In this document: positions 1-64,000 of the stretch, piece after piece | How the letters are laid out: each line of letters begins with the position of its first letter | Position numbering within the stretch: position 1 is the first letter of the stretch | Virus record (IMG/VR): IMGVR_UViG_3300047375_000738 | Strand: one strand, 5' to 3' | Origin: a virus | Taxonomy: Duplodnaviria; Caudoviricetes | DNA: 64,000 bases | Position numbers and translations under genes: made by a program | Notes under the pieces: generated by a model | Told to the model about the DNA's origin: nothing | The model's input: the letters and a program-made list of their open reading frames with translations, nothing else | Database searches by the model: none

Positions 1-446
1 AATCCAGTGCCGTTACCAGGAGATAGTGTAATGTTAGTTGATACTCCGCTGCTTACACTCATAATAACTCGTAATTTTGCATACCTATTTGTAGGCCATC
101 CAACAAACGATACTGTCATGATATTACCTGCTGGTGCAGTAGCATTAAATTGATGTACATGTGCATCTCTATAGTCTACTTCGTGATCGGCTGTTAGTGT
201 TTGACTACTGTTGTTAAACTTTTCAGTGACTTGTAACAGTTCAGCATCTTGGATTTCGTTGCCAACATGATTATTATCTGCATCAATTCTAGCACGATTT
301 GCTTGTAGTGCTGTAATCTCTGATCCAGCAGTTGTTATGTTTGTTTTTATACTATTAAAGTTGTCGCGAAATCCTTGGCTATCGTTGTCGATACCTGCCA
401 CTGGATAATCTGCGTCAATTGTACTTGTGTCTATGCTGCTTGCCAT
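1..446 (-). CDS. Virion structural protein, 3'-truncated by window edge (MASSIDTSTIDADYPVAGIDNDSQGFRDNF...)
   Basis: Hand-translated from ATG at 446; AATAAATA late-promoter motif at 466-473; sits in the structural cluster. Not in the ORF track because no stop lies in the window. Confidence 0.75.
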   Translation of the reverse strand, partial: MASSIDTSTIDADYPVAGIDNDSQGFRDNFNSIKTNITTAGSEITALQANRARIDADNNHVGNEIQDAELLQVTEKFNNSSQTLTADHEVDYRDAHVHQFNATAPAGNIMTVSFVGWPTNRYAKLRVIMSVSSGVSTNITLSPGNGTG

Positions 447-477
447 GTTATTTCCTCTGCTATACTATTTATTCTCG

Positions 478-3400
478 TTAGCTGTTAAATTGATAATTAC
501 CGAATACAATATATTGATCTTCGGATGATTCTGTAGTTGCATTAACAATGTATCGATCAATATCGTAATCTAGTTTGTTAAATGCAAAACCTACTGTGTT
601 ATTTTTTATAAAGTTATTTACATTTGCAAGCATCTGTGTGCCTTCGCCTGGTTTTGTGTACACCAAAGGCACTGCAAATGTATATCCTAATTCACGTAAA
701 CTTCCATCCTGTGCAGTTTGCATCCAAATTGGTAAAAAATCTTTACTAGTTTCACCTACTGCATTAAGATTAGATCTCATTTTTTCAATGTTACTAATAT
801 AAGTCCTAGCGTCCGAACCTTCACTAACTGCTACAGCATCACTATCAATTTTTATGGTAGTCCAGTCAGGACGTAGTCGCCAAGTTTCTTCTAATCCGTC
901 AACTGTTGTTGTACTTGCTACTGGAATAAGATTAACAGCACCGTTGCGTTTGATTATACTAATATTACCAACTGCATTTATTTTTACTGTTGCGCCACCA
1001 CGTTTGATTACAGTTAATTCTCCTGTTTTTAAATCTAGCTTAAATGTAGTATTGTCTTTTCGAATAACACTCAAACCTACACCACCGGCACCACCACTAA
1101 AACTATCGTCAATTGGTTCATACGATACACTGTCAACTGTAATTGCTTTTCCACTATTTGGTGATATAAAGTTATCTCTTGTTTCGCCCTTTGATGGCAA
1201 TGCAGGATCGACCATTTCGATGTATACAACTTCGTACAAAACAGTATCAGTACCAGGTTTCTTTGCTACTGCTTTTTTGATGTCTCCAAAGTAATACTGT
1301 TTTCTTTTAACACCTTTTACACTTGCACTTACATAATCGCCAATACTCTTTTGTTCAATACCAGCAAAAATTAAACTACGTAGTTCTTTTTGTACGCCAA
1401 AATTTGGATCGCTCGGTCTATATAAACTTTGTGGTGTAAACACAGTAGTATTATTTAATAATTGATTAATTGTGCGCCTTTGGACTTTTGGTAAAAATGG
1501 CTTCATATACAAATTGCTATATTCATTGGTATCAAGCGTATCAATATTAATTGTAAATTCTTGAGAGATGTTTGTATTTGCAAATCTATCTCTTGCTAAC
1601 ACTGTAAACTTAAATGTTCGATCAAATGTTTGAGTATTGCCGTCAAATGTAGTATTTTGTGTATCAAACTTTGTAAGTCCGGGATTATCTACTGTACCAA
1701 TACTTGGAAATCTTCCTGAAATTTCGCCAGTTGTAGCAAGTGTCATTCCGTATGGTAATGTACCGCCTATTAATGCATAACTTAATACAGCTGATGCATA
1801 TGTGCTGGTTGCACTTACACTAAACAAACTATCTCTATTTGGTTTGATACTTCCAATTAGTGCAGGAGTATTCCAACTTAGTACACTATCAATTTCTCCA
1901 AGAATTTGAATTGTAAATGTTTTAATTTTTTCTTGTATGTTGCTTTCGTCTTTGGTAAAACTTTTTTCAAAGTTTCCTCCTCGTACAGCACCAAAGCTAA
2001 TATTTCGACCAACATTGTATGTTCTTTGTAGAACTTTATCAATCTTTACTCTTTGGTATTCTGCATTTTTTGTAATATTAATTGGCGCACTATCAGCTGT
2101 ATGAAATAGTTCTCTAATGTATGTAGCATTACTAGAATTAGCTGTTAATGGCACCTGCATTTCTACTTGGTATACTCCAGCTGCTCCTGTTGTAACTACA
2201 ATGTATGCTGGCAAGTCTCCTTGTTTTAATAAGTTTTCTAACCCGTCAATAAGACTAACCCCAGCACTATCATCAAAAGAATTTGTAACCAATTCGAGCG
2301 AGTTGGTTGGATCAACACTAACAGTATATTTTACATAATCGTTTATACTATTGATGGTATATGTTTCAGTATCGCTATAAATTATATCCTGTCCATTGTA
2401 GAATAGCAAATCTGCTGTGCCTAGCTTGTTAATATAGAAATAATCATTAGCACCAGAAGGTTCAGCTACAACCAAAGGATTATATTTGTAAAATGGATCA
2501 AGCCCTCTGTTTAGTGTTACAGTGTCAAATTCAGCATTATCGTCATTTACACCTTCAATTCTATAATTACGTCCTTCAATTTCAACATCTTCTCCTACCA
2601 GTTCTACTAGGTCGTCTATCCCATCTGTTAAGTCTGTGCTTAGTTTTGCAATTTTAATTGTTTGTGTGCCAGCTAACATATCTTCATAGAACGTACCGAA
2701 CACAGTAACAATACCAGTGTCTTCATTATAGCGTAGCGCACTAACTGTAAAATTATATTCTTTTGTAACTGCTGGCTGATAAGGAATAATACCTGCTACT
2801 TCTCCAGTTGCAGGATCTAAATCAAGTCCAGGAGGCAGTTCACTTACGCTTTCAGCTTTTACTACTGTAAATTCGTCAGTTGTAATTGGATCTGCTACAA
2901 ATTGTTCATTGAGACTATCTGGTCCACGTTTGCTTACAGGAAAATATGGAAGTATGCCACTAAGTTCATAGTAACCTTCGGTTATTTCACCTGTTGCAGT
3001 TAGTTTATACTGTCCTGGGTTACGCTGCTTCTTTTGATATACTAAAGCACCACTAACATCAGGTTGTACTACTGTTTCTAAAAACAGAGTTGTATAGTTG
3101 TTTGCTCTACGTTTTCCTAAATCGCTTGGTGTTACCCATATTGGAATTCTTTCAAAGGTAATATCGGCAGTAAACACACCAGTACTAACTTCCATAAGTG
3201 TATTGTCTGCTTTTGTAAAATCATCACCTACAACATATATTGTAAATTGTCGTGAGTTTATTGCAGTGCCGTCTGTTACAGTTACAACAAAAGTGTAACG
3301 TCTGTTAAGTTTGCGTGGCGGCTGCACTAAGTCAACATTTGTTAAATCTACATCGCCGTAGTAGTAACTTTCAATTCTGTCATCTGCAGATGCGCCCCAG

Positions 3401-3981
3401 TCAAACACATTAGTACCGTATCTACCTGCATCGTAACCTAGTCTAATTTCATTAATATCTAATGCACGTAATGGATCAACTACACCCGAAATACGTCCAG
3501 CACTATTCATTGATAATCCTGGAGGTAGTGTATTCTGTCCTGCAGTACTGCCGTCACCTAATATGTATTCAAGTGTTTCGCCAGCAGCTACATCTAAGTC
3601 AATTGCTTCAAGTTGAAAATCAATTGGTGAACTGTCTAATATAAAATAAACACCATTAGGACCAACAGGTAAGTTGCCTTCGGCTGTTACCCAAACTGGC
3701 TCGTCGTATCCATCTACTGTAAGTTTTAGTGTACGGTCAGCAATTTTAGTATCACCTGTGGCACGTATACAGAATGCACTTGTTTTGATACTTTTTACAT
3801 TATACGGAGTTCCGACTATTTGATTGTTTTCTATTCTTAATCCGTCGGGTAATGCACCACTAATAACTTTTGTAGTTATACCAGTTGTATCCACAAGAGG
3901 TAAGTCAATAGCAATAGTTTGTCTTTCTTGTAGTGTACCTAGGCTACTGCCGTTGATTACGCTCCATTGTGGCTCAGCCAT
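478..3981 (-). CDS. Baseplate/tail structural protein with putative Ig (He_PIG-like) repeats
   Basis: Repeated LPxG(L/M)x...G.I.G motifs (LPDGLRIENNQIVG, LPPGLSMNSAGRISG, LPPGLDLDPATGEVAG, LPYGMTLATTGEISG); structural context. Confidence 0.7.
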   Translation of the reverse strand: MAEPQWSVINGSSLGTLQERQTIAIDLPLVDTTGITTKVISGALPDGLRIENNQIVGTPYNVKSIKTSAFCIRATGDTKIADRTLKLTVDGYDEPVWVTAEGNLPVGPNGVYFILDSSPIDFQLEAIDLDVAAGETLEYILGDGSTAGQNTLPPGLSMNSAGRISGVVDPLRALDINEIRLGYDAGRYGTNVFDWGASADDRIESYYYGDVDLTNVDLVQPPRKLNRRYTFVVTVTDGTAINSRQFTIYVVGDDFTKADNTLMEVSTGVFTADITFERIPIWVTPSDLGKRRANNYTTLFLETVVQPDVSGALVYQKKQRNPGQYKLTATGEITEGYYELSGILPYFPVSKRGPDSLNEQFVADPITTDEFTVVKAESVSELPPGLDLDPATGEVAGIIPYQPAVTKEYNFTVSALRYNEDTGIVTVFGTFYEDMLAGTQTIKIAKLSTDLTDGIDDLVELVGEDVEIEGRNYRIEGVNDDNAEFDTVTLNRGLDPFYKYNPLVVAEPSGANDYFYINKLGTADLLFYNGQDIIYSDTETYTINSINDYVKYTVSVDPTNSLELVTNSFDDSAGVSLIDGLENLLKQGDLPAYIVVTTGAAGVYQVEMQVPLTANSSNATYIRELFHTADSAPINITKNAEYQRVKIDKVLQRTYNVGRNISFGAVRGGNFEKSFTKDESNIQEKIKTFTIQILGEIDSVLSWNTPALIGSIKPNRDSLFSVSATSTYASAVLSYALIGGTLPYGMTLATTGEISGRFPSIGTVDNPGLTKFDTQNTTFDGNTQTFDRTFKFTVLARDRFANTNISQEFTINIDTLDTNEYSNLYMKPFLPKVQRRTINQLLNNTTVFTPQSLYRPSDPNFGVQKELRSLIFAGIEQKSIGDYVSASVKGVKRKQYYFGDIKKAVAKKPGTDTVLYEVVYIEMVDPALPSKGETRDNFISPNSGKAITVDSVSYEPIDDSFSGGAGGVGLSVIRKDNTTFKLDLKTGELTVIKRGGATVKINAVGNISIIKRNGAVNLIPVASTTTVDGLEETWRLRPDWTTIKIDSDAVAVSEGSDARTYISNIEKMRSNLNAVGETSKDFLPIWMQTAQDGSLRELGYTFAVPLVYTKPGEGTQMLANVNNFIKNNTVGFAFNKLDYDIDRYIVNATTESSEDQYIVFGNYQFNS

Positions 3982-3990
3982 ATGACCCCC

Positions 3991-4737
3991 TTAAATACTT
4001 CCGCCGTCAATACCACCTGACGCTGGAGTTGTGATAGTTCCTAAATCTACAATTTGATTTCCTAAAAACCATTGTAGTTGCCCTTCGTATGTAGCAGTAA
4101 TTGAACCAATGTCCCAAGTTAAAAATCTGCCTAAATTTTCTTCGTATGCTACTGAATTAGTACTAGTAGTTCTAATATTAGTTGGTGCAAGTGTACTAAT
4201 TGATCCGGTGCCACTTACAGTAAGTGTTGCTGTCAATGCACTAGTCGAACTTAGATTGTTTACACCTGTGATATTTTGACTATTAGCATCTAAACTTGCA
4301 CCAAGTGTTGGACTAGTATCCTGCTCAAGTGCAGCATCAATAATAATTTGAGGGTTTGGACTAGCATTAGCATCTGCTCTAGTTTCAACTCCGTCGCCGC
4401 CATAGATTGCCCAGCTACTTCCGTTTCCTAATAGTATACTGCCTACATCACTAATCACAGCACTTTGCTGTACAGGGTCACTACCGTCAATAACAATAGT
4501 ATTGTCTAGTTCTGTTAGATTAATGTTACTACCGCCGATTAGATTTCTAAATCTTAAACTGTTGGCTACTTTGTCTTTGTAAACACTACTTCCTGAAGCG
4601 CCAAGACTTAATCCATCGGTTGCCTGCACTGCTTCAAGGTCTGCAAAATTGTTGTTTACCTTAATAAATGCTTCTCGGAGATCGTCGCCTGTTCCGTCGT
4701 TTGCTGCATTACCTATGTTAATTGTTTGTACTGCCAT
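3991..4737 (-). CDS. Baseplate wedge/fibre-attachment protein with T4 gp9/gp10-like N-terminus
   Basis: N-terminus QTINIGNAANDGTGDDLREAFIKVNNNF. Confidence 0.75.
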   Translation of the reverse strand: MAVQTINIGNAANDGTGDDLREAFIKVNNNFADLEAVQATDGLSLGASGSSVYKDKVANSLRFRNLIGGSNINLTELDNTIVIDGSDPVQQSAVISDVGSILLGNGSSWAIYGGDGVETRADANASPNPQIIIDAALEQDTSPTLGASLDANSQNITGVNNLSSTSALTATLTVSGTGSISTLAPTNIRTTSTNSVAYEENLGRFLTWDIGSITATYEGQLQWFLGNQIVDLGTITTPASGGIDGGSI

Positions 4738-4750
4738 CTAAATCTCCTCT

Positions 4751-6388
4751 TTAATTTGTTGCAACTTCTAGCCAAGAATTATTTAAAAATACCATTAGTG
4801 CTTGGCTGCCATCGCCGATTGGATCCCAGGCTTGCCCGTCGGCTATTGCCATCATTCCTATAAAGGTATCATCTGCATTCGGCGTTCCGCCGATAGGTGG
4901 AATAAATGTAGCCCACCCGCCGGTAACAAGACCGTTGCCTGCTGCGTTAACAAAATCTCTACCACTAAGATATATTTGGTGATATCCGTGTGTACTATTG
5001 TACATATATGTACCTTCTGACGGGCTACTTGGTCTTTGTGCATCTGTGCCGCCGCCACTTTGGGCAAGTTCTACATAATTTGCACGAACACGTATTCCAG
5101 CTCCTGCTTCAAATGTGATTGTTCCTGATGCGTTGTTGTTGTCAATTTGTAAATTAGCTGTGTCTGCTATAATTCCACCTAAGCTAACATTTCCGCTAAT
5201 GTAAGCTGAAGCAAATTCGTTACTGGCATCGCCTAAGCCAATATTTGCAGCAGGACTTAATGTTGCACTTACACCAATAGTATTTCCTGAATCTAATACT
5301 AAGTTGCCGGTGCCGCCAATAGTCATGGTGTTACCACCTGCGGTATCAATACTAAATGCATTAGAGTGGTTAAAAGAAAGACCGCCGGTGTTAAGTTGCA
5401 TATCAGTAGCAATAATTTGTCCACTACTCGTTATTGCACCTGTTCCAATTGATAGTGCTGTGGTAGAACCTAGTTGGAGAACATCGTCGAGTGTTTGAGT
5501 TTCAGAAGTTAAAAATCCTAGTAAGTTAGTTGCACCATTATATGGTGTATATCCAATTGCTGTTACAACTTCACTAGCATCAATATAACCATTTGGGTTA
5601 GTAGTGCCGTTGTATGGTGTATATCCTAAGGCAGTTGTTACATCTGCTTCGGCGATACCTGTGATATATCCAGCTGGGTTAGTGTTATTGTATGGTGTGT
5701 AACCTAAAGCATCTGTAATACCTATTGCAGTATTGATAAATCCATCTGGGTTAGTAGCATTGTAAGGAGTAAACCCTAGTGCGCCAGTAATTTGAGTGCC
5801 AGTTAACCCATCTAAAATACTTGCAGTTGTAATAGTAGTTAAATTTTCTTCGGTAGCATTTACAACTACTAATTGATCTGCTCTTCCATCAAATGTAAAG
5901 CCATCACTTAAACTTTCAAATGTACCGCCTGCTAACAAGCCACCGTTGTCTGTAAGATCAGCAAGGTCTGTCGGGATCAATCCATCAGTGTCGCCAAGTT
6001 GATTAAGGTCAATTGGAATAAATGGTTTGTTAATTAAGTCATTATAGTCACCAGTAAATCCGCCACCTAATAATCCATCTGTATCAGCTAACTGATTAAC
6101 GTCTACCGGAATAGTTGGAGCATCTAATAGATTATTAAAACTAACTTGTTCTAGTAATGGTAATCCTCCAACAGTATAAGTAAGTGCTTCAATTGTTCCG
6201 CTAACAGTTGCATTAGTTGCTAACACAAGCGGCGCTGTTAGTGTACCGCCTGCTGTAATGCCACCTGTTGTGCTTAGTGAGGATAACCCAGTTAAGTTAT
6301 TGCCAGTAAGATCTAAATCATCACCGACTGGCAGTTCTCTCAACTGGTTGTTTGTTTCATCTAATATTAGTGGAAATCTACTTGCCAT
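4751..6388 (-). CDS. Tail fibre-like structural protein with internal repeats
   Basis: G/T/D-rich, four ALGYTPYN..TNP.G(Y/F)I repeats, structural context. Confidence 0.65.
   Translation of the reverse strand: MASRFPLILDETNNQLRELPVGDDLDLTGNNLTGLSSLSTTGGITAGGTLTAPLVLATNATVSGTIEALTYTVGGLPLLEQVSFNNLLDAPTIPVDVNQLADTDGLLGGGFTGDYNDLINKPFIPIDLNQLGDTDGLIPTDLADLTDNGGLLAGGTFESLSDGFTFDGRADQLVVVNATEENLTTITTASILDGLTGTQITGALGFTPYNATNPDGFINTAIGITDALGYTPYNNTNPAGYITGIAEADVTTALGYTPYNGTTNPNGYIDASEVVTAIGYTPYNGATNLLGFLTSETQTLDDVLQLGSTTALSIGTGAITSSGQIIATDMQLNTGGLSFNHSNAFSIDTAGGNTMTIGGTGNLVLDSGNTIGVSATLSPAANIGLGDASNEFASAYISGNVSLGGIIADTANLQIDNNNASGTITFEAGAGIRVRANYVELAQSGGGTDAQRPSSPSEGTYMYNSTHGYHQIYLSGRDFVNAAGNGLVTGGWATFIPPIGGTPNADDTFIGMMAIADGQAWDPIGDGSQALMVFLNNSWLEVATN
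5510..5795 (-). repeat. Four imperfect coding tandem repeats (~23-26 aa, ITxALGYTPYNxTNPxGYI)
   Basis: Visible in the translation of 4751..6388. Confidence 0.8.
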
Positions 6389-6434
6389 TCTCGTATCCTT
6401 GTATTGTTATGTATATTTATCGTAGTTGGTATCG

Positions 6435-6959
6435 TCATGTCCAATAGTACCAAGCAGTGCCGTCCCAAACAAATTCCGCAGACTGGGCAATACCAACTTC
6501 ACGTTGTGATGCTGCTTGTACTCCGCCTGCTTCAAAAATATTTCCGCTGATCTTTGTTGCACCGGCGAGCCCGCCATTCCAAGCGTCAACAAATCTTATT
6601 ATTTGACCAACATATGCACCACTTCCTATATCTGCATATATATTTACTGACGGAGTGCCTTTGATTATATATGTTGAATTAGTAGTGTTATCTAGTATTG
6701 TAGGATTTACGCTATCTGTACTAAATCCTGTATCAGCCGGAACTAATACTACACCTGCAGGTCTATGACCATCAGTAATTCCATAACCTGCTATTGTAGT
6801 TGGTTTTCCTGTAAGAGAACTAAACGCACCGTCAAAATTGGAAGTATCTGCTGTATACAGTTCATCAAAGTTATCATTGATTTTATCAAATGCTGTGCGT
6901 AACGGATCACCATCACCTTTGTTTACTGATGATCCAATGTTTATTGTTTGCTTAGCCAT
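6435..6959 (-). CDS. Short fibre/baseplate protein: gp9/gp10-like N-terminus plus KPTTIAGYGITD tail-fibre repeat
   Basis: MAKQTINIGSSVNKGDGDPLRTAFDKINDNF; KPTTIAGYGITD. Confidence 0.7.
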   Translation of the reverse strand: MAKQTINIGSSVNKGDGDPLRTAFDKINDNFDELYTADTSNFDGAFSSLTGKPTTIAGYGITDGHRPAGVVLVPADTGFSTDSVNPTILDNTTNSTYIIKGTPSVNIYADIGSGAYVGQIIRFVDAWNGGLAGATKISGNIFEAGGVQAASQREVGIAQSAEFVWDGTAWYYWT

Positions 6960-9900
6960 TATACTCTCCCTACCACAACTTCAACAATGCCGTAGCCGTC
7001 GTCACCTTTAGTACCAACTGCTTTACCAAGTACTTGACCAACACCCGGAGTGTTATTAACAATAGCATATCCTTCTTTTGCTGCTGTTACTAACATATCG
7101 CCTTTTTCTACTTTTCCTAATACCTTACACGGAACTCTACCCTGTAGTGCTACACCAACTACTGTGTCGCCTTCTAGTGCGCTGTTCATCAAGTGAGCTG
7201 GATTGGTTGTTACAACACCAGCAATTCTATGATCAGATTTTGTATTAGTTGTAGTAACTTCAGCTTCTCCTCCAAATACTAGTACAGTTCCTGGTTCGTA
7301 TGCTACATCACCTACATAGTTTTCTGCTAAGTCAGCATATAGTGCTTCGGTAGCAGTACCATTAAATGTTTGTGCATATATTGTGTTGAATCTATCTGTA
7401 CTTGTACCAATAGTACTGCCGTTGTCAGTACCACTGCCGTTGCCAGCACCTCTATATCCGCCTGGAGCAGTTACAGTTTTTGATGCTGCTAGTGTTAAGT
7501 CACCACCGCCTGCAATATCGCCACCAATTGTTAGTTTGTTTGTACTTGGATTATATGCTACACCAGCGTCAGTTTTTATTGTTTCGTTTGCTGCTGAGGC
7601 ATTTGCACTATCTACAAATGTAAGATAATGTGTTGCGTTAGTAGTATTGTTTATTGTTTTGACTTGATCAGCACTATCAGCGTTACCAGTTAGTTCACCT
7701 GTGCTAACATCTAATATCAGGCTAGTACCGTCGTAAATATCGCCATCAACATTAGCTGCAATTTTATTTGGCAGACTAACTGTGAAAGTTGGTGAACCTG
7801 CTATCGGTGAAGAATCGGCAAAATTTACACTTACTTCATTTGCAGTACCTTGGATAGTAACTGAGTTGCCTAATGCAGTGGCTACAGTTGACGATCCATC
7901 TCCAAACGTAATTGAACTGTTACTTAGTTTTGCGTTTGTAATACTACCAGCTAGTTGTGCATTACTTACACCAAGTGCTTTAATGCTTACATATCCACTT
8001 GCTGAGCCAAAGTCTGCATTGTTAAAACTTGCTATACCTTTTACGGCTGTCCCGGAGGTTGCTGCTGCTGTAGCATCGCTTAAAGAAAGTTTACTCTGTG
8101 CAATAGCTGCACTTGCATTTACGTCTGCGTTTACAATAGCACCTGCGGTAATCTGACCTTCTAGAAAGCCACTAGTTCCATTTAGTGTTAGACTAATATC
8201 GGTGTTGGCAGCATCTGTATCAAACGGTGCATCAATCCAGTTGTTTGCTGAATCGTCATATACTAAGAAAGCAGCATCAACTGGGCTTGTAATATCAGTA
8301 TCTTCAAGTTCAGCTAGTGTATCGTATGCTTCGTCTCCTGCGTCTACATATGCCTTTGTTGCTGCGTCACTTCCACTAGTTGGTGCAGCAAGGTCGTTAA
8401 TTTGCTGACCGCCCATACGCAGATCACCTGCCATTGGTACTGCACCTGATAGTGCTAAAAAGCCACCAGTTGTTTGTGGAATAATTTCAGCACCAGATAT
8501 CACTGTACCGTTGCGGTCCATGCCTAGTCGTCTATCAATATATCCTTCAACTGCTGTTTCAACTGGTACAGCATCTGCTGTAGCATTTGTAAATGTACTG
8601 TCTGCACTAAATTCGTTTACACGTACACCACGTTTAAAGCCAATACCGTCAATGTTTGTTAGAACAAGTGCAGCATTAAATGTAATTCTACCTGTGCCCT
8701 GATCAACTGTAAAGAATCTACCTACACGGAAGAAACCGTCTTGGTCTGTACTTGCAAAGAAACAACGTCCTCTACTACGTTCTTGTACCTGTGCTTTACT
8801 TGCAAATCCTTCACTGTCTAAACTTTCTTCATCAGTAACTGGCGCAATCTTTGGACCACCAAAGATTCTATCAGGATAGTTACTACTATTGTATCCACCT
8901 GTACCAATATCCAAGAAGTCATGCGATGTAGCTCTACATGTACTGATATTAACTGTGATATTACCTGTTTCAGCTGATTGCAAGCCTGCTTGTAGTGTAA
9001 TATTATTACCTGCTGCACTACTTGCTCTAGCTGCTAGTCCTGCTCCGGCATATGTATCACTAATGTTGTACTTGTCTGTAAAGCTAATAATACCAAACTG
9101 TGTACTTGTTGCGCTATCTGTTACAACTTGATAGTTAGTAATAATATGTGTTTTACCTTGCCATGCAAATATCATGTCAACATCACTTGAGTTCAATCGA
9201 GCTTGATCATTTGCACTTAAAACTGTACTTACTGCAATGTGAGTATCACCTTGTGTATCGCCTAGTGTTGTACCACCGCTTAAACTATAAGTAGCTGGTG
9301 CCTGTGCAGCAAATGTATTGTTTACAACTAGATCAACATAATCAAAGTTATCATCAATTGTAATTCTAGTCTGTGCTCCTACTACTGGTATACCACCAGT
9401 AATAGTATTTTCAAATGCTAGTGTTCTGTAGGTTACAGTTTCTTGTTCGTTAAATATAAGTGCTGTACTTGGTCTTGTTACAACATCACTACTAACACCA
9501 TTTACAAATACGTTTTGTTGACTTGTTAGTACAGCGTTTGTAGCATGTGCAACATTAAACTGTAGACCAGTTGTTTCTGTAGCAACACCACCGCCTGTTC
9601 CACTAGTAAATTCAAGTCTCCATACTTTACTACCAATTAGACCGATAGAACCAATATCGTCAGTAATAGCACCGTTAGTATAATCTACTGGAATAGTTAT
9701 GCCAGTCTCACTTACGTTGATAACTTCGTATGGCTGGAATGTACCTTCGCTGTCGTCATGATGAATTTCAAGTTGCGATGCATTTAGAGGATAGTTTGTA
9801 GTATCGTAAATAAACGCACGTTGTACACCTTTTACAGCACCAAAGTCTCTATTGGTAATGCTTACAGGAGCACCATAGCTTTGATAAACTGTACCGTTAC

Positions 9901-12900
9901 CTCCGCCGTCTACGCCTGTTGCAACAAATGCTGTTCCTGGGTTGTTATTAGCTGCACCAACAGTGGTAAAGTCTGATGTTCCTTGTGTACCAATTACGTA
10001 GCGTGTTGCAGCTAGAAGCCCGCCGTCGTTTGTAACACTATTTGTTGTTAGTTCGTCAGTGTCGTTAAATGCATAATCATATCTTGTAGTTGCTGTAACA
10101 TGTCTATTTACACTTAGTATACTATTTGTATCATTATCGTCGTTAAAAATTACGGTTGCAAGAGCAGTATTACCTGTGGTTGTGTCGTATTGACGTATTA
10201 TCTGGCCACGTGCAATACCAGAACTATTGCCTGTTATTTCAACTTCTTGATCAACTGAGAATATTTTAACAGGTTGTACTAAGTCTTGTGCAAGTGAAAT
10301 AGTTTTTGCAACTTCATCTGGATCACTGCCTTCTGCAACCAGTCCGTAGTTACCATAACTGTTGTTACCTGTAAGCGAACGTATCTGGGCACCATTTAAT
10401 GATAGGTAGCCTGTGTGCGCATAGTATGTAAACACACTAACAAGTTCTGAAAGTCCGTTGTTTGTAACAACTACACCATAACCTAAATCGTTGACTTGTG
10501 TAAAGTCGTTTGCTAACATACTTTTGTTACCAGCACCTTGTAAAACAATATCAATTGGTCCACCTGCTGAGTCAATGTCGTCGTCTAAACCTGCGCCGCC
10601 ATTAGCTGCACTATCTAGTACAAGCGTTGCAGTAGCTTTTCCACTGCCGTTATCTGCAACATAATCAACAATAGCATTAACTTGATAACGTCTACCAAAC
10701 TCAAAGAAACTACAAGGAAGATTAGGTTTACGTTGTCCTAAAATACTTGTGTTTGGCGCTTCGATTTGAATACGGAAAGGATCGCTGTTACCGCCTTGAA
10801 TAACTGTAGCTGGCATATTGTAGCAATAACCGTCAATAAATATACCGCCTGCAAAAGTTTTAGCATTAATACTTCTACTAAATGAAGATCCTGTTTGTAC
10901 ATATGGCGAACGTGTAAAGATAGCACCTTCTGGATCTAGCACCATCATAAAGCCACCTTGTCGCTGTGCTGTAATATTTCTAATAATAGTGTTATCGTTA
11001 CACAGGAACATGTCCATTTCGTTGTTGTCTTTAGCAGCATTATAACCTGCATCAAACGCAAAAGATATAAAACTTACTAGAGCAGTTGCATTTGTATTTG
11101 CATTTGTTTCAGCTGTTAAGTTAGCATTTACAACTTGTCCTGTAACACCGCCAGCGCCTGCGTATGCTGTCTGTGCTAGTACACTTGTAATAATTGTTGC
11201 AATATTGTTAAATGCTGCTTCAGTCTTTGCTGCTGTAGCAACAACTGTATTTGCTAATGCAGTTTTTTGACTTATGCCACACTGTACTCTACCACCTGTG
11301 CGTAAATCAGCTTCAATACTGTCTACTATTTCGCCTACATCTCTTTCGGCATCTGCTTGTACGTATGAAGGCGGAGTGTTTGCAGCAATAAAACTAATAG
11401 TTCTATCAATAATAAATTGTCTGTTTAGACTTATTAAGTCTGCTGCTTCGTTAAACTTACCTGGGTTAGTTGCGCCAAAATTACTTATGTTTATGTCTGC
11501 TGCTGGATTTGTTAAGTAGTGTCTGCCATAGTATCCGTCAGTGTCACCTGTAAGATCGTTTACATATGCTTCACCACCGGTTGCAGTAGTATTACCATCG
11601 ATTGTAGCATCTCTATAAAAGAATGTATTGGCTGCTGAACTTAAACTCATACCTGGTGCTGGACGTACAAGACAACGTCTAAATTCGTCACCTTTGATAC
11701 TTACGTTAGCAGGTAATCTAATTGGCAACTGTTCTTCGTATGTGCCTGATTCAATACGTATACTAATCTGTTGTTTCTTAACAAATGCACCGTATTCAAT
11801 TTCTTCTTGTTCGATAAAATCAAACGGTAGTAGTAGTTTAACCTCGATAGTATCATATACCGGTGTACCAACTGTATCGACACCTCTACTATATTCTTGT
11901 ACAATACCAACAGCACCACTTTTCTTACCTCTAATAATTTTACCAGGAAAGATATCAATATTTGGCTCGTCTTCAGTTGGGTCGCCAGCTTGTGTTAAAA
12001 ATTTGTTATTACCACTACTAACATATACTTTATAATTGTTACTAGCTTCTACTAGTGTTGGATCAGCACTACTAGTATCGATAGTATCTAAAACATCGTC
12101 AAATCTAGCACTTGCTGCTAGATACCATTGATCAGACCCAAATCCGCTGCCAAGTGCAGTTGCAATAAATCCTAGTGCAGTAGTTTTAGCAAAACTAATT
12201 GCTGCAACAGTTTCGGTATACTGCCCGCCACCTGTTTGAGATATTGCAACTTCGCCACTAGCATTACTAAAGTAACGTAGCCCTGCATATCTACTTAGAT
12301 AGTTGTGTTTGACACTTACTGTACTTGCAAGAATATCCTTTTCGATACTGTCCAGTATCAGTCCTAAATCTCTTCTACATACTGCTTCGCTGTAAACAAA
12401 TGTAGGATATGTTGTTGCAATAAATGCAATAGTTTGATCAATAATTGCTTGTCTATTAGTATCAATTGCTGATGCTGTTGTAGTAGCTGCAACTGCTGGG
12501 GCTGTATACCCATTACTTGAATAGTTTGTAATTGTACCATTATTTAGACCAGTACCATCTGTGTATGTTAGTGTTTGTACATAAGGACCAATATCAATAT
12601 CTGCTGCTTCTTGTAATCTTTCAGCTCGTAAACATGCGCCGGCAATTGTTCTATAAGCATACTTCTCGCTACGTCCAGCCAATCCTGCGGGTGTTTCTGT
12701 TTGTAAATCATCACCGTTGATGTTTACATAAATATTTTCACTTTTACTGTACTGCTGTGCATCAACATAATATTTTGTTGCTGCCTGTAAATCATCTGCA
12801 CCAGCCGGAGTTCCTGCTCCTGCAAATGGCTGTGGATGATCGTGCAATGTCAACGCACCTGTCATGGTGTCGCCTTCACGTCTAGTTATGCTTTTACGTG

Positions 12901-13813
12901 GTAGTATAGCATCGCCAGTCCAGAACCCATCAAGGCCTCCATCACTGTCATCGTATGTTGGATCTTTTAAAGTTTGTGTACCTGTGCCGCCACTTGCAAT
13001 AATTTGATTAGTGTTATCTAATGCATCTTGTGCAGTTGGGTGTAGAGTTACTTGATTTGCAGTATTGCGTCTAACATAATATGTTCCGGCACTTGTTAAG
13101 CCTGTAGCATCTGTAGTAGTTGAATCATACAACCAAGCACTACCTGTTACAGCCTCTGTAAAGCCATGCGATACAATGTTAGCAGCACCGGCACTGAAAC
13201 TTGCAATAGTTTTTGTATAATCACTAGCATCAGTTGGCTCGTCTGCTACACGAGGGCCCATACCAGGTGTATTTTTCTCAAGGTACTTTCTATTAGCTAA
13301 TCCAATACTTGGAATAATATTTTCGTCAGCAACATCTGGTTCATGAACTGTATTCCAATTTGTAAGTAGAGTACCTCTTTCGAGATCTGACATAATTTTA
13401 GGATTAGTAGTGGCACTATACGCAAACGCTGCACCTGCTTTTAAAGGATTTGAAATAGTAGGCTTTGGATCTGTTTCAAGGTTTACGTTAATAACTTTAA
13501 TTTTTAATTGATTGCCTTCAACACTAAAAGCAACAGTGTTGGCTTCATCATTTGGATCAGCATTTCCAGCATCACTTACTAGTTCAAAAAAGTCAACACC
13601 TGTGCCTGCTTGATTTACTAAGAGTACTTTTCCTTCGTTGCCTACAGTACTATTTGGAGTATCGTTAAGTGTGGTAAACGAAATTTGCCCACCTAAACCA
13701 AAAATAGCATATAGTTCGTTGAAGTTTTCGTTTACCTTCTTAAAACTTTCACGGATACTATCACCAGTACCGTCATTGCCCTCTACGCCAATATCAACTT
13801 GTTGTTTTGCCAT
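6959..13813 (-). CDS. Long tail fibre/baseplate protein (2284 aa) with C-terminal autoproteolytic chaperone-like (peptidase G2-like) domain
   Basis: gp9/10-like N-terminus; MTGALTL, AATKYYVD and AATKAYVD fibre motifs; C-terminal ALYADLAENY...GVVTTNPAHLMN...VALQGRVPCKV. Confidence 0.75.
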   Translation of the reverse strand: MAKQQVDIGVEGNDGTGDSIRESFKKVNENFNELYAIFGLGGQISFTTLNDTPNSTVGNEGKVLLVNQAGTGVDFFELVSDAGNADPNDEANTVAFSVEGNQLKIKVINVNLETDPKPTISNPLKAGAAFAYSATTNPKIMSDLERGTLLTNWNTVHEPDVADENIIPSIGLANRKYLEKNTPGMGPRVADEPTDASDYTKTIASFSAGAANIVSHGFTEAVTGSAWLYDSTTTDATGLTSAGTYYVRRNTANQVTLHPTAQDALDNTNQIIASGGTGTQTLKDPTYDDSDGGLDGFWTGDAILPRKSITRREGDTMTGALTLHDHPQPFAGAGTPAGADDLQAATKYYVDAQQYSKSENIYVNINGDDLQTETPAGLAGRSEKYAYRTIAGACLRAERLQEAADIDIGPYVQTLTYTDGTGLNNGTITNYSSNGYTAPAVAATTTASAIDTNRQAIIDQTIAFIATTYPTFVYSEAVCRRDLGLILDSIEKDILASTVSVKHNYLSRYAGLRYFSNASGEVAISQTGGGQYTETVAAISFAKTTALGFIATALGSGFGSDQWYLAASARFDDVLDTIDTSSADPTLVEASNNYKVYVSSGNNKFLTQAGDPTEDEPNIDIFPGKIIRGKKSGAVGIVQEYSRGVDTVGTPVYDTIEVKLLLPFDFIEQEEIEYGAFVKKQQISIRIESGTYEEQLPIRLPANVSIKGDEFRRCLVRPAPGMSLSSAANTFFYRDATIDGNTTATGGEAYVNDLTGDTDGYYGRHYLTNPAADINISNFGATNPGKFNEAADLISLNRQFIIDRTISFIAANTPPSYVQADAERDVGEIVDSIEADLRTGGRVQCGISQKTALANTVVATAAKTEAAFNNIATIITSVLAQTAYAGAGGVTGQVVNANLTAETNANTNATALVSFISFAFDAGYNAAKDNNEMDMFLCNDNTIIRNITAQRQGGFMMVLDPEGAIFTRSPYVQTGSSFSRSINAKTFAGGIFIDGYCYNMPATVIQGGNSDPFRIQIEAPNTSILGQRKPNLPCSFFEFGRRYQVNAIVDYVADNGSGKATATLVLDSAANGGAGLDDDIDSAGGPIDIVLQGAGNKSMLANDFTQVNDLGYGVVVTNNGLSELVSVFTYYAHTGYLSLNGAQIRSLTGNNSYGNYGLVAEGSDPDEVAKTISLAQDLVQPVKIFSVDQEVEITGNSSGIARGQIIRQYDTTTGNTALATVIFNDDNDTNSILSVNRHVTATTRYDYAFNDTDELTTNSVTNDGGLLAATRYVIGTQGTSDFTTVGAANNNPGTAFVATGVDGGGNGTVYQSYGAPVSITNRDFGAVKGVQRAFIYDTTNYPLNASQLEIHHDDSEGTFQPYEVINVSETGITIPVDYTNGAITDDIGSIGLIGSKVWRLEFTSGTGGGVATETTGLQFNVAHATNAVLTSQQNVFVNGVSSDVVTRPSTALIFNEQETVTYRTLAFENTITGGIPVVGAQTRITIDDNFDYVDLVVNNTFAAQAPATYSLSGGTTLGDTQGDTHIAVSTVLSANDQARLNSSDVDMIFAWQGKTHIITNYQVVTDSATSTQFGIISFTDKYNISDTYAGAGLAARASSAAGNNITLQAGLQSAETGNITVNISTCRATSHDFLDIGTGGYNSSNYPDRIFGGPKIAPVTDEESLDSEGFASKAQVQERSRGRCFFASTDQDGFFRVGRFFTVDQGTGRITFNAALVLTNIDGIGFKRGVRVNEFSADSTFTNATADAVPVETAVEGYIDRRLGMDRNGTVISGAEIIPQTTGGFLALSGAVPMAGDLRMGGQQINDLAAPTSGSDAATKAYVDAGDEAYDTLAELEDTDITSPVDAAFLVYDDSANNWIDAPFDTDAANTDISLTLNGTSGFLEGQITAGAIVNADVNASAAIAQSKLSLSDATAAATSGTAVKGIASFNNADFGSASGYVSIKALGVSNAQLAGSITNAKLSNSSITFGDGSSTVATALGNSVTIQGTANEVSVNFADSSPIAGSPTFTVSLPNKIAANVDGDIYDGTSLILDVSTGELTGNADSADQVKTINNTTNATHYLTFVDSANASAANETIKTDAGVAYNPSTNKLTIGGDIAGGGDLTLAASKTVTAPGGYRGAGNGSGTDNGSTIGTSTDRFNTIYAQTFNGTATEALYADLAENYVGDVAYEPGTVLVFGGEAEVTTTNTKSDHRIAGVVTTNPAHLMNSALEGDTVVGVALQGRVPCKVLGKVEKGDMLVTAAKEGYAIVNNTPGVGQVLGKAVGTKGDDGYGIVEVVVGRV

Positions 13814-13825
13814 CTACCTTATCCT

Positions 13826-14188
13826 TTAAAATTGTGGTACTAAATTGTCCATGTCGAAGTTAACGCTTACGCCGCAACCACATGAACTTTGTGCATTTGG
13901 ATTATTAATTTCAAAGTTAGCACCAACTAAACTTTTTACATAATCTACTTCTGTTCCTATTAGAAACATTAAACTGTGCGCTCCTACTACAAACGCACAT
14001 CCGTTTGTTGTTTTTACTACTTCGTCGTCTTTTGCTAGATCTGTTGGACTAGCAACAGTTCCCCATTCGTATTCAAATCCAGCACAGCCACCACCTTTGA
14101 TGTTAAGAGTAATGCCATAGCATTCGTTCTCTTCGCTTAAAAGGTCAATTTGTTTCTCTGCTGCTGGTGTTAAAGTAAGTATGCTCAT
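13826..14188 (-). CDS. iscA: Iron-sulfur cluster assembly accessory protein (HesB/IscA/ErpA family)
   Basis: GGGCAGFEY and NPNAQSSCGCGVS motifs. Confidence 0.92.
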   Translation of the reverse strand: MSILTLTPAAEKQIDLLSEENECYGITLNIKGGGCAGFEYEWGTVASPTDLAKDDEVVKTTNGCAFVVGAHSLMFLIGTEVDYVKSLVGANFEINNPNAQSSCGCGVSVNFDMDNLVPQF

Positions 14189-14244
14189 AGTGTTCCTTTC
14201 TAATATTTATCGTTGTATTTTATAATCTTAATGTAAATATAGTT

Positions 14245-14532
14245 ATGTTTATAAAAGAATATTTGATTGATACCTGGCATATGCGCCGTAGCAAACTTGG
14301 CAATCAACATACGTACAACCGCAAAAAAACTATGGTTGTACTAAGGTGTGATTGCTGTGATAATGAATTTACAAGAGAGCGTGGACAAATGGATCCTAAA
14401 AGACTCAATAATAACTACTTTCATGTTTGTGAAAATTGTGATGCTAAAGTGTTTGCACAACAAAGAGGTGTAGCAGCTAAAAAAGTTTGGCAACTAAAAG
14501 CAAGTAGCGACATTCCTATTAACAAACTTTAG
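14245..14532 (+). CDS. Hypothetical Cys-rich (possible Zn-binding) protein
   Basis: CDCC and HVCENC motifs; GTAAATA motif upstream. Confidence 0.6.
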   Translation: MFIKEYLIDTWHMRRSKLGNQHTYNRKKTMVVLRCDCCDNEFTRERGQMDPKRLNNNYFHVCENCDAKVFAQQRGVAAKKVWQLKASSDIPINKL

Positions 14533-15093
14533 TGTGTTAAAAAATTTATAGTCTGCATCGTAAAGTGTAGATAATTTAGATTCAATAACTTTTTGGTTTT
14601 TGTCAATAAATCCTCTTACTATTTTTTTGTATTTTTTTCTAAGTTTTTCTTGATGTGTAACAAGTATTTCGTCAAAACAGTTATAATCTTTGTTTATATC
14701 TTCAAGTACACTGTTACAAAACCAATAAGGTTTTAGGTCTAAATTAGAATAGTTATAAACTGTTGATTGCAGGCTAGTATGGTAATCCCAAGGCACTGGT
14801 TCTCGATTTAACCATTGTTGTAGATTCAATTGTACACCATGTTCAGACGTTGACAGGTAAGATACACTTTCAGGATAAGCAAAATATTCGACTGTTCCAC
14901 TTATCCATCTATCATAAGGATCTCTAAAAATTACAATTGCTGTAGTATCTTTTGGTAAATCTATAGTATCATAATATACAAAATCTTTAGTAACGCCTTG
15001 TTTAATACTTTCGCTACAATTTTTTGCAATAGTCAATAAAGCTAAATTTTTAGCTTCATTGTAAAATATCAACCATTTCTCCAAATAGTCCAT
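14494..15093 (-). CDS. Sulfotransferase-family (Sulfotransfer_2-like) protein
   Basis: IAKNCSES (5'-PSB-like) and FRDPYDRWISG (3'-PB-like) motifs. Confidence 0.6.
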   Translation of the reverse strand: MDYLEKWLIFYNEAKNLALLTIAKNCSESIKQGVTKDFVYYDTIDLPKDTTAIVIFRDPYDRWISGTVEYFAYPESVSYLSTSEHGVQLNLQQWLNREPVPWDYHTSLQSTVYNYSNLDLKPYWFCNSVLEDINKDYNCFDEILVTHQEKLRKKYKKIVRGFIDKNQKVIESKLSTLYDADYKFFNTLKFVNRNVATCF

Positions 15094-15233
15094 GCACCGT
15101 ATGCAATTGCACCGTATGCAATTAATTTTGTTAGTGGCGAAAAGATAATAATAGCTGCTCCTGCTGCTATCATTAGTGCGCCATCAATTGTTGATCGCTC
15201 TGCTAAACGCTGTTCTATCCATTTTTTGATCAT
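15069..15233 (-). CDS. Small membrane protein (54 aa, MIKKWIEQRLAERSTIDGALMIAAGAAIIIFSPLTKLIAYGAIAYGAWTIWRNG)
   Basis: Hand-translated; hydrophobic; below the ORF-track cutoff. Confidence 0.6.
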   Translation of the reverse strand: MIKKWIEQRLAERSTIDGALMIAAGAAIIIFSPLTKLIAYGAIAYGAWTIWRNG

Positions 15234-15480
15234 TTGTTAATTTCCTTAGTTTTTTGTCTTGTTCGTTAACTAGTGCTTCTAGTCTACGAAGTTTTTCTTC
15301 TAAGCCTTGTACATATGCTTTTGTTGGTACTTGTCTTTCTTGCCCGTCTTCTCCAAGAACACTATAATGGTCGGCGCCGTGTCCTTTTAAACCGCCTAGC
15401 ACTCTGTTAGGATTTTTTTCAACGGCTGCTGTAGCTTGTTTTCTAGCATACATGCTTGTAATATAATTAGTTTTTCTCAT
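15184..15480 (-). CDS. Hypothetical coiled-coil protein
   Basis: ORF track; AATAAATA motif upstream. Confidence 0.55.
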   Translation of the reverse strand: MRKTNYITSMYARKQATAAVEKNPNRVLGGLKGHGADHYSVLGEDGQERQVPTKAYVQGLEEKLRRLEALVNEQDKKLRKLTNDQKMDRTAFSRAINN

Positions 15481-16103
15481 ATTGTATTTATTAACTCCTG
15501 TACTAAGTCTGTTTGGTCTTCAACTTGCTCATACTTACGTCTTTGCTTAAAATATACATCAGTTGTTTTATTTAAATGTAGTACTTTAAGTTTGGGATGT
15601 ATTTTTTCAAGTGCCATTGCAAATTTAAAAATTTTATTAATATCAACATATTCAACATGTTTCGAATTATTTAGAACGTATTTGTGTATCCATTTTGAAT
15701 TCATAGCACAGTGGCCTAGCCATTGTGTATTCCAATCTTGAAGCATTACAGTACGATCTTCGATATGCGCTGTTTCTTTGCAACGTTGATAAAATCTTTT
15801 AACCTCTAATAAATGTTGTTCAAAATTTGCCGGAGGTTTTGGAAATTTATCATCTGCATACAATGTTACCTTCATATGATAACCGCTTAAATACCAATCG
15901 TGAAACGGACGAGTTAATAGGTATATTTTTTTATACTTTGTTAGATCAAGATGTTCAAACACTGCAACGGTTTTAACTTTACATTCATAATTTTTTTCAT
16001 ACTCACTAAGCAACTCCTTGTATGCTGATTCAATACTAGTGCTACCATTTTTACAAGGTGCAAGTACTGCTACCTTTGTTTTCATGTTCTTTAAAATAAT
16101 CAC
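15477..16103 (-). CDS. Sulfotransferase-like protein
   Basis: APCKNGSTSI and TRPFHDWYLSG motifs. Confidence 0.5.
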   Translation of the reverse strand: MIILKNMKTKVAVLAPCKNGSTSIESAYKELLSEYEKNYECKVKTVAVFEHLDLTKYKKIYLLTRPFHDWYLSGYHMKVTLYADDKFPKPPANFEQHLLEVKRFYQRCKETAHIEDRTVMLQDWNTQWLGHCAMNSKWIHKYVLNNSKHVEYVDINKIFKFAMALEKIHPKLKVLHLNKTTDVYFKQRRKYEQVEDQTDLVQELINTI

Positions 16104-16690
16104 AGTGTATATCCAAACTTTTTAGCATAGTCTTCCGAAATCTCATTTAATAGAGATTGTATATTACTATTTATAATTGGGTATGGAATACGAGGACTGG
16201 TGACATTTTTTATAGGAACTGTGTTAAAAACATTTAATGTTTTAAAAAAGTCATCTATGTTTTCAAGTTTAACTGGTATTGCATTTTTGTCACAGTATTT
16301 GTCCGGCATAACACTACAATGCTCGCTCCAAAATAAATTAAACACTGTGATGTTTTGTGTACGTTCAGCAAGTACATCAGTAAGGTGCGCTTCGTAATCT
16401 CTATGATACTTGAAGTGTCGAGGATTACCACCAAAGGATTGCAAAAATCTAAATCCACTCATTAGCCAACTATGTGGATGTCGCACAACTACATAATGAG
16501 TGTAGTCGTCAAAGTTAATCTTTAGTTTGTCGCAGGCTGCTAGAGTCTTTTGTAATCCTGTATAAGGTAGATTGTCAATTGACTTTTTTGTATACACATC
16601 TTGCCATCCTTTAAGTAAGTGTGCAAATGTATACGTTCCGCACTTGCTTGGCACACTTATTAATATTTTGGCATCATGATTTACAAACAT
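16100..16690 (-). CDS. Sulfotransferase-like protein
   Basis: VPSKCGTYT and VRHPHSWLMSG motifs. Confidence 0.5.
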   Translation of the reverse strand: MFVNHDAKILISVPSKCGTYTFAHLLKGWQDVYTKKSIDNLPYTGLQKTLAACDKLKINFDDYTHYVVVRHPHSWLMSGFRFLQSFGGNPRHFKYHRDYEAHLTDVLAERTQNITVFNLFWSEHCSVMPDKYCDKNAIPVKLENIDDFFKTLNVFNTVPIKNVTSPRIPYPIINSNIQSLLNEISEDYAKKFGYTL

Positions 16691-16696
16691 TTAAAC

Positions 16697-17800
16697 TCAT
16701 GCAACAAGTTTACCAGTGAAAGCATCATTGTTCATAAAATGCCGCTGTAACAATTGACCACTAGCAAGATTCTTACATTTTGCTTCTACCATAATATCAG
16801 CCCATTCCCAATGAGACAATGCCCAGTCGTTGACTGCATCGTTCCACAAGTAATCACTGTGTGCTCTTAGTTTTGCTTTTTTGAAGCCTTGTTCTTCAAG
16901 CGCCGCAAAGTCTGGTCTTTGTGTTGTTGAGTAACTGGAAAGAAGATCTTCTCTACTAACACTATAATGCATAGCAGGACGCACACCACGCCAGCTATCA
17001 ATAATGCGTTTGATTCTATCATCATCGGGTTCAATATATTCTCCTCTAGTATTACACCAGTGATGGTGTATGTCAAGAACAAGTGCAACATCATCTGCAA
17101 GTTCTAGGCTTGCTTCGAGACCCCATTTGTTTTCGTCGTTCTCAATAGTAATAGTGTTTCGTGCTTCTGGAGACAGTCTTGGAAGGACTGCTTTGATACC
17201 GGCTGGACCTTGTCTACCGGAGATGTGGACGTTACACTTGAAGTCTTGCCAGTCTTGACCGTAGCCCATCCAGCGTAATAAGTTGACATGGTATTCAAAT
17301 TCTTCTATGCTCCGTTCTACAATTTCGGGGTTGTCGCTCGCAAGTACAGTAAATTGGCCTGGGTGCATCGATAGTCGGACATCGAGGGCTCTTGCCGCTT
17401 CACCGACTTTTGCGTATTCTCTTTCACAGAATGCAATAACGTCAGGGCGCTGCCAATAATAAGACCAATCACGCTGGGTATAACAAGGAAGCTGATTACT
17501 ACCCAGTCGTACCATACGTAACTCTTTAGGAAGACTTCCAACATATTCGACTAACCTCTTTGCTGCCGCTGCGTTGTGTGCCATAATATCCCACAACCGT
17601 TCTTCAGCAACATCCTTTGTTTGTCTATTTAGCCATTGTACTGTTGTACACTTTTCTGTCAGTGGACGTTGTAGTTCTTCTAAGACTTTTTTCTTTTGTG
17701 ATTGGTCTGGATGCATGTATTTGCAAGCAAAACCAATACGCTTTGTATCTTGCTGACTTGCAAGATAATCGCCGCATGTTGTAAATTTAAGATCGTTCAT
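16697..17800 (-). CDS. uvsE: UV damage endonuclease (UvsE/UvdE)
   Basis: IGFACKY, RLSMHPGQF, IENDE, DIHHHW, AHSDY, DIMVEAKCKNLA. Confidence 0.93.
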   Translation of the reverse strand: MNDLKFTTCGDYLASQQDTKRIGFACKYMHPDQSQKKKVLEELQRPLTEKCTTVQWLNRQTKDVAEERLWDIMAHNAAAAKRLVEYVGSLPKELRMVRLGSNQLPCYTQRDWSYYWQRPDVIAFCEREYAKVGEAARALDVRLSMHPGQFTVLASDNPEIVERSIEEFEYHVNLLRWMGYGQDWQDFKCNVHISGRQGPAGIKAVLPRLSPEARNTITIENDENKWGLEASLELADDVALVLDIHHHWCNTRGEYIEPDDDRIKRIIDSWRGVRPAMHYSVSREDLLSSYSTTQRPDFAALEEQGFKKAKLRAHSDYLWNDAVNDWALSHWEWADIMVEAKCKNLASGQLLQRHFMNNDAFTGKLVA

Positions 17801-17922
17801 ATTACCATTTCCTGTACGAGCCGTCTAGCTCGTGTGTGCCTGAGTTTGACCATGCCCACGCTACACAGTTGTACCATGCATAGTGTGGGTGTTGCCTGAG
17901 TTGTTTGTACCATTGTGTAAAC

Positions 17923-17951
17923 AATATAACACGTTTCTTAAAGTTTGTCAA
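17923..17951 (-). promoter_or_regulatory. Sigma70-type early promoter
   Basis: TTGACA-N17-TATATT. Confidence 0.7.
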
Positions 17952-18790
17952 CGCCAATTTTCTATTACCCAAGGATCATTACAATCACTTGGGTTTGGCC
18001 TTCCGTGAAATACTGCAATGCTTTGATCCTTCATTATTGTTGGATACCCAATTGTTTTAAAGTTCCTGACACCGTTTTTTAGTTCTAGATCTCGTCTATC
18101 ACGCATTTCCCACTTATAACTGCGTACCCATTCTTCAGGCCAATATTCCCAAGGTCTGCAATTACGATACATCCAATCCTGGTCTCCTGGCATACGATGT
18201 ACTATACTGTCTTTTTGTGATATAAACTGTGCATACTGCGACTGTCTTGAACCGATGTGCATACGAAAAACACTACTGTTAATCCTATCCCAACGAGCTC
18301 GCATACTACGATTAAAATCTCTAATAACTACAAAGTCTTTTTTAGGCTCATAATCAAAGAATTTATCAAGGTTGTCGCATATAACCACATCAAGATCTAA
18401 AAACAATAGTGTGCCTCTAAACGGCAATTCATTACTAAAGAACCAAGGTTTGTACCACCAGCCTTGTACTCGTGGTATATCTGGCAATGGATGCGTAGTT
18501 ATGTCTTTATCAATACCGTTAGTGTTTTCAGTAAAACAATGGAATTTTATATTTTGCTGAGTATGTCTTTTGCACATATTGTTAAGTTTGTTAACATACT
18601 CAGAACTATACTTATTACCCCACTTGAGACAAACAATATGCTTGTCATTGCTTGGCGGTAGCTCTTGTTTTACAGGTTCAACCGCAGGCGCCTTTTCTAA
18701 CCTTTTACGTGCTTTGCGTTGGTCTTTTGTCTCACCGGGTATATAGGTTTTAACCTTCATAGATTGCGCTGTTTGCTCCGTGTTCTGCAC
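17948..18790 (-). CDS. Glycosyltransferase (GT-A fold, phage type)
   Basis: VCLKWGNKY, LFLDLDVVI (DxD), GDQDW, VFHGRPNP. Confidence 0.75.
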   Translation of the reverse strand: MQNTEQTAQSMKVKTYIPGETKDQRKARKRLEKAPAVEPVKQELPPSNDKHIVCLKWGNKYSSEYVNKLNNMCKRHTQQNIKFHCFTENTNGIDKDITTHPLPDIPRVQGWWYKPWFFSNELPFRGTLLFLDLDVVICDNLDKFFDYEPKKDFVVIRDFNRSMRARWDRINSSVFRMHIGSRQSQYAQFISQKDSIVHRMPGDQDWMYRNCRPWEYWPEEWVRSYKWEMRDRRDLELKNGVRNFKTIGYPTIMKDQSIAVFHGRPNPSDCNDPWVIENWR

Positions 18791-19196
18791 ACTCGCAACT
18801 TACAACCCAACAACGTCCGTTGCTCATTTCGCTTACAAGTTCTTGTGCTTTGTTAAAAGCATGTTCAGCAAACTTTTCTACACCAACACCATCCAAGATG
18901 TTTAGCTCTGCAAGTCCTGCATCTTCTAGCGCACGAAAGTTATCCAATGCCCAGTCTTTGCTGTCTAGTACAACTTTGTGATCAAAGTTATCTTCAAGCC
19001 ATTTCTTTAGTGGTTTCAATCCGCCAAAGTCTACTACCCAGTTACGTTCATCTAATTCGTTGCAACTAAATGTAAATTTAAATTGTAAACTGTATCCATG
19101 TAAGAAACGGCAGTGTGAATGATCTGCGTGTGGTTGTCTAAAGCAGGCGCTTAAACCAATGTTATGTCCATATGTTTTTGTGCTGTAATAAGCCAT
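18750..19196 (-). CDS. queD: 6-carboxytetrahydropterin synthase / 6-pyruvoyl-tetrahydropterin synthase family
   Basis: CRFLHGYS, VVDFGGLK, ECAEHGANSAIY. Confidence 0.88.
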   Translation of the reverse strand: MAYYSTKTYGHNIGLSACFRQPHADHSHCRFLHGYSLQFKFTFSCNELDERNWVVDFGGLKPLKKWLEDNFDHKVVLDSKDWALDNFRALEDAGLAELNILDGVGVEKFAEHAFNKAQELVSEMSNGRCWVVSCECAEHGANSAIYEG

Positions 19197-19252
19197 GTAT
19201 TCTCCTTGTAAGGCGGCAGAGTTAGAAGGGTTGACGCTAAGTCCTTAATAGC

Positions 19253-19281
19253 AGTATACTATAGTTTATTTATTGTGTCAA
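19253..19281 (-). promoter_or_regulatory. Sigma70-type promoter for queD
   Basis: TTGACA-N17-TATACT. Confidence 0.75.
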
Positions 19282-19284
19282 GTA

Positions 19285-19749
19285 TTAACGTGGGTCTACT
19301 TTTAAATAGATGTTATCAAATTCTTGCTTTTTGTGTGTTTTGAATATCAAGTGTACACATTCGAACTCACCTGTCATACTAACACGATACTCGCCGCCTT
19401 CTTTCATATCATCCGGTACGGCCATATGCCAGCCGTTTTCTACACGGTCGCCTGGTGCTGTTGCTTGTATGTAGCGTTTTGTAAAGGTGTTTAGTTTGTG
19501 CGAGTGTGAGCCGTCTGTTGCGTGTGCTACACCATATACGGCTGTGCTGTTGCACTGGAACTTCTTTGACCCTACCATATAGAACTCTATATCTTTGTCT
19601 TTAGTTATTGGATTATTCGTAATGCCGATTTCTGTATCTGTAAATACAAATGCATTGTCAAAACTGACGTACAACACACCAACTACTATAAGTGTTGCCA
19701 AGCTAAATCCGCTCATAATATTTAGAAGTACTATTCTAACTGGGGCCAT
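19285..19749 (-). CDS. Hypothetical protein with N-terminal membrane anchor
   Basis: ORF track; hydrophobic N-terminus, two Cys in the soluble domain. Confidence 0.6.
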   Translation of the reverse strand: MAPVRIVLLNIMSGFSLATLIVVGVLYVSFDNAFVFTDTEIGITNNPITKDKDIEFYMVGSKKFQCNSTAVYGVAHATDGSHSHKLNTFTKRYIQATAPGDRVENGWHMAVPDDMKEGGEYRVSMTGEFECVHLIFKTHKKQEFDNIYLKVDPR

Positions 19750-20044
19750 TTCGTTCCTCTTCCAATGATTTCCTTATATCCTTGAGATCTTGCTTTACCT
19801 CTATAAGATTGGTAGTTGCTGAAGACATTGTCCTGATAATGTATTTAACAGTTATAATGGTCCAAAACCACCATGTGACGGCAGTAAAGGCAAATAAGAT
19901 CATACCAATATTAAACAAGGTATCAAACGATGTAATACCTATTGTGAGAGATATACCCCCCGTAACAAGAAAAATCGTTGGGGCTACTTTTGCGTAGATA
20001 TCCCAACGATGTACTTGTCTTTCAATTTGTGAATTTTTGTCCAA
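19736..20044 (-). CDS. Hypothetical 2-TM membrane protein with C-terminal coiled coil
   Basis: ORF track; TTG start; AATAAATA motif upstream. Confidence 0.6.
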   Translation of the reverse strand: MDKNSQIERQVHRWDIYAKVAPTIFLVTGGISLTIGITSFDTLFNIGMILFAFTAVTWWFWTIITVKYIIRTMSSATTNLIEVKQDLKDIRKSLEEERNGPS

Positions 20045-20131
20045 ACAACTTTTCCTTCGGCCTTTTGATAACGGAGGCTCGTGGCGAACTCCTATACTAT
20101 ATTTATTGTTGGCTAAAGATCTATTAAGTAC

Positions 20132-20500
20132 TCAGTCAATTTCTTTCCAAAATTCACCAAGTCTTATTTTGTAGTCATTTTTATCAATAATTTCTACATT
20201 TGTTACACGATCGTAACGAAAACTACGAAATCCTTTTGCTTCAACTGCCCACACTGCACATACCTTGTCTGATATTTCACGCACTTTCTTTTGTGTGATT
20301 GCATCATCTTTTTTAGCAGGAGGAAGAAACTGTGGAATAAGTGTACAAGGCATTACACGCTCGTCACCATTTAATTTCTTAAATGTAACTATTGCCACTT
20401 CCTTTTGGAGGAGTTCCATTAACTCCTCCCTTGTAGGAATACCTTTGAGTGCTGCTACTGTATCAGCGACTTTCAACGACTTTGTCTGCGAGTCCTGCAT
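20132..20500 (-). CDS. T4-like WYL_2/DUF2693 SH3-fold protein
   Basis: [17 protein letters not shown]...[17 protein letters not shown]; start reassigned to ATG 20500. Confidence 0.7.
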
Positions 20501-21080
20501 CGACTGCCTCCTCTGCTGATAAGAACGTATCAAACTTCATAGTATCAAACAATTCTTCAAACGTTTTTCCTGCACTATTATGTTTTACATATAACTCAGT
20601 TAGACGTCTATTAAGTCTCTTACCTTCGTCAAATGAACGAATAGCATCTTCCATTTGTAGTTCTTGTACGTGTACACTGCCGCTTGTGCCTCTGGTGCCA
20701 CTTGACACTCTATGAATCATTGTACGGCTTTCAGGTAGTACATAGCGTTTTCCAGCTTCACCTGCTTGTGCTAGGAAACTGCCCATGCTTGCTGCTTGAC
20801 CCATTACCATTGTGTGTACAGGTGCTTTAACAAACTGCATAGTATCATAGATAGCAAGTCCTGCTGTAACACTACCGCCTGGGCTGTTTACATACAACTT
20901 AATAGGCTTTTCAGAGTTTACACTTTCTAAGTATAGCATTTGTGCTACAATTAGATTAGCCATGTTGTCTTCAACAACACCTTGCATCATAATGATACGG
21001 TCTTTCATTAGACGACTGTAGATATCATAACTACGTTCGCCTTTGGATTCTGATTCTACTACAATTGGTACTAGGGGCAT
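20463..21080 (-). CDS. clpP: ATP-dependent Clp protease proteolytic subunit
   Basis: [30 protein letters not shown] (catalytic Ser), MIH, FLSAEEA. Confidence 0.95.
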
Positions 21081-21091
21081 GTTTTATCCTT

Positions 21092-22291
21092 TTAATAAAC
21101 TTTTAGTATTATGGTGTCTGCATTAAGTCTACCGTTTAACTTAATGTCTGTGGTTTTGATTTCATCCATGAATTTACGTAATTTGACCTTGGATGCTTTT
21201 TTGAACTCTTTGAGTGTTTCATCAGGTTTACGAAGTGTTTTTTGGATACTAGATTTTTCGTTATAGTGTAATAGTGTTGTGCCTTTAACACGTATAGTTG
21301 CATGTTCATCTGCAACGTACTTTCCTAATTTGCGTGTCTTAATATTGTACACCCAAACTTCTTTAGAGTCAATTAGTTCAAGCGGATTGACACTTACAAT
21401 TTGCAGTTTATCATCACGCTCAAGATACTTGAGTTTAGCAACCATCTTTTCTTTGCTAGGAGGTGCTTTCTTGCGTGGCTTGCGTGTAGCTTTAGCAGCG
21501 TCTATAACAAGGTCACAAGCGCCGTGTAGCGTCTCTAATGCTTCTAAGTATGCTTTAGCATCCTTTTTAGTAAGGTGGCTGTAGCCTTCTCTAAGCTGTG
21601 CTAACATGTCGCTTTTTAGAGGATCTTTTTCTCTGTTGATTTCGCCCGGTGTAGGAAGTTTTTGTATTAGTTGTGCTTCTTTGTATTCGTTATCGTAATA
21701 CTTTTTAATCTTACGTGCATGAGCTTGTGTGACTTTCATTTTAGCAAAATGTTTAGTAAAGTCAAAGCCTTTAGGATCAAACTTTTTCTTGTCGGTAATA
21801 AAGCCGTCTAGCCATTCTTCGATTGCATCGCAGGCATCTTGTGCTTGTTCTGCAATACGTTCTTGTATACTAGGGACGTAAACATTTTTCTTTGTTTTGT
21901 CAACTGCTTTCTTTTCTTCTACTAGAGCTTCGCCTTCTTCGGCAAGTGCAAGAATCCATTTATTTAATCCAGTCACATGCCCTTCTGGTACAAGTTCGCT
22001 AAAATCATTTTCTATAAGATATGCCGCACAAGCCCAATGACTCTTCCCACCAACTTTCCAATCTGGTAACTTATTGATGGCGGAGACAATTTTTTTATCA
22101 TATTTGTTTTTGATATATAGTTTACAGCGTGTAAGCCATTCTTTTGATTCAACTTCATAATGTGTATAATAGTGTGCTTTAATCCAAGTCAATTTTTTAG
22201 TAGGCATCAGCGGAAGCATATTTGCTCCTCGACGTACTGCTCTTACTGTTTTCTTTTTAGGTTTTGCCGCTGCTTTGTTAGCTCGTGCCAT
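21092..22291 (-). CDS. Hypothetical Lys-rich early protein
   Basis: 399-aa ORF with sigma70 promoter at 22315-22343. Confidence 0.7.
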   Translation of the reverse strand: MARANKAAAKPKKKTVRAVRRGANMLPLMPTKKLTWIKAHYYTHYEVESKEWLTRCKLYIKNKYDKKIVSAINKLPDWKVGGKSHWACAAYLIENDFSELVPEGHVTGLNKWILALAEEGEALVEEKKAVDKTKKNVYVPSIQERIAEQAQDACDAIEEWLDGFITDKKKFDPKGFDFTKHFAKMKVTQAHARKIKKYYDNEYKEAQLIQKLPTPGEINREKDPLKSDMLAQLREGYSHLTKKDAKAYLEALETLHGACDLVIDAAKATRKPRKKAPPSKEKMVAKLKYLERDDKLQIVSVNPLELIDSKEVWVYNIKTRKLGKYVADEHATIRVKGTTLLHYNEKSSIQKTLRKPDETLKEFKKASKVKLRKFMDEIKTTDIKLNGRLNADTIILKVY

Positions 22292-22314
22292 TTGCCACTC
22301 CTTAGTTTTGTTTA

Positions 22315-22343
22315 ACTATATAGCCAAGAATACAGATTGTCAA
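22315..22343 (-). promoter_or_regulatory. Sigma70-type early promoter
   Basis: TTGACA-N17-TATAGT. Confidence 0.7.
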
Positions 22344-22726
22344 CCGAAATCAAATAAATCTTGCGGATCTCCAAACGCTCCCATAGTATTTTCCAGTGAA
22401 GGTTTAGGCTTTGATGCCTTCTTTTTACGAACACTGCCTGATTTTGTATAAAACTTTTTACGTACTGCGTCTAAGCCGCCTTCGACTCGACTTGGATATT
22501 CTCCTAAAAAACTACCTGCTGCTAGATCATCTTTGTTAATATGATCTTTATGAAAGTGTTCTATTTCATCCCAACGCTCTAGCATAACCTTACTCATGTT
22601 ATCAAAGAACGCATCTGAAAATATACTATCGTCTTGCTTATAGTAAGCAAATGATGCCATAAGATACCATGGCACCATCATGTTTATATTATCATCAAAG
22701 ATTTCTTGTGCTTGTGAATCTAGCAT
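22340..22726 (-). CDS. Stand-alone NAD+-ligase domain Ia-like (Nlig-Ia) protein
   Basis: YLMASFAYYKQDDSIFSDAFFD resembles the YY..D.P..SD..YD motif of LigA domain Ia. Confidence 0.6.
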   Translation of the reverse strand: MLDSQAQEIFDDNINMMVPWYLMASFAYYKQDDSIFSDAFFDNMSKVMLERWDEIEHFHKDHINKDDLAAGSFLGEYPSRVEGGLDAVRKKFYTKSGSVRKKKASKPKPSLENTMGAFGDPQDLFDFG

Positions 22727-22950
22727 TTTACACCAATGGACATTAGCATATTACGAGCCATTGTTACACCAGTTTTTTCAACTTCTTCTTCGCAAAGTTC
22801 GTCAACTAGCAACTGATGCAGTGTTAATGCCATTTCAAGCTCTTCTTCGTTTAGCTGTTGGAACCAAGACACTAGCTGTTCGTTTGTATCACACTGCCAC
22901 ATTGTGTCTAACATTCTGCACTGTTCTTCAGTGAGCCCGTCGATCCTCAT
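22720..22950 (-). CDS. Hypothetical protein
   Basis: ORF track, overlapping start/stop with neighbours. Confidence 0.6.
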   Translation of the reverse strand: MRIDGLTEEQCRMLDTMWQCDTNEQLVSWFQQLNEEELEMALTLHQLLVDELCEEEVEKTGVTMARNMLMSIGVKC

Positions 22951-23141
22951 AGATTAAAAGGTTCTTTGTAACCTTCCTCAACAAGACTTGCAAAATATTC
23001 TTGGGCACGATCTAAGTCGTGATAATCGTGCTGCTTTTCAAACTCAAACGCATCAAAGTGATTAAACACTGCCCGGTTATCGTTGACTTTAACCAACACA
23101 CTGTTAGCATTTTTTTGTAATACACATTCTTTAAGTTTCAT
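22947..23141 (-). CDS. Hypothetical protein
   Basis: ORF track, ATGA overlap. Confidence 0.55.
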   Translation of the reverse strand: MKLKECVLQKNANSVLVKVNDNRAVFNHFDAFEFEKQHDYHDLDRAQEYFASLVEEGYKEPFNL

Positions 23142-24327
23142 CGTTACCTACCAGTTTTGCTATCTTAGGGTTGACATCTACAAGTGCAGTATTGCCCTTA
23201 CTGTCAAGTTTACTTATAACATATCTACGCAGATTGTCAACCTCTTTTCGTGAATTTATTCGCCAATTTTTGTTTTTTATTTCTTCAACATGCTGTGTGT
23301 CTATAAACTTACTAACTTGCTGATCAATTGAGTTGTTGGTTAAAAACTGTTTTATGTAGTCTTTTTGTGCATAGCTTAACAAACTAATATTGTAATAGAT
23401 AGGATCGTGGCAAAAATTAACATTTACGCTTTCATGCGGAATACCTACCTTAGTACACCATTCAAGCATGTCAGTACCGCTTAGACAGTTTAACAAGCTC
23501 ACAGTGTATGTTATACGTATGTCAATGTCCTGCTGTAATGCGTGTACAATGTTATCTTCAACACGTTGCCATTTAGCAGGCGGACGTTGGTATTCGTAGT
23601 TAGCGCCTATATCGTCAATACTATAATGCAATTGTATGCGTTTAAACTGTGCAAACTGTTCTAGCAATTTATCTGTTAGTTTAAAGGTACCATTGGTATG
23701 ATATTTAATCCAAATATCTTTTGCTTTGTCTTGTGCAATTAAATGCTCTAGTAATTGGTTGTGTTCTTCGATTAAAAATGGTTCACCGCCGCTCAAATAT
23801 AGTACTTCTGCATTATTGCTTATGTTTAGAATACTATTCCAATTATCCTGCTGTTGTACCCAATTTTTTCCGTAGCTAGGATTTATAACCTGGCCAAATA
23901 ATTCTAATTCAGTAGCTTCCCACTTTTTTGTAAATTCACTATTGCATATCTTACATTTTAAGTTACAATGATTACCTAGTTTAACATCAAAAAGTACAGG
24001 GTTTGGAGCATCAGTTGAATCCATAAGGTGTAAATGTTTGCCGTGTATTTCAAGTTCACGCTGTCTGCGACTTAGTAAGCCTTGGTCTTCTTGGCTAAAG
24101 CATTTGTTGCATCCTGCTGGCCGTTCGCCGTTGATGTATTGCTGTCTTAGTGCTTTGTATTCTGCATTGTTCCAAACAGTTTCTAGTGTTGTATCTTTGT
24201 TGTTTAAATCTAGTTTGTTGCCCTGTTCGTCTGTAAACTCATACAAGTATTCGGCACAGGGTCTTACATAGCCTGTTGCACATACTTCAATTTGTGTCCA
24301 CGGTACAATGCACTTAGGTAATGTCAT
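23131..24327 (-). CDS. Radical SAM protein with N-terminal SPASM/twitch domain
   Basis: CNLKCKIC, YLSGGEPF, HTNGT; N-terminal CIVPW...RPC...GCNKC; start reassigned to MTLPKC. Confidence 0.88.
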   Translation of the reverse strand: MTLPKCIVPWTQIEVCATGYVRPCAEYLYEFTDEQGNKLDLNNKDTTLETVWNNAEYKALRQQYINGERPAGCNKCFSQEDQGLLSRRQRELEIHGKHLHLMDSTDAPNPVLFDVKLGNHCNLKCKICNSEFTKKWEATELELFGQVINPSYGKNWVQQQDNWNSILNISNNAEVLYLSGGEPFLIEEHNQLLEHLIAQDKAKDIWIKYHTNGTFKLTDKLLEQFAQFKRIQLHYSIDDIGANYEYQRPPAKWQRVEDNIVHALQQDIDIRITYTVSLLNCLSGTDMLEWCTKVGIPHESVNVNFCHDPIYYNISLLSYAQKDYIKQFLTNNSIDQQVSKFIDTQHVEEIKNKNWRINSRKEVDNLRRYVISKLDSKGNTALVDVNPKIAKLVGNDET

Positions 24328-25048
24328 ACTTGTCCCGTAAGAAAGGCATAATAACTTTTTCAGAAAAGAGTTTGTGCTGATAATTTCCAGGATGAGGATC
24401 TCTTGGATGGGGGAAACGGTCGTTACAATTTTCAACACACCATCCGTGTTCACTACTCACAGGTAAAAAATATTCAAAATCTATCATGTCTTTGAGATAG
24501 TCGTGCTGGTAATTTGCACGATCATCAGGCCTGTCTTTTAATACTTCATCTGTATAAGTGGTCATGAAATATTTAATATTATAATTTTGTAAAAACCACT
24601 GTGTTCTCAATATGTTTTCATAAGCATATATACTATCGCTTGGATGATTTTGATATCTCTTATACCAATTCTGTGAAAACAAACTATTAAATCCTACACC
24701 AATTAACACCCACCAACTTTGTTGTTGGGCATGTACTTGAGGCCATAAATGAGGACTGGTATCGCTATCAAACGGTTCGCATATTCCTAATCCTTCAGGC
24801 TTATCAATTAAAAATGCTCTACGTTCTTTGCCACTCCACATTATACCAACCAACATGTCTTCAGGGTTAACCCCTGCTTTTAAACATTCGTTTACTTGCC
24901 AAATAACTTTTCGACTAATTAAGTCGTTGCCCGAACTACCCACACCGGTTTGGTAATGAGTGTCATATTGTAGTCTATCTTGTAAATGCACAGGCCAGCA
25001 CATACTGTCAGCACTGAAGCTGCATCCTCCAGTAATTAATACTTTCAT
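24314..25048 (-). CDS. SGNH/GDSL-like protein
   Basis: ITGGCSFS, GSSGND, DPHPGNYQH. Confidence 0.55.
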   Translation of the reverse strand: MKVLITGGCSFSADSMCWPVHLQDRLQYDTHYQTGVGSSGNDLISRKVIWQVNECLKAGVNPEDMLVGIMWSGKERRAFLIDKPEGLGICEPFDSDTSPHLWPQVHAQQQSWWVLIGVGFNSLFSQNWYKRYQNHPSDSIYAYENILRTQWFLQNYNIKYFMTTYTDEVLKDRPDDRANYQHDYLKDMIDFEYFLPVSSEHGWCVENCNDRFPHPRDPHPGNYQHKLFSEKVIMPFLRDKYDIT

Positions 25049-25200
25049 TTGTTATCAATTCTTCCTTTGGTTCCACAATGTGGGCAATGCCAAGTTGTTC
25101 TGTCTGCACAATACTTGTCTTCCATTGTTGCAAACGTAAACCATCCTTTACATTTTATACATGTTAGATGCCAAATAATTTCTTTATGAGCTTTAAACAT
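25045..25200 (-). CDS. Zinc-ribbon microprotein (51 aa, MFKAHKEIIWHLTCIKCKGWFTFATMEDKYCADRTTWHCPHCGTKGRIDNK)
   Basis: Hand-translated; CxxC...CPHC; stop overlaps the next ATG (ATGA). Confidence 0.7.
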   Translation of the reverse strand: MFKAHKEIIWHLTCIKCKGWFTFATMEDKYCADRTTWHCPHCGTKGRIDNK

Positions 25201-25214
25201 AAACATATTTATAT

Positions 25215-25292
25215 TGGTCGGGGATGCAAGATTCGAACTTGCGATCTTCTGCTCCCAAAGCAGACGGATTAACCAGACTTTCCTAATCCCCG
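25215..25292 (-). tRNA. tRNA-Pro(UGG)
   Basis: Cloverleaf; anticodon arm TCTGC-TT TGG GA-GCAGA; GTTCGAAT; encoded CCA. Confidence 0.95.
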
Positions 25293-25294
25293 TT

Positions 25295-25371
25295 TGGTGC
25301 GCCCGGTAGGACTCGAACCTACGATCTACCCGTTATGAGCGGGGAGCTTTAACCAACTAAGCTACAGGCGC
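25295..25371 (-). tRNA. tRNA-Ile2(CAU, lysidine type) rather than tRNA-Met
   Basis: GCGCCTGTAGCTTAGTTGG...CCCCG-CT CAT AA-CGGGT...CACCA resembles alphaproteobacterial Ile2; all Ile codons in the upstream leader are AUA. Confidence 0.85.
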
Positions 25372-25375
25372 AATT

Positions 25376-25449
25376 TGGCATCGGTGCAGGGAGTCGAACC
25401 CCGGCTTTCAGTTTTGGAGACTGACGTGCTACCGTAACACTTCACCGAC
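25376..25449 (-). tRNA. tRNA-Trp(CCA)
   Basis: TCAGT-CT CCA AA-ACTGA; G discriminator; encoded CCA. Confidence 0.95.
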
Positions 25450-25486
25450 AAAAAAAGCCCCTAATAAAATTAATTACTAGGGGCTT
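25450..25486 (-). terminator. Intrinsic terminator (attenuator) directly 5' of tRNA-Trp
   Basis: AAGCCCCTAG-loop-TTAGGGGCTT; U7 tract at 25456-25450. Confidence 0.9.
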
Positions 25487-25514
25487 GTTGAAATAACTTT
25501 TTAAAAAGTCACAT

Positions 25515-25577
25515 TCAAGACGTACCCCGGTTATTCGGTGGCCAATATATTATACATATTGATATAGTCTTGAGCAT
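25515..25577 (-). CDS. Attenuator leader peptide MLKTISICIIYWPPNNRGTS (20 aa)
   Basis: SD AAGGA 8 nt before ATG; codons ATA-TCA-ATA-TGT-ATA-ATA-TAT-TGG-CCA-CCG; terminator/antiterminator pair downstream. Confidence 0.85.
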   Translation of the reverse strand: MLKTISICIIYWPPNNRGTS

Positions 25578-25604
25578 GTTAAAATTCCTTATTTCTTACG
25601 TTCT

Positions 25605-25612
25605 TATTTATA
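25605..25612 (-). promoter_or_regulatory. T4-type late promoter upstream of the leader peptide
   Basis: Exact TATAAATA. Confidence 0.75.
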
Positions 25613-25614
25613 TA

Positions 25615-25820
25615 AAATGATAGGTTGGACTCTGTGAATACCAACAACCCCTTTGTAGAGCCACGCTCAAAAACAGGGAGCTTCATATTAAACGGTTACG
25701 TCTAAAAATACAACTTCGTATCTCTACGCTCTTGCATTGCCACTACAGCTATGAACCAAGTTACAACCTCTACGGATTGCCATTCCTTGCACTATCTAAC
25801 TTAGGATATCTCCTAACTTA
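25615..25820 (-). ncRNA. Candidate structured ncRNA (~200 nt), family unknown
   Basis: No convincing ORF; own promoter; long-range helices GATAG/CTATC, GCAATCC/GGGTTGT, GTAGAG/CTCTAC, TTCATA/TATGAA. Confidence 0.5.
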
Positions 25821-25827
25821 TGTACTT

Positions 25828-25856
25828 AATATAACAGCCTTTACTACCATTGTCAA
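25828..25856 (-). promoter_or_regulatory. Sigma70 promoter driving the ncRNA, leader and tRNA unit
   Basis: TTGACA-N17-TATATT. Confidence 0.8.
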
Positions 25857-25871
25857 CCACTTTTTTGCATT

Positions 25872-26075
25872 TTATTTAAAATTCTTTTCAGTTCCGTCAG
25901 TTATTTTCTTTGCTAATCTGTATGGGAGGAACCCAAACATAAAAGGAAAAAATGCATGAATAATTCCTGTGATAAAAACTAATAGTGCTATACATGCAAA
26001 ATATACGGCATAGAAAAGATGCTCAAAATATGTTGTGCTTGCTTTCTGTAAATGCTTAAAATCAAATATTTTCAT
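25872..26075 (-). CDS. DUF6356-like small membrane protein
   Basis: HL...TYFEH...IIHAFFPF pattern. Confidence 0.6.
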   Translation of the reverse strand: MKIFDFKHLQKASTTYFEHLFYAVYFACIALLVFITGIIHAFFPFMFGFLPYRLAKKITDGTEKNFK

Positions 26076-26090
26076 ATGATTCCTTTGTTA

Positions 26091-26165
26091 TGGTAGTCCC
26101 TACGGGAGTCGAACCCGTCTTTCAAGGTTGAAAACCTGGCGTCCTAACCGATAGACGAAGGGACC
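26091..26165 (-). tRNA. tRNA-Glu(UUC)
   Basis: GGTCCCTTCGTCTATCGGTTAGGAC; loop TT TTC AA; encoded CCA. Confidence 0.9.
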
Positions 26166-26170
26166 AAGTT

Positions 26171-26245
26171 TGGCTGGAACGGTAGGACTCGAACCTACAA
26201 TCACTTGTACCAAAAACAAGGGCATTACCATTATGCTACGTTCCA
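26171..26245 (-). tRNA. tRNA-Gln(UUG)
   Basis: CTTGT-TT TTG GT-ACAAG; U1-A72; encoded CCA. Confidence 0.93.
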
Positions 26246-26256
26246 TTGCCATTAAA

Positions 26257-26340
26257 TGGTGCGGATGGAGAGACTCGAACTCTCACGCCGTGAAGCACAG
26301 GTACCTAAAACCTGCGTGTCTACCATTCCACCACATCCGC
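26257..26340 (-). tRNA. tRNA-Leu(UAG)
   Basis: CAGGT-TT TAG GT-ACCTG; long variable arm; encoded CCA. Confidence 0.93.
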
Positions 26341-26342
26341 TA

Positions 26343-26418
26343 TGGTGCCTGTTGAGAGACTTGAACTCCCGACATGATGCTTACAAAGCACCTGCTCTAC
26401 CAGCTGAGCTAAACAGGC
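26343..26418 (-). tRNA. tRNA-Thr(UGU)
   Basis: GGTGC-TT TGT AA-GCATC; encoded CCA. Confidence 0.93.
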
Positions 26419-26419
26419 T

Positions 26420-26788
26420 TTATTTATTTCGACCTTTAAATGTGTCTGTCTGTGAATGACAGTTAGGACACAACAGTCGGAGATTACTTGGCACATTGTT
26501 CTTATTGTTGCCATCTATATGATCGCACTCTAATACAATGTCTTTGCCGTTATGCTTGCTAATACCACAGCACTCGCAAGTGTAACCTCTTTCACGGGCT
26601 AAGTACCCGCTTTTGTCTTTAATCCAACCTGGAATGTTATTACCCCAAGTATAGTCTTCGTTAAGCCATCTGGTAATTCTGGCTTCTCTTGTGGCAGCAC
26701 CTTGGCAAGCATTGTTACAATACTTGTTAGTGTTTTGCCTAACCCATACATTCTCTTTGCCGCAGTGTAAACAGTTATAAGTTTTCAT
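26420..26788 (-). mobile_element. Free-standing HNH homing endonuclease inserted in the tRNA cluster
   Basis: LECDHIDGNNKNNVPSNLRLLCPNCHSQT; own GATAAATA motif; flanked by a duplicated tRNA-Thr 5' end. Confidence 0.85.
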
Positions 26789-26816
26789 TGGTGTAATACC
26801 TCCAATGTATTTATCA

Positions 26817-26858
26817 CTGCTCTACCTTTTCTGCACCAGCTGAGCTAAACAGGCTTTA
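26817..26858 (-). pseudogene. Duplicated 5' fragment of tRNA-Thr with a 9-nt insertion
   Basis: 23-bp direct repeat 26836-26858 = 26400-26422; the next 10 nt of the tRNA are displaced to 26817-26826. Confidence 0.85.
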
Positions 26859-26930
26859 TCTTTTTACTCTACAAATTGGACAAAAATCATTATGATCCAA
26901 TTCAAATTTACATTCAGGACATTTATTCAT
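26856..26930 (-). CDS. Zinc-finger microprotein (24 aa, MNKCPECKFELDHNDFCPICRVKR)
   Basis: Hand-translated; CPEC...CPIC; AGGA upstream. Confidence 0.6.
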   Translation of the reverse strand: MNKCPECKFELDHNDFCPICRVKR

Positions 26931-26951
26931 AAAAATACTTATCCTGTATCT

Positions 26952-27042
26952 TGGCGGGCAGCCAGGGATTCGAACCCTGGGAACGCTATTAACGTTCGTC
27001 CGCTTAGTAGGCGGGTGCTTTAAACCACTCAGCCAACTGCCC
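26952..27042 (-). tRNA. tRNA-Ser with unusual ACU anticodon
   Basis: CCCGC-CT ACT AA-GCGGA; long variable arm; G discriminator; encoded CCA. Confidence 0.88.
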
Positions 27043-27047
27043 GTATT

Positions 27048-27266
27048 CTATTCAGTAGGAAACTCTACTACCGTATCGTCATCATTACTAACTATTGTTA
27101 GCATGGGTCTACTGTTGTTGTTATTTGCTGCTTCGTCTTCTTCTAACAGCTCTTCTAGTATGTCTGCAACTTGTTCATCTTCGAAGTGCAAATACTTTTC
27201 AATAATATCTAAACGGCTATCAATCTTATACAGCAATTCTAATATTTCATCAGCTTTAAAACTCAT
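27048..27266 (-). CDS. Hypothetical acidic protein
   Basis: ORF track. Confidence 0.6.
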   Translation of the reverse strand: MSFKADEILELLYKIDSRLDIIEKYLHFEDEQVADILEELLEEDEAANNNNSRPMLTIVSNDDDTVVEFPTE

Positions 27267-27796
27267 TTTGCTGAAATACTTACATTTACAGGAATACGAT
27301 CGCCTACATTATACGAATTATATGTATAGCTTTTGCCAACTACACCATTCCATTCATAACGAATGCGATAGTTTTTAATTTGACGTTCAGTAGTATAACG
27401 ATTTTCTTGGTAACATTGCTTTTCACGTTTGTAGCCAACAATGCCACGTTTTCCTTGATTATTATCAGCAGCAATAATACCGCCTAGCACTGCACCTGCG
27501 GCAGCACCATTGTCTTTACCAGTAACACCTTTACCTAACAGTCCACCAATAATCATACCACCTAGCACATCAGCGCCGCTTGCGCCTCCGCCGGTGTTGC
27601 CATAGATAGGAACTTCAACATCGTTACAAATTGTAACAGGTTGATTGGTTGTTACTTCTTGATAGTTAGCTGTGACGTTAGTAATAGTAGCATAATTTTC
27701 AGCAGACGCTTGTGTAGCAAATGTTGCAATTGCGGCTGTAGCAAGTAAGTATTTCATAATAACCTCTGTTTTGTTTATACAAACAACATAGCACAT
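27263..27796 (-). CDS. Secreted glycine-zipper 2TM protein (likely start MKYLLAT)
   Basis: Signal peptide; GADVLGGMIIGGLLGKGV...GAAAGAVLGGII. Confidence 0.75.
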   Translation of the reverse strand: MCYVVCINKTEVIMKYLLATAAIATFATQASAENYATITNVTANYQEVTTNQPVTICNDVEVPIYGNTGGGASGADVLGGMIIGGLLGKGVTGKDNGAAAGAVLGGIIAADNNQGKRGIVGYKREKQCYQENRYTTERQIKNYRIRYEWNGVVGKSYTYNSYNVGDRIPVNVSISAK

Positions 27797-27813
27797 TTAT
27801 GTGCTGTTGTCAA
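27785..27813 (-). promoter_or_regulatory. Sigma70 promoter with palindrome AGCACAT-N2-ATGTGCT in the spacer
   Basis: TTGACA-N17-TATGTT; palindrome 27790-27805. Confidence 0.65.
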
Positions 27814-27814
27814 C

Positions 27815-28342
27815 CTAAAAATGCATTTCGTCTTGTTTTATTTTTGGAGTACCAGTAAGCTGTATAGCATATCTATTCTGCATACTAAAATTATATACAG
27901 CATGTGGATCTCCGTTGTCCCAACTGATCCAATCTCCTGCTTTCCATTCTCCAAGTGTAACATCACATGCTTGCGATACTTGTCCAGGTACACTATCTTC
28001 TAGCATAATAACATGTCTAGTAATAGTTTGGTCTGTTAATCCGTGAAAGGTTTTATACTTGCCATACAGGTCTCCGTGTACAGGCAAGTATTGCCCAGGC
28101 GTGAACAAGTTTATTGCTACACTTACATTTTCTAAATCAAACTGCGGTACAATATAATCAAACACAACATTAGGAAAAGGATTGGGTTGAAAGTAATTCC
28201 ACAGTGTCATATACATTTTACTGTGTCCGGTACTAGCAAATTTGTTTAGTAACGCATCGTCTTTATGCGTATCAAATTTGTAGTCTAATGCCTTAAACTC
28301 TTCGATGTCCCACGAAGGATTTATGTGTCCGCTGTTAAACAT
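27815..28342 (-). CDS. 2OG-Fe(II) dioxygenase/cupin-like protein
   Basis: YLPVHGD (HxD) and distal HAVYN...RYAIQLTG. Confidence 0.65.
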   Translation of the reverse strand: MFNSGHINPSWDIEEFKALDYKFDTHKDDALLNKFASTGHSKMYMTLWNYFQPNPFPNVVFDYIVPQFDLENVSVAINLFTPGQYLPVHGDLYGKYKTFHGLTDQTITRHVIMLEDSVPGQVSQACDVTLGEWKAGDWISWDNGDPHAVYNFSMQNRYAIQLTGTPKIKQDEMHF

Positions 28343-28592
28343 TTTGATGCAACTTTATATTCAATACAAAATTTTCAACCAGTAGTTTTACAATAGTACT
28401 CATCATAATTGGTTCTTTGAAATTTTCTTCAACACCACCGAATTGCTCAATTACACTACTAGCCATAAGCTCGTATGCCGTTTGTTCATCAATGTTCATA
28501 GCTTGCCAATCAATAGGATCTGTGATCTCTACTTCTCGTGCTAAGTCAGCCAATTGTTTTACTGCTTCAGTCATTGTAATTTTTTCTGTCAT
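28335..28592 (-). CDS. Hypothetical protein
   Basis: ORF track. Confidence 0.6.
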   Translation of the reverse strand: MTEKITMTEAVKQLADLAREVEITDPIDWQAMNIDEQTAYELMASSVIEQFGGVEENFKEPIMMSTIVKLLVENFVLNIKLHQNV

Positions 28593-28596
28593 ATTA

Positions 28597-28851
28597 TTAC
28601 TTACCTATTGGTTCTTGGTTTATAAATTTTTCTGGCATTGCTTGAACAAAACAATTAAGATCTATACGATGTTCGAATAAAAATGTATGTTCATAAACAT
28701 CAGTGTATTCAACTATATCCCATTGATGTTTCATCAACTGTACTTTGCACCAGTCTTTACCTTGTCTCTGGAGATCGCTGTGTAACCGCACTCTATAGTG
28801 ATGATGCTTTTGCCATCGTTTTTTGTATTCAAAAATTTCTATAGGTGTCAA
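28597..28851 (-). CDS. Hypothetical protein
   Basis: ORF track. Confidence 0.6.
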   Translation of the reverse strand: MTPIEIFEYKKRWQKHHHYRVRLHSDLQRQGKDWCKVQLMKHQWDIVEYTDVYEHTFLFEHRIDLNCFVQAMPEKFINQEPIGK

Positions 28852-29069
28852 TGTATAGTTCCATAGCTAGTTTCATCATTTGCATCAACGTCCCAGAAGT
28901 GTTTGATAACATCTGTAATTGCGTTTGGCACTTCGTCTTCTTCAGAACCCGAAGGTATCCATATGCCCTTTAATCTACCGTCTTTGCTCATAATAAGAGC
29001 ATAGTCGTCCTCTTCTAAAGTGTCTTCAAGTCCTAAAAAATCGTGATTGTGTTCATTGTCCATGCTCAT
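28848..29069 (-). CDS. Hypothetical acidic protein
   Basis: ORF track. Confidence 0.6.
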   Translation of the reverse strand: MSMDNEHNHDFLGLEDTLEEDDYALIMSKDGRLKGIWIPSGSEEDEVPNAITDVIKHFWDVDANDETSYGTIH

Positions 29070-29238
29070 TCCATTTCATAATTTCTGTCTCGCCATCTGA
29101 TCTTTTGCGATAGCGTAGAAACCCATTGTCCATTAGCGATTGAATAGTAGCGTCGATAACAACTTCTTGTTTATCTTTGCCTAGTATATATCCTGCAAAT
29201 GATCCAATAAGATACGTTCCGATAATCCAATATATCAT
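29053..29238 (-). CDS. Small membrane-anchored hypothetical protein
   Basis: ORF track; hydrophobic N-terminus. Confidence 0.6.
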   Translation of the reverse strand: MIYWIIGTYLIGSFAGYILGKDKQEVVIDATIQSLMDNGFLRYRKRSDGETEIMKWNEHGQ

Positions 29239-29245
29239 AATGTAT

Positions 29246-29938
29246 TTACTTTCTTAGCTTTACATAGTTTAAACGAGTCATGGGCAAATTAGTATTACGC
29301 TCGAGGTCATATCCTTTTACTTTGGCTGCAATTTCAAAAGTTTTACCAACAGTATACATTTCATTTTTAGTAAAGCAAACAAGATCTTTACCAATAGCGC
29401 CAAAATGCAAATAAGCAGTGCCGCCATTAAAACTATCTGCAAGTGGAATAAGTTTAAGAATTTCTACTTCACCTGTAACACGTTCACCAACTGTACTAAT
29501 ATTCTTACTATCAGCAAATTCAGCTTTGTAACGTAGTTTTAATTCTTTTTCAGCTAGTTCACGATCAATAAATGCAGGCAAATAAGCAATAAGTCCTACA
29601 CGACTAATGTTTGTTTGTTCAGCACTATATGCTGAAAACAGATCTGATTCAAACTGTGGCAAGTCACCTAGTGCCAGCATACTGTATCGACGCATATGCT
29701 TTTCACCTTGCTTGGCAGCTTCACGATCTTCGTCGGTGATTACAATTGGCGTAAAGTCTTCAGGTTTCCAATCAGAATTTGCTGTAAATGTAATAAGCTC
29801 TTTATTACTCCATGTGGTTGGCTTCTCTTCACTGTAACGGCGTGTGTTCTTTTCATATCCGTTGTTTGTGCGGTAAGCTGCATATGCTAATGCAATAATA
29901 TCCTCAGTAGGATGCATGTTAGTGTTCTGTACTTCCAT
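29246..29938 (-). CDS. Hypothetical early protein
   Basis: ORF track; promoter at 29971-29999. Confidence 0.65.
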   Translation of the reverse strand: MEVQNTNMHPTEDIIALAYAAYRTNNGYEKNTRRYSEEKPTTWSNKELITFTANSDWKPEDFTPIVITDEDREAAKQGEKHMRRYSMLALGDLPQFESDLFSAYSAEQTNISRVGLIAYLPAFIDRELAEKELKLRYKAEFADSKNISTVGERVTGEVEILKLIPLADSFNGGTAYLHFGAIGKDLVCFTKNEMYTVGKTFEIAAKVKGYDLERNTNLPMTRLNYVKLRK

Positions 29939-29970
29939 GGTGCGCCTCGTTTTGTTTGTGCCTATACACT

Positions 29971-29999
29971 AATATAGCATACAGACACACTGTTGTCAA
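29971..29999 (-). promoter_or_regulatory. Sigma70 early promoter
   Basis: TTGACA-N17-TATATT with TGC before the -10. Confidence 0.75.
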
Positions 30000-30553
30000 G
30001 CTGATTCATACACAACTTTGTTCTCTTTAGTTTCAAACAAATAATTCCAAACACTAGGCACCATTGTTTGCTTATTACGATCGTTTGGATCTTGGGTATT
30101 TCCTACAGGAATTATGCCAAACTTTGCCTTACAATCTCGAAACAATTTCTTTTCACATTCAATTGTAGCACTGTTAAAAGAATCTACTATGATATTACTA
30201 GTATCCCACAATTCTAAAATAACATTATCTTTGTGTACTTGTATATCAGTAAACTTATCTTCAAAAAGTTTGACAACCACTTGCATATCAGAACCAAAGT
30301 CGCCTGTTAGGGCATTGTGACCAAAGCCATATAAGTTGCCACATTTGCGATACACCCTGTCGCCTATATGCGCTCCTTCGCTCATTCCAATATTCATAAT
30401 GTATTTTACATTCTTATCCTTCACATGGAATGCATAGCAATATTTGCCTAGGTTATTTGCTTTCATTATACGTAGTACCTCCGCAGGCGTCGATACTTCA
30501 TCTAAGAATACCCTATAGTGCGGTTTGTTAAGACTTATCATTTGTTTCTCCAA
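29996..30553 (-). CDS. Possible divergent GIY-YIG-like nuclease
   Basis: YCYAF...NIGMS...DRVYRK and a later conserved-type Glu (CEKKL). Confidence 0.35.
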   Translation of the reverse strand: MEKQMISLNKPHYRVFLDEVSTPAEVLRIMKANNLGKYCYAFHVKDKNVKYIMNIGMSEGAHIGDRVYRKCGNLYGFGHNALTGDFGSDMQVVVKLFEDKFTDIQVHKDNVILELWDTSNIIVDSFNSATIECEKKLFRDCKAKFGIIPVGNTQDPNDRNKQTMVPSVWNYLFETKENKVVYESA

Positions 30554-30854
30554 TTAATCCATCGTAGGTGTTTTCTATTTCCCACTCAAGCCACTGTATG
30601 ACTTGTTCAGTAGATACAGTCTCCCGTATCCACTCATATTTTCCTGTAGTTGTTTGGAACAAGTGATCCCAAAACTCGCCTTTGATACGATCTTCCAAGT
30701 CTTCGATATGGTTGCTAGGACCTGCATAAAGTTTTAACCAATTAACTTCAAAGCCGTTGTGTCCTTCGTACTTGCGTTTACGAGTGTCGGGGTTGCTTGT
30801 GATGCCATAGCATGTACGGCCTAAGTGATTAGTCCATATGTACAGGTAACGCAT
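30528..30854 (-). CDS. GIY-YIG-like nuclease domain protein
   Basis: MRYLYIW...CYGITSNPDTRKRKY...IEDLE; start reassigned to 30854. Confidence 0.5.
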   Translation of the reverse strand: MRYLYIWTNHLGRTCYGITSNPDTRKRKYEGHNGFEVNWLKLYAGPSNHIEDLEDRIKGEFWDHLFQTTTGKYEWIRETVSTEQVIQWLEWEIENTYDGLIGETNDKS

Positions 30855-30855
30855 C

Positions 30856-32025
30856 TTAAATACCGTTGTATTTGTTGATGTGCTGGTCTGGCAAGATTGG
30901 AAAGTCCAAGTTGTTTGCATCACAGTAAGCATAGAAGTCTAAGATCAAAATGCTCAACAAACAGTTGTCGCTCCAGCCGCCTGGCAAGTCATGCGAACGA
31001 TTAAACTTCTCCAAACGATTCTTTGCTTGCTTATGAAACTTGCTTGGCGATGCGTATGTAGTCTTGAAGAACTGCATCAGTGCATCCTGCCACTCACGTG
31101 TAACAGTTGTTTTGTTTTTACGTGCAAGTTTAGCATAGCGTCCTAGAGCTAGGATAAAGCCGCCGTCAACACCTTTTTCATTTGCAAAGTATTGATTGTG
31201 CAAGTTCAATGCAAAGTCTAAGTCGTTAATTGCAACATCAAAGTTATCGCTTTCCATTTCAGCAATTTTATTAAGTCCTGAAATGTATGTTACCATGCCA
31301 GGCTTAGCGCCTTGGCCACGTGCTTCAACTGCTGGGCGTGTATACATGTTTGCGCCTTCTACTACGCTCTGAATACGCTCGGCATGTAAATCTTCTGTAA
31401 GTGTACTACCATAGTTACGTACACCACTTACACGACTCTTGTGCATGTAATAAGGCTCAACTGCTTTACGTCCTTTGTAATTGATCAAACGGAACAAGAA
31501 GTTACCAAATGCTTCGCCTTTAGTATTGTTGCCTGGTACTACTGCAAGTGCATCTACAACTTTACATGCAACTGTAAAGTCTTTTTCAATCATACCAGCT
31601 TTCCACAACAAGTACAATGCGACTGCTGTATGTTGACCCTCTGGAATACTATACCGTCCATTGGGCAATTTAATACTGTTTACAACCTGTACTGCTCGCG
31701 GATCAAACGATTCAATAATATGTGCTACGTGATCCCAATCGACATCACGTTGATTGTCTACGTTAATATCCAACAGTTCAAATGCTACAAACTCAACACC
31801 ACCAAAGTCTTTGGTTGTATAGGTACCATTACAACGAGCTCGCAAGCTGTTGATTGCATCTGTAATAAGTTTTTGTGTTGGGGGTGTTTTAGTTGGGCTA
31901 GTACGTGTTTCAAGATCTTCGTATAAATCTTTATCCTGATTACGTTCCATCAAGTTTTGAATTTTAGCAACACTAAAAGGGTTACGCTTAGGCAGGTTTG
32001 CCCGTGTTTCAAGTTTAACTGTCAT
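30856..32025 (-). CDS. ParB/Srx-like (DGQHR-type, DUF6551-like) protein
   Basis: INVDNQRDVD...IIESFDP...YSIPEGQHT. Confidence 0.55.
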   Translation of the reverse strand: MTVKLETRANLPKRNPFSVAKIQNLMERNQDKDLYEDLETRTSPTKTPPTQKLITDAINSLRARCNGTYTTKDFGGVEFVAFELLDINVDNQRDVDWDHVAHIIESFDPRAVQVVNSIKLPNGRYSIPEGQHTAVALYLLWKAGMIEKDFTVACKVVDALAVVPGNNTKGEAFGNFLFRLINYKGRKAVEPYYMHKSRVSGVRNYGSTLTEDLHAERIQSVVEGANMYTRPAVEARGQGAKPGMVTYISGLNKIAEMESDNFDVAINDLDFALNLHNQYFANEKGVDGGFILALGRYAKLARKNKTTVTREWQDALMQFFKTTYASPSKFHKQAKNRLEKFNRSHDLPGGWSDNCLLSILILDFYAYCDANNLDFPILPDQHINKYNGI

Positions 32026-32087
32026 TTTGTCTCTCCATTTTGATTCGGTTAAGAATTGCGTAGGGCTGTTATGCTTCCTACTATTAA

Positions 32088-32116
32088 GTTATAGCATAGT
32101 TAAATGCTGTTGTCAA
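32088..32116 (-). promoter_or_regulatory. Sigma70 promoter with palindrome AGCAT-N6-ATGCT
   Basis: TTGACA-N17-TATAAC; palindrome 32093-32108. Confidence 0.7.
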
Positions 32117-32124
32117 CCAGATAT

Positions 32125-32523
32125 TTATCTTTGTGTCCATGCTAAGTGAGATAATTCATTTTTTTCTGCCCAGCGAATAAACAAACCAGGCTCACGTCCA
32201 GTTGCTTCGATCTCACTAGGCTTATCCCAGTAGTCCATACCTTCTTCATTGGTCTGTGTTAGTGTACCTTCTTCGTACTGCTTCACATGGACTAGTTCGT
32301 GTGCAAGTGTACACAACAATTCTCTTAGTTTTAGACTGCGTTTAAGATCAATTTCGTACTCACCTGCTTCAAGTTCAGTACAATACCCAAAGTTAGGATC
32401 GTTTGACATATTCCTAAAGTTAATTTCAACAGTAGGATTTATGCCAAACTTCTCACAAACAAAATGGGCCATGCTGAAAGCATAGTATTGCTGTCTTGCG
32501 CTGCCGCCGTTTACAGTAATCAT
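32125..32523 (-). CDS. Zincin-like metallopeptidase (HExxH)
   Basis: LAHELVHVKQY...E.EA. Confidence 0.75.
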   Translation of the reverse strand: MITVNGGSARQQYYAFSMAHFVCEKFGINPTVEINFRNMSNDPNFGYCTELEAGEYEIDLKRSLKLRELLCTLAHELVHVKQYEEGTLTQTNEEGMDYWDKPSEIEATGREPGLFIRWAEKNELSHLAWTQR

Positions 32524-32774
32524 TGTGCCATCTCTATTAGTTTTAGTTTTAGCATTATAGCATTAACTGCATCAGGTGTCAATCCTGGAATAACATCGTC
32601 GTCATCGTGTATTCCTGGCAACTGTACAAACATATCTTGATCAAAAACTGCTGCTTCGTACAAGGTCTTGCCTGGTAGTAAAACAACACTCAGCTGGTAG
32701 TTGCCAAACTGTTGTTTCGCTTGGAAATGTCCAGTTCTTACTTCATCAAAAGTTAATGTGTTAAACAGTTTCAT
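32520..32774 (-). CDS. Hypothetical protein (start reassigned to MKLFNTL)
   Basis: SD GGAGG before ATG 32774; promoter 32800-32828 (TTGACA-N17-TATAAC). Confidence 0.65.
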   Translation of the reverse strand: MKLFNTLTFDEVRTGHFQAKQQFGNYQLSVVLLPGKTLYEAAVFDQDMFVQLPGIHDDDDVIPGLTPDAVNAIMLKLKLIEMAQ

Positions 32775-32829
32775 CTTACCCTCCTTGTTTGTTACATACG
32801 TTATAGCATAAAGATAGAGGGTTGTCAAC

Positions 32830-33045
32830 CTATAATCGTCGGGTAATACGCCCTTTTTCAAGATCATAAGGAGTCATTTCAACTCTTACATTATCTCCTG
32901 CTACCATTCTAATTCGAAATTGTCGCATTTTGCCGCTTGTGTAGCAGATTACCATGTGTTTGTTTTCAAGTTCAACTTTAAACGTTTGGTTTGGCAAAAC
33001 TTCAATTATTGTGCCTTCAAATTCTAAGATACCTTCTTTAGCCAT
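32830..33045 (-). CDS. infA: Translation initiation factor IF-1
   Basis: [28 protein letters not shown]...[31 protein letters not shown]. Confidence 0.95.
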
Positions 33046-33217
33046 TCTCTACCTTAGTTATAGATATGACTCCGCGTTCTATGTTTATCTTCAACGTGTC
33101 TCCTGGTTGCCATCCCATCTGCTCAGATATTTCAGGTGGAATATTCATTAATACGTTTTCAGGATCATCTTCGATATCTTCAAAGATTTCCTCAACTTTA
33201 TACTCTCTATTTACCAA
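33038..33217 (-). CDS. AbrB/MazE/SpoVT-like DNA-binding protein (59 aa, TTG start)
   Basis: Hand-translated: ...[38 protein letters not shown]; SD GGAGG; missed by the ORF track. Confidence 0.7.
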
Positions 33218-33401
33218 AGTTATTCCTCCAAAACTGCTTTGCTTTTCCCATAAGATTCTTGGGCTCTACAGACACACCTCTGATAGCTGTGCTGTCGTTG
33301 TGCGTTGTATTTACAATTTCAACAGCATTGGCACTGCTATTTGCTTCAACAACATATGTTTTAGTATCTGTTTTAACTTTCCATTTCATTAGTTTTTCCA
33401 A
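33207..33401 (-). CDS. Hypothetical protein
   Basis: ORF track. Confidence 0.55.
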   Translation of the reverse strand: MEKLMKWKVKTDTKTYVVEANSSANAVEIVNTTHNDSTAIRGVSVEPKNLMGKAKQFWRNNFGK

Positions 33402-34069
33402 AAATAAACACTAGTGCCTTTGCCGTTGGTATCCCCGCCATTGTTGTCAATGTCTAGGCCATCGTACTCGATGCTTTCAACTGTATCGTCGCCGTTCCAA
33501 TATTCGGTAGTATAAAATTTTAGTTTCTTAGGATCAAAACTGCCTACAGTTTCAATTATACCGTCAAAGAATGTACCTTTTTCACTGTTATAAACTTGCA
33601 TAACGTATGCTGGTTCGTCTGTTTCATCGTAACCCATTTCGACATCAAGTTCATTATCATCAACTAGTTCAGTTAAATCAACACCGTCAACTACTGTGTT
33701 AACAATACTTGATCCATATTCTCCATTTGCGAGCTCTTCAACTGTAATTCGAGCATGACTGTAGTCTACACCATTTTGATGTACTACTAGATTTTCTGCA
33801 TCATACCACATATGGTGATAGCTAGGATCTTCTTTGTCTGCTAAAAAATCCATCTTAGGATCAATTTCAATCTCGGTGTCTTCAGGATCAAGAATGTAGT
33901 TTACAACTTCGCCGTTGTCGTCTTCTGCCAAACTTTCCCAGTAGTCGTATTGATCTTTATTAAGTGAAAGATATCCAACTTCGCCACCGTATCCCCATAA
34001 TGATACTTGGTAATAACGTGGACCTTTTAATGTTTCTACTAATTCTTTGTTTTCTTCTGATGTTGACAT
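33389..34069 (-). CDS. Hypothetical acidic protein (start reassigned to MSTSEEN)
   Basis: SD AGGAG; promoter 34088-34116 (TTGACA-N17-TATAAT). Confidence 0.7.
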   Translation of the reverse strand: MSTSEENKELVETLKGPRYYQVSLWGYGGEVGYLSLNKDQYDYWESLAEDDNGEVVNYILDPEDTEIEIDPKMDFLADKEDPSYHHMWYDAENLVVHQNGVDYSHARITVEELANGEYGSSIVNTVVDGVDLTELVDDNELDVEMGYDETDEPAYVMQVYNSEKGTFFDGIIETVGSFDPKKLKFYTTEYWNGDDTVESIEYDGLDIDNNGGDTNGKGTSVYFWKN

Positions 34070-34153
34070 TTTTTTCTCCTTTAGCTTATTATATAGCACT
34101 ATTATTCGTTTGTCAAGCATAAATAGATGTATAAGCAAAGCGTGAGGGCGCAC

Positions 34154-34432
34154 ATGGATTTTTTAAGTTTAGTAGGCGATGTAGGATTTCCAATAGCAGG
34201 ATCGATAGCAGCCGGCGGGTTTGTATTCCTAACATTGAAGTTTATACTTGCAGGAGTTACTGGCGGTGTAACTACACTAAAGAACATTATTGGACAATTG
34301 GATAATAGAGTACAGACAATGAATAACGATCTTGTTAAGATTGATGCATTACTTAGTTACGCACTAAACGTAAGACCAAACATAGATCGTATAGCAGCAA
34401 ACGAAGGAAAAGAAGATGCCCGAAGGGACTGA
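34154..34432 (+). CDS. YvrJ/holin-like membrane protein
   Basis: LVGDVGFPIAGSIAAG; TM plus coiled coil; ATAAATA motif at 34119. Confidence 0.55.
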   Translation: MDFLSLVGDVGFPIAGSIAAGGFVFLTLKFILAGVTGGVTTLKNIIGQLDNRVQTMNNDLVKIDALLSYALNVRPNIDRIAANEGKEDARRD

Positions 34433-34610
34433 TGACAAAGGCAAGTTAGAACTTGCAGTAAGAATTTTAGGTAACGAACTAGTTGCTTTTAGAATGGACG
34501 TAGACGATTTCAAAATGAAATGGCTAGTTATGGGCGTAGTTGCTATAGTAGCACTAGGATGGACTGCCGGAGAGTTTGGTCCAGCACTCATAAACATGTT
34601 TGGAGAATAA
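34416..34610 (+). CDS. Small membrane protein
   Basis: ORF track; one TM segment. Confidence 0.55.
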   Translation: MPEGTDDKGKLELAVRILGNELVAFRMDVDDFKMKWLVMGVVAIVALGWTAGEFGPALINMFGE

Positions 34611-34943
34611 ATGGAGTTTGATCTAGCCAAAGCAGTTAGTGACTATGGGTTTCCTATTATTGCTGCTATGGGTATGGGTTACTTTATCTATTTTATATGG
34701 AAATGGGTTACTGAAACAATTGATCCTGTTATAGGCGAAACAATGGGTACACTTATTAAACTAGTAGACCGTATTCGTATGCTAGACAACGATTTAATTA
34801 GACTCAATAGTAAACTCAGTATGGTACTTGAATATAGAGCCAAACTTAATCCCGCACGACAAGATGAATTACAAAGGTTAGTTGATGAATACAAACATTC
34901 TGCAGCAGAATCAGACACGACAGGCAAAGCGCCCAAAAAGTAA
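34611..34943 (+). CDS. YvrJ/holin-like membrane protein, paralog of 34154..34432
   Basis: AVSDYGFPIIAAMG...RIRMLDNDLIRL versus GDVGFPI...RVQTMNNDLVKI. Confidence 0.55.
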   Translation: MEFDLAKAVSDYGFPIIAAMGMGYFIYFIWKWVTETIDPVIGETMGTLIKLVDRIRMLDNDLIRLNSKLSMVLEYRAKLNPARQDELQRLVDEYKHSAAESDTTGKAPKK

Positions 34944-35051
34944 GTGTGAGAACTGTCATTGTGAATCACACTGTGACATAGAGTGTGCTTCGTGTGCCAA
35001 CGATGTTTGCCAGAATTGTAAATGCGAACTTTGTAAACAATAAATACCAGT

Positions 35052-35309
35052 ATGAAAGTACACCTCGGAAGCTGTGAATATAAATGGACTCACGCAAACA
35101 CCAGCATGGAACAAATGTGGATCATGCGTAAAGTGGGTACTGAAACATATAAACAAGTTGAAGAAAACAACTGGAAATGGATACTAGAACACACTTCTAG
35201 TCGTACACTTCCTTCAGATATATATTGTTGTTGCAATATCTCAGTTGAAATGCCAGATACAAAAGAAGCAACACATTTTATAATAAAACATTCGGAGAAA
35301 GTAACATGA
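35052..35309 (+). CDS. Hypothetical protein
   Basis: ORF track; AATAAATA upstream. Confidence 0.6.
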   Translation: MKVHLGSCEYKWTHANTSMEQMWIMRKVGTETYKQVEENNWKWILEHTSSRTLPSDIYCCCNISVEMPDTKEATHFIIKHSEKVT

Positions 35310-35533
35310 TGTGGGTAGATTATACAATTGATAGCATTCCTGGCGGCAAAGGCTTTAAGGTCAAAGGCGACTGGGAAGGTGAAGTAATGGGAATTGACAA
35401 CAAAGGTAATAAAAAAGAAAACTGGTTATATCGACCCGGTGACGTTTTTATTGTAAATGAAAATGGGTGGCTTATCAAAACAGATGAAGTGAATGCATTA
35501 TTAATGAAGCACGAAACATCTAAAAATGATTGA
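35306..35533 (+). CDS. Hypothetical protein
   Basis: ORF track. Confidence 0.6.
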   Translation: MMWVDYTIDSIPGGKGFKVKGDWEGEVMGIDNKGNKKENWLYRPGDVFIVNENGWLIKTDEVNALLMKHETSKND

Positions 35534-35897
35534 GATACTTTTCCTATTTGTACTATCTATTAAACACGCTTTTGCTGATATGTTTACACAAACATATATC
35601 AAACAACCTTTTACTAAACTTAAATATTTTGACAATGGACACAGACATTATCTACATCACGGATTGAGTAACTTTGCTGTGTGTTTATTTTTTGTATCGC
35701 CAACATGGGCTATAATTTACAGTGTATTTGATTACATTGCACATTGGCATATTGATTGGGGTAAAACAGTATTCTATACAAAATTTAATTGGCAGCGAAC
35801 AGAAAAGAGATTCTGGAGACTGCAATCATTAGACCAAATGCTGCATTACGCTACTGCATTTTTAATTGTGTGGCATGCTCATACTTACGTTTTATAA
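35526..35897 (+). CDS. DUF3307-like membrane protein
   Basis: KHAFADMFTQ, HHG, HWHIDWGK, LDQMLH. Confidence 0.7.
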   Translation: MIEILFLFVLSIKHAFADMFTQTYIKQPFTKLKYFDNGHRHYLHHGLSNFAVCLFFVSPTWAIIYSVFDYIAHWHIDWGKTVFYTKFNWQRTEKRFWRLQSLDQMLHYATAFLIVWHAHTYVL

Positions 35898-36501
35898 TTT
35901 CAGCAACACTATCTGAACACATAGTTTCATAATGTGTATGTGCTACTTCAATGTGTTCCATATCTTCTCTATGCGTCATACTTGCTAGAGTACACACACC
36001 GTCATTAGGACCGTTGTGATAAGGTACACTACCTGTTGTAGTTACAATCTGTGTCCAAGGCATTTCTAGTTGCATTTCATTTGCTTCACGTATTGGATCG
36101 CTTTTACGTCCTATATCTCTAAACAGTGGATAACTTGGTACAATGTATTTTGCCCAGTCTGCTGTACTACTGCCTCTAAATGGCGTGCTTATACTTACAC
36201 CGCCTACTACTCTCACCCACTGTGTAAGATGTAGTGCGTACAATCCGCCCATGCTATGTCCTATTACAAAATGCGGACCCTTGCCCTTCACTGCATCAAC
36301 AATCATTTCAATGTTATCTTGAAAGCGATTCATGCTGCTATAGTTTATAGATATTTCATTGGTAAAGTTTGTTTGCATTTGCAAATACCTAAAGCTCAAA
36401 CTAGTTTGATTAGCACCGTGTAGCCAAATTACATTTATGTCATCTGTGGTGTGTTTTTCCGTGGCTGTAGAACCAAATAAGTTTCGTATATAATTGAGCA
36501 T
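35851..36501 (-). CDS. Alpha/beta hydrolase
   Basis: WLHGA, IGHSMGG (nucleophile elbow), NDGV, distal His. Confidence 0.85.
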   Translation of the reverse strand: MLNYIRNLFGSTATEKHTTDDINVIWLHGANQTSLSFRYLQMQTNFTNEISINYSSMNRFQDNIEMIVDAVKGKGPHFVIGHSMGGLYALHLTQWVRVVGGVSISTPFRGSSTADWAKYIVPSYPLFRDIGRKSDPIREANEMQLEMPWTQIVTTTGSVPYHNGPNDGVCTLASMTHREDMEHIEVAHTHYETMCSDSVAEIIKRKYEHATQLKMQ

Positions 36502-36504
36502 ATA

Positions 36505-38550
36505 TTATTTACTTGTGGCTACAAAGATGCCATTCCAATCTGAAGGCAAATCCTGTGTTTTCATATATTCACAACGTTCAATCCACATATCGTAATACTT
36601 TTCCATCTTGTGATCAAAGTGTGTATACAACATCTTACACTTGTCTATAGCGTCATCAAAACGCTGCGCACGATAGTCTTCGTGCATTTGTTCATGTTTC
36701 TTCTGCGCACTACGCCATGCAGGATATGGCTTATCCAACACTGTGTAAATTTTAAGTCCTACACTTTTGCCTTTGACTTGCAAGTCATCTACTTTGAGGT
36801 AGAAGAAATCTGTTCTAGTTGCTTCGTATGTAGATTCTCCTACAAGTAACAAACACCCATACTCTTTACATTTGCTTTCTACTCTTGCTGCGGTGCTGAC
36901 AGCGTCTCCAAGGACATCATATGAATGACGTTTAGTACTTCCCATCTCACCAAGGTACCCCAGCCCTGTGTTGATGCCAGCGCCCATACCAACAGCAGGA
37001 CGACCATCAGGTATAATAACTTCTTCATTAAACTTCTCCACTGCTTTAAGCATGTCTAAGCCACACTGTACTGCTGTACGAGGATGGTTAGGATCATCTA
37101 TAGGCGCATTGTGTATGTGCATACTAGCATCGCCTATGTACTTGATTATCATTCCGTCTGACTCTAACACAGGTTCTGTAATAGCATCCATGTAGCCATT
37201 CATAATACGTGTGAGTCCTTGTACGTCATCTCCAAAACTTTCTCCTAGTGGTGTAAATCCACGCAAGTCTGAGAATACAATACTTACATTACGCTTAGTG
37301 CCCAGTTTAATAAGCTCTGGCGACTCCTGTAGTAGTCTAACCACTGTTGGTGATGCATAACCTTCGAATTGCTTTTTGATGGCTTGCTTTTGTAAGAACT
37401 CGTCGACGAACTTGACAATGTATCGTTTGAGCCCAACGAGCAAGATGAAAGCACTGATAACAGCGCCATCGATAAGAATATTTTGTGTATTGAAAACATA
37501 TATGCTCCCTCCTATAAACCCGCCCACGGACAACACAAAGAAGGCTATGCCTACAAATGTCCAACGGGCGAGTATGATTAACAAAACGCCGGCTGCAACT
37601 AGAGCTGCTAGTTCTGCCCACTGCTCTGCGTCTGGATGTCTGCTAATATTTGATTCATTAAACACTGTTCCTAGCATTGCTGCCTGTATTTCGTGTGGAA
37701 ATACACTGCCTGCTGCTGTTGCTAGTGGCTGTGTAAGCCCTGCTGCTGTTGGTCCTACAAACACTATACCGCCAGCAAAGTCATCTGGTAAGTCAACTGC
37801 GCTCACGCTTTTGCTGCGCTGACTCCAGTCTATCCATACTTCGCCTGTGGGGCTTGTTTGTATTATACCATATGCTGGTATGCGTAGTTTATCTACACCC
37901 ATAGGTGATAGTTTAATTTGGAAGCTAGGATCGCCTGCTAGTACACGTAGCACTTCCATAGTAACATTTGGATATAATGTACCACTAGATTCAACTACTA
38001 GAGGTATACGTCTAGTAACACCGTCTACTTCCGGCCAACTGTTTGTTATTCCACTACCTACTGCGTTGAATTCAATATCTGGTACATTTGCGATGATTCC
38101 TGGAACACTAGGAATAGTATAAAGAAAGTCGCTGTTAACAATAGTAGCGCCTGGATTGACTGGTTCATTTTTGTTGTCCTCCGCACCTAACATAGTAACT
38201 ATAACAGGTAATTGCTGCATTGTCAAGCCTAATGTAGCATCTTCACCTGACCTGTCTTCTTCCGACATCAATACATTGAAAACCACTAGTCCAGCGCCTC
38301 TGGCATATAAGTCCTCTATAAGGCTACCATAATCACCTCTCGGCCACGGCCATTGTCCGTAAGCCTCTAAACTTGGTTCATCGATGTTCACTGTGTAAAT
38401 GTTGTTTTCAACAGGTTGTTGATTTACAATAAGTGTATCAAAGTAGCGTAGTCGTATGCTTTCTATAAATGCTGGATTAAGATAGTATACATAACTCAGC
38501 ACACCTAATAATAAAACACTCCAAAGCGGGCTGAACAGTACTTTTCTCAT
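36505..38550 (-). CDS. Membrane class III adenylate cyclase with CHASE2 sensor domain
   Basis: CHASE2 (VNIDEPSLEAYGQWPWPR, DGVTRRIPL); three TMs; FSDLRGFT, KYIGDA, YDVLGDAVSTAARVES. Confidence 0.93.
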   Translation of the reverse strand: MRKVLFSPLWSVLLLGVLSYVYYLNPAFIESIRLRYFDTLIVNQQPVENNIYTVNIDEPSLEAYGQWPWPRGDYGSLIEDLYARGAGLVVFNVLMSEEDRSGEDATLGLTMQQLPVIVTMLGAEDNKNEPVNPGATIVNSDFLYTIPSVPGIIANVPDIEFNAVGSGITNSWPEVDGVTRRIPLVVESSGTLYPNVTMEVLRVLAGDPSFQIKLSPMGVDKLRIPAYGIIQTSPTGEVWIDWSQRSKSVSAVDLPDDFAGGIVFVGPTAAGLTQPLATAAGSVFPHEIQAAMLGTVFNESNISRHPDAEQWAELAALVAAGVLLIILARWTFVGIAFFVLSVGGFIGGSIYVFNTQNILIDGAVISAFILLVGLKRYIVKFVDEFLQKQAIKKQFEGYASPTVVRLLQESPELIKLGTKRNVSIVFSDLRGFTPLGESFGDDVQGLTRIMNGYMDAITEPVLESDGMIIKYIGDASMHIHNAPIDDPNHPRTAVQCGLDMLKAVEKFNEEVIIPDGRPAVGMGAGINTGLGYLGEMGSTKRHSYDVLGDAVSTAARVESKCKEYGCLLLVGESTYEATRTDFFYLKVDDLQVKGKSVGLKIYTVLDKPYPAWRSAQKKHEQMHEDYRAQRFDDAIDKCKMLYTHFDHKMEKYYDMWIERCEYMKTQDLPSDWNGIFVATSK

Positions 38551-38837
38551 TTTTTAATTCCTAACAACTTTGCTTTCATTGCGGCCGCAGAGGGCGACTC
38601 TTGTGGTTTGGATTCGGCACTCCCCGTTCGTACTCTACTACTGGGTTGTAGTTTGGAGGGTGCTTCTTGCGAAATCCCCGATGAGGTATTATTAAGCGTT
38701 TCTCTGACTCGGGCAATTCTTGCTTTGTGTTCTTGTTTGCGCTGGTGAAGGTAGGCTTCAAGTAATTTCTCCTGAAACTTTTCCTCCACCATATTTTCTA
38801 TATGTTCTTTGAACAACCATTCGCTTATCCATTTCAT
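38547..38837 (-). CDS. Hypothetical protein
   Basis: ORF track; coupled to neighbours. Confidence 0.55.
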   Translation of the reverse strand: MKWISEWLFKEHIENMVEEKFQEKLLEAYLHQRKQEHKARIARVRETLNNTSSGISQEAPSKLQPSSRVRTGSAESKPQESPSAAAMKAKLLGIKK

Positions 38838-38849
38838 ACAGTATTTATT

Positions 38850-40847
38850 TTAGAACTTCCAAGTAAACCCTGCGTTTACAGTTGTACTTGTATTATCGCC
38901 TGCTGTAATTCTGTTAACACCGGCTGCAATACCTATGTTTTCATTAATAGCATGATTTACACCTAAACCTATACGAGTTGTTCCTGCATCGTCAAAATCT
39001 CTAGCAATATTTGCTGTTACTATATCGTTGTCAATATTGATACCAATTGTAGGATAACGATATGTTTCGCTGTTGCCTGCATCTAGTAATGCTGCTTGAA
39101 CATCGCCAGTCTCAGCAAATGCATCGTGACTTTTTGTACCAATAGTATATCCAGCAAACGGACGAACTATACCAGTTGATTTTTCTACTGTAACTGTTGC
39201 CCATCTATCGCTTGAAGTAGTAGATCCCATTGCACTAAAGTCTCCAATAGTTCTATTGTACTCTAAGTCTGTGTTTGCAGCATTTACCTGTCCTCGAACT
39301 GTAATATCGCTGTCATCAATATGTTTACCTGCACTTAAACTTAATACTGTTGTAGACATGCTACCTGTACTACCTTCACCAGTTATATCTGTTGTAATAC
39401 GATTTATACCTAAACCAATAGTCATACTATTATCAGTCACAGCATTATGTCCTAATCCAAACACTCGAGACTCAGCACTATATCCGTTACTCATATCATG
39501 GTTAATACGTCCTGCTGTAAATCCATCACCTATACCTACGCTGCTATGTGGACGCAATGTTAACATTTGATCCATTTGATCCATACGTCCTGTAAATGCA
39601 CCTGGATCTGTAACGGTTACAACATCATCTGCTCTACTTGCTGTAGTGACTGTTGGTGTAGCGTCTGTAACAACTTCGCTACCATCACTCATTGTTGCTG
39701 TAGTTCTAACAAAACTAGTTGTAGTGATTGTCATTGGTGTTGTTACTGTTGTAGTTGTTTCTCTAGCAATAGTTTGTACACCTTCTGCTACACTGCTATC
39801 GTGTGTTGTTTGTGCTGCTGTAAGTACTGGCAACGCTGTATTAACTGCTTCACTACTGCTGGTAATAGTTTCTGTACTTGTACTAACTACTGTAGGTTCT
39901 GCTGCGCCATCTGCTGCGTCTGTAGCACTACCAACATCTTCTAATGTACCCCAACTACTGATGTCACCACCGCCACCTGCGCCTGCTGTAATAGCAGCAT
40001 CGGCAGCATCAAACGCACTTGGTCCAAATATGTATGCGTAACTTGCTGTAAGTATATCGCCTGTGCTTACATCGGCCCAGTTCCAACTTAGTCCAATAGT
40101 GTTGTCGCCTCTGTTTGTGTTTGACTCAGAGTCAAAAGAATTTTCTGTATAACCATCTGCCTCTGTTGACCAGCCTGTAATACCTGCATCAACATTAGAG
40201 TCTGTAGAATAAAGTCCTAACGCATAGCGTGATACTGTTGCTTCTGCAAATGCTACATTACTATCTGGAATAACACCATAACCTAATACGTTGTCTGTAG
40301 CACTTGTGTCGCCAGTTTCTGGCATAGCATCTGGATCAATAAAGCGTCCAAAACTTAGTGCGGTAGCATCACTGCCTGCTGTAATCTGTGTGCCGATCTC
40401 AATGTGTTCTGATGTAGCACCTAAAGTATATGTGTTTTCTATTTCCCAACCACTGTGTGCTGAATTTGTACCAGTCCAAGTAAGTGAATTATCACCGTTT
40501 GTTAAACCATCTGCATCTACCCAAGTACTTCCGCCTTGGTTATTATTTTTGCTGTTAGTACCATCTATCTTGATAGCAAAGCCATCAAACGGTGAACCTG
40601 GTGTTAGGTAGTCGCCTTGTGCGCTATCTGCTGGAAATGTGCCTGAACCTGTGCTGTCAAACTGTAGTCCTGGACGAGTGCTTCCTCCTGATCCAAAAGT
40701 ACCTGCGTCACCATTGACTCCGGCTTTTACATAACTGTTTTCAAGTATACCCATGCCTGTTGCTGTTGTACTCATGCTACTCGTATCTGCCAATGCAGTA
40801 GTACTAAGTAGTGCTGCCATTATACTGGCAATCGCTATTCTTTTCAT
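38850..40847 (-). CDS. Secreted/outer-membrane protein with Thr-rich stalk and C-terminal autotransporter-like beta-barrel
   Basis: Signal peptide; T/S-rich middle; alternating beta strands ending VNAGFTWKF (terminal Phe). Confidence 0.7.
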   Translation of the reverse strand: MKRIAIASIMAALLSTTALADTSSMSTTATGMGILENSYVKAGVNGDAGTFGSGGSTRPGLQFDSTGSGTFPADSAQGDYLTPGSPFDGFAIKIDGTNSKNNNQGGSTWVDADGLTNGDNSLTWTGTNSAHSGWEIENTYTLGATSEHIEIGTQITAGSDATALSFGRFIDPDAMPETGDTSATDNVLGYGVIPDSNVAFAEATVSRYALGLYSTDSNVDAGITGWSTEADGYTENSFDSESNTNRGDNTIGLSWNWADVSTGDILTASYAYIFGPSAFDAADAAITAGAGGGGDISSWGTLEDVGSATDAADGAAEPTVVSTSTETITSSSEAVNTALPVLTAAQTTHDSSVAEGVQTIARETTTTVTTPMTITTTSFVRTTATMSDGSEVVTDATPTVTTASRADDVVTVTDPGAFTGRMDQMDQMLTLRPHSSVGIGDGFTAGRINHDMSNGYSAESRVFGLGHNAVTDNSMTIGLGINRITTDITGEGSTGSMSTTVLSLSAGKHIDDSDITVRGQVNAANTDLEYNRTIGDFSAMGSTTSSDRWATVTVEKSTGIVRPFAGYTIGTKSHDAFAETGDVQAALLDAGNSETYRYPTIGINIDNDIVTANIARDFDDAGTTRIGLGVNHAINENIGIAAGVNRITAGDNTSTTVNAGFTWKF

Positions 40848-40901
40848 ATTTTACCCTCATTGTTTGGATGCCGGTTGCGCCCTCACGCCGCGGTCCACAC
40901 T

Positions 40902-41243
40902 CTATTTAAGCCTAATCTCTACTCCTAAAACTACGCCGATATCTTCACTTTCTATGCCTGGTGCTATAAACATTCTCATTTTACCTATGTCATATGTGCC
41001 TCTAATATAAGGAGTAAGCGAGCCATTGTTGTAGCCTGTTACAAATGCAGCTTCAAAACCAAAATTGTTTATTTCTTGTCGATGTCCTGCATATACGCTT
41101 AAATTTTCTACACTATTATAATAGGCGCCTGTAATAAATTTTTCATGTGTGTATCTTAGGTGTGGATGAAAAGCGTTATATTTTTCATCAAATCCAATAT
41201 GGCTACTGAGTCCTAAACTAATCGTTAGTGCTTCTAATATCAT
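40902..41243 (-). CDS. Small beta-barrel outer-membrane-like protein
   Basis: Amphipathic beta pattern, GAYYNS..N.S.YAG, C-terminal GVEIRLK. Confidence 0.5.
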   Translation of the reverse strand: MILEALTISLGLSSHIGFDEKYNAFHPHLRYTHEKFITGAYYNSVENLSVYAGHRQEINNFGFEAAFVTGYNNGSLTPYIRGTYDIGKMRMFIAPGIESEDIGVVLGVEIRLK

Positions 41244-41352
41244 CTTGCTTTTCCTCGTAATGAGTGTCTATTTTGGTTGTTAACTTTTCAGCAGCCCACC
41301 AACCAAATGCTGTAAAAAATCCTGCTATGAAAAATGTCAATACAGTTTCCAT
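41218..41352 (-). CDS. Small membrane protein (METVLTFFIAGFFTAFGWWAAEK...)
   Basis: Internal ATG of ORF 41218..41400. Confidence 0.55.
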   Translation of the reverse strand: METVLTFFIAGFFTAFGWWAAEKLTTKIDTHYEEKQDDIRSTND

Positions 41353-42188
41353 TAGTTGTGCTGCTGAACACTTACAACACACCCGTTTGGGTTTGTACAT
41401 ACACCACTTAGGCTAAATGATTTAGCAGAAGTGTCTGTTTGTTGACTAACTGTTACGTTATAGGCAGGACCATATATGCTTTCTACACTAATGTTTGCTG
41501 ATGCAGAATTCATTCCACGTTGGTTTAAATCAATTACATTGTAATTTCCTGACAACTCAATGTCAGCAGTTTTTTGTCCGCCATTGCCTTTCTGATAAGT
41601 TGTAACATCATTTCCAGTACCTGAAATATCAATGTCTAATAGATGCTTTTGATTTCCTCTTTGCGTCATTTCAACATCGTTGCTATTACCAGTAATTTCT
41701 GCGGTTAATTCATGCCTACCATAGCCTGAAGTTTGTTGATCAGTTTGTGCTGCTTTAATATCGTTATAATTTCCAGTAATTGTAACTGTAGCAGTGTGAT
41801 CACCGCCCTCTGCTAAGTCAATTGTACCATCAGCATGTTTACCTTGCCATATTACCAAGTCGTTGTTATCACCAGTAACTCGAGAAGTGATCATTCCACT
41901 ATCACCGCCGCCGCCTTGATAGAAATCTACATTATTGTTATCACCGTCTAACATTCCCTGGACGCCATGATACATACCTGTTTGTACCATATCAATCGTA
42001 TTGCCATCGCCTTCAATACCTTTAGTCTCACCAGGTATTCCACTGATATAATTTACATCCCCATCTTGAGTCAAGGTTAATGCATTATTGTCACCAACTT
42101 GGTATACATAAATTTCATTTGCATTACTAGTAGTCGTTTTGATTGATAGTAATATTGTTAGCGCCACCGACGCCCACTTGATATCCAT
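41352..42188 (-). CDS. Curlin-like repeat protein
   Basis: Signal peptide then NEIYVYQVGDNN; repeated Q.G..N / G..N units. Confidence 0.75.
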   Translation of the reverse strand: MDIKWASVALTILLSIKTTTSNANEIYVYQVGDNNALTLTQDGDVNYISGIPGETKGIEGDGNTIDMVQTGMYHGVQGMLDGDNNNVDFYQGGGGDSGMITSRVTGDNNDLVIWQGKHADGTIDLAEGGDHTATVTITGNYNDIKAAQTDQQTSGYGRHELTAEITGNSNDVEMTQRGNQKHLLDIDISGTGNDVTTYQKGNGGQKTADIELSGNYNVIDLNQRGMNSASANISVESIYGPAYNVTVSQQTDTSAKSFSLSGVCTNPNGCVVSVQQHN

Positions 42189-43269
42189 ATTTGTAAAATC
42201 CTCCCTGCACCATGTCAACACTATAACTATGACTTTGACTTAGTCTTAATTGAAAAAAGTGTTGATCGCCTTCTGCTCTCCTTACTATAAAATAAGGATA
42301 TTCTTCATCGTAAAATATATTTGTTTCTGGATCTAGTCCAAAAAACTTTTCTTGAAAAAATTGTATGTTTTGAGTTCCTAGCTCATCAAACCACTGTGCT
42401 AATATTTCAGCAAGTTGTTTTTCCATAGCATCTATAAACTCTGAATTTAGATAACTTGTATTATCTAAGTCTGTAACCCAGATGTTTTTAATTCCTTCTA
42501 CAAGCGGATCTTTATCAAGTTCGTCAAACTTTAAAAAATCAATATCTAACAAATTTGTGTTTGGATATTGCCTTACTATTTCCTCTGTGTAAGGAGAAAC
42601 TTTTCTTATGATTAACATTGCGGTAAGCATATCTTCTGGCAAGTTTAGTGTAATTGGTCTTTTAGGCACTGCTCCTGCGTGTGCTACAACTGTAGTTTGA
42701 AATGCTTGATTCATAATAACTGTGCCTGCGTCTGATTCTACTTCAATTTCGCCAACAACACACAGTCCTGCAACATCGCAACTAGGCAATAGTGTTACCA
42801 TACTACCGCCAATCTCGTCTATAATCATCATAAAATCTGTGCCACGCACGTTGATAGTTGCACTTGGTGTTCTAATGTTTACTCTTTGTCTGCTGTTTTT
42901 TGCAATTTGTCCACTAGCATAACGTACTGCACCTAGTGTTGCTTTCATTGACAATGCACCTTTTTGTGTAGCAGGATCGTATATAAACTCATCTATAGTC
43001 ATACGACTATTTTCTGTAACATCAACCCTAGTGTCATCAATAAAATCTAAACGTAATCGACCTTTGCCTGTTACAACATTGTCGTTCATTTGTAACCCAA
43101 GACCTACTTCGCCTGTGTATGCTTCTTTGTCTCGCTTGATTGTACTGCTGCCTTTAGATTCGGCAATCTCGCCAATAGGAGATGCTTTGGCCATATCTAC
43201 ATACGCCAGCGCAAAAAATATTATGTATAAAAGTCTAGTCGGTTTGTGTAATATCAACTGTGTTACCAT
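42127..43269 (-). CDS. FecR-domain protein
   Basis: IGEIAESKG...LQMNDNVVTGKG...FIDDTRV...RTPSATINVRGTDF. Confidence 0.85.
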   Translation of the reverse strand: MVTQLILHKPTRLLYIIFFALAYVDMAKASPIGEIAESKGSSTIKRDKEAYTGEVGLGLQMNDNVVTGKGRLRLDFIDDTRVDVTENSRMTIDEFIYDPATQKGALSMKATLGAVRYASGQIAKNSRQRVNIRTPSATINVRGTDFMMIIDEIGGSMVTLLPSCDVAGLCVVGEIEVESDAGTVIMNQAFQTTVVAHAGAVPKRPITLNLPEDMLTAMLIIRKVSPYTEEIVRQYPNTNLLDIDFLKFDELDKDPLVEGIKNIWVTDLDNTSYLNSEFIDAMEKQLAEILAQWFDELGTQNIQFFQEKFFGLDPETNIFYDEEYPYFIVRRAEGDQHFFQLRLSQSHSYSVDMVQGGFYKYGYQVGVGGANNITINQNDY

Positions 43270-43987
43270 CCCCAGTCGAAGTCATGTCTACCAAGTTGTC
43301 GTTGATGCCACTTTGTGTAATAGTGTATACACTGCCAGCGCCTGTAATGTCTAATGTTACAGTATGCCCTAAACTATCGCCGTTACCTGATATTGCTAAA
43401 TCAACAATGTTACCAGGTGAACTGGTAGTTAATGTGTTATCATTTGCACTTGTAATTGTTGATCCACTTCCTGTTGAAGCACTGTTATCAATTTCAATAG
43501 TAATGTTAGCATCAGTGCCATCTAAGTCCATGTCAACTAAGTTGTAGTCACCGTCTACTGTGAAGTTAATTGTAGCATCGCCAGCGTCATTGGTTTCGCC
43601 AATCTTGAAGTCAAACGTATTCAAGTCGCCTGTTGTAGTAATATTTAATGTTACACTATCGCAATTTCCGCCACCTGCTGTTGCTGCGCTATCACACAAT
43701 AAGTCAACATTGTTACTGTCTCCAGTAAACTGCCATGTACCTGTGTAGCTATCACCTGCAATAATTGCATCAATGGTATTAGTATCGCCAGTTTGTGTTA
43801 TACTAAACACCATGTTGTCGCCATAGAGGCCAGCGTCTGTAGTACTGTCTCCAATTTTGTTATCCTTGCCATCTTGTGAGATGTCCAAATCTAAACTATC
43901 GCCAATTTGTGTGATGTATATCTCGTTTGCATGTGCTGCACTTACGAGAACCCACGATAGTATAAAACTATATAATGCTGCCCTCAT
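43235..43987 (-). CDS. Curlin-like repeat protein
   Basis: Signal peptide MRAALYSF...AHA then NEIYITQIGDSL; repeated G..N units; start reassigned to 43987 (SD GAGGAG). Confidence 0.75.
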   Translation of the reverse strand: MRAALYSFILSWVLVSAAHANEIYITQIGDSLDLDISQDGKDNKIGDSTTDAGLYGDNMVFSITQTGDTNTIDAIIAGDSYTGTWQFTGDSNNVDLLCDSAATAGGGNCDSVTLNITTTGDLNTFDFKIGETNDAGDATINFTVDGDYNLVDMDLDGTDANITIEIDNSASTGSGSTITSANDNTLTTSSPGNIVDLAISGNGDSLGHTVTLDITGAGSVYTITQSGINDNLVDMTSTGDGNTVDITQTD

Positions 43988-44093
43988 TTTTGCTCCTCTG
44001 GGGTTTCCCCTAAATGTATTTACCTCGTGCCTCAACGAATAATAAATACACTTATATTTAGTGTAAATATATTTACAGATAAAGGCTATTATA

Positions 44094-44372
44094 ATGAAAA
44101 CTGCATACGTAATCAACGCTTTGAAACAAGCAGAACAAAAACACAAAGAACAAGAAGAATTCTGGAACTTGTTTAACGAGATTTGGTCTGATGAAGTGCC
44201 AAAACAATATTCTTTAAATGACGAAGTTGATCAATTACAGATTGATAAGATACAACGAGCGTTAGATGAAAACGATGGCAACAGAACTTATGCTGCAAAA
44301 TCACTCGGTATTAAAAGAGAAACACTATTAGCTAAAATGAAACGCTATTGTTTAAACTGCCACAAGTCTTGA
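44094..44372 (+). CDS. Fis/NtrC-type C-terminal HTH protein
   Basis: IQRALDENDGNRTYAAKSLGIKRETLLAKMKRY. Confidence 0.8.
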   Translation: MKTAYVINALKQAEQKHKEQEEFWNLFNEIWSDEVPKQYSLNDEVDQLQIDKIQRALDENDGNRTYAAKSLGIKRETLLAKMKRYCLNCHKS

Positions 44373-45127
44373 TTTGCACCTTGATAGATTAATTCAATGA
44401 CGCCTTGTTCAATTGCTTCACGCACTGCATAGTTTGTAGGTTCGTTAACACTATAACCTGTTTCAATTTCTAATGCCTTTGTGCCTAAGTCTAAGAATTT
44501 AAATACATCTGCTCCAGCACGATAACTTGCTATTGTTTTTTCTGATGCAACGCTAACTAGTACACGCCCTGTACTAACACTTACAATACGCATTGCTACG
44601 GTTACTGTGTCGACTCTGTATTCTGCTGCTGTTCCAATACCAAAGTATCTAGCGCCAGTGCCTCCTGTAGTAACATTTGAGTCATACCCAACTATACCGC
44701 CTTCGATAATTATACCAGCAAATTTCATTGGTGCTAACGGTGAAGCATTATCTTTTTCGTAGTTTTCTCTAGTGTTACGTATTAATTGACGCTCGCGAAT
44801 AATGTTGTCCATGCCCACACGTTCTACAACTTCAAACCATGTGCCGTTGCCTGCTTGTAACAATGCATCTATTACCCAAACTTCAGCGCCTTGTGTTACA
44901 GCACTTGACAGGTTAGCAACATTTTCTGCTGGCTTACGCTGCCCAGTTTTGTCTGTAAAACTATAAACAGCAATTGTCATCACAGGACCATTTAATGGCT
45001 TTAGTTCGTTAAGTTCTTCAACCATTGGATTATCTTGTATCTTTGCAGGGCTTTGTAGCTGTGCTGGAATATTTCCTGCGCTGCATCCTGCAAGCATTAA
45101 TGCTGTAATTAACAATAAATGTTTCAA
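44345..45127 (-). CDS. csgG: Curli secretion channel CsgG family lipoprotein
   Basis: Lipobox LAGC; IAVYSFTDKTGQRKP; WFEVVERVGMDNIIRERQLIR; GGIVGYD. Confidence 0.92.
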   Translation of the reverse strand: MKHLLLITALMLAGCSAGNIPAQLQSPAKIQDNPMVEELNELKPLNGPVMTIAVYSFTDKTGQRKPAENVANLSSAVTQGAEVWVIDALLQAGNGTWFEVVERVGMDNIIRERQLIRNTRENYEKDNASPLAPMKFAGIIIEGGIVGYDSNVTTGGTGARYFGIGTAAEYRVDTVTVAMRIVSVSTGRVLVSVASEKTIASYRAGADVFKFLDLGTKALEIETGYSVNEPTNYAVREAIEQGVIELIYQGANQDLWQFKQ

Positions 45128-45597
45128 AAGTTAAAGTCTCCTGCACCAGGAATAGTTATTTCTGTGTAGCCATCTTCGCCATCAATAATAAGTGTAATAC
45201 TACCATCAGTTTCATCTTTGGTCCATGTAATAGTAGAGCCTTCTACTTCGGTTGTACCAGTATTCGAACACGCTGGCTGGTCTTCTTCGCCACATGCTGC
45301 AAACATATTATCGACCATTTGTTTTGATAGTGTAGCGTAGATACGTGATTCTAAGTTACGTATAAACTTGTTTAGCACTGTGTTTTCTAGTTCACGCTCT
45401 AAACGATCAGCTTCACGTTGTGCTTCATCGTCAATGTCTTTTTGTCTATTAAACTGTAATTGCTCCATACTTAGTACATGAGCACTATACCCATTGCCAC
45501 TAAACGAAGGTGATTTAAAACTATGCACCAAATCGGCACTTGCTGCTGGTGCATAGTTTGTCATTATAAAAAAGATTATCAAGAATGTGTATCGCAT
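45124..45597 (-). CDS. csgF: Curli assembly protein CsgF family
   Basis: LVHSFKSPSFSGNG...EQ; NKFIRNLESRIYATLSKQ. Confidence 0.88.
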   Translation of the reverse strand: MRYTFLIIFFIMTNYAPAASADLVHSFKSPSFSGNGYSAHVLSMEQLQFNRQKDIDDEAQREADRLERELENTVLNKFIRNLESRIYATLSKQMVDNMFAACGEEDQPACSNTGTTEVEGSTITWTKDETDGSITLIIDGEDGYTEITIPGAGDFNF

Positions 45598-45601
45598 ACT
45601 A

Positions 45602-45739
45602 TTATTTATCTAGCAGGTCCTTGCGCTTGTTGAAAAACATATCCCAGAACATCCAGAACAATGCGCTAAGTTGTATTAGGATTGCACCAATACCTACTCC
45701 GACAAAAAAACAAAATGCTACGTGGATAAAAAGTTCCAT
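45602..45739 (-). CDS. Small membrane protein (45 aa)
   Basis: Hand-translated MELFIHVAFCFFVGVGIGAILIQLSALFW... Confidence 0.5.
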   Translation of the reverse strand: MELFIHVAFCFFVGVGIGAILIQLSALFWMFWDMFFNKRKDLLDK

Positions 45740-45885
45740 TACTTGCCTCCTGCATTAGCTTGTATGATTAACCAAAGCGGTCCGCATAGTGCAATAAGAG
45801 CACCAAGCACAACATCGCCTAGTGCAATAAAAGTAATACCTAAGATTGTACATATGATAGCGTAAATAAACATTCCTTGTGTCAT
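45739..45885 (-). CDS. Small membrane protein (48 aa)
   Basis: Hand-translated MTQGMFIYAIICTILGITFIALGDVVLGALIALCG...; TAATG coupling. Confidence 0.5.
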   Translation of the reverse strand: MTQGMFIYAIICTILGITFIALGDVVLGALIALCGPLWLIIQANAGGK

Positions 45886-45979
45886 AGCGTTTCTCCTTTG
45901 TGTTGCTATACATATAATATAGCATTAGAGCCGCAAGGATACAACCTAGCAAAAGTAGGGGTTTTGGTATAATAAGTTT

Positions 45980-47059
45980 TTAGAGGTCTGTGCCTTGCTC
46001 AACATCTTTTGTTGAGATAGTAGCAAGTTGTTTGAACAGAGGACCTGTCTCGACTATAATTTTATGTCTTTCAGCTCTTTTTGATCCATCATCTCTAACT
46101 TTTGCTGCACCATAACTATATCTAATCATAAACAAAAAATTCCTTTGCTGGCCGATTTCGTGTACATATAGTGTTGGTCTTCCACCTAATTTCAAACTAG
46201 TCTCTAAGTTTACATTAGCAAGATTTTTACGCATAGTTCTAATTGTTTGTGCAGTGTAATCGTTTTTACCTAAATTAACAATATAAACTCTTGGATCTTT
46301 CTTTGTAAGATGCTCATCCATAAATCCAGCAACATTTGTAATTAGTTGTATTTCTTTAGCAGGATCATCACCTGCTGTAAGTGCGTTCAAGTCATCACTA
46401 ACTTGCTTCATTATTGAAACAACATGTTCTGCCGGATTTTCTTCGTAGTTCTCAATCGGCTTTAGTGTGACGCCCATTTCTTTAAAGAACACTTGCATAT
46501 TTTCAAATGTTCTAGGCGATGCTTGTCCAATAAGATTACTTCCTGTTTTTAGACTCCAGCCTTTAATTGTACGTTCTGTGCCATCTTCTTTTTTGTAAAT
46601 TAAAAAGATGTCTGCTTTTGTACCTTTTTGATCTTCTTCACCTGCTGCTTTAACAACTATTCTATCTGGCTTTCCGTTTTCGTAAAAGATTTTACTCCAT
46701 TTTTTAGCATAGACATCACTGTTTGCAAATCTTACTGCACCATCAAGTTCGTCTGACATTACGCTAGTAAGTGCTTCAATATCTTTTGCATCTGCAATAT
46801 TTTTCTTATTACTAATAATATTTTTAAAAGCAATGCTATCGCCTTCGTCACTCATAAATGTTAGGCTTAGGTCTTTAGTTTTAGAAGTTCTACTTAATAC
46901 TGCTTTGACTTGCTCAGCTGTAACTTGTTCATCACCAATAATCATTTTTGCAACAACTGCACCGCCTAGCAAGTACTCTCCCATGTGTCCACGAGTTGAG
47001 CCGTGCTTTAATTTAGCTACTTTGGCTTCTGTAATATTTTTAAAATCACTGTAACGCAT
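45980..47059 (-). CDS. Possible head-packaged protein with PD-(D/E)xK nuclease-like motif
   Basis: N-terminal MRYSDFKNITE; KADIFL...GWSLKTG; AATAAATA upstream. Confidence 0.4.
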   Translation of the reverse strand: MRYSDFKNITEAKVAKLKHGSTRGHMGEYLLGGAVVAKMIIGDEQVTAEQVKAVLSRTSKTKDLSLTFMSDEGDSIAFKNIISNKKNIADAKDIEALTSVMSDELDGAVRFANSDVYAKKWSKIFYENGKPDRIVVKAAGEEDQKGTKADIFLIYKKEDGTERTIKGWSLKTGSNLIGQASPRTFENMQVFFKEMGVTLKPIENYEENPAEHVVSIMKQVSDDLNALTAGDDPAKEIQLITNVAGFMDEHLTKKDPRVYIVNLGKNDYTAQTIRTMRKNLANVNLETSLKLGGRPTLYVHEIGQQRNFLFMIRYSYGAAKVRDDGSKRAERHKIIVETGPLFKQLATISTKDVEQGTDL

Positions 47060-47082
47060 TTGTATATTCCTGTTTTATATAT

Positions 47083-47769
47083 TTATTCAATATCAGGGAA
47101 TAAACATTCTTGTACGAATACTCTTACGTCCTCTTCGTCAAGTCCTAAACTGGTCATTGTTTTAGGAGTATGTGGATTTTGTTTTTGGTAATGGGCATAA
47201 CGATTTTGTGCAGTCTTAACTTCATCTGTATCTGCCATATGATTGTGATTACCAATTTCAGTAAGATATGCATCAACACTATCTAAACTAAGTTCTAGTA
47301 GTTGATCAAGTTCTTCACGTTTGCTCACGTTACCTGCTGCTACCATATGTGGTGAGAAAATTGCTTGAGCCCACTCAGGTAGTTCACGTTCTTTGCGCCA
47401 TTCAAGTTTACCTACTTCGTCACCAAATGCTTCAATCATTGGATGATCAGCATCTACGGTTCTGCTGTAGTCGTGAAAGAATCCTGTAATTTTATTTTTA
47501 CCAGCAATAACATCTAAGCCAAAAACAGGACCGTTATTGTCTAGTCTAGGAAATACACAACAATGCATCATCCACAAGCCTTTGCTGTCACGTACATCAA
47601 CTACATCAATGTGTGCTCTGCGATAGCTGTCACTGCTCCATACTCTATTAAGCCAGCCTGGTTGATTGAATCTATCCATGCCAGGTTCTTGTATTTCTGT
47701 ACCTGTAGCATCAAATGCATCAATTAGTCTATCTTGTATTTCAATTAAGGTTTCCCAAACTTCACTCAT
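47083..47769 (-). CDS. pcyX: Ferredoxin-dependent bilin reductase (PcyA/PcyX type)
   Basis: RRAHIDVVD, MMHCCVFP, FGLDVIAG..KITGFFHD, YQKQNPHT; heme oxygenase nearby. Confidence 0.8.
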   Translation of the reverse strand: MSEVWETLIEIQDRLIDAFDATGTEIQEPGMDRFNQPGWLNRVWSSDSYRRAHIDVVDVRDSKGLWMMHCCVFPRLDNNGPVFGLDVIAGKNKITGFFHDYSRTVDADHPMIEAFGDEVGKLEWRKERELPEWAQAIFSPHMVAAGNVSKREELDQLLELSLDSVDAYLTEIGNHNHMADTDEVKTAQNRYAHYQKQNPHTPKTMTSLGLDEEDVRVFVQECLFPDIE

Positions 47770-48947
47770 GTTCTCTCCGTTTCAATAAATTTATTCTCTG
47801 GCAGCGATCCCCAATTGTAATATACTAAATGGTCAACGCCGATTTTTTTAGGTTGTTCGTATGCCTCTGACATAAACAAAAGCAAGTTTAATTTTTCGTC
47901 ATTGGCTGTATAATTAATTTGTGATCGTAGTTGTTTCTGTTCTTCGTTGTATGATGATACTAATAGTTCGTAGTTGTGAACTATATCTTGATTGATCTGA
48001 TCAAACGGTAATGTATTCCAATTATCTTTAAGCCAGGTTATGTTTCTATATATAGTATCATATCTTTGTAATGTATTGTAAATGTGGTCGTATTTTTCTG
48101 GGAAGTATTTTTCAAACGTTCTATAGCCCTGCTTACTTAGGCATTCTAGCATCCGCGGCTCGGCAAACATTATAAACGGATGATGATTTAGTATTGCTCT
48201 CCATGTTTTTTCAGTGATCCAATTGCTACCAGTTTCAGGGCAACTATTTGATTCTGATATGAAACTAAAAGATGTATTTTCATACAGCGTGTGATCAAAC
48301 GGAACTCCGTCGTGATGGAAAGCGCCTCCGGCCTTAACGTGAGATATTTGATCTGGGTTCCGAGCATGTCTTTTTAAAAACTTCGCTACAAACTTTTTAC
48401 TTCGAATGGGTTCCTGGGCGTCTCTATTAGCCTTATGTACTACATCGGTTATAGCATCAACTTGACTATTGACATAGTGCAAACTCCATTCCATGTCGTT
48501 TGTATTTAATATTTCCAGTTCTTTAAATTGTATTAATGGCATGATCCTATTTAACTTGTCTGATTTACCTGATAGAAACAAGCCTCTAAATTTATCTCTA
48601 TTCCACTTGGTGGAGAATTTTTGATCTTGATGGTCAACACTGTGTAAAATTTTATGCTTGAAGAATGCATATGGTATTACGTATGGGTGATGAAATTTAG
48701 TATCTTGTAATTGTGCTAAGTTGCAAAAATGAAAATGCAAATAGTTTTCCTGCGTACAGTATCTATGAATATACTGAACGTGTTGCTGTAATAGACCGGA
48801 TGGGTACAATTCCCAAAGCGACGATGTTATAACTGTTATTTGATATTCTTTGAAGGTTTCAAAAAATTCCTTCATGTGTTCGACTGTGTTCTGGGCATTG
48901 TTAGCATCATCAACAGGAATATTAAAAAATGCAAATAACCTTTTCAC
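47766..48947 (-). CDS. Hypothetical protein (glycosyltransferase-like C-terminus)
   Basis: ISES...ITEKTWRAILNHHPFI...GYRTFE motif. Confidence 0.5.
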   Translation of the reverse strand: MKRLFAFFNIPVDDANNAQNTVEHMKEFFETFKEYQITVITSSLWELYPSGLLQQHVQYIHRYCTQENYLHFHFCNLAQLQDTKFHHPYVIPYAFFKHKILHSVDHQDQKFSTKWNRDKFRGLFLSGKSDKLNRIMPLIQFKELEILNTNDMEWSLHYVNSQVDAITDVVHKANRDAQEPIRSKKFVAKFLKRHARNPDQISHVKAGGAFHHDGVPFDHTLYENTSFSFISESNSCPETGSNWITEKTWRAILNHHPFIMFAEPRMLECLSKQGYRTFEKYFPEKYDHIYNTLQRYDTIYRNITWLKDNWNTLPFDQINQDIVHNYELLVSSYNEEQKQLRSQINYTANDEKLNLLLFMSEAYEQPKKIGVDHLVYYNWGSLPENKFIETERT

Positions 48948-49483
48948 TCACTCTCCAACTCCTCAAATAATTGCATAGCAAATTGAAAACAAATATTTGC
49001 TTCTTCGGCCATGTCGTCGTGTAACATCGATCTCACTGTAGTTTTTAGTTCTTCTACATTTTCAAAATCATACATTGTGCCAGAGCCAGGATTACGTTTG
49101 CGAATCATTTGTCCGCCGTACATATCACCAAAGTGTCTAACATAAAGATGTGCTAGAAATTCGTCCCTGTGTTCCATGTGCATTACATAATCTGTGTAGT
49201 CTGCTACAACTTGACAAAGTTGCAGTTCTTTACGATCAATATCAAACTCTTCTTCTAGTTCGGTCATATCCGCATGGATATTATTTGCTCTAGCAAGGTG
49301 TTCAATGCCTTCTAATGCACCGTGTCTGCCGGCTTGTGCTTCTAGTACTGCATACAATGCCCATTGATTGTAAAGGTAAGTATGGTATTCTTCTGGTTTC
49401 ATGCCCTTCAATAACTTGCGGGCATGTTCTGTTCTTTCTGCTTTACTATGGTTTTCCCATGTAAGTTCTTTAAGTTTGCTCAT
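48944..49483 (-). CDS. hemO: Heme oxygenase (HemO/Ho1)
   Basis: LKELTWENHSKAE; AHLYVRHFGDMYGGQMI. Confidence 0.92.
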   Translation of the reverse strand: MSKLKELTWENHSKAERTEHARKLLKGMKPEEYHTYLYNQWALYAVLEAQAGRHGALEGIEHLARANNIHADMTELEEEFDIDRKELQLCQVVADYTDYVMHMEHRDEFLAHLYVRHFGDMYGGQMIRKRNPGSGTMYDFENVEELKTTVRSMLHDDMAEEANICFQFAMQLFEELESE

Positions 49484-49782
49484 TTGTCCTCTTCAATTTT
49501 GATACGCAATGGAAATTTATTTTCCTTGCAAATACTTTGTGCTTCTAATGCCTTCTGTTCTGCTATTTCGTAGTTATACGTACCAACTATACCTGAACCT
49601 TCTTCGTGAATTTTGTTAGTAATTTCCATTGCTGTATGTTCATTATGATGAAAAATGTTTACTAACAATGCAATTACAAAGTCCATTGGTGTCTTGTCAT
49701 CATTAAGAAAGATCACATGATACAAACTAGGCTCTTTAATTTTAATTTTGATTTTTTCATCTAATACTACATCAGTACTCAT
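49480..49782 (-). CDS. clpS: Clp protease adaptor ClpS
   Basis: YHVIFLNDDKTPMDFVI...IHEEG...YEIAEQK. Confidence 0.93.
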   Translation of the reverse strand: MSTDVVLDEKIKIKIKEPSLYHVIFLNDDKTPMDFVIALLVNIFHHNEHTAMEITNKIHEEGSGIVGTYNYEIAEQKALEAQSICKENKFPLRIKIEEDK

Positions 49783-49789
49783 ATTATTC

Positions 49790-49825
49790 TCCTAGTAAAA
49801 TGGGGGGATATTACTCCCCCCTAGA
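49790..49825 (-). terminator. Probable terminator after hsp20
   Basis: GGGGGGAGTAATATCCCCCC followed by ATTTT. Confidence 0.55.
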
Positions 49826-49828
49826 CTG

Positions 49829-50275
49829 TTAACCTTCAATTGCATCAAAGTTTTTGATAGAAATTTTCTTTGGTTTCTGTGCTTCTGGCACATTGCGCAC
49901 CAAATGAATGTTAAGCATACCTAATTCAAGTCCAGCTTGTTCTACTTCGATATGCTCTGCTAGAGTAAACTCTCTACGGAAGTTACGTCCGCCAATACCT
50001 TTATGTAGGTAATTAACGTCTTCGCCTCCTGGAGGAGTAGTACCTTCAATTGTAAGGACATTCTTTTCTAGTGTAATATCCAAATTGTCCATACCAAAGC
50101 CAGCAACTGCCAACGAGATCATATACTCGTCTTCGTCGATTTCTACTACATTGTATGGTGGATAACCTTGTGATTTACTGTTTGCAAACTCTTTGTTGAG
50201 TTGGTTAAACATTCTATCAAAGCCAATAGTTGCTCTGTGAAATTCAGGTAGGTTTAGTGTTGTTAATCTTGTCAT
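49829..50275 (-). CDS. ibpA: Small heat-shock protein Hsp20 (IbpA family); true start MTRLTTL
   Basis: TIGFDRMF, YPPYNV, LAVAGF, YLHKGIGGRNFRREF, GML. Confidence 0.95.
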   Translation of the reverse strand: MTRLTTLNLPEFHRATIGFDRMFNQLNKEFANSKSQGYPPYNVVEIDEDEYMISLAVAGFGMDNLDITLEKNVLTIEGTTPPGGEDVNYLHKGIGGRNFRREFTLAEHIEVEQAGLELGMLNIHLVRNVPEAQKPKKISIKNFDAIEG

Positions 50276-50323
50276 TTGTTTCTCCTTATAAAGCAAGAAT
50301 TATATTGAGCCCTTTCGGCGCTC
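50276..50323 (-). promoter_or_regulatory. ROSE-like RNA thermometer
   Basis: UUCUUGCUU-UAU-AAGGAGAA hairpin (UUGCU opposite the SD), preceded by hairpin GAGCGCCGAAAGGGCUC. Confidence 0.7.
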
Positions 50324-50327
50324 ATGT

Positions 50328-51488
50328 TTATTTACCAATTGTCGATCCTTCATAGACCGGATTGTGTGTTTGTGTGCAACGAATAAATGTTGTACACTTT
50401 GCTAGTTGTTTTAGTTTCATTGCACCTGCATAGGTACATGTACTACGCACACCTCCGAGGATCTCTTGTACCGTTCTGGCTACTTCTCCTCTATAAGGCA
50501 CTAACACTGTGCGTCCTTCTGATGAACGATAGTTTTTCAATCCACCAAAATGCTTGTCGTTTGCACTTTCGCTACTCATACCGTAGAATTGCACAAAATG
50601 TTTTTCTTCATAAACAGATTCAAAGAATCCGTCATCTGTTTTAGTTACTTCATTGGTTTCGTAAGTCTTAGTGATTATCTCACCACCGCCTTCATTGTGC
50701 CCAGCAAGCATGCCACCAAGCATAACAAAATCTGCGCCGGCAGCAAAGGCCTTAGCGACATCTCCAGGGCAAGTACACCCACCGTCAGCAATAATGTGAC
50801 CACCAAGTCCGTGTGCTGCATCAGCGCACTCGATGACTGCAGATAGTTGCGGATATCCCACACCAGTTTGAATCCTAGTAGTGCAAACAGACCCGGGACC
50901 AATGCCCACTTTAACAATATCAGCTCCTGCAAGGATAAGTTCCTCCGTCATTTCTCTAGTTACTACGTTACCAGCAATGATTACCAAGTCTGGAAACTCT
51001 GTACGTACTTTGCGAACGTGTGCTGCAAAATGATCGCTGTAACCATTAGCAATATCTATACATACATATTTAAGTTTATGTTCAACTTCTTTCTTTACTT
51101 GCAATAGTTTGTTGTAATCACTATCACCTGTGCCAATACTCATGGCTACATTTTCGGTGCGTTCTATAGAATCGCCATCTAAGTCTGCACCATTGAAGTA
51201 CTCAATTAAATATTCTGCACTGTATGTCTTAACCAAACAAGTAAACATTTCGCCTTCAGCAAGTTTGTCCGCCATGCGCATTGTACCAACACCGTCCATA
51301 TTACTTGCCATTATTGGAATACCTTCGTAGTGATATTCATCAGGTAATGGTGTTGCAATGTCGTGATCGTAATGCCTAAATTGGAACTTACGATTAAGTT
51401 TAACTTGACTACGACTTTTAAGTGTACTACGCTTAGGACGGATCAACACATCCTTGTAGTCTAATTTAATATCTTCTTCAATTCTCAT
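50328..51488 (-). CDS. guaC: GMP reductase
   Basis: [46 protein letters not shown]. Confidence 0.95.
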
Positions 51489-52161
51489 TTATTCTCCTAT
51501 ACAGTTCATCAGCCCACAGGCTGTAACCGTTAGCGTTTGGATGACCATCCTTACTAAAGTACTTTAAGTTTACACGATCTTTTGCTGTTTGTCTACCATA
51601 TTTTTTATGTACATAACTTAAAGATTCATCTACTTCTCCGCACCGATTTCTGTCACCATCTAAAAAACTGCGCATAGTTGTGTTAGTAATTATTTTATCT
51701 TTGTTTAACAACGAATAAACAGTTTCACTGTTGTCAAAATTATATGTGCCGTCAATACGTTTAAGATCATCAAAGCTAACAAATGCCAAACAGTCTATGT
51801 TGTTATTCATACAATAGGTTTGCCAACTATGTAGCATTACCATTGATTGATACTGAACTGCTTCGTCACTATAATACTTTAGCATAAAGTTTGAATCAAA
51901 CTTGTCATTGCTTATAGTTTGAAACTTACTATTGATTAGTCGACTAAAGGCTGTTAGGCCCCATACTGCTATGCTGTCTTTATGAATTGGCTGTTTTAAA
52001 AAACTAAGATACTGTAACCAATTACTATCACCTTGTCCGCCAAGGTTAGTATATTCGCATCCTAGTTTATCTGCTAATCTGCCTACCCATCCGCCTAAAC
52101 GAAATTCATCGTCAGTGCCTTCAGTCCAACTACATCCTAATGCATAAAGGTGTGTTACCAC
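51478..52161 (-). CDS. SGNH-like protein
   Basis: [27 protein letters not shown]. Confidence 0.65.
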
Positions 52162-52394
52162 TGATCCTGAGCTTTTGCACGTAGTCTCTTATAACGTCGA
52201 ATAGCGGCTTCTTTTTCCTTGCGGCGCTTTGTACCTCTTGATTCATAGTACTCACGTTTACGCAATTCTTGTAGTAGTCCGTCATCAGATACTTTCTTTT
52301 TAAATTTGCGTAATGCCTTTGTAAAGTCGCCGTTGTGTACTACAACATGCAATCCTCTAAGTTCTTCGTCACGTTTCTTTTTGTTAAATTTCAT
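52155..52394 (-). CDS. rpsU: 30S ribosomal protein S21
   Basis: VVVHNGDFTKALRKFKKKV...LQELRKREYYE..GTKRR. Confidence 0.9.
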   Translation of the reverse strand: MKFNKKKRDEELRGLHVVVHNGDFTKALRKFKKKVSDDGLLQELRKREYYESRGTKRRKEKEAAIRRYKRLRAKAQDQW

Positions 52395-52776
52395 CTAATC
52401 CTCGTTTGATGTAGTGTTCTAAATATTGCAAGTCGTATATACGATTCGCACTAAGTTTATTATACGGGGTGATCCCGTCATTTGTCAAGTAAAAAGTGTT
52501 AGGTTGCGAAATAATCCAACCTGCTATATTTTTTGTTACAGGTGTACAAAAATCAAGATCGATAATTATCATGTTAACTTTTTTAACATGGTCGATCATC
52601 CAATCTATTTCTAAATCATCTTGGTGATCATACAAATAGATATTCACAGGAGCGCTGGTATGCGATAATAAATCGCTTACTGCATCTCTAATTTCTTGTT
52701 GTGGATATACTAACATAATGCTATAAACATCGTTATTAATACTATCGGGGGGAGTTATTAAAGTAATATCACTCAT
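52384..52776 (-). CDS. Hypothetical protein (start reassigned to MSDITLITPPD)
   Basis: Internal ATG after the upstream stop. Confidence 0.65.
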   Translation of the reverse strand: MSDITLITPPDSINNDVYSIMLVYPQQEIRDAVSDLLSHTSAPVNIYLYDHQDDLEIDWMIDHVKKVNMIIIDLDFCTPVTKNIAGWIISQPNTFYLTNDGITPYNKLSANRIYDLQYLEHYIKRGLDEI

Positions 52777-54895
52777 TGCGTTTTTGTAGTTTACTCCAAA
52801 GGCTTGATTCGTCTTGTTCATTGTTTTGAACATAAGGCTCCTGATGCCATGGCAAATCTTCATCCTTACCTTTTATATATCTGTCTTTATAGTACTTGAT
52901 ATTCTGTTCTGGATGGTCTGTTTTCCATGCTTTCTTTGCTGCCTTGTAGTCTTCATCGCCCTCGAGTGTTTCTACAAAATTACTACGTTTTAATTGTTCT
53001 CTATCCAGCCCTTCGGCAGGCATTCCTCTTTGTTGTCCGGCTCCAGCTGTGTTACGCAACTCGGTAGTGGAGTTGGATTCTTCTCCGGTGTCTTCTGTGT
53101 TTCTATTGATAAAGGTTTCTCCATCTCCGGTTTTATCTGAACTAGTGTGGTGTGCATATTTAACATGCTTATTATCATCGACTGAATTGTCATTTTTATT
53201 CTCCTTGCTAGTGCGGCGCATTTCAAATGTTGCCTGACTAGCTATCAGCAATAAGACTGCAAGTGGATCAAATACAAATATGATTGTAATAATAACCCAA
53301 CGAACAGCTTCTTCTAATATATCTTGATCAGTTTCTCCGTATATAAATTCTGCAAGATATTTTATCGGTCCTACTTCTGCTTCTAATTTTCTGTATTCTG
53401 CTTGTAGAGTATACTTGTCTTCAGTTAAACTGTCAATAGTATTATTTGCTTCTACAATCTTGTTTTCCTGTGTATCTATAACAGCTTCGATATCTGCATC
53501 TTTTCCTATAGTGATAGTATCACGTAATCTTTGGATAAGAGTATTACTTGCGGCAATTTGTGCGTCTGCACTTGCTCTAAGGTCTTTAATTGCTTGTCTT
53601 GCTGTGTTGATACGAGGATCATCTGCTTGTCTTAAGGCAGTAATTGCGTCTTGTGCAGTTTGCCTTGCTTTTCTGTTTGCAGGAATGTCTATGTCTAAGA
53701 CTGTGTCTATCTTTGTCTGTATATTTGCTCGCATTAATTTTGCTTCGTCAACAGCGCCACTTCGGATACTGTCAACTGCATTTAACAAAGATTGTTTACG
53801 TTGTAAAACATTGTCGGTCTGTGTGCCACGCAGATCTTTTACTAGATCTGTTAGTCGTGTTCTTTCGGCATCTAAGGTGCCTTGTGCCTGTGTTCTTAAT
53901 TGTACTGCTTGTGTTTGTAATGTGCTTATACGTGATTGCTGTGCGTCTACCCATTTGGCAAGAGCAGTTCTTGTGTTGCTACCAAACAAACCGTCACTGG
54001 TAACACCTATAACAGCCTGTCCTTCTTGTATCTTAGCACGTTCAGTACTTTGTAATTTATTAGTTGTAACTACAATTGCATTTTCTATGTCTGCAATTTG
54101 TTGTTGCAATGCTTCAATCGCACTGTTGTCAATGCTTACTTCGCTTATGCGTTGTTCATATTCATTTGCTTGTGTGTTGATGCGTTCTAAGTCTGCATCT
54201 AGTTGTGCAATCTGATCACTGTATGGTTGTACTTGCGCTTCAATACTTGCTACACTTGTACCAGCAAGTTCGGTTCTGTAGCTTTCTACTACACTATTTA
54301 AACGCTGTAAATCAGCATCCAAACTAACTAGCTCTTCTTCATACACATTCACTTGATCTTCAAGTGCTTGTAATTGTGTTTGAATTATTGTATTCTGTTC
54401 ATCAATAGCAGGCTGTATACGTTCGTAGGCTGTATCAATTCTGCCTTGCTCTTTATCAATTTGATCTTGTACTGCATTATTACCAGCGCCTACACTTGCT
54501 TCTGCTTCTACAATACGTTCTCTTGCACGAACAATAACTGCATCTTGTCGAACAAGCTCTTGTTCAATGCGTTCAATTTGTGCAATGCCTTCGTTGGCTG
54601 CACTAGTTTGTTCAATATGTGCTTTACTTAGAAAGCCAAAAATACCCATGCTTGTAATAAACATCAATACAACCACAGCAATAGCTAGATAGTATTTTAG
54701 CCACCAACGTGCTTTGTGCCAATACTTGTGCAACCACACTGCTGTAACTAACTTGCCTATTTCTAAAGCACCGCCCATAATAACAATGGGTAGGGCAGCG
54801 GCGGCAAAAATTGCCACTAGTCCGCTGACCGAATAATATATTGCAACGGCACTAATACATAGTGCAGTTATTAAAACTAGTAAACCTAAAATCAT
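52769..54895 (-). CDS. Membrane-anchored long coiled-coil protein with internal peptidoglycan-binding-like motif
   Basis: N- and C-terminal TMs, ~480-aa coiled coil, QAVIGVTSDGLFGSNTRTAL. Confidence 0.7.
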   Translation of the reverse strand: MILGLLVLITALCISAVAIYYSVSGLVAIFAAAALPIVIMGGALEIGKLVTAVWLHKYWHKARWWLKYYLAIAVVVLMFITSMGIFGFLSKAHIEQTSAANEGIAQIERIEQELVRQDAVIVRARERIVEAEASVGAGNNAVQDQIDKEQGRIDTAYERIQPAIDEQNTIIQTQLQALEDQVNVYEEELVSLDADLQRLNSVVESYRTELAGTSVASIEAQVQPYSDQIAQLDADLERINTQANEYEQRISEVSIDNSAIEALQQQIADIENAIVVTTNKLQSTERAKIQEGQAVIGVTSDGLFGSNTRTALAKWVDAQQSRISTLQTQAVQLRTQAQGTLDAERTRLTDLVKDLRGTQTDNVLQRKQSLLNAVDSIRSGAVDEAKLMRANIQTKIDTVLDIDIPANRKARQTAQDAITALRQADDPRINTARQAIKDLRASADAQIAASNTLIQRLRDTITIGKDADIEAVIDTQENKIVEANNTIDSLTEDKYTLQAEYRKLEAEVGPIKYLAEFIYGETDQDILEEAVRWVIITIIFVFDPLAVLLLIASQATFEMRRTSKENKNDNSVDDNKHVKYAHHTSSDKTGDGETFINRNTEDTGEESNSTTELRNTAGAGQQRGMPAEGLDREQLKRSNFVETLEGDEDYKAAKKAWKTDHPEQNIKYYKDRYIKGKDEDLPWHQEPYVQNNEQDESSLWSKLQKRNE

Positions 54896-54910
54896 CGTGT
54901 AGTATTTAGC

Positions 54911-55402
54911 CTATTCCCACCTATAGAATATATGCGCACCTATTCTTCCGACTAGTTGTAGTGTCTTAGCCCAACGTGGATTAACATATGTAGCGTGATA
55001 ATGCGTAGAGCCTTCCGTAATGCCGCGATATTTGTTTTCTTCAACCATATTCCAAGCAATACTTTGTGCTTCTACCCAACGATCTTCGTCTTGTGGCCTG
55101 TCATGTTTTCCGTCACAGTACCAACTGAATTGACACTTGTTACGTAGCATATTTCCGTTAGCATCTTGTAATCCTTGCTTGACTACACCACAAACTGTAT
55201 CTGGATAACGTGTATCATTTACACGATTCAGCACTACGTCTGCTACTGCTGCCTTGTCTGCTAGGTTGCTTCCTCTTGCTTCATAGTATACATTCAGTGC
55301 CATACACTGCACTTGTGGAAATAGTTTTTCCAATTCAAAGTTTTGAGCCGATGCTGGACCGGTCACGAAAAGTAGCATTACTGCTGTAATAAAATGTTTC
55401 AT
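54911..55402 (-). CDS. Cell wall hydrolase (SleB/Hydrolase_2)
   Basis: CMALNVYYEARG, VLNRV, CGVVKQ, QFSW, THYHA..V.PRW, IGAHIFY. Confidence 0.93.
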   Translation of the reverse strand: MKHFITAVMLLFVTGPASAQNFELEKLFPQVQCMALNVYYEARGSNLADKAAVADVVLNRVNDTRYPDTVCGVVKQGLQDANGNMLRNKCQFSWYCDGKHDRPQDEDRWVEAQSIAWNMVEENKYRGITEGSTHYHATYVNPRWAKTLQLVGRIGAHIFYRWE

Positions 55403-55426
55403 ATTTCTACCTCAATGATTGTTTTG

Positions 55427-55780
55427 TTATCTACGCATACTTGAGATGTCTTTTGCATCTTCTTTTCTGTCTGCGAATACTGGTACCATATTACTCTTAT
55501 GCATTGTTGCAATACCAAGCAACTGACGTTCGCCTGAATATACCATAGACTCCTTTGCTGGACCATGTCCTGCAATCTTGTTGCCTAGTGGTACTGTGTC
55601 ACGTGTTTTGTAATCTGGTATTTCGTTGGTGTGTTGTGCTGTACTTTTGCCTACACCCATCTTTACAAGCCACTGCTCGTGTTCAGCTTGTGCTTTTTGT
55701 AGCTTCTTACTCTTGCTTTGTTTCTGTTTACGATTGTAACGAGTGGTGGTCATATAAGGACCAACTAGTGACATTGTCAT
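55427..55780 (-). CDS. Conserved T4-like hypothetical protein
   Basis: GIATMHKSNMVPVF motif; promoter 55814-55842. Confidence 0.65.
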   Translation of the reverse strand: MTMSLVGPYMTTTRYNRKQKQSKSKKLQKAQAEHEQWLVKMGVGKSTAQHTNEIPDYKTRDTVPLGNKIAGHGPAKESMVYSGERQLLGIATMHKSNMVPVFADRKEDAKDISSMRR

Positions 55781-55781
55781 A

Positions 55782-55842
55782 AAAAAACTCCTGCTAATGT
55801 TTCTACTCTAAGTAATATAGCAGGAGTTTAGTTGAATGTCAA
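55782..55842 (-). terminator. Terminator hairpin overlapping a sigma70 promoter
   Basis: AAACTCCTGCTA...TAGCAGGAGTTT plus T tract; the 5' arm overlaps the -10 of TTGACA-N17-TATATT. Confidence 0.65.
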
Positions 55843-55845
55843 CCT

Positions 55846-56325
55846 TTATTTTGCCATTTTAGCAACTGCGGCATCATAGTCTTCACGACTTACTACACCT
55901 TCGGTTAGTAGACGTTCACGGTTTGCCATATGTGCAGCCTGTGTGTCGTCTTTTGATCCGCCAAAGTAAGGAACACAATGTCCTTCTATTTCCATAATCT
56001 CTGTAACTTTTTTCATTTCGCCGTTGTATTCTACTTTGAAATCTCCTAAGATACGTCCAAACTTGCCTTTCATATCTTCGCCTTTGCGGTCTTCCGTAGT
56101 GATAAGTTTACCGCCGTGCTTCATAAGTTCTTTCAAACGTGCTTTAGCCGCTTCGCCGAACAAGTCTTCTACTTTGTCTCTTGTGCGTGACTCAGGCGTA
56201 TCAATGCCCATAATTCTTACACGCTCGTCTGTTAGTGTTACACCAAAACCTAGATCAATGTCTACGTCTACTGTGTCGCCGTCTACTACTTTAATGACTT
56301 TTACGTCATACTCATTATGTTGCAT
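55846..56325 (-). CDS. Thermonuclease (SNase-like) family protein
   Basis: VVDGDTVD, RIMGIDTPES, GKFGRILG. Confidence 0.9.
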   Translation of the reverse strand: MQHNEYDVKVIKVVDGDTVDVDIDLGFGVTLTDERVRIMGIDTPESRTRDKVEDLFGEAAKARLKELMKHGGKLITTEDRKGEDMKGKFGRILGDFKVEYNGEMKKVTEIMEIEGHCVPYFGGSKDDTQAAHMANRERLLTEGVVSREDYDAAVAKMAK

Positions 56326-56337
56326 TGTGTTTCCCTC

Positions 56338-56604
56338 TTAACTTAGTTTCTTTTTAATCCACATGTAGATTGCATACACTACTAATAAGTATGCTGTGGC
56401 TACTGTAACGTCTACAATATGTTCTCGCATGTGATAGATAAATTCTATACCTGCTTGTACATCGCCCTGACTTCCTGAGTTTTCAGTAATGTTTATTGTC
56501 TTACCTTCAAATCCATCAAATGCCCCATCTTCAATAATAATATCACATTCGATACAGTCTTCTTCGCTAGTAGGAAATTCTACTGTTTGATTTATGTCTG
56601 CCAT
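56338..56604 (-). CDS. Hypothetical membrane-anchored protein
   Basis: ORF track. Confidence 0.55.
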   Translation of the reverse strand: MADINQTVEFPTSEEDCIECDIIIEDGAFDGFEGKTINITENSGSQGDVQAGIEFIYHMREHIVDVTVATAYLLVVYAIYMWIKKKLS

Positions 56605-56641
56605 TGCCCTGCCCTGTTATGTACTATGTTTATTTAGTCAT

Positions 56642-56671
56642 AAAAAAAGGCCGCATAAAGCGACCTTTTAG
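56642..56671 (-). terminator. Intrinsic terminator after the porin gene
   Basis: AAAAGGTCGC-TTTAT-GCGGCCTTTTTTT. Confidence 0.8.
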
Positions 56672-56687
56672 TTGTTATGTGTTTAAC

Positions 56688-57494
56688 TTAGAAGTTGAAC
56701 GATAAACCTGCTGATGGTGTAAAGTCTTCTGCATCTGTGTCATAGTCAACACCAGCAGTAAATTCTGCACCTGCATAGTCCATTGTGTACTCACCACCAA
56801 TGTGCTGTAGTGTGTTTGCATCTGTACCGTTTACGTATGCTGTTAGTGAGTTTACTGCAAATGTGCCTTCATATGCAAATACTTCTGCATCTGTGTCATA
56901 TGTTAATGCACTACCTGCTGTTGCTACACCTAAGTCTACGCCAGATACTGCACCACCGAACACTGTGTTTTCACTGTCCATGTTGTAGTCCATTGCACCT
57001 GTAATAGCAAAACGATCCATATCAATTGTGTATGAACCTTGAATGTTGCTTACATCAGTTACATCTGTTGTCCAGTCTGTTAAGCCTAGTGCTACACTTG
57101 CACCAGCTACTGATACTGCTAATGATTCTGTCATTGCTGGTGTTGCCAATGTTCCGTCAGCTGCTGCATTTGCATCTGTTTCTGGCATTAAGTTGTTGTC
57201 GTCACCAAACGCTAAGCCTACGCCTGCTACTGTAGTTCCTACAGTCCATGTGTCTAGTGTTAGAGCACTACCGTCTGTTGCACTAAAGTCTAGATCTACT
57301 GTTGCCAATGAACCTGCATCGATGTCTAGTTCGATACCCATTGTGCCACCGTAGTTGTCACCAGCTGTTTCAGCAAAGTCTAAGTTTACTGCACCTGAGA
57401 TAACTGGGCCTGTTGGAGCCGCTGTTGTTGTGTCTTCCGCTGAAGCCGCACTTGCAAATGCCGCTACTGCTAAAATGGTAAATACGTTACGCAT
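56688..57494 (-). CDS. Alphaproteobacterial (Rhodobacter-type) porin
   Basis: Signal peptide; beta-strand pattern; C-terminal FTPSAGLSFNF. Confidence 0.75.
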   Translation of the reverse strand: MRNVFTILAVAAFASAASAEDTTTAAPTGPVISGAVNLDFAETAGDNYGGTMGIELDIDAGSLATVDLDFSATDGSALTLDTWTVGTTVAGVGLAFGDDNNLMPETDANAAADGTLATPAMTESLAVSVAGASVALGLTDWTTDVTDVSNIQGSYTIDMDRFAITGAMDYNMDSENTVFGGAVSGVDLGVATAGSALTYDTDAEVFAYEGTFAVNSLTAYVNGTDANTLQHIGGEYTMDYAGAEFTAGVDYDTDAEDFTPSAGLSFNF

Positions 57495-57532
57495 AATAAT
57501 TTCCTTCTTGTTTTGTTATGTGTTCATAAAGT

Positions 57533-57575
57533 AAAGGGCAAGTTCGACGCTTGCCCTTTCACTGTTTTATTTATA
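57533..57575 (-). promoter_or_regulatory. Late promoter TATAAATA (57568-57575) and strong 5' leader hairpin for the porin
   Basis: AAAGGGCAAG-CGTCGAA-CTTGCCCTTT. Confidence 0.7.
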
Positions 57576-57642
57576 ACATACTTTAGTAAAAGTGCAACCG
57601 TTTAGGTGAATCTTTACTGAAAGTGTGTTCTCTTTGCAACAG

Positions 57643-57864
57643 TTATCCGCCGCCTTGAAATGTACCGTCATTGGCTCTATACCAATTCTTTTGGTTGTGT
57701 ATTCTACCCAACAGTTCTTGTATCTCTGTCATTTCATCATGCAGTTGTGTTGATACATCACCTTGTGCAATAGCCATACCTCTACGACCTGCTTTTGCTC
57801 TTAGTGCTGATTCAATAACTTCAATGTCACGAATCGATAATTCAAACTGTTTGTTAGGTTTCAT
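57643..57864 (-). CDS. Hypothetical protein
   Basis: ORF track. Confidence 0.65.
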   Translation of the reverse strand: MKPNKQFELSIRDIEVIESALRAKAGRRGMAIAQGDVSTQLHDEMTEIQELLGRIHNQKNWYRANDGTFQGGG

Positions 57865-57865
57865 A

Positions 57866-58117
57866 TCACCAAACTCCTAATGTTCTTCCGTTGCCTGCTA
57901 TAATAGCACAACATGTTAGTATATGCAAGACAATCCAAAACGTTCTAAACGCTAGTGCTCGTCTTACATCTTTTTGTCGAATGGGCAAGAACTCTGGTTT
58001 GTCATCGTCACTAAGTCCGATTGGCATTCCAACTGTCCTTGCCCACATTTTTAAAAAGCGTCTTTGTCCGCTCAAGTTCTGTTTCCTCGCAGAGCAAAGT
58101 ACATGCCACCTACCCAA
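57866..58117 (-). CDS. Small membrane protein (likely start MWARTVG)
   Basis: ORF track; C-terminal TM. Confidence 0.5.
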   Translation of the reverse strand: MGRWHVLCSARKQNLSGQRRFLKMWARTVGMPIGLSDDDKPEFLPIRQKDVRRALAFRTFWIVLHILTCCAIIAGNGRTLGVW

Positions 58118-58479
58118 AGTAGTACATGCAGATTGTCATACCATAAGACGTCCCAGAAACTTTCGGGTTCGCCTGTCCATATAACACCTGTCATAATACT
58201 GGCAATAGTAATACCACTGAAACGTGTAATAACATCGCCAAACTCTTTTGTGCGTTTGATATAGTCTGCCATGCCGCCGACCAACAATCCTGCGGCAGCA
58301 CCAAGCTCTCCAAGTACAACAAACGTCCAAACTAATAGTGTAAGTTCTACTGGTGAGTCTTCAATGTTGATTGGCCACTTGTTCATTCCTTGCTGAAAGA
58401 ATACAACAATAAGCGGAATACGAAGCAGCCAATGAGTCATACAAAACTCTGGTATTCTGTGTACTAAAGTTTTAATCAT
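58072..58479 (-). CDS. DoxX family membrane protein
   Basis: LLRIPLIVVFFQQGMNKW...ELGAAAGLLVG...RFSG. Confidence 0.75.
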   Translation of the reverse strand: MIKTLVHRIPEFCMTHWLLRIPLIVVFFQQGMNKWPINIEDSPVELTLLVWTFVVLGELGAAAGLLVGGMADYIKRTKEFGDVITRFSGITIASIMTGVIWTGEPESFWDVLWYDNLHVLLWVGGMYFALRGNRT

Positions 58480-58898
58480 TACAGATCAGCCAGCAACTCC
58501 TTGAATTTCTTTTTTGACTTGCCTTTTACTTTTGTTTTGGAAATATCATTATCTCCGTCACCTACAACTACAATAGCAATCATACCCATTGTTTTGTGTG
58601 GAGTACACTGATACAAATACACACCTGGTGTGTCAAATGTAATCGCAACTTCTTTTGATAGTTTTGATTTACGTGGTGCGTCCCATCCGTCCGGACCTGC
58701 AATAAATTCTACATTGTGTCCTTTTGATGTTGGTACCCATGTGATTGTATCGCCTACTTCAATACGTGCGATATCTTCACTATATACCATCTTAGCGCCA
58801 TCTTCACGCTTGTTTAGCATATCGATCGTCATATCCTCTGCGAGTGCCGGAGTGGCAAGGGCGAGGATAATACTTACTGAACTTAATAATTTTCTCAT
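58479..58898 (-). CDS. paz: Pseudoazurin (type 1 blue copper protein)
   Basis: Signal peptide; GHNV; YLYQCTPHKTMGM (His, Cys, His, Met ligands). Confidence 0.92.
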   Translation of the reverse strand: MRKLLSSVSIILALATPALAEDMTIDMLNKREDGAKMVYSEDIARIEVGDTITWVPTSKGHNVEFIAGPDGWDAPRKSKLSKEVAITFDTPGVYLYQCTPHKTMGMIAIVVVGDGDNDISKTKVKGKSKKKFKELLADL

Positions 58899-59107
58899 TT
58901 CTTATCCTTTACATTGAGATTGGACGGATTGTATTGTTCGCCATTATAGCCAGGGTAGGTGTCGTCCTCTACCCCAAAGTTACATGATGCCACAATAAAC
59001 AAAAATGCTATTGATGCATATGTAGTTCGCTTGCTCCATGTTATGAAGCCTTCGAATGTCTTTTCTGCTTCTATTTGAGCGGCTGCTCTTACTTCATTGT
59101 CTGTCAT
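58895..59107 (-). CDS. aa3-type cytochrome c oxidase subunit IV-like protein
   Basis: AEKTFEGFITWSK followed by one TM; start MTDNEV at 59107. Confidence 0.7.
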   Translation of the reverse strand: MTDNEVRAAAQIEAEKTFEGFITWSKRTTYASIAFLFIVASCNFGVEDDTYPGYNGEQYNPSNLNVKDKK

Positions 59108-59262
59108 TCTAAACCTATACACGGAATAAGAATAGATTGCTTACAATTTTCTGGGTAAGCAATAGCTGAGCCAAGTATAGGTAGACCAACCATACCAATA
59201 ATGATAATCAAGAATGCCCAACCTAGGCCTTTTGTAGTGCAATATTGTGTTTGCTCACTCAT
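59104..59262 (-). CDS. Small membrane protein (52 aa)
   Basis: Hand-translated MSEQTQYCTTKGLGWAFLIIIIGMVGLPILGSAIAYPENCKQSILIPCIGLE. Confidence 0.6.
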   Translation of the reverse strand: MSEQTQYCTTKGLGWAFLIIIIGMVGLPILGSAIAYPENCKQSILIPCIGLE

Positions 59263-59614
59263 GCTCGCCACCATTTGCTCGGCCGTTGTACTTACGTCCT
59301 GATTTCAAAATGTTGTTAAGTGACTCTGGATTATTTTCTGCTTGACGGAATGTTACAACTGTAATTGTAATACCACTAATCAAAAGCAAGTGAAAGGCTG
59401 CGCTTAGGCCAAAAGCCACGTAACTTCCTACCATTAGGGCAAAGATGCCACTCCAGATAAAAAACAGACACTGGAAGATCATGTGTCCTACCATAGGGTC
59501 TAAATTACGTAGTGGTGACTTTTCTACTGTCATTACACTGTCCCACATTTCACGTGGAATGTTTGCAATTTCAGTTAGTGTGGTTGCCCAACCAATGGGT
59601 TTTGGATTCTTCAT
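59255..59614 (-). CDS. Hypothetical membrane protein
   Basis: Two TMs; promoter TTGACT-N17-TATATA at 59648-59676. Confidence 0.65.
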   Translation of the reverse strand: MKNPKPIGWATTLTEIANIPREMWDSVMTVEKSPLRNLDPMVGHMIFQCLFFIWSGIFALMVGSYVAFGLSAAFHLLLISGITITVVTFRQAENNPESLNNILKSGRKYNGRANGGEHE

Positions 59615-59690
59615 AGTTTTCTCCTGTGTGTCTTTTGGTGTGTACTATATATAGCATAAAAAAATACAGAAGTCAACCGTGCAAGGTGTG

Positions 59691-60305
59691 TTAAATTGTA
59701 GCAGGCATAGTAAATAATGCATGTACACCATCATCGGTTGGCCTACGTGCAAATACGCACCACTTGATTACATCTTGATTAGGATAATGTTCGTCACAAT
59801 ACTCTCGAAAACTTGTTCCTGTTGTGTACACATCATCTGCAATTAATACAGGATCTGTTGGATCTCCGCTTGCATATTTGTTTAGTGCTTCGCCTAGTGC
59901 CATACCGCCTCTTGGGATACCTTCGGCTTTGTAGAAAGGACGTTTTTGGTAATCCATTATCATACGTGCAAGTCCTTCCCACCACTCTGGGCGTATAGCA
60001 TCGCACTCAATCTTCCATGCTAGTTTTAGTCCTGCATGACTTGTAAAGTCGCCAACTTCAAATAAATCTGCGCCTGTTCTAAATACCATTAGTTCTCTTT
60101 CCAATTCTTCAATATAATCTGCTGCTTGCCAAGCAAAATGTTCTGTGCATCTTGTCTTCCATTCTTCGCCTGCTTGATTTTTTAATCTTACAACCCATTC
60201 ACTTTTTTGTTGTCTTGGTATAATATCTGTATATACCTTATCAACTACATCGTGTTCGTTTTCTTCTAATTCGAATCCGTGTGTATTATGCGTCATTATT
60301 AGCAC
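59691..60305 (-). CDS. Type I phosphoribosyltransferase-like (OPRT-like) protein with N-terminal extension
   Basis: FTSHAGLKLAWKIECD, GIPRGG, LIADDVYTTGTS (PRPP loop). Confidence 0.8.
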   Translation of the reverse strand: MLIMTHNTHGFELEENEHDVVDKVYTDIIPRQQKSEWVVRLKNQAGEEWKTRCTEHFAWQAADYIEELERELMVFRTGADLFEVGDFTSHAGLKLAWKIECDAIRPEWWEGLARMIMDYQKRPFYKAEGIPRGGMALGEALNKYASGDPTDPVLIADDVYTTGTSFREYCDEHYPNQDVIKWCVFARRPTDDGVHALFTMPATI

Positions 60306-61101
60306 CTGTTATCATTTTAATATTCTGTGACAACTTTGCGTTGAACTCTGCATCTGTTTGCGAATGTGCTAGTCCTTCACTTAATGCTCTGCTAAAACTT
60401 GCTGTGATGTCATTATTCATTGATAGCCTACGGCATGCTTCTTGTGTAGCATATCCGCCACTAAGGAATACAACCTTTTCTACGTTGTGTTTAACTGTCA
60501 AGTTATGATACAAGTTAGGTGTTTCAGGAGGTGTTAGTTTAAGAATAACGGAAAAGTCTTTGCCTTGTAAATATATTTCTAACAATCGATACAGCTCATC
60601 TTCAATTGCGGCTTTGTCAGGATGATCAATCGGCACTTCGGGTTCGACAATTGGTACAAGACCGTACTCACTAATTGTGTGTGCTAGTTCAAACTGCTGT
60701 TTAAGAACTGCACCTATCATGCTTTCACTTTTAATAATGCTACGCATCTTAGTGCCGTAGATTCGAGGACCAATGCCGTTTGTAGCCCATTCGCACATAG
60801 CACGTACATCAAATTCTTTGAGCATACCGTTGTCTTCGCATCCGCTATCAACTTTTAGAAACGTGTCAATACCTTTTTCATCAAGCACATTAACCATGCC
60901 GCGGGTGACTGTGTCTTGGTAGAGGATTGCTCCCCAGATGTTTGAGTCGTTGAAGTCAGGACTGTTGACCATTCTAAGACGCATAGCATGAACTTTCTCC
61001 ATCTTGTTTTCTTCTGTGTATTCTTGTCCGTAGCGTTCTAGTACGCCACCTGTTGAACCACCACTGTGATCCATTGCTGCAATAAATCTATGATCACTCA
61101 T
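60286..61101 (-). CDS. fda: Class I fructose-1,6-bisphosphate aldolase
   Basis: FIAAMDHSGGST, FLKVDSG, GTKMRS, LVPIVEPEV, FLSGGY, ASFSRAL; start reassigned to MSDHRF. Confidence 0.92.
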   Translation of the reverse strand: MSDHRFIAAMDHSGGSTGGVLERYGQEYTEENKMEKVHAMRLRMVNSPDFNDSNIWGAILYQDTVTRGMVNVLDEKGIDTFLKVDSGCEDNGMLKEFDVRAMCEWATNGIGPRIYGTKMRSIIKSESMIGAVLKQQFELAHTISEYGLVPIVEPEVPIDHPDKAAIEDELYRLLEIYLQGKDFSVILKLTPPETPNLYHNLTVKHNVEKVVFLSGGYATQEACRRLSMNNDITASFSRALSEGLAHSQTDAEFNAKLSQNIKMITGANNDA

Positions 61102-61432
61102 ATGTTTCGCCTGTTTCACGGAAGAAGTTTTCACTCCAAAATGCTTTGTCGTCAATCCATACATCGTAGTTTTCTTTTTTGCCTACGCTGAGTTCATGAT
61201 ACTTTGCACCCCAACCCTCTAATTGGTTCTTGGTTAGGTCGTAATAGTCAACGCCACTAACACACCCGCGAGCAGTCATATACTTAATTGTATGTCCTGC
61301 ATCGTACAATGCATTTACTCGTGCAATGCGTTCTGGCATTGGAATATGATTTGCATAATCCTTCTTGCCGCCGCTGTCTGGAATAATTACTTCCTTGCAG
61401 ATCGTACCGTCGATATCAATTACATATTTCAT
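61094..61432 (-). CDS. HAD-superfamily phosphatase (capsule-biosynthesis type)
   Basis: DIDGTIC, TARG, K, IDDK. Confidence 0.85.
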   Translation of the reverse strand: MKYVIDIDGTICKEVIIPDSGGKKDYANHIPMPERIARVNALYDAGHTIKYMTARGCVSGVDYYDLTKNQLEGWGAKYHELSVGKKENYDVWIDDKAFWSENFFRETGETYE

Positions 61433-61449
61433 TAAACGTCCTTTATATT

Positions 61450-61755
61450 AGAGTGGCACTTCTGTTGCTAGGCAGTACCCGCCCCCACATACCCTTAGGC
61501 TGCTAATGCCATTTCTGGCGCATAATTGTTATTTGCAATTATAAAGTTTGACCAATAACGCAGTCATCCGGTTAACTCCACTTCACTTTCACACCTGTCG
61601 ATCCTAGTTCTGCCCCATCATAAACATACGACTTGCGGCTTTCGGCCCTTGTCCTATGCACAGGAAAGTAGGTGCATCTACTCTCATATGTTTATGGTGG
61701 AGCAGCGCGGTACTGCCCCGCGGTCCAGTATGTGTCTACGTTGCTTCAACGTCAA
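61450..61755 (-). ncRNA. ssrA: Circularly permuted two-piece tmRNA; tag (A)ANNNYAPEMALAA
   Basis: Acceptor piece ends GCTGCTCCACCA (61695) with T-loop GGCAGTA; IVS 61617-61694; coding piece starts GGGGCAGAACTAGGATCGAC (61616); G3-U70 pair; tag ORF 61495-61536. Confidence 0.93.
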
Positions 61756-61760
61756 CATAT

Positions 61761-61791
61761 TATTTATAACATAGTTTTGTAAGCATGTCAA
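61761..61791 (-). promoter_or_regulatory. Overlapping early (TTGACA-N17-TATAAA) and late (TATAAATA) promoter for tmRNA
   Basis: -35 at 61786-61791; TATAAATA at 61761-61768. Confidence 0.75.
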
Positions 61792-61813
61792 CCACGAAGA
61801 TATAAATATTAGC

Positions 61814-62677
61814 ATGAAACCATTTAGTATAGGCGATGCTGCTTTTAATATCAGTATGACATGCAATCTTACATGTGAAGGCTGCGAAAGTTTTAACAAC
61901 TACAATTTTAAAGGGCAAGTAAAATTTGCAGACTATGCCGATTACTATAAAGAATGGAGTAAAAAACTTAATATCGAAACTGTAACTATTCACGGAGGCG
62001 AACCATTTACAAATCCAGACATATTAAATTGGGTTACGAATTTAAAAAGGTTATGGCCAACTGCTGATGAGTATTATGTAGCAACCAACGGCACTATATT
62101 ACGTAACAAGATTACAGTTGCAAGACAAATTATAGATCAAGGATACTTTATAAATGTAACTGTTCACGATCCTGCAATGTATGAAGACATACGTAATCAA
62201 CTAGAAGAAGTATTAGAACCATACGACTATCTAATACGTAAAATGGATCTTGGTTACGAGTATTATGATAAGCATACTGAACAGATATACGGATTGATAG
62301 AATATAATTATCACTTTAAAAAAAGTGCTATCGATTATATAAAAGACAAAACATGGTACATGCATCGTAGCGATCCTGTTCAAGCCTATAAAACTTGCTT
62401 AGAAGATCTTAGTCCTTGTAACTTCTTTCATAAAGGAATGTTATACCAATGTCAATTAACAGCATTGCGTGATGATTTATTTTTGCAGTTTAGTATAGAA
62501 CCTGATGCAGTTGACTTACTAAAAAAGTACAATCACGGGGATCCATTTTATCCTATGAATAAACTACGCAAGTTTTTTAGAACTCATAACTTACCAATTC
62601 CACAGTGTACTCTATGTCCTGGTTGCCCTGACACACATCCTATATTTCCAATGGCTAAAAAGAAAATTAAGTTTTAA
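61814..62677 (+). CDS. Radical SAM protein
   Basis: CNLTCEGC, IHGGEPF, ATNG; C-terminal Cys cluster; TATAAATA at 61801-61808. Confidence 0.88.
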   Translation: MKPFSIGDAAFNISMTCNLTCEGCESFNNYNFKGQVKFADYADYYKEWSKKLNIETVTIHGGEPFTNPDILNWVTNLKRLWPTADEYYVATNGTILRNKITVARQIIDQGYFINVTVHDPAMYEDIRNQLEEVLEPYDYLIRKMDLGYEYYDKHTEQIYGLIEYNYHFKKSAIDYIKDKTWYMHRSDPVQAYKTCLEDLSPCNFFHKGMLYQCQLTALRDDLFLQFSIEPDAVDLLKKYNHGDPFYPMNKLRKFFRTHNLPIPQCTLCPGCPDTHPIFPMAKKKIKF

Positions 62678-62896
62678 TTACCACTTAGTGGCACGTACTT
62701 TAGAAATGTGTCTTTGTGATTTTATTGCATTCATACAACTTAGTATGCGTCTTGATTTTTGATGGGGTCTATGATAACCATTTTTACTCTGCCAATGTTT
62801 ATCTTGTTCCATTTCTTTAGCTAATTCTTTAGCCAATAATTGTTCAATATACAACAAATCTTCGTCGCCTAGATTGTTAAGCTCTTTTGACACCAT
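62678..62896 (-). CDS. Hypothetical protein (start MVSKEL)
   Basis: Internal ATG of ORF 62678..63022. Confidence 0.55.
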   Translation of the reverse strand: MVSKELNNLGDEDLLYIEQLLAKELAKEMEQDKHWQSKNGYHRPHQKSRRILSCMNAIKSQRHISKVRATKW

Positions 62897-63083
62897 TGTG
62901 GAATCTCCTATTATATGCTTGTTCAAAACCTTCTTCATAATCACATAACGGAGCCCCATTGCAACCGTCGACCCATAGTCTTTTAAAGTAGCTATCTGCT
63001 GATTGAAATGCTGTAGCATCACTCTCTGGAATATGGCCTTTTACCATCCAAAACAACCGATATGCTTCTTTATGTTCTTCCAT
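62877..63083 (-). CDS. Hypothetical protein
   Basis: ORF track; TATAAATA at 63089-63096. Confidence 0.6.
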   Translation of the reverse strand: MEEHKEAYRLFWMVKGHIPESDATAFQSADSYFKRLWVDGCNGAPLCDYEEGFEQAYNRRFHNGVKRA

Positions 63084-63127
63084 AAAGATATTTATACTAA
63101 GCCACGCTTGTTGGCGCTAACAAAGAT

Positions 63128-63391
63128 TTACGATCCTTCAGGAAAGAACCAATAGAGCAAACCTCCACCTGAATCAATTTCTTTTTCAAGCTCTTCAGTT
63201 CGCATATAGTTAATAGTTTGCCCATGTACTTGTATTGCCCACATATCGCCTGGGTCGTAAAAAGCAACGCCTTGCATTGCATTTCTTTTAAACGTAATAG
63301 CACGATAGGTTAACTCGTCATCTGCCTCCTGGTGTGGCGGGATGCCATAGTTACTCATAATGTATTTTTTTAAATCAGCTAGTGTGTTCAT
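63128..63391 (-). CDS. Hypothetical protein
   Basis: ORF track; SD GAGGA. Confidence 0.55.
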   Translation of the reverse strand: MNTLADLKKYIMSNYGIPPHQEADDELTYRAITFKRNAMQGVAFYDPGDMWAIQVHGQTINYMRTEELEKEIDSGGGLLYWFFPEGS

Positions 63392-63417
63392 TTTATCAAT
63401 TCCTCTACTGTTATTTA

Positions 63418-63600
63418 TTACATATCACGTTTCTTGTCTTGAATTTCTTTACGACGATCTGATATTAAATCTTTCATTTCAGTCAAGGCTTGCCTAGCAC
63501 GAACAGCAGAGGCTTTTACTCCGCTTTCAAACTTTTCACTTTCTTTGATATAGATATCAACAGCCAGCATAAGCTCTTCGTGTAGACTTTTCTTTTCCAT
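63418..63600 (-). CDS. Histone H1-like Hc1-family small protein
   Basis: ESEKFESGVKASAVRARQAL.EMKDL...RRKEIQDKK. Confidence 0.65.
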   Translation of the reverse strand: MEKKSLHEELMLAVDIYIKESEKFESGVKASAVRARQALTEMKDLISDRRKEIQDKKRDM

Positions 63601-64000
63601 TACTTGCCTGTATATGCATTGCTAAGATTAACCTTTAGGTCCAACAAGCTGTCTTGGTTTGCTTGATACCTAATACCAATACCGCCTTTGTTGCGCCAAC
63701 GATCAATGTTGCTAGGTTTGTCATCAACTAAAATATTTGGTTCTCCTGTAATTTTATCAACTGCATATGCTTCTTTAGCCCCAGTAAAAATAAGATTATG
63801 TATTTGCGGCATGAATCCGTATCTAGTTAGCCATACACGTTTATGATACGAACTGTTGTCTTTGTCTCCACGTAACGGACTTGAACAAATGCCATACTCG
63901 TCACCTGCAAGTTCTCTACAGTGATCAACTAGTTCTTGACTTGTTGGAAACAGCTCAAGTGTATCAAAAAAGTTTGTGTGTTTAAGTGCCATGATTGAGC
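63600..64000 (-). CDS. 5'(3')-deoxyribonucleotidase (NT5C/HAD) family, 5'-truncated by window edge
   Basis: ICSSPL, KRVWL, ILVDDKPSNIDRW...GGIGI; frame open to the window end. Confidence 0.8.
   Translation of the reverse strand, partial: SIMALKHTNFFDTLELFPTSQELVDHCRELAGDEYGICSSPLRGDKDNSSYHKRVWLTRYGFMPQIHNLIFTGAKEAYAVDKITGEPNILVDDKPSNIDRWRNKGGIGIRYQANQDSLLDLKVNLSNAYTGK

Follow-up and report, generated by a model that had tools for sequence, protein, structure and literature searches.

Here we report an RNA element ahead of a tRNA operon of a marine phage that is probably a ribosome-mediated transcription attenuator, in which the translation of a short leader peptide would decide whether the tRNA genes behind it are transcribed. 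Phage tRNA genes are usually viewed as constitutive cargo, carried to match codon usage or to replace tRNAs lost to host defences. Across about a hundred related phage contigs, the leader codons and the tRNA genes that follow them change in concert, and therefore tRNA production by the phage is probably restricted to times when ribosomes decode the leader codons slowly. An attenuator had been proposed at this locus by a sequence-only reading, and three lines of evidence now support it: conservation of the leader open reading frame (ORF), concerted change of codons and tRNA genes, and mutually exclusive RNA folds. If the proposal is true, the phage gauges decoding speed at particular codons and tunes its tRNA output to it. 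The novelty claimed for such a system holds as far as the literature was covered, since the full text of PMC and bioRxiv yielded no description of tRNA genes controlled by leader-peptide attenuation; to our knowledge there is no earlier case of tRNA genes controlled by the translation of their own codons.

The window analysed is the whole 64,000-nt stretch of the viral record IMGVR_UViG_3300047375_000738, and all the features first read from it were found in place on the minus strand, with an exact match to the quoted leader codons (four AUA, UGU, UGG and CCA-CCG). A Shine-Dalgarno sequence, AAGGA (25586..25590), stands 8 nt ahead of a leader ORF that has 20 codons before its stop (25515..25577; ATG at 25577, TGA at 25517-25515) with the predicted peptide MLKTISICIIYWPPNNRGTS. 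Its candidate sensing codons, AUA four times, UGU and UGG, lie at 25565-25542. Folding and covariation place the start codon and codons 2-4 in the 5' strand of a helix, P1 (25567..25578), and a hairpin inside the ORF, P2 (25543..25561), bears the AUA and UGU codons. Segment 1 (GCCACCG, 25536..25542), drawn from the UGG-CCA-CCG codons, pairs with segment 2 (GGGGUACGUCUUGAAUGUG, 25510..25528) to form P3. Segment 2 contains the stop codon, supplies the 3' strand of both P3 and P1, and in the predicted folds doubles as the 5' strand of an antiterminator hairpin (25480..25528; pairings GGGGU:GCCCC, UGAA:UUCA and GUGACUUU:AAAGUUAU). The 5' arm of the intrinsic terminator that follows (25450..25486; 13-bp stem at 25486-25455, U7 at 25456-25450) is segment 3. 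As first read, the U7 tract touches G1 of tRNA-Trp(CCA) (25449..25376, G1 at 25449), and because it does so there is no room for a second promoter. A tRNA with anticodon CAT (25371..25295) and tRNA-Pro(UGG) (25292..25215) complete the unit, all three genes being detected by both ARAGORN and Rfam.

The Trp and Pro genes are as originally assigned; the CAT tRNA had been called tRNA-Ile2 and is labelled Met by ARAGORN, but it bears the marks of the former. It is of the elongator type, with 1-72 paired, and reads GCGCCUG...CGGGCGC, giving the pairs G3-C70, C4-G69 and C5-G68. The marks of tRNA-Ile(CAT) are a 3-70 pair other than C-G (G3-C70 denoting Ile), C4-G69 and C5-G68 (PMC1635315). We took its identity from the acceptor stem because BLAST against E. 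coli, since dropped, was uninformative, with tRNA-Val genes as the best matches. On these marks it is most likely tRNA-Ile2, in which lysidine would allow AUA to be read.

Across phage and marine contigs the whole element recurs, conserved, at 188 other loci (107 distinct). The first tRNA behind it is Trp in 179 of 181 loci. The genes behind the leader in these phages are those for Trp, Cys, Pro(UGG) and an AUA decoder, and the remaining tRNA genes (Thr, Leu, Gly, Ser-GCU/ACU, Ala, Asn) are found on its upstream side. No close cultured relative emerged from 50,697 phage records searched with megablast and blastn, in which the matches were confined to tRNAs or the terminator hairpin, and the nearest isolate by protein, Melnitz phage (51% identity), has a tRNA-Trp gene with no such leader ahead of it. 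The sole bacterial match among 185,579 species searched was set aside as a chance match in unrelated sequence, its surroundings being devoid of leader ORF, terminator and tRNA. Relatives of a neighbouring gene of 244 amino acids were also tried as a route to the element, and proved too distant and unlinked to it.

Three mutually exclusive folds are present in all homologs examined. The 1:2 structure previously drawn, comprising P1, the inner hairpin and CCACCG/CGGGG, was recovered as the minimum-energy fold (-21.5 kcal/mol, z -3.6). When the competing hairpins are compared, as had been suggested, the terminator stem of the window, with its 13 pairs, has -19.8 kcal/mol (z -5.3) against -16.8 kcal/mol (z -3.45) for the antiterminator, which is the minimum-energy fold of 25529-25476. 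Across 61 homologs with the upstream RNA masked, the median energies are -19.6 kcal/mol for the antiterminator and -19.3 kcal/mol for the terminator; the GGGG of segment 2, invariant in 61/61 aligned rows, then pairs with the CCCC of the terminator in every one of them.

Covariation supports the terminated fold. It contains 93 compensatory cells compared with 35 +/- 5 in shuffles (0/500 reached the observed value), and 93% of its cells are paired, compared with 35-53% when the partners are slid. Compensatory changes occur in three pairs of P2 and in the upper stem of the terminator. In P1, 46 rows have A-U at pair 33-112 and 15 have G-C, so that a change of ATG to GTG is compensated in the 3' strand. 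The pairing of P1 survives both ATG to GTG and TGA to TAA changes; read by eye, TGA to TAA goes together with an altered codon 2 or 3 in the facing strand, and in leaders beginning GTG ATT AAG the accompanying change is the synonymous ATC to ATT. As aligned, columns 37/107 show one-sided changes only. P1 was derived from the folds of individual sequences; RNAalifold run on a MAFFT alignment missed it because of register shifts in that alignment. The antiterminator, which had been drawn as a mutually exclusive partner of the terminator, is supported by conservation and energy but not by covariation: pair counts reveal none, the core of the hairpin is invariant, and chimeras made from the two halves (-18.9 kcal/mol, native -19.4 kcal/mol) fold equally well and give no sign of co-adaptation.

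An argument for sensing of particular tRNAs comes from the codons of the leader, whose mix comprises AUA, UGU/UGC and UGG, with UCR or CAA in some lineages. UGG is present in 107/107 distinct leaders. When leaders with at least two ATA codons are scored against a downstream tRNA gene with anticodon tat or cat, 20 have both, 76 have neither, one has the leader only and none has the tRNA only; one AUA-rich leader has no AUA decoder within 4.5 kb. The two traits, ATA-rich leader and AUA-decoding tRNA, changed 11 and 10 times on the tree, and a tree with all ATA-rich leaders in one clade is rejected (AU p 6e-7). Counted as edge-disjoint pairs on the tree, changes of leader and tRNA go the same way in 10 cases and the opposite way in none for AUA (p 0.002), with 6/0 for Cys (p 0.03) and 6/0 for UCR against Ser(UGA) (p 0.03); well-supported branches alone give 4/4 pairs, an underpowered sample (p 0.125). 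Permuting the tRNA sets among leaders yields 121 +/- 7 cognate codons, compared with 186 observed. Control codons do shift with the tRNA set, a comparison that the sequence-only reading had suggested, for AUA, Cys and UCR and on about 6-10 independent branches each.

The codon content of the leader in the window also exceeds chance. ATA makes up 1.87% of codons in the phage genome and four of 19 in the leader; under the codon usage of the phage itself, the probability of at least four ATA in 19 codons is 4e-4, and that of at least seven of 19 being cognate to the three tRNAs is 3e-5, both calculated post hoc.

Not every matching codon behaves in this way. Sensing of AUA, Trp and Pro codons had been envisaged, and AUA tracks its tRNA and UGG is universal with tRNA-Trp in first place, but leader codons for Pro, as well as those for Arg, Glu and Gly, show no tracking of their tRNAs. 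Because they do not track tRNA-Pro, the Pro codons are probably structural, as part of segment 1, rather than sensing. By the geometry of the element, a ribosome stalled at CCA/CCG would probably cover GGGG, and therefore sensing can be the role of only some of the matching codons. The lack of tracking lends some weight to a different view, that a translation-coupled attenuator senses general translation capacity or the coupling of transcription and translation, as in pyrBI, and that the match arises in part from a codon usage common to the leader and the tRNA cargo of the phage. Such a device would be equally expected to have an ORF, a Shine-Dalgarno sequence and alternative folds, it accommodates the Pro, Arg, Glu and Gly codons that do not track, and the W-P-P stretch does double as a structural element in segment 1. 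It does not account for an ATA content of four codons in 19 in a genome with 1.9%, nor for the switching of AUA, Cys and UCR with the tRNA genes on independent branches, where the encoded residues themselves are replaced (T-Y-I-T to I-C-I-I), in contrast to synonymous drift. We consider it improbable, although the best of the alternatives.

That the leader is a translated ORF is indicated by 89 distinct variants of the start-to-stop region, which settle the point raised at the outset of whether relatives keep it. All 89 keep frame 0 open up to segment 2, compared with 32/89 and 22/89 for the other two frames; the start codon is always kept, as ATG in 66 and GTG in 23 with no others, the ORF ends only in stop codons, and AAGGA is retained in 76/89. 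Six ORF lengths occur, all in-frame (51-66 nt), and indels are multiples of three in 83/89. The same stop, inside the 3' strand of P1 and starting 10 nt past the GGGG run, is used in 83/89, and in the remaining six the stop lies no more than 13 nt from this common position.

Alternatively, the conserved ORF might encode a micro-peptide that has a function of its own, such as serving as precursor for the radical-SAM/SPASM enzyme encoded nearby; the terminator would then belong to the peptide gene, and the tRNAs would be transcribed through leaky read-through. The retention of start codon and Shine-Dalgarno sequence, the richness in Cys, Trp and Pro, and the presence of a radical-SAM/SPASM gene 1 kb downstream in the window would all be consistent with this. 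Conservation of the peptide is, however, confined to the residues encoded within RNA helices (M-x-K/Q-T, W-P/C-P and G-M-S before the stop); elsewhere both sequence and length vary, and in frameshifted variants the 5' part alone survives. Because the peptide is unconserved outside the helices and the radical-SAM/SPASM gene is linked in just 8/106 loci, we rejected a RiPP precursor, and a micro-peptide of any kind, which also leaves unexplained why the codons follow the tRNA cargo, is very improbable. Least probable of all, by a small step, is a non-coding structured leader, whether a small RNA or an element for tRNA-precursor processing or stability, with an incidental ORF: strong folding of the leader region (z -6.0), covariation in P1, P2 and the terminator, and a second abundant structured RNA next door speak for it, but the open frame, the indels in multiples of three, the strict start and stop codons and the conserved Shine-Dalgarno sequence speak against it.

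The element is most likely a leader-peptide attenuator of the trp type, with feedback on tRNA supply; the stalling, the switch and the cause of any shortage are steps that we infer. Transcription in the window would start probably at the promoter of a manA-like RNA upstream, and perhaps also at TATAAATA; in most relatives it would start at a sigma70-type promoter that precedes the start codon by 55-64 nt. A ribosome would then load at the AAGGA/AUG as the polymerase proceeds. If it reached the stop codon, inside segment 2, it would cover GGGGUACGUCUUGA, allowing the terminator (segments 3:4) to form and transcription to end one base short of tRNA-Trp. If no ribosome loaded, segment 2 and the start codon would be tied up in P1 and P3, and here too the terminator would form. 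A ribosome stalled at AUA, UGU or UGG would instead block P1 and P3 and leave segment 2 free to pair with the 5' arm of the terminator, and the resulting antiterminator would permit read-through into tRNA-Trp, tRNA-Ile2 and tRNA-Pro. The tRNAs so made would be those that relieve the stall, and therefore the circuit would be a negative feedback on tRNA supply. One point counts against such feedback: extra tRNA is no remedy where the amino acid, and not the tRNA, is short. That host defences or limited lysidine modification act as the trigger is conjecture; if they did, the element might compensate for tRNAs that host defences have depleted, or for lysidine-modified tRNA-Ile2 in short supply. 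A broader proposal, to which we give somewhat better than even chances, is that the element is a modular, re-writable sensor of tRNA demand, its codons re-written with the cargo such that each tRNA cassette has its own negative feedback; it would then represent a general type of control of tRNA genes, as yet undescribed. The co-variation of codons and cargo amounts to a natural mutational series, and if sensing is real the leaders could reveal which codons limit phage translation in uncultured hosts; they may also point to the limiting tRNAs of those marine hosts that are abundant.

The design has clear counterparts in bacterial amino-acid operons. Like trpL, hisL, pheL and leuL, it consists of a short ORF led by a Shine-Dalgarno sequence and bearing codons of the sensed species, predicted mutually exclusive hairpins 1:2, 2:3 and 3:4, a stop codon at which a terminating ribosome would mask segment 2, and an intrinsic terminator ahead of the regulated genes. 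The fold energies are of the same order as those of the trp attenuator, about -12 kcal/mol for 2:3 and about -20 kcal/mol for 3:4. Unlike in those systems, the regulated genes are tRNA genes and not biosynthetic enzymes, and therefore the product would act directly on the sensor; the element resides in a phage, has no sequence or Rfam relationship to them, and possesses an additional long-range helix, P1, which encloses the ORF and pairs its start with its stop codon. Mixing the codons of several species in one leader ahead of a multi-product operon recalls thrL (Thr, Ile) and ilvL (Ile, Val, Leu), although here the mix is re-written as the tRNA cargo changes.

Other comparisons concern the translation apparatus itself. 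The pheM leader of pheST attenuates an aminoacyl-tRNA synthetase operon in response to the level of charged tRNA, and is thus a leader-peptide attenuator of a translation gene, but its target is a cellular synthetase, whereas here it is the tRNA itself and viral. T-box riboswitches likewise place a terminator/antiterminator switch responding to tRNA status ahead of translation-related genes, but they bind uncharged tRNA directly and have no ORF, in contrast to the conserved translated ORF found here. Neither the T-box model nor the Rfam leader families (Trp_leader, His_leader, Thr_leader, Leu/Phe leader) matched at the gathering score, and at E<=10 there were only chance-level matches, such as L10_leader (25 bits; gathering score 44). 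Because none of their covariance models matches at that threshold, the element is placed outside the known families, although by its predicted folds it would work as they do. Among phages, the tRNA cluster of T4 is transcribed together with stable, small structured RNAs (species 1 and 2) and matured by processing. The tRNA genes described here are likewise clustered, with a manA-like RNA preceding the unit; we know of no leader ORF or attenuator described for the T4 cluster.

The manA-like RNA bears on where transcription begins. It occupies 25614..25816 on the minus strand and matches RF01745 over its full length with 45.7 bits (E 2e-10), below the gathering score of 55.2, making it a probable divergent relative of the manA RNA motif. 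A sigma70-type consensus promoter at 25828..25856 (TTGACA-17-TATATT with TG, 11/12 matches) drives this RNA and probably also the leader behind it. A late promoter, which could be of the T4 type, had been read in TATAAATA at 25605..25612. The sequence is there, but as such it is not conserved: a TTGAC-N17-19-TAnnnT promoter lies directly ahead of the leader in 93/105 distinct relatives, and TATAAATA occurs in 40/105, mostly overlapping the -10 of this sigma70 promoter. In the window the manA-like RNA occupies the position of the relatives' leader promoter, and the late-promoter assignment is therefore doubtful. Parts of the window were recovered in four RNA runs from metatranscriptomes, as assembled contigs that cannot show transcript ends or exclude DNA; with that reservation, one contig (25375-25647) bridges the leader, the terminator and tRNA-Trp, and another bridges 25527-26154. 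In one RNA library, the region of the manA-like RNA has a very high contig depth.

On the minus strand of the window, an AAGGA motif (25590-25586) lies upstream of a 20-codon leader ORF (25577-25515), which reads ATG CTC AAG ACT ATA TCA ATA TGT ATA ATA TAT TGG CCA CCG AAT AAC CGG GGT ACG TCT TGA. A GC-rich terminator hairpin of 13 bp (25486-25455) and a U7 tract on its 3' side (25456-25450) follow, and directly after the tract, with no spacer, come tRNA-Trp(CCA) (25449-25376), a tRNA with a CAT anticodon (25371-25295) and tRNA-Pro(UGG) (25292-25215). The acceptor stem of the CAT tRNA carries G3-C70, C4-G69 and C5-G68, which are marks of tRNA-Ile(CAT) (PMC1635315), and in the comparisons of leader codons with tRNA cargo this gene behaves in the same way as the unambiguous tRNA-Ile(UAU). 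Everything that a sequence-only reading had described between 25612 and 25215 proved correct by sequence, tRNA search, terminator and folds. Its interpretation, a leader-peptide attenuator gating the tRNA genes, is supported by comparative evidence from homologous sequences; the antiterminator and the physiological trigger are what we infer.

Scanning for the pattern, twice in viral contigs and once in metagenome contigs, yielded 188 loci carrying the element, 107 of them distinct. All 89 distinct start-to-stop regions compared keep frame 0 open, beginning at the aligned start and continuing into the segment that holds the stop codon, as against 32 and 22 for the other two frames. The same stop codon (TGA, TAA or TAG among the variants) ends 83 of these ORFs, the start-to-stop distance takes only six values between 51 and 66 nt, every one a multiple of three, and in the six off-frame variants the stop is no more than 13 nt away from the usual site. 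Start codons are ATG (66) or GTG (23), and AAGGA precedes the start in 76 of the 89. By these counts, the comparative signal that the ORF is translated is strong. Conservation of the peptide is limited to M-x-K/Q-T, W-(C)-P-P/S and G-M-S*, exactly the codons within P1 and P3, two helices of the terminated-state fold, while both sequence and length are free to vary between these blocks. Such a pattern is that of a regulatory leader, selected for reading to a fixed stop, and not that of a functional peptide.

UGG occurs in all 107 distinct leaders, and tRNA-Trp leads the tRNA genes downstream of the element in 179 of 181 loci. The genes behind the leader are those for Trp, Cys, Pro(UGG) and AUA decoders; upstream of it, in the same phages, are tRNA genes for Thr, Leu, Gly, Ser(GCU/ACU), Ala and Asn. 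At least two ATA codons in the leader and a downstream tat/cat tRNA are found together in 20 cases and are both missing in 76, with the leader trait alone in one and the tRNA alone in none; the exception, L010 (IMGVR_UViG_3300017719_000109), has three ATA codons and only tRNA-Trp and tRNA-Cys within 4.5 kb downstream. ATA makes up 4 of 19 codons in the window's leader versus 1.9% in the window's genes. On a tree that excluded the trait columns and drew on flanks, terminator and tRNA-Trp, ATA-rich leaders and AUA-decoder tRNAs changed 11 and 10 times, and a single clade of ATA-rich leaders was rejected (AU p 6e-7). Edge-disjoint pairs (same way/opposite/no difference) gave 10/0/1 for AUA (p 0.002), 6/0/1 for Cys (p 0.03), 6/0/2 for UCR against Ser(UGA) (p 0.03) and 3/0/2 for Gln; on well-supported branches alone the result was 4/4 (p 0.125), an underpowered test. 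The codon-to-tRNA match originally claimed thus held for Trp and AUA and, as had been suggested for a check in relatives, leader codons changed with the tRNA set for AUA, Cys and UCR. For Pro codons the pairs (1/3/12) show no tracking of tRNA-Pro. Cognate codons numbered 186, versus 121 +/- 7 with tRNA sets shuffled among leaders. Leader switches are amino-acid replacements, from T-Y-I-T to I-C-I-I, in which helix P2 stays paired, and are not codon-usage drift. Seven tRNA-Ile(UAU) genes behind AUA-rich leaders (L082, L142, L145, L149, L157, L165 and L177) measure 92-94 nt and have an additional arm of ~20 nt following the anticodon stem, an uncommon feature in tRNA-Ile.

The leader region folds well below shuffled sequence (z -6.0), and folding recovered all three alternative structures of the sequence-only reading: P1, P2 and P3 across the ORF (-21.5 kcal/mol), a long antiterminator hairpin pairing GGGGU...GUGACUUU with AAAGUUAU...GCCCC (-16.8 kcal/mol, z -3.45), and the terminator (-19.8 kcal/mol). 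The first two share segment 2 (25528-25510), and the last two share the terminator 5' arm. In the terminated-state structure (P1, P2, P3, apical hairpin and terminator), 93% of cells across homologs are paired, versus 35-53% with partners slid, and compensatory cells number 93 versus 35 +/- 5 in shuffles; none of 500 shuffles reached 93. The change of ATG to GTG is matched by U to C in the P1 3' strand (A-U in 46 rows, G-C in 15). That of TGA to TAA, read by eye from the sequences, is accompanied, on the other P1 strand, by a substitution in codon 2 or codon 3 (in GTG ATT AAG leaders, the synonymous ATC to ATT), the columns as aligned having one-sided changes only. Both changes show a double constraint of coding and structure. 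P1 thus joins the start codon to the region of the stop codon, with the entire ORF between its strands.

The locus shares its geometry with the trp attenuator: GCCACCG (the W-P-P codons) is segment 1, GGGGU...GUCUUGA, stop codon included, is segment 2, and the terminator 5' and 3' arms are segments 3 and 4. A ribosome at the stop codon would cover segment 2 and allow termination; with no ribosome, P1 and P3 would hold segment 2, again giving termination. A ribosome stalled at AUA, UGU or UGG, 10-25 nt before GGGG, would block P1 and P3 and free segment 2 for the antiterminator. Judging from ribosome footprint sizes, a stall at CCA or CCG would probably cover GGGG, which fits the absence of Pro tracking. 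Since the tRNAs made would relieve the stall, the circuit would form a negative feedback. Candidate sources of the shortage are low levels of host tRNA, limited formation of lysidine, and host defences directed against tRNA.

The antiterminator is the weak point of the case. With the RNA upstream of GGGG masked, as by a stalled ribosome, GGGG pairs with the terminator CCCC in 61 of 61 homologs (median -19.6 kcal/mol versus -19.3 for the terminator). The core of the antiterminator is invariant, pair counts give no sign of covariation beyond conservation, and chimeric combinations of its halves fold no worse than native ones. The variant terminators GCCCUGUA, GCCUCUAG and GCCCCC retain a C/U run still able to pair with GGGG, which is consistent with the antiterminator model and no proof of it. 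In about a quarter of relatives (27/107; for example L026:1008-1090), though not in the window, an insert of ~85 nt separates terminator from tRNA-Trp. Its fold resembles a cloverleaf, a four-way junction closed by a stem of 10 bp (-27.7 kcal/mol, z -3.7), and a U/A run comes next; the insert matches no Rfam family and receives no tRNA call from ARAGORN.

The element would work like trpL, thrL, ilvL and pheM, but its target is tRNA genes and its setting a phage. It matches no Rfam leader family or T-box family. No description of leader-peptide control of tRNA genes was found in PMC and bioRxiv full text, and we know of no leader-peptide attenuation of tRNA genes.

The relatives' promoter, TTGAC-N17-19-TAnnnT, is present in 93 of 105 distinct relatives, 53-66 nt ahead of the start codon in those inspected. 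The late promoter first proposed for the window, TATAAATA (25612-25605, minus strand), is possible but gains no support from conservation, occurring in 40 of the 105 and mostly overlapping a -10. In the window, and likewise in L153 and L181, the relatives closest to it, a manA-like RNA (25816-25614, minus strand; Rfam RF01745, 45.7 bits, E 2e-10, below the gathering score) occupies with its 3' end the place of this promoter. The RNA has a consensus promoter of its own, TTGACA-17-TATATT (25856-25828, minus strand). Because this RNA brings a consensus promoter and displaces that of the leader, the transcription unit in the window is most likely promoter, manA-like RNA, leader and tRNAs. Contigs restricted to the manA-like stretch have depths of 116-307 in a single marine metatranscriptome, versus 17-30 in the flanks, which suggests an abundant stable RNA.

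The window derives from a marine myophage with its closest proteins in Methylophilales phage Melnitz (51% identity) and Pelagibacter phage HTVC008M, and near-identical DNA occurs in seawater metagenomes from more than a dozen studies. Among 50,697 phage records, blastn/megablast found no cultured phage with the leader; Melnitz has tRNA-Trp, and no leader was found there. In representative bacterial genomes the only match fell by chance in unrelated sequence, so the element appears restricted to phages from marine and related waters.

Several other minus-strand features of the window were observed. A 681-aa protein (36505-38550) is common to Melnitz and HTVC008M, where it is annotated as an adenylate/guanylate cyclase domain protein, and a phage-borne permuted tmRNA (two-piece, alpha-type; 61404-61808) has the tag ANNNYAPEMALAA. 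A tRNA-Ser with the unusual anticodon ACT (26952-27042), also upstream of the leader in many relatives, could read codons beyond AGU and AGC if A34 is deaminated. An HNH homing-endonuclease gene (26420-26788) lies within the tRNA region, flanked by tRNA-Thr and tRNA-Ser. Downstream of the tRNAs are genes for a 244-aa DUF6071 protein (24314-25048) and, overlapping it, a 440-aa radical-SAM protein with an N-terminal SPASM domain (23131-24453). The radical-SAM gene is linked in 8 of the 106 related loci, seven times within 7.5 kb downstream and once upstream. A 53-aa zinc-ribbon protein is also encoded downstream of the tRNAs (25045-25206); in most rows shown, among 48 relatives with a match, its gene is just upstream of the leader promoter, and its position in the window is a local rearrangement accompanying insertion of the manA-like RNA.

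Follow-up and report, generated by a model that had tools for sequence, protein, structure and literature searches.

A divergent manA-type RNA of a marine T4-like phage, probably a free-standing gene placed ahead of a tRNA attenuator

We describe a stretch of about 205 nt in a 64,000-nucleotide piece of viral DNA, hereafter the window, that is a real, non-coding and intricately folded RNA. It occupies positions 25821-25614 on the minus strand; we infer its ends, as we do its abundance, placing the 5' end 7 nt past the -10 element of its promoter and the 3' end at the last position aligned by Rfam. As judged from the alignment to Rfam family RF01745, from a covariance model of its own clade (R1) and from covariation, the RNA belongs to the manA class, and we consider it highly probable that it is a free-standing gene of a marine T4-like phage whose product acts in trans. 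The family is already known, and a preprint on manA cages exists already. What is new here is a well-sampled marine clade that lies below the Rfam cut-off, a quantified body of evidence for a free-standing gene, the retention of contacts of the assembly type, and the fusion of such an RNA to a tRNA attenuator.

Folded as a single sequence, the stretch is modestly more stable than its shuffled counterparts (-57.3 vs -47.8 kcal/mol, z -2.3), and the case for a structured RNA therefore had to rest on homologues. The motif GGUAU ... UCC in the loop of hairpin P9 was used as a search pattern and retrieved from IMG/VR canonical manA RNAs as well as near-identical copies of the window RNA. A clade-specific pattern retrieved more loci, and one metagenome scan contributed an additional 70 contigs, several of them named marine. 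Together, the pattern scans of IMG/VR and metagenomes yielded 114 loci with 53 distinct cores in 76 distinct neighbourhoods. Note that loose patterns gave many chance matches, so that about 80 of 119 in one scan were filtered by extra motifs and the model, and most matches of the first clade-specific scan likewise needed this treatment. The exact core of the window RNA recurs in 12 loci, whose flanks are of at least four kinds. Neither blastn of the region nor megablast of the surrounding 12 kb against 50,697 phage records returned anything useful, and among eight IMG/VR loci with relatives of the DUF6071 gene (24314-25048), some of which carry tRNAs, none carries the RNA. Among 185,579 species genomes the clade pattern gave a single match, at positions 561-709 of L244 (JALXAX010000056.1, a MAG labelled Thiotrichaceae); this 23-kb MAG contig is most likely a phage contig that was binned with a bacterium.

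First, 30 distinct sequences were aligned with MAFFT alone; of the 53 pairs in the RNAalifold consensus for this alignment, 35 show compensatory changes. Helices were also fixed on the window sequence, the covariance model R1 was built from the seven closest relatives, and this model was used to align 36 sequences (alignment A3). In A3, where the fit to the model inflates pairing counts somewhat and the MAFFT/RNAalifold result serves as independent control, 97.0% of cells form standard pairs, a share that falls to 75.2% when partners are shuffled and to 35-44% when they are displaced by 1-3 columns. Both partners have changed in 52 of 60 pairs, a count that 0 of 500 shuffles reach, and all 13 helices carry such both-side changes. 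The first-pass annotation had proposed a structured, promoter-driven non-coding RNA of about 200 nt and had set covariation among homologues beforehand as the test of this proposal; the covariation is strong, and the proposal is upheld.

The RNA begins with a hairpin right at its inferred 5' end, P0 (25820-25797; all coordinates of RNA elements refer to the minus strand), which has an outer part of 3 bp and an inner part of 6 bp and in which 9/9 pairs change on both sides. The closing helix P1 (25796-25792 with 25623-25619; four of five pairs covary) encloses the whole multi-helix core. Within it, P2 (25789-25786 with 25760-25757) carries hairpin P3 (25780-25763), the six pairs of which all covary and whose loop L3 contains GUAGAG, and P4 (25755-25750 with 25687-25682) closes a junction of the three hairpins P5 (25749-25739, loop GUAGU), P6 (25736-25709, with a 3x3 internal loop and a GAGA tetraloop) and P7 (25705-25688, loop UAACC). 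For P4 to P7 together, 22 of 23 pairs covary, and the residues of the internal loop and the GAGA tetraloop of P6 are invariant in the clade. The P8 arm (25678-25648; helices 11-12 of the covariation alignment) consists of an outer helix of 4 bp and an inner 4-bp hairpin, and P9 (25645-25624) holds the most conserved motif of the family, GGUAU ... UCC. Several pairings that had been drawn by eye on the window sequence reappear in this fold, namely GATAG/CTATC as P1, TTCATA/TATGAA as P4, GACG/CGTT as the inner part of P7 and GCTC/GAGC as the inner P8 hairpin, each of them backed by covariation. Others gave way to it: the 5' strand of the proposed GCAATCC/GGGTTGT helix makes the local hairpin P3 instead, its supposed distal partner being invariant, and GATAC/GTATT is displaced by the long arm P6, where 9/9 pairs covary. 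Of the proposed helix GAATG/TATTC, three pairs do not vary and a fourth is not maintained.

No open reading frame is conserved among the homologues, which bears out the earlier remark that the transcript holds no credible ORF. A small protein encoded by the 35-codon ORF 25686-25579, or by another short ORF, has next to no chance of being the product of this stretch; an ATG ORF does overlap the 3' half of the RNA, but ORF position, frame and length vary among the homologues, five members have no ATG ORF at all, and the substitutions are compensatory in the helices rather than synonymous.

Upstream of the RNA a sigma70-type early promoter is found at 25856-25828 (minus strand), with the -35 element TTGACA at 25856-25851, a 17-nt spacer ending in TG, and the -10 element TATATT at 25833-25828. 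The near-consensus TTGACA-N17-TATATT that had been noted before is thus present, with 11 of 12 consensus positions matched in addition to the TG extension. Nine such near-consensus promoters occur in the window against 1.45 expected, and 0 of 100 shuffles reach this number; the phage evidently uses host-type early promoters. In 69 of 75 neighbourhoods the promoter is present with an unchanged spacing to the RNA.

At gathering cut-offs Rfam reports nothing for the stretch, and the first-pass annotation had treated it as an unclassified RNA, unlike tmRNA, RNase P, SRP, T-box or a group I intron core and merely analogous to manA; that it lies outside all known families does not hold. With E-value reporting, the Rfam manA model RF01745 aligns end to end, from 25816 to 25614 and over model positions 1-192 of 192, at 45.7 bits (E = 4.7e-10 in a search of 1951 nt and 7.5e-11 in one of 311 nt). 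The gathering cut-off of 55.2 bits is reached neither by the window RNA nor by other members of its clade, which score 29.7-54.5 bits, and from the list of a 66-kb E-value search with RF01745 the identical core in L019 is absent. Scoring in the reciprocal direction with R1 gives 274 bits for the window RNA, 104-276 bits for 47 clade loci, 45-72 bits for five intermediates and 15.8-44.7 bits for canonical manA, all of them over the full length; with the Rfam model, canonical loci score 119-176 bits and the intermediates 48.5-61.9. Three loci pass the Rfam cut-off and also score 51-72 bits on R1, with Rfam and R1 values of 56.4 and 72.4 bits for L052, 61.9 and 66.9 for L051, and 55.9 and 51.4 for L047; the corresponding values for L010, a canonical manA, are 118.7 and 44.7. 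Since these intermediates score on both models, the RNAs studied here form a divergent manA clade and not a new class. On sequence and model grounds, the window RNA is thus a divergent, uncatalogued branch of the family itself, and the Rfam score cut-off is the sole formal point on which it falls short.

The structural comparison is in line with this assignment. The helices follow one another and nest just as in the Rfam manA consensus, from P0 and P1 through P2-P3 and P4 with P5/P6/P7 to P8 and P9, and every helix of the manA layout has compensatory changes within the clade. The unpaired motifs of manA are all present, with AGUG (after P1) and GAAU near P1-P2, the GUGGUG loop, the ACCA loop and the GGUAU...UCC loop of P9, as are a GNRA loop on P6 and complementary loops L5 and L7. 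Most of the clade has a matched change in the GUGGUG and ACCA loops, with A for G in L5 and U for C in L7, so that L5 reads GUAGU where canonical manA has GUGGU, and L7 reads UAACU or UAACC in place of ACCA. Further differences are a P6 lengthened by the invariant 3x3 internal loop below the invariant GAGA tetraloop, a shorter loop of the inner P8 hairpin, and the genomic setting, which in the clade is a promoter-RNA-terminator unit or a tRNA array and not a 5' UTR. Clade and canonical manA alike are found in T4-like phages of marine bacteria.

The tRNA cluster of phage T4 contains small stable RNAs, species 1 and 2 (rnaC/rnaD), which are non-coding, co-transcribed with the tRNAs and released by processing. 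The manA-type RNA of the window would share with them the character of a stable non-coding RNA co-transcribed with tRNAs in a T4-like phage, but most of its copies in the clade lie outside tRNA clusters. GOLLD and ROOL, large ornate phage RNAs that are reported to form RNA-only multimers (10.1101/2024.12.08.627333), are likewise phage-borne structured RNAs often found near tRNA genes, but their length is several hundred nucleotides and their folds are unrelated. Their Rfam models gave no match in the window at the gathering cut-off and none at E <=10 within 25150-27100.

A 681-aa cyclase of the window shares 51% identity with its counterpart in Methylophilales phage Melnitz and 34% with the one in Pelagibacter phage HTVC008M. 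The two phages belong to the Kyanoviridae, and the window can thus be placed as a marine T4-like phage of that circle. Methylophilales phage Melnitz has no match to R1 or RF01745. In HTVC008M (NC_020484.1, 5037-5223, plus strand; L240 1488-1693) there is a weak full-length manA-like match of 25.9 bits with RF01745 and 16.9 bits with R1, which overlaps the hypothetical gp008 just upstream of ssb; if real, it would place a manA-type RNA in a cultured pelagiphage.

The neighbourhoods of the RNA differ from what its filing in Rfam would suggest. For the Rfam type Cis-reg one expects a 5'-UTR position before a protein gene, but in 46 of 70 neighbourhoods an intrinsic terminator follows directly, 9-13 nt past the closing helix P1. 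In 15 terminators that were compared, the sequences are unrelated between loci, while the 3' part of the RNA is invariant. Antiterminator pairing between the last 70 nt of the RNA and the terminator arms was no better than with shuffled arms (mean z -0.15, 15 loci), and every full-length minimum-energy fold contains the terminator hairpin. Taken together, unrelated sequences, no excess complementarity and a hairpin that always forms identify these as plain terminators and not as expression platforms. In five neighbourhoods the RNA has no promoter and starts about 4 nt past the CCA end of a tRNA-Gly. A rough check of canonical or intermediate copies gave a promoter in 27 of 31 and a nearby terminator in 15 of 31. 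No protein partner is conserved beside the RNA. The first-pass annotation had placed the RNA at the head of an attenuated tRNA unit, but as a defining context this does not hold, as a tRNA lies within 400 nt downstream in only 11 of 76 distinct neighbourhoods and the RNA most often has a terminator of its own. Promoter, terminator, tRNA-adjacent copies and varied flanks all argue for a free-standing module and not for the leader of a particular gene.

A number of individual loci deserve mention. In L010 (2970-3257, minus strand) a canonical manA lies directly between two tRNA genes of an array, and a wcaG RNA is found on the same contig. Past the terminators, relatives show an ATAAATA box and then a gene that looks structural, with a freshwater-2 RNA (RF02980) as leader. 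In related phage contigs this forms part of an island of non-coding RNAs (L124 2121-2669, minus strand; also L123, L051, L029 and L054), in the order glutamine riboswitch, small ORF, manA-type RNA with terminator, ATAAATA box and freshwater-2 RNA, the last being the leader of a gene that starts MGRP. A PHROG search with the genes behind the RNA in these loci gave weak matches to structural proteins, and tblastn found no homologues of the downstream genes in the window. Another group of loci has no terminator (L019; also L111, L192, L166, L211, L289, L302 and L307), and here the manA-type RNA is followed by a conserved, ORF-free stretch of about 230 nt (L019 3906-4140), 47 nt of which are 94% identical to part of the permuted tmRNA of the window (61639-61684). 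This stretch may be a tmRNA-derived piece or a second non-coding RNA; a partial second tmRNA-like match is present in L172.

In the window itself, the genes around the RNA, among them eight tRNAs and a permuted tmRNA of the alpha type, all lie on the minus strand. Directly behind the RNA stands TATAAATA, the T4-type late-promoter consensus (25612-25605, minus strand), followed by a 20-codon leader ORF (25577-25515, minus strand) that is preceded by a Shine-Dalgarno sequence, is separate from the RNA and belongs to the downstream attenuator. The first terminator behind the RNA is at 25486-25455 (minus strand), 5 nt before tRNA-Trp, and downstream of it are the genes for tRNA-Trp, tRNA(CAU) and tRNA-Pro (25449-25215, minus strand). 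An immediate terminator is absent from the window and from four diverged variants, L266, L281, L191/L231 and L277. In these five the order behind the RNA is TATAAATA, short leader ORF, terminator and tRNA genes, and TATAAATA at the junction of RNA and leader is kept in five of five. The leader ORFs of L191, L266, L281 and L277 are related to that of the window but diverged, and they vary with the tRNAs behind them, which agrees with a leader-peptide attenuator at this position. In L277 (about 1950-2300) a Lys/Ile-rich leader of 23 codons precedes tRNA-Lys and tRNA-Ile, and in L191 (3150-3545) a leader with His and Trp codons precedes tRNA-Trp and tRNA-His. A second TATAAATA is located at 25205-25213 (minus strand) in the window, after tRNA-Pro and before a 53-codon zinc-ribbon-like ORF (25206-25045).

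We read this layout as two modules placed end to end, a manA-type RNA and then an attenuator/tRNA unit, the second of which probably has a late promoter of its own. Note that TATAAATA is not enriched across the window (7 occurrences vs 6.9 expected), so that the copy at the junction is a putative promoter. The 200 nt that separate the early promoter from the tRNA attenuator are then explained as a module in its own right whose terminator has been lost.

The most direct alternative is a cis-acting riboswitch or leader, in which the fold senses a metabolite or a condition and sets the expression of the attenuator and the tRNA genes. Rfam and the original study (Weinberg et al. 2010, PMC2864571), in which manA was put forward as a candidate riboswitch of 5' UTRs, file the family as probably cis-regulatory, the fold is complex enough for an aptamer, and in the window and the four variants no terminator divides the RNA from the downstream unit, so that for the window a role in cis towards attenuator and tRNA genes keeps some probability. 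Metabolite riboswitches with terminator platforms also have a complex conserved fold past a promoter, often with an intrinsic terminator next to it, but they differ in the points that matter here: a conserved antiterminator pairing is missing, the terminators that end most neighbourhoods offer no alternative pairing to the RNA, and their sequences are unrelated although its 3' part does not change. What lies downstream also varies, from structural genes with a freshwater-2 leader of their own to tRNAs and other ORFs, five copies sit directly behind a tRNA and a canonical one between two tRNAs, and the variants that lead into tRNAs keep TATAAATA between RNA and leader. Control of a neighbouring gene seems absent because the relatives are mostly units of promoter, RNA and constitutive terminator, some of them cut from tRNA arrays, and a riboswitch is accordingly improbable.

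Two further roles in cis have an even slighter likelihood. In processive antitermination of the HK022 put or EAR type, the fold would modify RNA polymerase to pass terminators, and the promoter-proximal position of the RNA, with terminators usually downstream, would suit such a function. There is also a precedent, as EAR, the epsC motif of the 2010 survey, was reportedly regarded as a riboswitch at first, before it proved to be an antiterminator. However, some copies lie behind a tRNA and have no promoter of their own, the genes past the terminators have late-promoter-like ATAAATA boxes and their own leaders, and neither a boxA-like element nor the two-hairpin layout of put is present; in the window, moreover, antitermination would defeat the codon-sensing attenuator directly downstream. 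Equally slim are the prospects of a 5' stabilising or processing domain of a tRNA precursor that protects the early transcript from 5'-end-dependent decay or guides its maturation. It would account for the hairpin at the inferred 5' end and for the co-transcription with attenuator and tRNAs seen here, but 65 of 76 neighbourhoods have no tRNA within 400 nt, and about 200 nt under covariation far exceed what a protective hairpin needs.

A free-standing RNA gene raises the question of what its product does, and here the recent structural work on manA offers a lead. In vitro, manA RNAs are reported to form decamers and an icosahedral cage of 60 subunits, as observed by cryo-EM (Ren et al. 2026 preprint, 10.64898/2026.07.01.735769). 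The assemblies are built from pentamers and held by kissing loops L5-L7' and L8-L9', while another variant uses L5-L7', L3-L8' and GNRA-receptor contacts of L6; manA was reported as the first natural RNA-only icosahedral cage, without biological context (10.64898/2026.07.01.735769). The helix numbering used here coincides with that of the preprint, because L6 is the GNRA loop. Loop residues were read from the model-aligned columns. The central pair of L5 and L7 is G-C in canonical manA, A-U in 27 clade sequences, G-U in L094 and L051, and A-C in the subclade of the window, so that the evidence for an L5-L7 contact comes from one covarying position, and the A-C mismatch suggests that this contact is weakened in the window subclade. 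L3 is complementary to the 3' side of P8 (GTAGAG/CTCTAC in the window). This pairing had originally been drawn as one of the interrupted long-range helices and stands as a long-range complementarity, which other subclades keep with different sequences; in a comparison of 10 groups the duplex energy of own pairs was -4.8 kcal/mol vs -3.7 kcal/mol for cross pairs (permutation p 0.017). The partner of L3 overlaps the 3' strand of the inner P8 hairpin, and the two pairings are therefore mutually exclusive. Both the L5-L7 and the L3-P8 complementarity are equally compatible with intramolecular and with intermolecular pairing. The kept loop complementarities and the invariant GAGA tetraloop and internal loop of P6 would thus fit self-assembly, but do not prove it.

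From these observations the following course of events can be proposed for the window. Host RNA polymerase with sigma70 would start transcription at the TG-extended promoter 25856-25828. As the RNA has no terminator of its own here, the early transcript would run on into the leader-peptide attenuator and, upon read-through, into the tRNA genes, and the RNA would be freed by processing in the AU-rich linker. The folded RNA would most likely act in trans as an RNA particle, early in infection. By analogy with the cryo-EM structures of manA, protomers might be held together by loop-loop pairing (L5-L7 and L3-L8) and by docking of the GNRA loop. What is known of cage formation comes from in vitro work on other manA sequences, described in a preprint; we give this assembly step slightly less than an even chance.

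manA has been an orphan riboswitch candidate since 2010. The clade described here adds biological context, with dozens of natural variants in marine T4-like phages that are either free-standing genes driven by early promoters or cut out of tRNA arrays, and it is a branch that standard Rfam annotation misses. Free-standing genes that keep loop complementarities of the assembly type argue against the cis-regulatory label, and the covarying sequences of the clade are at hand for tests of assembly and function. A bolder generalisation, which we put forward as a speculation with the odds clearly against it, is that manA-class RNAs are expressed early by the phage and, inside the infected cell, assemble by themselves into particles or cages based on pentamers, and that their filing as riboswitches is wrong for the family as a whole. 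If this were true, the fact that in the window the RNA is co-transcribed with a codon-sensing attenuator and tRNA genes would suggest that it helps the phage to take over translation, for example by sequestering a host factor that targets tRNAs or ribosomes.
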